Source of the DNA: Trueperaceae bacterium
GTDB lineage: Bacteria; Deinococcota; Deinococci; Deinococcales; Trueperaceae
DNA length: 20,148 nucleotides
NCBI GenBank assembly: GCA_040905465.1
Contig: JBBDRK010000033.1
Location: forward strand, 1 to 20,148
Direction of reading: 5' to 3'
Below the pieces are notes generated by a model. That model made no database searches, was not told the DNA's origin, and saw only the letters and a program-made list of their open reading frames with translations. Positions 1 to 20,148 of this stretch are shown here, one piece after another. Each line of letters begins with the position of its first letter. The stretch's first letter is position 1. The position numbers and the translations under genes are program-made.

Positions 1-3000
1 GCCGGTGAACCTGGCGGTACCGTTTCGGCTGGTTCCGCATCGCCCGAGCCTCCATTGACCGGCACCCTCGCAGGTGCTGTCACGATCGAGGCGGAAGACC
101 TGGCCTCGCTCCTGGCCGGCACGCTCCGCGGCGACCTGCGGCTGCAGGAAGCCGGCCTGGCCGGGGGTGACTCGACGTTGTCGGGGTCCGTGGCCGTTTC
201 CGGCCCCGTCAACGACCCCCGACTGGAGCTCGACCTGCTGGCCGGCGGCAGGGCCGGCGGACGCCTGCGTATCGAGTCCGCTCCGGCCAGCGGCCGCCTT
301 TCGCTGCGCAGCGACCTGAGCTGGGGTCCGCTGACCACCGATCTGGAGGTCTCGTCGACCGTGAGCGAGGTCTCCGCTGCCGGCCGCATCGACCTTCCCG
401 GCGGCTACTTCGTCCTCTCCCGGATCGCCCGTCCGGCCGACTCCACCGGTCTGCCGACCATCGCCCTAGACGGCTCCGACCGCTTTCGCGACTGGCGCCT
501 GGAGTTCGCTCCGGCCGGCCCCGAGCTGAGGGTGCAAGCCGACCTCGATACGCTCGGCAACGCCATACACGGTCAGTTGACACTGAACGCCGGCTCCCGA
601 CCGCCGGGTGAGCCCTGGCTGCAGGCCCAGGTCGAGTCGTTGGGCTGGGGCGGCGTGACGCTGGGCACGGTACGGTTGGAGACCGCATCTCCCGGTGCGG
701 AGATCCTAATAAGCGGACCCGATCTGCAGGCAAGCGTTAGACCGCGTGAAGGCTTCGCCTGGACCATCGAGAAGCTGGACCTGGATCTTCCCGCCGGAAT
801 GGCGGCGACGGCCAGCGGAAGCGGTTCAGCTGCCAGCGGACGGCTCGACGCCGTGGTGTCCGGAAAGGTCGGAGGTGTGCCGGCGTCGCTGCCTCTGACG
901 CTGGAGCGCGGTCCCGCCTCGCCGCTTACGGTGGCCGGCTCGGGAGAGCTTCTGGGGGGAACCCTGATGGTCGACGCCGGCCTCGTCGCCGTACCGGCCG
1001 AGTTGCAGTCGCCCGACGCCCGGTGGCAGGGCCCCGAATGGATGGGCCTCCAGTGGAAGGGCGAGGTCGCAGCCCACGGGGTGCAGTTCGCCGGCACCAG
1101 CGGCCGGTTCACCGGCACCATTTCAGGTCCCGCGCCCTCGCCGCAACTCGCACTGAACGCGAACGCCCAGGGTACCGGCTTCACCCTTACCGGCCAGGCC
1201 CTGCTGGTGGTCGACGAGCAGGCGCTGCAGCTGGACCTGGACTCCCCTTACCTGGACTCGCCGTTGACCATCGCCGCCAGAGCCGGCGAGGAGACCTCGG
1301 TACGCATCTCGGGCCGCCGGACCGGCGGCAGCGACGGCGAGTTCAGCGGCAGTCCCGACGAGGACCCAGGCGCTGCGGCCGCTGGTGTCGCCGTACTTTT
1401 CCCGCATGCGCCGGGGCTGGTGCCGGAGGTGAGCGGCAACCTGATTGTCGATATCGGCCCCCTCCGGTTGGCGCTCAACGCCACGAGCGACCTCAGCGGC
1501 GCCGGCGAGGCCGAAGCGGCACCCGGCGGCCAGCAGGGTCTCGAGATCGTCCTGAGCCTGCCGCAACTGCCGGGCTCGGGCCTTTCAACGGTGCTGAGCG
1601 CTTCCGAACTTGCCCGGCCGGCGAGCCTGCTGGAAGGTCCGCTGCCGTTCACCGGCATAGAACGGACATCAGGGCGCGTGGTGGCCGACCTCGCGCGGCT
1701 ATCGTTGCGGGTCGACGACCTGAGCTACCGGGGTGAGATCGCGACGGTCGGGTTGAGCGGCCGCGTCGGTCCCGGCGTCAGCAGCGACCTCGTTGGCAAC
1801 ATCGTGATCGACGCACCTGTGCGCACCGGGTTGCTGCCGGCGCTCCCTGAAAACAGCCGGGTTCCGTTTCGGATCGGCGCCGACGCCGGTCTGATCGAAG
1901 TGGAGTCCGAAGGCGACCTGGGCACGGTTCGCCTGGTCTACGACACGGACGTTGGCACGGCCGATCTGGACGCCGTAATACGGTTCGCCGGCGGCAGCGC
2001 GGCCGGTGAGCTGAGCTTCGATCCGGTGATCGGTCCGGTTGGACGGTTCACCGTCGACGGTCTGCCGTTGATAGCGCTCGACGACCAGCAACAGCTGCGA
2101 TTGAGCGGCGACGTCGAGGTGAGCCCCCAGGCAGTCACCGGGACTACACAGTTACGAGCCGCGAACGGGTCGCTGCGGGCAACGGCGACGTTGGGCCTGG
2201 GCATGTTCGTGCCAGCGGCGATCGCTCCTCAGGGAACCGGGGAGCAGCGCCTGGACCTCCAACTCGCTACCTTCGACCTCAGCAGCCTCCCTCTGGTTGC
2301 GAGCCGAGTCCCATATCTGAGCGCGCCGCTGAGCGGCTTCCTCCAGATTCAGGGACGAAACGTCGTCGGCCGGCTCGTCGCACCCGATCTGGCTGTTGCG
2401 GGCGAAACGCTGCCGCTTTCGATCGATGTCAGCGGGCCGCTGGATTCACTGGTGATGAACGCCCTGGTGGCCGGCAGCGCGATAAGGCTCACGCTCGACG
2501 ACCACAGCCTGAGCGCCCTGGCCACGCTGGAACGGTTTCCGCTGCACCGGATGGTCGAGGCGGTAACTGGACCCACCGACGTGAGCGCGGAGGTAACCGG
2601 GGTAGCCAGAGTCGTCCTGCCATTCGATAGACGCGAGGGCCCCTCTGTCGAGGTGGCCACCGAGCTGGTGCGCTTGGAACGATCGGGCGTGGTGACTACC
2701 GGTAACGTCAGCCTGGTGCTGGACGAGGGCGCATTGAACGTACGGGAGGCGGAGTTCAACGGCGCCGGGCGCTGGAGCGCCGAGGGCAGCATCAGTCCGG
2801 ATCTGCTCGATTTCAACCTGACCGCGGAAGATGCCGACTTCGGACCGCTACTGGGGCTCGTGCCGACGCTGGCCCGCTATCGGGTGGCTGCTCAGGGCTC
2901 GCTCGAACTGAGTGCCACCGGCACGATGACCCGACCGCAGGTAACCCTCGCCACGCCGGCGCTGCAGTTCGAGGTGGCCGGTTCCGACTTCCTGCTGGAA

Positions 3001-4527
3001 CAGGGTGAAGCGAACCTCAACGATGGTCGGCTCGCCGTTGCGGCCAGGGTAACCGGCCTGTCGGCCGTCACCGGTCAGCTGGTAGTCGCCGGCGAAGGCA
3101 ATCTGGAGCTGCTTCCGCTTCGGCTCAACTCTGCTCGGTTCACGGCCCGCGGCGCCGCCGTCGTGCCTGGGTTGGGTGAGATCAGCGATTTCGAAGCGGC
3201 GGTGACGTCGCGGCCGGACGTTGGGCTGTGGCTGGAAGGCGGCGGCCGGCTGGGCGAGCCGTTCACGATGAAAGGAGGGCTGGCCCCACTCGACCTGGAG
3301 ATCGTCGGTGAGGACCTGGCGCTGAGCTTCCCCCAGCTCCTCCTTGCATCCGCTCAGGCCGATGCAGCCCTGCGCTTGCGTTGGGACGACGATTTGCGGT
3401 TCTCAGGCGACCTCGATATCGATCAGGCTCGCTTCGAGTTGGGGATCAGGCCACCCGGAATGGACGAGCGGCGAGCCGAACGAAGAGGTCCCAATCCCGT
3501 TGCAGAGCGATTCGTGTTCGACGACGTCGCCCTCCGCGCGCCGGGTCGAGTGCGCTTCAGCGAGAACTTCGGCAACGCCGAGCTGGCGCTCGACCTCACG
3601 CTCGCCGGAAACGCCGCCCAGCCCCAACTCAATGGCAGCGCTCAAGTGCTCAGGGGGACTTTCCAGTTCTCTGGCCGAGACTTCCAGATCCAGTCGGCCG
3701 AGGCCCGGTTCGACCCGTCGCGCGGAGTCCTGCCGGTACTCGATGTTACGGCCGTGACGAGTTTCGAAATGCGCCGGGTTCAACCGGGCGACGGAAGCGT
3801 GAGGTTCGTTGCGCCGCAGGACGGGAGCCGGTTCGAGGTCGTCCTGGCGTTTACCGGCGAGGTCGAGCCGCTGCCCGGCGAGAGTCCGCCCTTTCGCCTC
3901 GACCTCACACCGTCTCTCAGCTCCGAGGCGTTGATCCAGGAGGTAAGGGGCGACGGCATCACGTCCGGACCTCGCAGCCTGAGCGAGCCGGAACTGCTGT
4001 CGCTGATCACGCTCGGACGTCTCGAGCTGAACGCCCCGCTCGCCGGCCAGCAGGGCCTGGCGACCGCCGTGGCCGAAGGGGCGATCGACACCGCGGTCGA
4101 TCTGCTGATCGTTTCCGAGTTGCAATCCGCCCTGGCAGAGGCTCTGGGCGTCGAGGTCGTTGAGATCCGCACCACCGCCCTGTCGTCGGTCTTCGGCCGC
4201 GACGCCAGCGACCCGTTCAGCGTATCCCTGCGTCTGGGCGGATACCTCAGTGACGAGATCTTTGCCTCCTACCAGATCGGGTCGTTCGACGACGCACGTG
4301 GCCTGTACGCGCTTACCAACGAAGTCAGCCTGCTATATGAGCTGGGGCCGCTCGAGCTGGACCTGGCCGGACGCGTCAACTTCGAAGACACCGGCGTCCC
4401 CAATCCCGACGCCGAAGTCAGCGCAACCGTTCGGTATGCGTTCGACACGCGGACCAGCCTCGAGGCCGGGATCGATCTCTCGGACGATAATCAGCAACTC
4501 CGCTTCGGTGTCACGCTGCGCTGGTGA
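1..4527 (+). CDS. tamB: Large translocation/assembly module TamB-like protein (C-terminal DUF490 domain); 5' end lies outside the window
   Basis: Frame 1 is open from base 1, so the TTG at 55 is probably not the real start. Gly/Leu-rich alternating beta-strand repeats throughout. C-terminal region resembles DUF490 (LDLTLAGNAAQPQLNGSAQVLRGTFQFSGRDF...LSEPELLSLITLG...LRLGGYLSDEIFASY) and ends in aromatic FGVTLRW. Confidence 0.8.
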   Translation, partial: AGEPGGTVSAGSASPEPPLTGTLAGAVTIEAEDLASLLAGTLRGDLRLQEAGLAGGDSTLSGSVAVSGPVNDPRLELDLLAGGRAGGRLRIESAPASGRLSLRSDLSWGPLTTDLEVSSTVSEVSAAGRIDLPGGYFVLSRIARPADSTGLPTIALDGSDRFRDWRLEFAPAGPELRVQADLDTLGNAIHGQLTLNAGSRPPGEPWLQAQVESLGWGGVTLGTVRLETASPGAEILISGPDLQASVRPREGFAWTIEKLDLDLPAGMAATASGSGSAASGRLDAVVSGKVGGVPASLPLTLERGPASPLTVAGSGELLGGTLMVDAGLVAVPAELQSPDARWQGPEWMGLQWKGEVAAHGVQFAGTSGRFTGTISGPAPSPQLALNANAQGTGFTLTGQALLVVDEQALQLDLDSPYLDSPLTIAARAGEETSVRISGRRTGGSDGEFSGSPDEDPGAAAAGVAVLFPHAPGLVPEVSGNLIVDIGPLRLALNATSDLSGAGEAEAAPGGQQGLEIVLSLPQLPGSGLSTVLSASELARPASLLEGPLPFTGIERTSGRVVADLARLSLRVDDLSYRGEIATVGLSGRVGPGVSSDLVGNIVIDAPVRTGLLPALPENSRVPFRIGADAGLIEVESEGDLGTVRLVYDTDVGTADLDAVIRFAGGSAAGELSFDPVIGPVGRFTVDGLPLIALDDQQQLRLSGDVEVSPQAVTGTTQLRAANGSLRATATLGLGMFVPAAIAPQGTGEQRLDLQLATFDLSSLPLVASRVPYLSAPLSGFLQIQGRNVVGRLVAPDLAVAGETLPLSIDVSGPLDSLVMNALVAGSAIRLTLDDHSLSALATLERFPLHRMVEAVTGPTDVSAEVTGVARVVLPFDRREGPSVEVATELVRLERSGVVTTGNVSLVLDEGALNVREAEFNGAGRWSAEGSISPDLLDFNLTAEDADFGPLLGLVPTLARYRVAAQGSLELSATGTMTRPQVTLATPALQFEVAGSDFLLEQGEANLNDGRLAVAARVTGLSAVTGQLVVAGEGNLELLPLRLNSARFTARGAAVVPGLGEISDFEAAVTSRPDVGLWLEGGGRLGEPFTMKGGLAPLDLEIVGEDLALSFPQLLLASAQADAALRLRWDDDLRFSGDLDIDQARFELGIRPPGMDERRAERRGPNPVAERFVFDDVALRAPGRVRFSENFGNAELALDLTLAGNAAQPQLNGSAQVLRGTFQFSGRDFQIQSAEARFDPSRGVLPVLDVTAVTSFEMRRVQPGDGSVRFVAPQDGSRFEVVLAFTGEVEPLPGESPPFRLDLTPSLSSEALIQEVRGDGITSGPRSLSEPELLSLITLGRLELNAPLAGQQGLATAVAEGAIDTAVDLLIVSELQSALAEALGVEVVEIRTTALSSVFGRDASDPFSVSLRLGGYLSDEIFASYQIGSFDDARGLYALTNEVSLLYELGPLELDLAGRVNFEDTGVPNPDAEVSATVRYAFDTRTSLEAGIDLSDDNQQLRFGVTLRW

Positions 4528-4625
4528 ACCCTTCGCCGGGCGGCTCGGGTGGGGTTAGGCTTGCCGTCAGGGAGACCGCGGTGTACCCGCGAGCGGCTCT
4601 CGCCACCGGCCGGAGCCGGTTGGGC

Positions 4626-4634
4626 TGCTATCAT
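4626..4634 (+). promoter_or_regulatory. Putative extended -10 promoter (TGcTATCAT) for pckA
   Basis: TG-n-TATCAT about 63 nt upstream of the ATG; no clear -35. Confidence 0.5.
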
Positions 4635-4697
4635 TTTGGATCGAGGCCCGTTCGCGCCCAGGCCTCTACCAACACACCATCAGGAAGCAGGTAGTCG

Positions 4698-6275
4698 ATG
4701 CGGGAGAGCACCACCCAAGCACGGAGCACACTCGATTTAGAGGGCGCCGAGACGATTCACAATCCCAGCGCCGCTTTACTCTACGAGCATGCTCTGGCAC
4801 GGGGGGAGGCCCGGCTGGGGGACAACGGTCCCCTTGTCGTGGACACAGGCCGTTTCACGGGTCGGTCACCAAAGGACAAGTTCATAGTTCGAGGCGGCGC
4901 CGCCGGCGAGAAGATCGACTGGGGTCAGGTAAACCAGCCCATCGAGCCCGACGGCTTCGCACGGCTGAAGGCCGACATGGAGGCGATGGCCCGGGGAAAG
5001 CAGCTCTTCGTTCAGGACCTTTTCGTCGGTAGCGACCCGCGCTATCGTCGGTCGGTCCGGGTCATCACCGAATACGCCTGGCACAGTCTGTTCGCTCGCA
5101 ACCTGTTCCTGCGCAGCGGTGAGCGCCATGAGTCACCCGACTGGACCGTCCTGGACCTGCCGTCGCTGAAGGCCGATCCGGTCCGCCACGGCTCCCTCAG
5201 CGACACCGTCGTCGCTCTGGATATGGACGGCGGCCTGGTGCTGATCGCCAATACCGAGTATGCCGGTGAGATAAAGAAGTCGATATTCTCCGCGATGAAC
5301 TACGAGCTGCCTGGGCTCGGCGTCATGCCGATGCATTGCTCGGCAAACCACGGGACAGACGGCGACGTGGCCCTGTTTTTCGGACTCTCGGGAACCGGCA
5401 AGACGACGCTCTCGTCCGACCCGGCGCGAGTGCTGATCGGCGACGACGAGCACGGTTGGTCGGCGGACGGAATCTTCAACTTCGAGGGCGGTTGCTACGC
5501 GAAGGTGATCGATCTCGACGCGAAGGCCGAGCCGGAGATATATGCCGCGACGAGACGCTTCGGAACGATCCTCGAGAATATCGGCATGGACCGGTCCAGC
5601 CGCCGGGTCGACCTCGAGGACCGTTCGCGTACCGAGAATACCCGCGCCGCCTATCCGATCGAATTCATCCCCAACGCCAGCGCGTCCGGCCTGGCCGGGC
5701 ACCCGGCGGCGGTTGTGTTCCTCACCGCCGACGCTTTCGGTGTACTTCCGCCGATAAGCCGTCTCGACATCGCACAGGCCAAGTATCATTTCCTGTCGGG
5801 TTATACCGCAAAGCTCGCCGGCACCGAGCGCGGCGTCACCGAGCCGCAAGCTACCTTCAGCACCTGTTTCGGTGCCCCTTTCATGCCGCTGCATCCCAAC
5901 CTGTACGCCGAGATGCTGGGCGAATGCCTGGAACGGCACGGCACCAAGGTGTGGCTGGTGAACACCGGCTGGACGGGTGGCCCATACGGAACTGGGAACA
6001 GGTTGAAGCTCCGCTTCACGCGGGCGATGGTGCTGGCGGCGCTCGAGGGCAGGCTGGATGACGTTCCGATGCGCGCCGACCCGCTGTTCGGCTTCGAGGT
6101 GCCATTGAGTTGCCCGGACGTGCCCGCGGGGATCCTGGGCCCCCGCGGGACCTGGCAGGACGGCGTCGTGTACGACGAGCAGGCTCGGAGTCTCGCGGCG
6201 ATGTTCCAGGAGAACTTCCGCCGTTTCGAAGCGCACGTCAGCCCGGAAGTCGTAAGGGCCGGACCGCGGCTCTAA
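4698..6275 (+). CDS. pckA: Phosphoenolpyruvate carboxykinase (ATP)
   Basis: Diagnostic motifs TGRSPKDK, YAGEIKKS, MHCSAN, P-loop GLSGTGKTTLS, IGDDEHGW, FNFEGGCYAK, ENTRAAYP; 525 aa. Confidence 0.98.
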   Translation: MRESTTQARSTLDLEGAETIHNPSAALLYEHALARGEARLGDNGPLVVDTGRFTGRSPKDKFIVRGGAAGEKIDWGQVNQPIEPDGFARLKADMEAMARGKQLFVQDLFVGSDPRYRRSVRVITEYAWHSLFARNLFLRSGERHESPDWTVLDLPSLKADPVRHGSLSDTVVALDMDGGLVLIANTEYAGEIKKSIFSAMNYELPGLGVMPMHCSANHGTDGDVALFFGLSGTGKTTLSSDPARVLIGDDEHGWSADGIFNFEGGCYAKVIDLDAKAEPEIYAATRRFGTILENIGMDRSSRRVDLEDRSRTENTRAAYPIEFIPNASASGLAGHPAAVVFLTADAFGVLPPISRLDIAQAKYHFLSGYTAKLAGTERGVTEPQATFSTCFGAPFMPLHPNLYAEMLGECLERHGTKVWLVNTGWTGGPYGTGNRLKLRFTRAMVLAALEGRLDDVPMRADPLFGFEVPLSCPDVPAGILGPRGTWQDGVVYDEQARSLAAMFQENFRRFEAHVSPEVVRAGPRL

Positions 6276-6310
6276 GAGACCGGGCGGACATCTGATGTCC
6301 GCCCGGTCTC
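6276..6310. terminator. Perfect 17-bp inverted repeat directly after the pckA stop; probable bidirectional terminator between convergent genes
   Basis: gagaccgggcggacatc-t-gatgtccgcccggtctc; only short U-tracts follow on either strand. Confidence 0.65.
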
Positions 6311-6358
6311 CGTTTATCATTGCGTCGGCTCAGCCGCGCAATGCCTCGATTCGGCAGT

Positions 6359-7714
6359 TCAGTTGGCGGCAGACTCCGCCTTGGCGACTACCTGCTCGAG
6401 CAACACCTGATATGCGGTTCGCAGGGCGTCATCTTCTTCGAGATCGACCATCGCCTGACCCTGTACCGCGCTGTACTCGCGCTGGGGTCCCGTGGTCACG
6501 AACTCGAACTCGCCCTGCTCGTTAGCCTCGAACGAACCGACGGACTCGCCGTCGATGACGATCTCGAGCGTCTGTCCCGGGCTGGCGCCCTGGCCTTCGA
6601 GCGAAATGATGTTGGGATAGCGGGTGTCCTCTGCCGCGACATCGGGCGTGATTCCCTGCTGATTGATGGAGCGGCGGTCGGGCGTCAGCCACTCGAACGC
6701 CAGATACACGAGTTGACCGCCATCGGACAACGACACGACGTTTTGTGCGACGCCCTTGCCGAAGGTCTCCTCGCCTATCACCAGGGCCCGTCCGTTCTCC
6801 TGCAGGGCGCCGGCTACGATCTCCGACGCGGACGCCGAGTGTTCGTTGACCAGCACCACCATGGGCAGGTCGAACGCCTCGGGATCGGCGGCTGCGAGCC
6901 TCTGGGTGACTCCGCGAGCGCGCTGGAACACGATGTCGCCGCTGGAGAGGAACTCGTCGGCAACCAGGATCCCCTGGTTGAGGAAGCCGCCACCGTTGTC
7001 ACGGAGGTCGAGGATCAGCGACGTGATTCCCTGCCCCTTGAGCTCATCGAGTTGCGCGACCAGTTGATCGTGGAGCTGCTGGTTGGCGAAAGTGGTGAGG
7101 CTGACGTACCCCACGTTGTCGGGCAGAACGGCGGACTCGACCGACACGATGCTGATGGTGCCGCGCGTGATCTCGAACGAGACGTTCTCTTCCTGGCCGG
7201 GCCGGAGCATCTCCAGGCGTACCTCGGTTCCCTCGGGACCGCGCACCAGGTCGGCAACCTCGGTAGGGGTCATCTCCTTGACGTCCACGCCGTCGACCAC
7301 AACGAAGATATCGCCACGTTGGAGACCGGCCTGATCGGCCGGTCCGCCGCGATAAACGGTCAGAATCTCCACCCCGGTCCCGCTCTGGCGGTTCCTGGTG
7401 GTGAGTACCGCGCCGATGCCTTCGAAGGAGCCGGACTGATCCTGGAGGTCGCGAGCCGCGCTTTGCGGTGTCTTGTAGTAGGAGAACGGATCCTCCAGAG
7501 ACTCCAACATGCCGTTGATCGCACCCTGGATGATTTCGCTTTCGTCAACGTCCTCGAGATAGTTCGATTTCAGCGTGCCGTAGGTCTGGATGAGGGACCT
7601 GCCGGCAGCGGACTCGAGGAATTCCGTCGAGTAGTCCCGCGAGAACTGGGCATCGACCACCATGATCGACGCACCAAGGGCCACCAGGACCAACAATAAC
7701 CATCTACGTTTCAT
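6359..7714 (-). CDS. ctpA: S41A family carboxy-terminal processing protease (signal/TM segment, PDZ, protease domain), 451 aa
   Basis: Real start MKRRWLLLVLV at 7714 with SD GGAGG. Motifs LEDPFSYY, PDZ FEGIGA...GPADQAGLQRGD, LILDLRDNGGG, catalytic Ser in SASASEIVAG and Lys in TFGKG, GITPD. The N-terminal ~418 aa of the 869-aa track ORF are mostly antisense to glgA. Confidence 0.92.
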   Translation of the reverse strand: MKRRWLLLVLVALGASIMVVDAQFSRDYSTEFLESAAGRSLIQTYGTLKSNYLEDVDESEIIQGAINGMLESLEDPFSYYKTPQSAARDLQDQSGSFEGIGAVLTTRNRQSGTGVEILTVYRGGPADQAGLQRGDIFVVVDGVDVKEMTPTEVADLVRGPEGTEVRLEMLRPGQEENVSFEITRGTISIVSVESAVLPDNVGYVSLTTFANQQLHDQLVAQLDELKGQGITSLILDLRDNGGGFLNQGILVADEFLSSGDIVFQRARGVTQRLAAADPEAFDLPMVVLVNEHSASASEIVAGALQENGRALVIGEETFGKGVAQNVVSLSDGGQLVYLAFEWLTPDRRSINQQGITPDVAAEDTRYPNIISLEGQGASPGQTLEIVIDGESVGSFEANEQGEFEFVTTGPQREYSAVQGQAMVDLEEDDALRTAYQVLLEQVVAKAESAAN

Positions 7715-7747
7715 CGAACCTCCCGGGGGGAAAGATTCCCGGTCCCA

Positions 7748-7753
7748 AGTATA
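7748..7753 (-). promoter_or_regulatory. Putative -10 box (TATACT) for the S41 protease gene
   Basis: TATACT on the minus strand, 33 nt upstream of the ATG, in the divergent ctpA/glgA spacer. Confidence 0.5.
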
Positions 7754-7828
7754 TGGGGCGTGCCGGATTAGAACCGTAAGGCGCCGAACCGGATCCGGCG
7801 GTCGGCCCTGCCGCTCGCACACTCTCCG

Positions 7829-7834
7829 TATACT
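7829..7834 (+). promoter_or_regulatory. -10 box (TATACT) 6 nt before the glgA GTG, implying a leaderless mRNA
   Basis: TATACT-ggggcg-GTG; no Shine-Dalgarno sequence. Confidence 0.7.
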
Positions 7835-7840
7835 GGGGCG

Positions 7841-9232
7841 GTGCGTCTTCTTTTCGCTTCCAGCGAGGTTTACCCCTTCAGCAAGACCGGCGGTCTCGGC
7901 GACGTGCTCGGGGCGCTTCCAGCGGCTCTCGCGAGGTTGGGCCACGACGTCATGGTGATGAGCCCCTGGTACGGGAGCTTGCGCTCCGCTCAGCCGCTGT
8001 GGATCGGTGACATCGAGGTGCCCTTCGACGGCGGCGAGTGCACGGCGGGCGTGGGTACGCTCGAAAAGGACGGCGTCCGTCTGGCCTTCGTCGGTCACGA
8101 GGACTTCCGTCGCGACCGGATCTACGGGTACCCGGATGACGTACGACGATTTTGCCGATTCACCAGGTCGGTGCCGCAGGTGGCGGACCGGCTCCGATTC
8201 AGGCCCGACGTGGTCCATGTACACGATTGGCACGGCGCTTACTTGCCGGTGGTGCTGCGGCGCGGCCGGCACCTGCCCGATGGCTATCAGGACATTCCGA
8301 GTGTGCTGACGATCCACAACGCGCAATACCAGGGCATCTCCGAGATCGAGGAGACCCTGCGCTGGCTGCGCTTGCCGCACGTGCTGGCCCATTCGGCGAT
8401 CGCCCGTGAAGGACTGGCAAACGCACTCAGAGCCGGCAGCAGCTTCGCCGAGCGGATCACTACGGTGAGCCCGAGCTACGCCGGCGAGATCCTTACCGAA
8501 GAGTTCGGCCACGGCCTGGACGATACGTTTCGCGGCCTCAGCCACAAGTTGACGGGCATCCTCAACGGCATCGAGACGTCCGAGTGGGATCCGGCTCACG
8601 ACCGTCATCTCCCTGCAACATACGACGCCGGCGATACCAGCGGAAAACGTCTGGCAAAACGCGAACTGTGCGAACTGACCGGCCTCGACGACACCCGGCC
8701 GTTGCTGGCTGTCGTGTCGCGCCTGGCCGAACAGAAGGGTGTCGACGTGCTGCTCGACGCTGCTATCGACCTGGTGGACCAAGGGTGGTCGCTGTTCGTG
8801 CTGGGTACCGGCGAGGAGCCGCTCGAGGCGCGGATACTGGCCCTTAGCCGGACCGACGGTCGCATTGCCGCTACGGTCGACTACGACGAGGGGTTGGCAC
8901 ACCTCGTGTACGCCGCGGCGGACGCACTGGCCATCCCGAGCCGCTTCGAGCCGTGCGGACTGAGTCAACTGATCGCGATGCGATACGGAACTTTGCCGAT
9001 CGCGCGCGCTACCGGAGGTTTACGTGACACCATCGAACACGGCCGGACGGGCTTCCTCTTTTCCCGCCTCGAGCCAAGCGCAATCGCCGCGAGCGCCGGC
9101 GAGGCCTTGCACCATTACGGTACCCAGAGGTGGACGACCATGATGCACGCCGCCATGGGTCAGGACTTCAGCTGGGACCGCTCGGCGCGGCGGTACGAGG
9201 AGTTGTACCAGAGCGTCACGGGGGAACTGTGA
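7841..9232 (+). CDS. glgA: Glycogen synthase (ADP-glucose dependent, GT5)
   Basis: ADP-Glc motif KTGGLGDV, HVHDWH, TIHN..YQG, TTVSPSYA, GILNGI, VSRLAEQKG, PSRFEPCGLSQL, TGGLRDT. Confidence 0.97.
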   Translation: MRLLFASSEVYPFSKTGGLGDVLGALPAALARLGHDVMVMSPWYGSLRSAQPLWIGDIEVPFDGGECTAGVGTLEKDGVRLAFVGHEDFRRDRIYGYPDDVRRFCRFTRSVPQVADRLRFRPDVVHVHDWHGAYLPVVLRRGRHLPDGYQDIPSVLTIHNAQYQGISEIEETLRWLRLPHVLAHSAIAREGLANALRAGSSFAERITTVSPSYAGEILTEEFGHGLDDTFRGLSHKLTGILNGIETSEWDPAHDRHLPATYDAGDTSGKRLAKRELCELTGLDDTRPLLAVVSRLAEQKGVDVLLDAAIDLVDQGWSLFVLGTGEEPLEARILALSRTDGRIAATVDYDEGLAHLVYAAADALAIPSRFEPCGLSQLIAMRYGTLPIARATGGLRDTIEHGRTGFLFSRLEPSAIAASAGEALHHYGTQRWTTMMHAAMGQDFSWDRSARRYEELYQSVTGEL

Positions 9233-10002
9233 GCTTCGGAGCCCGCGAGAGCGATTGGCGCCAAGCACTGTACGCCGGCCGATTCGAGGACGCTCACAAG
9301 CTCTATCTCATGGCCGACGCGCCCGATCCCGAGGTGCGCAGGGCGCTATCGGCGCTGGCGGACATAGTCGAGTTCGTCCGCGAGAAGTCGTGGCCCCGCG
9401 CCAGCAGACGGCTGCAACGCCTGGAGGAGAAGCCGCCCCTCGTCGACTGGACGGCGCTGGAAGCGGAGCTGGATCGGCTGGCGGAGAGTTCCCGCAGCCT
9501 GGACCGGATGGAACCCGAGGAGGCGATGGCGTTGCTGGAGGGAGAGGCGGTGGCGTGGTTCCCGGCCGAGGCCGCCAACTTGCAGGGCACGGCCAGAATC
9601 TACAGCGGTGACCCGGAGGCGGCCAGGCAGGACTTCAGGCGGGCGGTGGAGCTCGATCCGCGCCATTACCGTGCCCTCACCAACCTCGGCAACGCGGCGC
9701 TCGAAGCGGGCGAAGTCGACGAGGCGATCGCCTGCTATGAACGGGCGTTGGCCGTGAATGACGACTTCGCCAACGCTCACCACAATCTGGGGGTGGCATA
9801 TCGGCGCAAGGGCCAGGTGGGGCGAAGCGTACGTCAACTCCGTCGTGCCCAGCGTGTTCAGCAGCGCAGCGAGCGGGAGCGGGCCCGCGAGGGACTGGGC
9901 GAGGGACCCGGCAAGGGCGGCCTGAAGATCCTTCGTTGGGTGCTGTACGCTCTGGTGGCGCTGACGCTGGTGGCTATCCTGCGGGGGCGCGGCTTCCTGT
10001 AG
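9229..10002 (+). CDS. Tetratricopeptide-repeat protein with a C-terminal transmembrane helix (257 aa)
   Basis: GTG start overlaps the glgA stop (GTGA) and follows GGGGGA. Three TPR-like repeats (AANLQG...AVELDP; ALTNLG...ALAVND; AHHNLG...). Hydrophobic C-terminus ILRWVLYALVALTLVAIL. Confidence 0.85.
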   Translation: MSFGARESDWRQALYAGRFEDAHKLYLMADAPDPEVRRALSALADIVEFVREKSWPRASRRLQRLEEKPPLVDWTALEAELDRLAESSRSLDRMEPEEAMALLEGEAVAWFPAEAANLQGTARIYSGDPEAARQDFRRAVELDPRHYRALTNLGNAALEAGEVDEAIACYERALAVNDDFANAHHNLGVAYRRKGQVGRSVRQLRRAQRVQQRSERERAREGLGEGPGKGGLKILRWVLYALVALTLVAILRGRGFL

Positions 10003-10054
10003 CGCCGTGAGCCGCCAGCCGTGGTTCGTGCAACGCGCCAGGAGGCAGATCGAG

Positions 10055-11137
10055 TCAGTCGAGAACGAGGATTTCGGGACGGTGCAAGCCGGCGATCTCG
10101 GTAGTTGGCCACTCCGGGTCGCGCGTAAGCACCTCGAGACTCTGATGCGTCAGCAACACCGTGTCTTCGACCTTCAACCCCGGCAACGACGGATTCCAGG
10201 CGTAGGCTGAACCGTCGAGGACGATACGGTCATCGAACGGCGTAGCCAGGAAGTCGCGGGTGAAGTAGCCTGTGGGACCGCCCTGGTGATGGTACTTCCA
10301 GGCAAGTGGATGGTGGTGCTCGGCGTAGGCTTGTTGAAGTGCCGTCAGCACGTCCCGGAAGAACCGGCCGTGGCGTGTGACCGCGAATGCGGCCTCCTCC
10401 ACCTGCAGAAGCGACTCGTAGCGGCGAGACTCCTGGGGGTCCAGCGGCGTGAACGCCACGAGGCGCGTGAGGTTGGCGTAAAGCCCATGACGGCGGCCAC
10501 AGACCACTACCATCGCCCTGTCGTTGGCGGTCTCGTTCGAGGGAAGCGGATGGCGGTAGCGCTTCAATCTGCCGTCCCCCCCCACCAGCAGCACGGCAGG
10601 CTGTATACCGCGGTTACGCAGTTCCCGCGCTACCGCGCCGGCGATCTGGTGCTCGGACAAGCCGGGCTCGAGGCCGCGCAATACAGAACCCACCGCCACC
10701 GCGGTGTCGCGGCACAACAACCGGTACCGCTCCACTTCTTCCGGTAGCAAAGGCGCCCGCAGCGGCCAGAAGTCGTGCTGCTGCAGGCCCGGTGCTGGCG
10801 CATCGGTAAGGGTACGTTCGGGCTCGACCACGGAGAGCCGCGCCTGATCGAAGGCCCCGGCCTCCTCCCACGGCACGTAGTAGATCGGCAGGCCGGCCGG
10901 CAACTCTTCGGTCTCGATCCGATCGCGCTCGAACTCGGGGGCGTACAGGCGAGCGTCGTCGGCCGTCACCAACGCGCGCGCGACAGGCGGATCGGTGAGG
11001 GCCACCACCGGGTCGCCGCCAGCAAGCAACCAGGAAACATTGCCGGCGCTCGTCAGCCAGGCGGCGTCCATTCGCTGCTGAACGAGCAGCTTGCGGATGC
11101 GCGCCAGCTTGGCCGTGAGTTCATCTGTGCCTGTCAT
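10055..11137 (-). CDS. M24/creatinase (pita-bread fold) family protein with non-canonical active site
   Basis: Creatinase_N-like N-terminus. C-terminal motifs PGLSEHQIAG, YRHP, GLYANLTR, HHQGGPTGY, WNPS, KVEDT align with the M24 fold. Confidence 0.85.
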   Translation of the reverse strand: MTGTDELTAKLARIRKLLVQQRMDAAWLTSAGNVSWLLAGGDPVVALTDPPVARALVTADDARLYAPEFERDRIETEELPAGLPIYYVPWEEAGAFDQARLSVVEPERTLTDAPAPGLQQHDFWPLRAPLLPEEVERYRLLCRDTAVAVGSVLRGLEPGLSEHQIAGAVARELRNRGIQPAVLLVGGDGRLKRYRHPLPSNETANDRAMVVVCGRRHGLYANLTRLVAFTPLDPQESRRYESLLQVEEAAFAVTRHGRFFRDVLTALQQAYAEHHHPLAWKYHHQGGPTGYFTRDFLATPFDDRIVLDGSAYAWNPSLPGLKVEDTVLLTHQSLEVLTRDPEWPTTEIAGLHRPEILVLD

Positions 11138-11142
11138 GCCAA

Positions 11143-11148
11143 AGAATA
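11143..11148 (-). promoter_or_regulatory. -10 box (TATTCT) 5 nt before the ATG of the M24-family gene, a leaderless candidate
   Basis: Minus strand TATTCT-ttggc-ATG; no SD. Confidence 0.55.
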
Positions 11149-11247
11149 ACCGCCCCGATGCCGCCGAACGGCGATCTCGAGGCGGTAGCTACCGGCCGGC
11201 ATCTACGGAAACTCACGCCCATATAACCCGGCAGCCCGTCAGTTTGC

Positions 11248-11493
11248 TCAGGTCCGCCTGGCCGCTTTCACTATCCAAAGGAGCACGACCGCCCCCAGGA
11301 TCGCTACCAGCAGGCTGTAGACGTTGAATCCCGATACTCCCGAAGCTCCGAATGCCCGGAAGATGAATCCGCCGATGACGGCGCCGATGATCCCTACGAC
11401 TATGTCAAGAAGCAGGCCCTGGCTGGTCTTCATGATCATGCTGGCTATCCAGCCTGCCAACGCACCGAAGACTATCCACAACAGAATGCTCAT
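11248..11493 (-). CDS. GlsB/YeaQ/YmgE family (transglycosylase-associated) small membrane protein, 81 aa
   Basis: MSILLWIVFGALAGWIAS...DIVVGIIGAVIGGF...SLLVAILGAVVLL is the typical family pattern; SD GGAGG. Confidence 0.92.
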   Translation of the reverse strand: MSILLWIVFGALAGWIASMIMKTSQGLLLDIVVGIIGAVIGGFIFRAFGASGVSGFNVYSLLVAILGAVVLLWIVKAARRT

Positions 11494-11514
11494 ATAGTCC
11501 TCCCCTCGCGGCCA

Positions 11515-11520
11515 ATTATA
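11515..11520 (-). promoter_or_regulatory. Consensus -10 box TATAAT for the GlsB/YeaQ/YmgE gene
   Basis: Perfect TATAAT 21 nt upstream of the ATG in otherwise GC-rich DNA. Confidence 0.65.
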
Positions 11521-11619
11521 GGGATGGAGCGGCGGAACACCCCCGCCTGCGCCACGATTCGCCCGTTATCCGGCTAACCCGACTACCTGGAGCCGTCCTC
11601 CGGCCGCGGCAGTGGAGCC

Positions 11620-12714
11620 TCAATCGTGTACCACCGGTAGTTCGCGCCCTTCCACGGCGGAACGGTAGCAGGCGTCGATTATGCGCACTCGCCGCAGGCC
11701 GGCCAAGGCCGGCGCGTGGTCGACCTGTTCCGCCCGCACGGCGGCCACGAAGTTGCGGACCACCGCGATGTGACCCTCGCCCTGCTGTACCTCGGGGCTG
11801 AGCACCGCCGGCACACCGGCGGCGTCGGTGTAGATGCGAAGGGTGTCCTGCCAGCGATACTCCCTGACCTTGATCTCGGCGCCGCCGCTGGTTCCGTACA
11901 GGGTAACGCCGAAGTCGTCGTTCGCTCCACCGTATACTGCCCAACTGGCCTCGAGGTTCACCGTGGAGCCGTCACCGAGCCGGATGAAGGCTGTCGCTAA
12001 GTCCTCGACCTCATAGGCCGAACCCACCGACATCCGCTTGGTACCCGAAAAGCCCCGCCCCCTTGGACCGAGCTCGGCATAGGTGGCCGCGCTCACCGAG
12101 CGTACTTCCGGTTCGCCCAGGAGGTAGAGCGCAAGGTCCAGAACGTGAACCCCCAGGTCGATGAGAGGACCGCCGCCGGCCATGTGCCGGGAGGTGAACC
12201 ACGAGCCCATACCGGGAATGCCGCTGCGGCGCATCCAGGTGGCCTTCACATGATAGATACGCCCGAGCTGGTCCTGATCGAGGAACCGGCGCAGAACCTG
12301 GACATCACCGCGCTGACGGTGGTTGAACGCCACGTGCAAAACCTTGTCGCCATCGACTGCCGCCTTGACCATGGCTTCCGCCTCACTGGCGTCGCGGGCC
12401 AGGGGCTTCTCGCACAGCACGTGTTTTCCCTGCTCCAGCGCAGCGATCGTGATAGGAGCGTGCAGATGATTCGGCGTGCACACGCTGACGATGTCGAGAT
12501 CGTCGCGGGCAACCAGATCCTGATAGTCGCTATAGAGGTGAGGAATGTCGTACTTGCTGCCGAGCTCCTGCAGCTTGTCTTCCTCCAAGCCCGCAAGCGC
12601 GGCGATTTCGACATCCGGCAGCGCCGCGTACCCGGCAAGATGGCGCCCTCCGGCCCATCCCAGACCGACTACACCTACCCGCAGCTTTCGTTGGGCGATT
12701 GGCTCGTGGCTCAT
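11620..12714 (-). CDS. Gfo/Idh/MocA family NAD(P)-dependent oxidoreductase (364 aa)
   Basis: Start MSHEP with SD GGAGG. Rossmann GVVGLGWAG, TPNHLH, HVLCEKP, GGGPLIDLGVH. Confidence 0.93.
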   Translation of the reverse strand: MSHEPIAQRKLRVGVVGLGWAGGRHLAGYAALPDVEIAALAGLEEDKLQELGSKYDIPHLYSDYQDLVARDDLDIVSVCTPNHLHAPITIAALEQGKHVLCEKPLARDASEAEAMVKAAVDGDKVLHVAFNHRQRGDVQVLRRFLDQDQLGRIYHVKATWMRRSGIPGMGSWFTSRHMAGGGPLIDLGVHVLDLALYLLGEPEVRSVSAATYAELGPRGRGFSGTKRMSVGSAYEVEDLATAFIRLGDGSTVNLEASWAVYGGANDDFGVTLYGTSGGAEIKVREYRWQDTLRIYTDAAGVPAVLSPEVQQGEGHIAVVRNFVAAVRAEQVDHAPALAGLRRVRIIDACYRSAVEGRELPVVHD

Positions 12715-12759
12715 CTCTCCTCCATAGACACTCCGGGCCCCCGGCCGGCACAGCCGGTG

Positions 12760-12768
12760 AGCGTACCA
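12760..12768 (-). promoter_or_regulatory. Putative extended -10 (TGgTACGCT) for the oxidoreductase
   Basis: TG-n-TANNNT 45 nt upstream of the ATG, just downstream of the hairpin at 12790-12827. Confidence 0.45.
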
Positions 12769-12789
12769 CATGGTCCCGTTCCCACGAGC

Positions 12790-12827
12790 AAGCGGACCGA
12801 TCGGTGGCTTCACCGATCGGTCCGCTT
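12790..12827. terminator. Perfect 17-bp stem / 4-nt loop hairpin downstream of DUF2277; probable terminator or palindromic element
   Basis: aagcggaccgatcggtg-gctt-caccgatcggtccgctt; weak U-tract. Confidence 0.6.
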
Positions 12828-12840
12828 CGCTCCGCTCGCC

Positions 12841-13116
12841 CTATGCGTCGCTCCCGAACCTCCTGGCAGAGCGCTCCCGCGCCTTGCTGGCCACCTCCTC
12901 GCGATCCTTGGGCGGGGCGTTCGTCGACAACGACTCGAGCAGCCGCGTCACGACCACGCTGACGTCGTCGAGCGCCGAGGAGAAGGCGGCTTCGTTAGCC
13001 TTCGACGGCGCACTGAATCCGCTTACCTTACGCACGAACTGCAACGACGCCGCACGTATCTCGGCCTCGGTCGCAGGCGGTTCGAAGTTGAAGAGCGTCT
13101 TGATGTTCCTACACAT
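12841..13116 (-). CDS. DUF2277 family protein (91 aa)
   Basis: Characteristic N-terminus MCRNIKTLFNFEPPATEAEIRAASLQFVRKVSGF; SD GAGG. Confidence 0.9.
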   Translation of the reverse strand: MCRNIKTLFNFEPPATEAEIRAASLQFVRKVSGFSAPSKANEAAFSSALDDVSVVVTRLLESLSTNAPPKDREEVASKARERSARRFGSDA

Positions 13117-13198
13117 CGGTCATTCCTCTACACTCGGTCCTCGGTAAGAACCGTTGGCGGACGTCTGGCACAGCCGGTGCGGTGCCTTCGCGGCTACC

Positions 13199-15022
13199 CT
13201 ACTCCACCGTCACGCTCTTGGCCAGGTTGCGTGGCTGGTCGACGTCGCGACCGAGCCGGTGGGCGGTCTCGTAGGCGAGGAGCTGCAGCGCCACGACGTT
13301 CACGATCGGCGAGAGCAGCTCCAATGTCTCGGGAACCCGGATCACGTGGTCGGCATGGGCGCATATCACGCTGTCATCCGGGTTCGCCAAGGCGATCACC
13401 ACTCCGTCGCGAGCTCGCACCTCCTGCAGGTTGGAAACCGTCTTGTCGTAGAGCCCGGAACGGGTGGCCACGGCAACGACCGGCATGCTCTCGTCTATCA
13501 GCGCTATCGGGCCGTGCTTCATCTCACCGGTGGCGTAGGCTTCGGCGTGGATGTAGGAGATCTCCTTGAGCTTGAGAGCACCCTCGAGCGCCGTCGGGTA
13601 ATTGACGCCTCGTCCCAGGAACAGGTAATCGCGCCTGTCCTTGAACGCCTCGGCAACGGCCGCAATTTGCGGTCTCCCTGCCAGGGCCTCGTCCACCAGC
13701 GACGGCACGCGCCGCAGTTCACCGAGGAGCACGGTGGCATCGGCCGCGCTCAGGGTTCCGCGCCGCCGTCCCAGCCAGACGGCCAACAGTTCGAACGCCA
13801 CCAGCATCGCGGTGTACGCCTTGGTGCTGGCAACGCCGATCTCCGGACCCGCATGAATATAGAGGGTGTCGTCTACCTCGCGACTGATGGTCGAGCCCTT
13901 GGCATTGAGGATCGCCAGGCTGCGGGCTCCCCGGCGGCGTGCTTCGCGCAGCGCCTCCAGGGTGTCTATCGTTTCGCCCGATTGCGAGACCACCACGCAC
14001 AGCGTGCGTTCGTCGATGACCGGCTCTCGGTAGCGGAACTCCGAAGCGACCTCCACCTCCACCGGCAGCCGGGCGAGCCGCTCGATTAGATACTCGCCCA
14101 CCAGTCCGGAGTAGTAGGCCGTGCCGGCGGCGGTTATCACGACCCGGTCGATATCGCCGGCGTCCAGGCTCAGGCCGAGATCGACGTCGCTGTCGTCTGC
14201 CACGATTCGGCCGCCGAGCGTGTCCTGCAGTACTCGCGGCTGCTCGTAGATCTCCTTGAGCATGTAGTGCTCGTAGCCACCCTTTTCGGCGGCCTCAGCG
14301 TCCCACTCGATCTTGCCGGGAGGTCGGTCAAGCGGCCGGCCCTGGAAGTCGGTGATGGTCACACCATCGGGCGTAAGCAACGCCATGTCGCCGTCGTGCA
14401 GGAATATCACATCGCGGGTATAGGGCAGCAGCGCCGGTACGTCGGAGGCCACGAACGTCTCCCCGTCGCCGAGACCGATGACCATCGGACTGGTAGATCG
14501 GGCCGCCACTATCAGCCGATGCTCGCTATGCGACACCACTACCGCATAGGCCCCGACCACTTCGCTCAGCGCGGCCCGCACGGCCTCCACCAGGTCGCCC
14601 CGGTAGTGCTCCTCGATGAGGTGGACCATCACTTCGCTGTCGGTCTCCGACGCGAAAGAGTGTCCTGCTGTCTGCAGACGCCCTTTCAACTCCAGGTAGT
14701 TCTCGATGATGCCGTTGTGGATGAGGCCGAGCCGGCCGTCCTCGGACAGGTGCGGATGGGCGTTGCCGTCGCTAGGGCGGCCGTGCGTGGCCCAGCGGGT
14801 ATGCCCCAGGCCCAGCGAACCGGGCAGCGCCTGTCCGCTCAACGCCTCGCGCAAGACGCTGAGCTTGCCCGCGCGCTTCACCACCTCCAGCGACAGATTG
14901 CCGTTGCCGCCGGCGATCACTACGCCGGCTGAGTCGTAACCTCGGTATTCCAGTCGTTGCAACCCGTCGAGTATCACCTCGGTGGCCTGCCTGTGTCCTA
15001 CGTATCCGACGATTCCGCACAT
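13199..15022 (-). CDS. glmS: Glutamine--fructose-6-phosphate aminotransferase (isomerizing)
   Basis: N-terminal MCGIVG, LEYRGYDSAG, GHTRWATHG, HNGIIENY, SQSGET, GVASTKAY, EGALKLKEISY, C-terminal DQPRNLAKSVTVE. Confidence 0.99.
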   Translation of the reverse strand: MCGIVGYVGHRQATEVILDGLQRLEYRGYDSAGVVIAGGNGNLSLEVVKRAGKLSVLREALSGQALPGSLGLGHTRWATHGRPSDGNAHPHLSEDGRLGLIHNGIIENYLELKGRLQTAGHSFASETDSEVMVHLIEEHYRGDLVEAVRAALSEVVGAYAVVVSHSEHRLIVAARSTSPMVIGLGDGETFVASDVPALLPYTRDVIFLHDGDMALLTPDGVTITDFQGRPLDRPPGKIEWDAEAAEKGGYEHYMLKEIYEQPRVLQDTLGGRIVADDSDVDLGLSLDAGDIDRVVITAAGTAYYSGLVGEYLIERLARLPVEVEVASEFRYREPVIDERTLCVVVSQSGETIDTLEALREARRRGARSLAILNAKGSTISREVDDTLYIHAGPEIGVASTKAYTAMLVAFELLAVWLGRRRGTLSAADATVLLGELRRVPSLVDEALAGRPQIAAVAEAFKDRRDYLFLGRGVNYPTALEGALKLKEISYIHAEAYATGEMKHGPIALIDESMPVVAVATRSGLYDKTVSNLQEVRARDGVVIALANPDDSVICAHADHVIRVPETLELLSPIVNVVALQLLAYETAHRLGRDVDQPRNLAKSVTVE

Positions 15023-15034
15023 TTTCGTTCTGGC

Positions 15035-15414
15035 TCCGATCCCTCAACCGCCGCGAGGATGCGACGGCCCAGCGCGCCCCTGGAGGCGCTGCTACGCTAT
15101 TGATCGGCGCGCCTTGCCGGCTGCGCCCATTGCGAATGCTTGCTGGCCGGGCGGTGAACCCGGATACGACCCATGGAATCGCGAGTGAGGGGTCGGCTCA
15201 GGAGGGGCCCGCAGACTTGTGCGCCTCTCGACGCGCTCGCGTTTTCGGTGCCGTGCACCTATCTTCCTGTGTCCCTCTTTATTCGGGACCGGAAGCCCTC
15301 CACCTCGTCACCTGGCAAACTGATGCGTGTGTGGCGCATCTACGCACTTTGATGCGCGTGGGGCGCATCTACGCTATCCGATGCGTCTTGCCTCAGAGCG
15401 CCAGGGCTTGCGCT
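15035..15414 (-). ncRNA. glmS ribozyme (GlcN6P-activated self-cleaving riboswitch), expanded structural variant; 3' boundary approximate
   Basis: In the glmS 5' UTR, minus strand. Cleavage motif A^GCGCAAG (A-1 = 15414). P1 CCUGG/CCAGG (15405-15401 with 15315-15311). GACGAGG at 15309-15303. P2 GGAGGG/CCCUCC (15301-15296 with 15206-15201). UCGAG at 15231-15227. P2.2 3' strand CUGCGGG (15214-15208) with compensatory A5-U instead of C-G. P3-like CGACCC/GGGUCG. Confidence 0.9.
15321..15385. repeat. Tandem 29-nt-period repeat (2 full copies plus a partial one) of a GATGCG-N7-CGCATC hairpin inside the ribozyme P1 loop
   Basis: tgatgcgtgtgtggcgcatctacgc (15321-15345) vs tgatgcgcgtggggcgcatctacgc (15350-15374), 23/25 identical; third gatgcg at 15380. 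Confidence 0.85.
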
Positions 15415-15439
15415 ACCTCGCGAAAGGATTCGTCCTCCC

Positions 15440-15970
15440 TCACCTCCCTTCCCAAGGCTCCCCGATCACCAGGTAGGAGTGAAGGGCCTCGAGAACCGGC
15501 CGCCTGGAAGGGTCGATGTCGCCCTGTGCGGCCAGCAATGGATAGAGCAAGATATCACGGCCCTCGCGGAACACCCGTGAGCCTCGCACGGCGGGCGCCA
15601 CCAGCGCCGGCACTCCGTGCGGCGGGTAGACGAGTTGATTCGCCGAATTGCGCTCGAGCGGCAACGACACGGACGCGCTCAGCACCAGCGCTGCGCCGAG
15701 GAGCCCGCCACCGAAGCCGCCCAGCAGGGTAAGCACTACCGGCGCGAAACGACGCTGGCGGCCGAGCCTGCGCGCGCCCAAGGCGAGCGCCAGGCCGGCA
15801 ACCAGCGCAACCGCCACCGCCAGCAGCGGGCTCGCCTGGCCGAGCAGCAGGAGCGGGCGCAGCAACAGCGCGCCGCCCACGCCCAGCAACAGGCCGCCCA
15901 GCCGGCGCTCAGCCCCTAGGGCAATGAACACGGCGAACAGCAGCGCCAGCAGGAGATCGATCCAGGTCAT
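15440..15970 (-). CDS. Hypothetical multi-pass membrane protein with CvpA-like N-terminus (176 aa)
   Basis: ATG overlaps the pheT stop (ATGA). MTWIDLLLALLFAVFIALGAERR resembles CvpA starts; about 4 hydrophobic segments. Confidence 0.75.
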   Translation of the reverse strand: MTWIDLLLALLFAVFIALGAERRLGGLLLGVGGALLLRPLLLLGQASPLLAVAVALVAGLALALGARRLGRQRRFAPVVLTLLGGFGGGLLGAALVLSASVSLPLERNSANQLVYPPHGVPALVAPAVRGSRVFREGRDILLYPLLAAQGDIDPSRRPVLEALHSYLVIGEPWEGR

Positions 15971-18324
15971 CTGTCGCGAATATCGTAGCCATCCCGGCGA
16001 AGGGCGCTCATGACATTCTCCATATAGCCGTCTATCTCGTCGTCGCGCAACGCCCGCTCCGGGTGACGAAAGCGAAGGCGCAGAGCCAGGCTGCGCTTCC
16101 CCTCAGGTATCGGCACTCCGGTGTATACGTCGAACGGCTCCAGCGAGTCCAGCAGTTCACCTGCGGATCCCCGCACCACGCGGCTCAACTGCAAGTAGCT
16201 CACCTCCAGCGGCGCCACCACCGACACGTCGCGCTCGGCGTGCTGCTGGCGCGGCGGTTCCACGTAGCGCACGGATCCCGAAGGGAGCGGCAGATCGAGC
16301 TCCGCCACGAAAACGTCGCCGAGTTCGTAGCGGGCGGCGATCTCTGGGTGCAGACGGCCGGCGCTGCCGACCCTGCGTCCGTCCCAGAGCACTTCCGCCG
16401 CTATGCCAGGGTGCAGATGTGCCGCCGAATGCGGGAGCATCTCGAGTTTGACGTTGCGCCGCTCGGCCAGGCTCTCCAGCAGGCCCTTGAACAGATAGAA
16501 ATCCAACTCCCTGCCGGCCTGCCAGCCGGGCTCCTGCCATGGTCCGCGGGCGAGCAGCGCAACGCGTTCCTGCTCGTCTTCGAGGAACACCCGGCCGATC
16601 TCGAACAGTGCCAGCGAGGTTGCGGCGCGGTTGAACGCAGCCGCAGCCAGCAGCCCCGGGTAGAGGGCGGTGCGTAGCACGCTGCGCTCCACGCCTTGCG
16701 GGTTGGCCAGGCGCACCCTCGCCTCGGGAGCGCCAGCTCGTGCCAACTCGGCATTGGAGGAGAACACGTAGGCTATCGATTCGCTGAACCCCAGGCCGGC
16801 GATCTGGCTACTTATGTCTCGGTGGGTCGGGTCGGTGCTCTTGGGCACGAAGTGCATCACCGGCACGGTCTCCCCCACGTGCTCGTAGCCGTGGAGGCGG
16901 CCGACCTCTTCCACCAGGTCCTCCTCGATCGCCAGGTCGACGCGCCAGGTGGGCGCCGTGACCAGCCAACTGTCCTCTCCCCGGTCCGTCGCCGGTTGCT
17001 CCTCAACGGTGCAGCCGAGCGCTTCGAGGTAGCGCCGCTGCTCGGCGAGAGGCACGTCGAAATCCATCAGGAACTCCACCCGGGAAGGCCGGAAGGGCAT
17101 CGCCACCCGGCGACCGTAGCCGCCGACCGTGCTCACGCCTTCGTGTACGTTGCCCCCAGCCACGGCGACCATCAACTCGCTCGCCCGGGCGGACGCCGAC
17201 GGTGGCAGGGCCGGATCGACGCCTCGCTCGAAGCGATAGTGCGCGTCGGTGGATAAGGCGTGGCGCTTGGCAGTGCGCCTGATCGTCAACGGGTCGAAGT
17301 GGGCGACCTCCAGGGCGATGGAGGTGGTGCCCGCCTCCACGCTTTCGTGCAGGCCGCCGATTACACCGGCCAGGCCGATGGCTTTCGAGCCCTCGGCGGC
17401 CGGGGTAGCGATCACCAGATCGGCCGATTCGAGCTCGAGTTCGTCACCGACCAGCGTAGTCAGACGCTCGCCGGCCTCGGCCGGCCGAACCTGTATCTTG
17501 CCGCCGCCCAGCGTCTCGGCGTCGTAGGCATGCGAAGGCTGACCGAGCTCGAAGGTGACGTAGTTGGTGACGTCCACGACGTTGTTGCGTGGCCGCAGGC
17601 CAACGCTGGCAAGCCGGCGCTGCAGCCAGATCGGGCTCGGACCCACCCGCACACCGTCAACCTTGCGCAGCGTGAAAAGCGGGCAGCCGCCGGGATCCGC
17701 GATTTCTATCGCAAGGCCATCGTCGACGTTCGGATTCCCTGTGTCGAGACCTTCCGCCGGGTTCCTGTAGGCCACCTTCAGCTTGGCGGCAAGGTCGCGC
17801 GCCACCCCGAGGATGCTGAAGGCGTCCGCCCGATTGGGAGTGAGCTCGAGCTCGAGGACGTCGTCCCCGGGCCAGAGGCGGGCCAGGTCGCTACCCGGTT
17901 CGAGTTCCGCGGCGAGCTCGACCAGCCCGCCGGCGTGGTCGAAGACGCCCAGCTCGCGCGGGGAGAGGAGTATGCCGCTGCTCTGCAGGCCGGCCATCTC
18001 GCGCGCCTCCACGGTCACTCCCAGCGCCGGCAGCTCGACGCCCGGCGCCGCGAACGCAGTCACCATTCCCCGGCGTGCATTTGGCGCGCCGGTGACCACC
18101 TGATGGCGGCGCTTGCCGTCGAATGCCGTGGCCAGCCGCAGGTGCTCGGAGCCGGCTACCGGCTCCACCGACTCGAGCAGCACCGCCACCGTTCCCGCCG
18201 TCGCTCCCTCATAGCGGTGAATCGCCTCCGTCGACAGCCCCAGGCCGTCGCACAAGGCGGCAAGTTCCTCCGCCGGCGGAAGGTGCTCGATAAACTCCCC
18301 GAGCCAGCTGTACGGAACTCTCAT
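15967..18324 (-). CDS. pheT: Phenylalanine--tRNA ligase beta subunit
   Basis: MRVPYSWL, GAPN, ELTPNRADAFS, NNVVDVTNY, HYRFERGVD, PTWRVDLAIEEDLVEEVGRLHGY, FEIGRVF, C-terminal FDX-ACB-like FDVYTG...GKRSLA. Confidence 0.98.
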   Translation of the reverse strand: MRVPYSWLGEFIEHLPPAEELAALCDGLGLSTEAIHRYEGATAGTVAVLLESVEPVAGSEHLRLATAFDGKRRHQVVTGAPNARRGMVTAFAAPGVELPALGVTVEAREMAGLQSSGILLSPRELGVFDHAGGLVELAAELEPGSDLARLWPGDDVLELELTPNRADAFSILGVARDLAAKLKVAYRNPAEGLDTGNPNVDDGLAIEIADPGGCPLFTLRKVDGVRVGPSPIWLQRRLASVGLRPRNNVVDVTNYVTFELGQPSHAYDAETLGGGKIQVRPAEAGERLTTLVGDELELESADLVIATPAAEGSKAIGLAGVIGGLHESVEAGTTSIALEVAHFDPLTIRRTAKRHALSTDAHYRFERGVDPALPPSASARASELMVAVAGGNVHEGVSTVGGYGRRVAMPFRPSRVEFLMDFDVPLAEQRRYLEALGCTVEEQPATDRGEDSWLVTAPTWRVDLAIEEDLVEEVGRLHGYEHVGETVPVMHFVPKSTDPTHRDISSQIAGLGFSESIAYVFSSNAELARAGAPEARVRLANPQGVERSVLRTALYPGLLAAAAFNRAATSLALFEIGRVFLEDEQERVALLARGPWQEPGWQAGRELDFYLFKGLLESLAERRNVKLEMLPHSAAHLHPGIAAEVLWDGRRVGSAGRLHPEIAARYELGDVFVAELDLPLPSGSVRYVEPPRQQHAERDVSVVAPLEVSYLQLSRVVRGSAGELLDSLEPFDVYTGVPIPEGKRSLALRLRFRHPERALRDDEIDGYMENVMSALRRDGYDIRDR

Positions 18325-18464
18325 CGCCGGCTGCTCCGGCCGTCGTTACTGCTCCGGCCGCTCGGGCGCTTGCGCCCGTCCTGAACTCCTTTGCCGCGCA
18401 AGCGGTTCCCGTCGCCCGGGCCGCTCCCGCGCACGTTGACGGCAGGGTATGCAGCGGGGCCCAT
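18321..18464 (-). CDS. Putative 47-aa basic, low-complexity mini-ORF bridging pheS and pheT
   Basis: ATG overlaps the pheS stop (TGATG) and TGA overlaps the pheT start (ATGA): MGPAAYPAVNVRGSGPGDGNRLRGKGVQDGRKRPSGRSSNDGRSSRR. Confidence 0.45.
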   Translation of the reverse strand: MGPAAYPAVNVRGSGPGDGNRLRGKGVQDGRKRPSGRSSNDGRSSRR

Positions 18465-19465
18465 CAGACCTCTCCCCGGAACTGTTCGAGCATCCTCATG
18501 TCGCTCTGATAGAAGGAGCGGATGTCGGGGATGCCGTAGGGAATGAGCGCCAACCGCTCGATACCGAATCCGAAGGCGAAACCGGTGACAGCGCCGCTTC
18601 CGGAGGTGCGGTAGCCCGCCGCCTCGAACACGTTGGGGTGCACCATGCCGCAGCCGCCCAGCTCGAGCCACTCCTCCCGGCCAGTTCTTGGATGGCGCCA
18701 CCAGATCGCAAACTCCGCGCCCGGCTCCACGAACGGGAAGAACGACGGTTGCAGCCTGGTACGGGTTCCCGGCCCGAAGAGCGCCGTCGCCATCTCGCGT
18801 ATCGCGCCCTTGAGGTCGGCCATCGTGATCCGTTCGCCCACCACCAGAGCTTCGAGCTGGTGGAACTGCGCCTCGTGCGTAGCGTCGACCGCTTCGTTGC
18901 GGAATACCTTGCCTGGCACCACGACCTTGAACGGAGCCTCGTGCGTTTCCATGTAGCGCGCCTGCATGGGGCTGGTGTGCGTCCGCAACAACCTGCCGTC
19001 GGTGGTCCAGAAGGTGTCCTGCATGTCTCTCGCCGGGTGCTCGTCGGGAAAGTTGAGCGCACCGAAGTTGTAATGGTCGGTTTCGACCTCCGGCCCGGTG
19101 ACGATCTCGTAGCCGAGCGAGGTAAACACGTCGAGGAGGCGGTTGGTGACCTTGGTCATCAGGTGCAGGCCACCGGTCTTGACTTTGACCCCCGGCAGCG
19201 TGACGTCGACGCTCTCGCGAGACAATCGCGCTTCGAGATCGATCCTCTCGAGCTCGCTGCGCCTGCGGGCTATCGCTGCTTCGAGTTCGTCGCGCAACTC
19301 GTTTATCTCGCGCCCCGCCTCGCGGCGCTCGGCCGGGGGCAGCCGGCCAAGCGATTTCAGTTGCCCGGTGATCTCCCCCTTCTTGCCAAGGAAGCGCACG
19401 CGCAATGCCTGCAGTTCGCGTTGATCGTTCGCCTCGCGGATCTCGTTGAGGGCTTCCTCGCGCAT
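18464..19465 (-). CDS. pheS: Phenylalanine--tRNA ligase alpha subunit
   Basis: FLGKKG, HPARDMQDTF, LLRTHTSP, FRNE...THEAQFHQLE, FFPFVEPG, WLELGGCGMVHPNV, GFAFGFGIERL; SD GGAGGA. Confidence 0.99.
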   Translation of the reverse strand: MREEALNEIREANDQRELQALRVRFLGKKGEITGQLKSLGRLPPAERREAGREINELRDELEAAIARRRSELERIDLEARLSRESVDVTLPGVKVKTGGLHLMTKVTNRLLDVFTSLGYEIVTGPEVETDHYNFGALNFPDEHPARDMQDTFWTTDGRLLRTHTSPMQARYMETHEAPFKVVVPGKVFRNEAVDATHEAQFHQLEALVVGERITMADLKGAIREMATALFGPGTRTRLQPSFFPFVEPGAEFAIWWRHPRTGREEWLELGGCGMVHPNVFEAAGYRTSGSGAVTGFAFGFGIERLALIPYGIPDIRSFYQSDMRMLEQFRGEV

Positions 19466-19506
19466 TCGTCTCCTCCGAGGGCCTGCTGGGCAACCGGCAC
19501 GGGCCC

Positions 19507-19537
19507 AAAAAAAACACCACCCGCGAAGGGCAGCATC
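19507..19537 (-). terminator. Intrinsic terminator (attenuator) in the pheS leader
   Basis: Minus strand GAUGCUGCCC-UUCGC-GGGUGGUG followed by 8 U. The G-U-rich stem pairs only on the minus-strand transcript, 41 nt before the pheS ATG. Confidence 0.75.
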
Positions 19538-19562
19538 GAGTGTGCGCAGAGCGTGCTCCGCG

Positions 19563-19598
19563 CTAGCTGATAAAGGGCGAAGCCGTGTCGCTTGCCAT
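19563..19598 (-). CDS. Putative leaderless pheS leader peptide MASDTASPFIS (11 aa)
   Basis: ATG 7 nt after the -10 box; Phe codon TTT at position 9; stop directly followed by a hairpin and a terminator. Confidence 0.6.
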   Translation of the reverse strand: MASDTASPFIS

Positions 19599-19605
19599 CC
19601 TGACG

Positions 19606-19634
19606 AGTCTAGCCCGCTGTCCGAGGGGTGTCAA
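19606..19634 (-). promoter_or_regulatory. Sigma70-type promoter of the pheS operon
   Basis: TTGACA (19634-19629), 17-nt spacer, TAGACT (19611-19606). Confidence 0.85.
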
Positions 19635-19837
19635 CAACGGCACCGCCAGCGCCCGTCTTTAGCCCGTTTGCGTCCGGCCAGGGCCGAGTCGTCAGCACAT
19701 CGCCCGGCGAGCATACCGCCCGGCGAGCGACTTGTACTCCGGACACAGACCTGAGCGGCCCCAAACTCTTACCTTGGCTGCACGGTTTACAAGGACCAAG
19801 GCAGAGGGCCTGAGGTACCTTCCACAAGGAGGCAGGA

Positions 19838-20056
19838 ATGCAACGCTGGGCGATCACGCTCGACGGGGAAGTACGCCGCCGGCTCACTCAGGAACAGCTC
19901 GAGCTCGGCACGGAGATCGCAGACGAGGACGGAGAGCGGTTGCTGGTCTTCCGCGACCGGTTCGTGGGGTTGCGAGTCGCGTCGACCGCCGGAGTTCATC
20001 TTCTGCCCTATAAGGAGCCGGCCGGTCGGAAGCCGCTGTCGGCGGCGGTGCTATGA
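19838..20056 (+). CDS. Small hypothetical protein (72 aa)
   Basis: Strong SD AAGGAGG before the ATG; protein-like composition; divergent from pheS. No family recognised. Confidence 0.7.
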   Translation: MQRWAITLDGEVRRRLTQEQLELGTEIADEDGERLLVFRDRFVGLRVASTAGVHLLPYKEPAGRKPLSAAVL

Positions 20057-20148
20057 GCGGCGGCTTTATGGGCGCTCGTCGCCGCGCTGAGTCACACGCG
20101 GACGCTGGGCCGATCAGGCCTCGGCCGCGCTGAACTGGGCCGATCAGG

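Follow-up and report, generated by a model that had tools for sequence, protein, structure and literature searches.

A remodelled glmS ribozyme leader predicted as the normal design of the family Trueperaceae

The canonical glmS ribozyme, catalogued as Rfam family RF00234 and represented by the RNAs of Bacillus subtilis, B. anthracis, and Thermoanaerobacter tengcongensis, is a self-cleaving element of the glmS mRNA. Work by Winkler 2004 and Collins 2007, cited in PMC5473149, is said to be the basis of the canonical scheme, which comprises glucosamine-6-phosphate (GlcN6P)-dependent cleavage, an mRNA with a 5'-OH, decay by RNase J, and feedback. McCown, Roth and Breaker 2011 (RNA 17:728) reportedly described Deinococcus-Thermus variants of this ribozyme whose catalytic core contains extra stems and whose core-supporting substructures are altered. 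For the B. subtilis ribozyme, an excerpt of one study gives the core residues as A37, C38, G39, A40, and the catalytic G42, which equals G40 of the T. tengcongensis ribozyme, and the P2.1 pairs as C38-G55 and G39-C54 (PMC11602151). The same excerpt describes docking of a purine stack of the P4 internal loop on P2.1, stabilisation of P2.1 by P4, and slowing of the ribozyme by an A68U change near the cofactor site; it also cites earlier studies in which P4 was dispensable for cleavage (PMC11602151).

The window analysed here is the whole 20,148-nucleotide stretch of Trueperaceae DNA, and it carries, immediately 5' of glmS at 15163..15426 of the (-) strand, all of the core motifs of the glmS ribozyme in the correct order, as read from the sequence. 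We consider it very probable that this element is a glmS ribozyme-riboswitch of a build used throughout the Trueperaceae, with predicted cleavage. Its gene neighbourhood is as follows:

13199..15022, (-) strand: glmS coding sequence, 607 amino acids, matching TIGR01135 at 817 bits (cut-off 418) and the Pfam domains GATase_6 and SIS
15440..15970, (-) strand: ORF of 176 amino acids between pheT and the ribozyme, with no Pfam or NCBIfam match
15967..18324, (-) strand: pheT, upstream of glmS

The spacer between the 176-aa ORF and glmS measures 417 nt and contains the ribozyme. The stop codon of this ORF lies about 10 nt ahead of the ribozyme leader, which holds the 5' strand of a helix here designated P0 (15422..15417), and the 3' part of a comparable ORF can likewise be seen upstream of glmS at other loci of the family. 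A promoter scan of 14950..16050 found no sigma-70-like site, and the single-sequence folding energy of the window was unremarkable and not significant (z -1.44). By analogy with the canonical system, abundant GlcN6P would bind the preformed core as a cleavage cofactor and cleavage would occur between A15414 and G15413; the glmS mRNA downstream of the cut would be left with a 5'-OH and would be degraded by RNase J, a homologue of which is encoded in the genome (match to TIGR00649 at 536 bits, cut-off 400), and GlmS synthesis would fall, completing a negative feedback loop.

The comparison covered the window's own family, Trueperaceae (f1), and four other families of the same order (f2–f5). glmS was located in 57 of 61 f1 genomes; 54 leaders were read and three more ran off contig ends. 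The design seen in the window is present in 46 of these 54 leaders. The collection of 51 unique copies used below comprises these 46 leaders plus five copies from a scan of contigs (among the matches listed), three duplicates having been removed, and includes one copy from an unpublished genome (L026). That scan employed a 17-letter pattern, and among the matches listed 8 of the 80 loci inspected were true copies; most were chance matches in GC-rich genomes, and the scan carries little information on distribution. The shared layout begins with a leader hexamer (mostly CUCGAG), two nucleotides, the cleavage motif A|GCGCAAG, P1, GACGAGG, and the P2 strand GGAGGG; it continues with hairpin A, AUA, hairpin B, GAAAAY, GCGA, and a segment that often forms a third hairpin. 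The 3' part consists of UGCGG, GC, CCCUCC, P3 (mostly UGAG/CUCA, with an ACCC-like loop end), and a hexamer complementary to the leader, followed by a linker, 1–10 nt long in most copies, and finally by the complement of the P3 loop, which forms P3.1. In the window, the core elements are:

15413..15414, (-) strand: predicted cleavage site between A-1 (15414) and G1 (15413), where AGCGC aligns to the Rfam consensus aAGCGCC and to a family covariance model, R1
15409..15412, (-) strand: 5' strand of P2.2, CGCA, complementary to UGCG at 15213..15210 and nearly invariant in the family
15310..15406, (-) strand: P1, 97 nt, with a base helix CCUGGC/GCCAGG around a branched insert, the base pairs covarying
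15303..15309, (-) strand: GACGAGG core, holding the 5' strand of P2.1 (CG) and the equivalent of the catalytic G at 15303
15296..15301, (-) strand: 5' strand of P2, GGAGGG, pairing with 15206..15201
15237..15240, (-) strand: GCGA, the likely 3' strand of P2.1, whose CG pairs with the CG of GACGAGG
15201..15213, (-) strand: 3' strand of P2.2 (UGCG, 15213..15210), a GGC junction, and the 3' strand of P2 (CCCUCC, 15206..15201)

An earlier, sequence-only reading of this DNA had put the distance from the cleavage site to the AUG at about 390 nt; counted from A-1 to the glmS ATG, which starts at 15022, it is 392 nt, a location in the 5' UTR as in RF00234. That reading had also listed the core elements as occurring in order, and all of the motifs are indeed present. 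The hexanucleotide ACGAGG is invariant in 51 of 51 family copies, the preceding base being mostly G, with C in three. The proposed equivalent of the catalytic G40 at 15303 is consistent with the residue pattern in the excerpt of the B. subtilis study, which GACGAGG fits with its last G as the catalytic residue (PMC11602151). P2 is paired in 100% of cells and shows rare double changes that preserve pairing (AU in 2/50 and 1/50 copies). The UGCGG motif stands at 15213..15209, and the A5-U pair that had been singled out as a compensatory feature of P2.2 does exist, since CGCA (15412..15409) is complementary to UGCG (15213..15210). It places A and U on partner strands where the Rfam consensus has C and G, a double-sided change, but it is not special to this copy, being found in 45 of 50 family copies and also in L004 and L005 of the same order.

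One part of the earlier listing did not stand, namely the use of UCGAG (15231..15227) as the 3' strand of P2.1. This pentanucleotide falls in the loop of a weak and variable hairpin, TCGAG occurs there in just 2 of 51 copies, and two copies from the window's own genus differ at this place. What is conserved instead is GCGA (50 copies) or UCGA (one copy), which follows an A-rich run at the corresponding position in 51 of 51 copies; L005, a same-order, Deinococcus-like ribozyme aligned by RF00234, likewise reads GCGA at the P2.1 position. Judged by this conservation, the P2.1 strand, and the homologue of the consensus uCGA, is more likely the GCGA at 15240..15237. A separate observation concerns L033, in which the A-rich run and GCGA occur in three tandem copies about 95 nt after GACGAGG, giving three candidate P2.1 strands.

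Around this core, the insertions and the rebuilt periphery of the window copy comprise the following features:

15263..15295, (-) strand: hairpin A, inserted in the P2 loop, CUUCC-G-GUCCC...GGGAC-ACA-GGAAG, forming a hairpin in all 51 copies
15247..15259, (-) strand: hairpin B, GGUGC-ACG-GCACC, after a conserved AUA (15262..15260) and before GAAAAC (15246..15241)
15216..15236, (-) strand: weak hairpin C, the variable segment between P2.1 and P2.2, which contains the UCGAG at 15231..15227
15186..15200, (-) strand: P3 hairpin, UGAG/CUCA, with the loop CGACCC (15195..15190) as the 5' strand of P3.1
15167..15172, (-) strand: 3' strand of P3.1, GGGUCG, complementary to the P3 loop CGACCC
15417..15422, (-) strand: 5' strand of P0, CGCGAG, in the leader 2 nt upstream of A-1 and complementary to 15185..15180
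15180..15185, (-) strand: 3' strand of P0, CUCGCG, immediately after P3, where the Rfam model places P4
15147..15163, (-) strand: 3' hairpin, CCGGGU/GCCCGG, after P3.1, frequent but not universal in the family

Hairpins A (15295..15263) and B (15259..15247) are exactly as first described. Taking GCGA as the P2.1 strand, the insertion between P2 and P2.1 is about 55 nt (15295..15241) and not the 64 nt (15295-15232) given before, and the linker from G53 to C60 is 23 nt and not 14; both of the former figures are probably wrong, as they were derived from the UCGAG assignment. The portrayal of this copy as an extreme variant has likewise to be revised, because all of the 51 parsed copies have the two-hairpin insertion, which makes it normal for the family, and that of the window, at 56 nt, lies below the family median of 64 (range 37–199), with 36 of 51 copies longer (a count that includes L026). 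The segment between P2.1 and P2.2 runs from 5 to 79 nt across the family (median 24) and reaches 18 nt or more in 37 of 51 copies; it is 21 nt in the window, where the complete joint from P2.1 to P2.2 amounts to about 23 nt. The more general claim, that a glmS ribozyme variant with extra core stems precedes glmS, is borne out. The extra hairpins of this remodelled glmS leader are, on comparison of the predicted elements, the normal design of the whole family Trueperaceae, and the window copy is an ordinary family member apart from its long P1.

This P1, together with P0 and the absence of P4, had gone unmentioned in the sequence-only reading, and it is the sole expansion specific to the window copy. 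At 97 nt, as against a family median of 32, the P1 segment is the second longest of 51 (range 16–153), and its insert contains a 29-nt tandem repeat in 2.5 copies at 15315..15386 (-). Two copies from the same genus have P1 segments of 30 and 63 nt without the 29-nt repeat, and no copy of the repeat was found elsewhere in the 3.53-Mb genome. A dispersed genomic repeat as the source of the P1 motif was rejected, the copies being purely local in a 29-nt tandem array. The 97-nt P1 with its tandem repeat is probably a species-specific, neutral expansion of a peripheral helix. Elsewhere in the family, the same sites hold far larger expansions than in the window, with P2-loop insertions of 189 and 199 nt in L022 and L029 and a P1 of 153 nt in L037.

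Covariation among the family 5' UTRs, a check to which the sequence-only reading had pointed, supports the proposed helices. A plain MAFFT alignment of 39 copies (A1; 402 columns, not fitted to structure), which leaves out the window's genus, the unpublished copy L026, and the 8 longest copies, was supplied with a structure of 40 pairs. In this alignment, 90.9% of cells pair, compared with 33–51% when partners are slid by 1–3 columns, and double-sided changes occur in 25 of the 40 pairs, with 0 of 500 shuffles matching the observed values; the copies are kin and not independent, and these figures are descriptive rather than probabilities. Pairs changed on both sides number 4 of 6 in P0, 4 of 5 in P1 (95.9% of cells paired), 5 of 5 in hairpin A, 3 of 3 in hairpin B, 4 of 4 in P3, 4 of 5 in P3.1, and 1 of 6 in P2. 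Only 70.5% of cells pair in P3.1 on account of alignment slippage. The complementarity of the double pseudoknot is present, with P2.2 paired in 97.4% of cells and P2.1 in 100%; because the pairs of both helices are almost invariant, with none changed on both sides, they carry no covariation within the family and speak to consistency only. A separate anchored parse of 50 copies gave the same picture, its paired fractions being inflated because the registers of hairpins A and B, P3.1, and P0 were set by best pairing.

In the window the P4/P4.1 domain is absent, the interval from P3 to P3.1 being 13 nt (15185..15173), of which 6 belong to P0, and the family copies leave no room for P4. This is compatible with membership in the glmS ribozyme class, since earlier studies cited in the excerpt of PMC11602151 found P4 to be dispensable for cleavage. 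P0 also forms in the single-sequence minimum-free-energy fold of the window, and its position 5 among 50 copies is UA in 23, GC in 9, CG in 4, and AU in 4. The 6-bp P0 helix joins a leader strand lying 2 nt ahead of the scissile phosphate to the strand that follows P3. A tentative proposal, which we hold as possible yet rather doubtful, is that the Trueperaceae build constitutes an undescribed glmS architecture in which P0 replaces P4, A-rich joints around hairpins A and B take over the minor-groove support that P2.1 receives from P4 in the canonical fold, and P0 might gate activity. The conserved AUA and GAAAAY joints may, in such an architecture, replace the purine stack of the P4 internal loop, and the exchange of P4 for P0 is the part that might be new; if true, it would be a natural case of a leader forming part of the glmS ribozyme fold. 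Relocation of a peripheral element may account for the hairpin after P3.1. A hairpin with a GGG/CCC stem was scored there in at least 18 of 51 copies by a rough search, which evidently overlooked some examples, and ACC occurs in 14 of the 43 hairpin loops that the search for hairpins after P3.1 picked.

The same departures could be taken to signify a glmS-derived ribozyme with altered regulation, that is, one that is constitutive, has a different or weaker cofactor need, or is gated by the leader through P0 versus a competing pairing with CGAG, a reading that we judge unlikely. The junction preceding the 3' strand of P2, next to P2.2, reads GGC in the window against GaUG in the Rfam consensus, and it differs from that consensus in every family copy; A68 of the B. 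subtilis ribozyme would map to this junction. Use of the ligand could differ on that account, given the slowing by A68U in the excerpt of the B. subtilis study, where P4, absent here, is also reported to stabilise P2.1 (PMC11602151). On the family alignment, unguided RNAalifold finds P1, P2, P3, and both of the hairpins A and B, but it pairs the 3' CUCG (within 15180..15185) with the CGAG of GACGAGG (15304..15307) and not with the leader as in P0, which makes this alternative a possible competing fold. The CUCG/CGAG pairing is, however, invariant, with 0 double changes, whereas P0 covaries, and the P0 sequences UUUGGG/CCCAAG of L036 and UUCGGG/CCCGAA of the f5 copy L191 cannot pair with CGAG. 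P0 is preferred over the alternative on these grounds, namely that the alternative lacks covariation and is impossible in L036 and L191, both of which keep P0. The strict association of the element with glmS, moreover, is a prediction of GlcN6P feedback.

Returning to the predicted GlcN6P-responsive ribozyme, the covariance-model searches place it within the wider family. The expectation that a standard model would score this copy poorly proved correct: RF00234 matched nothing in the window at the gathering score (37 bits), nothing at E<=10 on 14900..15600, and nothing in the entire 3.53-Mb assembly. The family model R1 (205 positions, 29 pairs), built from 25 copies, none of them from the window's genus, gave a single match in the window at 15163..15426 (-), covering model positions 1-205 of 205, with 143.4 bits and an E value of 4.2e-43. 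When RF00234 was run on 40 relatives of the same order, it matched 4 of 4 genomes in f5 (43–49 bits) and 4 of 4 in f2 (32–36 bits), 0 of 4 in each of f3 and f4, and 7 of 24 in f1 at 15–26 bits, where none exceeded the cut-off and several of the weak matches fell at the glmS leader. Weak full-length matches to RF00234 coincide with R1 sites in G013 (25.6 bits), G006 (22.6), G023 (19.4), and G002 (14.7). In a scan of 150 further genomes of the order, R1 detected the element in 29 of 36 f1 genomes (mostly 92–162 bits), 8 of 19 in f5 (26–58 bits), 6 of 36 in f2 (26–34 bits), 0 of 23 in f3, and 0 of 36 in f4. The sites found by R1 and RF00234 coincide in L004 and L005 (42.8 and 35.6 bits) and also in L191, L192, and L193, and these shared match sites form a series of homologues that links the Trueperaceae build to the canonical family. 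Sequence comparison has shown homology to the canonical glmS ribozyme throughout the core, which comprises P1, P2, and the strands of the P2.1 and P2.2 pseudoknots.

Failure of RF00234, together with the large insertions in the P1 and P2 loops, might suggest an inactive relic, a decayed ribozyme retained merely as a structured leader, and the element is indeed lost altogether in 8 of 54 family leaders (L027, L046, L172, L175, L176, L185, L188, and L189), in which no ribozyme motifs were found within 700 nt upstream of glmS. These element-free leaders look like lineage-specific loss; in genus g11, R1 finds the element in 2 of 7 genomes. In several element-free f1 leaders, an upstream ORF extends nearly to glmS. 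Decay is nonetheless very improbable for the copies that remain, since the invariance of the core motifs over 51 copies from many genera and the compensatory changes in the helices indicate purifying selection on the fold, and the window scores like the others (143 bits, with most family matches at 92–162). A further reading, in which a structured leader of an unrelated kind (a protein-binding site, for instance, or a different class of riboswitch) shares short glmS motifs by chance, has the failure of the Rfam model as its sole point in favour. It is scarcely credible, given that the core motifs are all present, correctly ordered and spaced and with complementary strands for P2.2 and P2.1, and that canonical ribozymes of the same order and the family model recognise one another. 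The window copy is, by these predictions, a genuine member of a lineage-wide variant within a known ribozyme class.

One practical outcome is that the glmS ribozyme of an entire family escapes the curated Rfam model, with 0 of 24 genomes above the cut-off compared with 29 of 36 detected by R1, and riboswitch censuses will for this reason under-count the Trueperaceae lineage. The family copies also represent natural experiments, from which it would appear that the core tolerates 37 to 199 nt in the P2 loop and dispenses with P4. The leader helix P0, for its part, offers a testable idea on how the periphery of a ribozyme can be rebuilt.

A search of the open full-text literature retrieved no description of Truepera or Deinococcus-Thermus glmS variants, and the excerpts of PMC2258182, PMC8637638, PMC5473149, and PMC10187678 contain nothing on a Truepera-type variant. 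The description by McCown, Roth and Breaker 2011 fits the design of the window, and their figures or supplement may already show it. The breadth documented here, with 51 copies from many uncultured genera, and the 97-nt P1 are certainly data later than theirs.

Set against the canonical ribozymes of B. subtilis, B. anthracis, and T. tengcongensis, the window element shares its location in the glmS 5' UTR, the AGCGC cleavage motif, P1, GACGAGG, and P2 with GGAGG/CCUCC, as well as P2.1 (CG/CG), the P2.2 strands, and the P3/P3.1 pseudoknot. It differs in the joint between P2 and P2.1, which is 4 nt in the canonical ribozyme and about 55 nt with two hairpins in the window, and in that between P2.1 and P2.2, about 7 nt in the former and about 23 nt in the latter. 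Further differences are the missing P4/P4.1, the added leader helix P0, a P2 longer by one pair, an A-U pair in P2.2 in place of the consensus C-G, the GGC junction for GaUG, and the lack of an RF00234 score. Among the relatives from other families, L191 (G134:C187:5090-5320; f5, genus g47) resembles the window in having hairpins A and B, both short, together with AUA, GAAAA-GCGA, and P0, and in lacking P4; at 157 nt it is an intermediate build, with scores of 29.3 bits for RF00234 and 58 bits for R1. L191, L192 (f5, genus g45), and the Deinococcus-like f2 copies L005 and L193 all possess the A5-U pair, as does the window. Unlike the window, these four retain the canonical GAUG junction and score 29–36 bits with RF00234, and L005 keeps P4, while L193 and L192 have a shortened P4.
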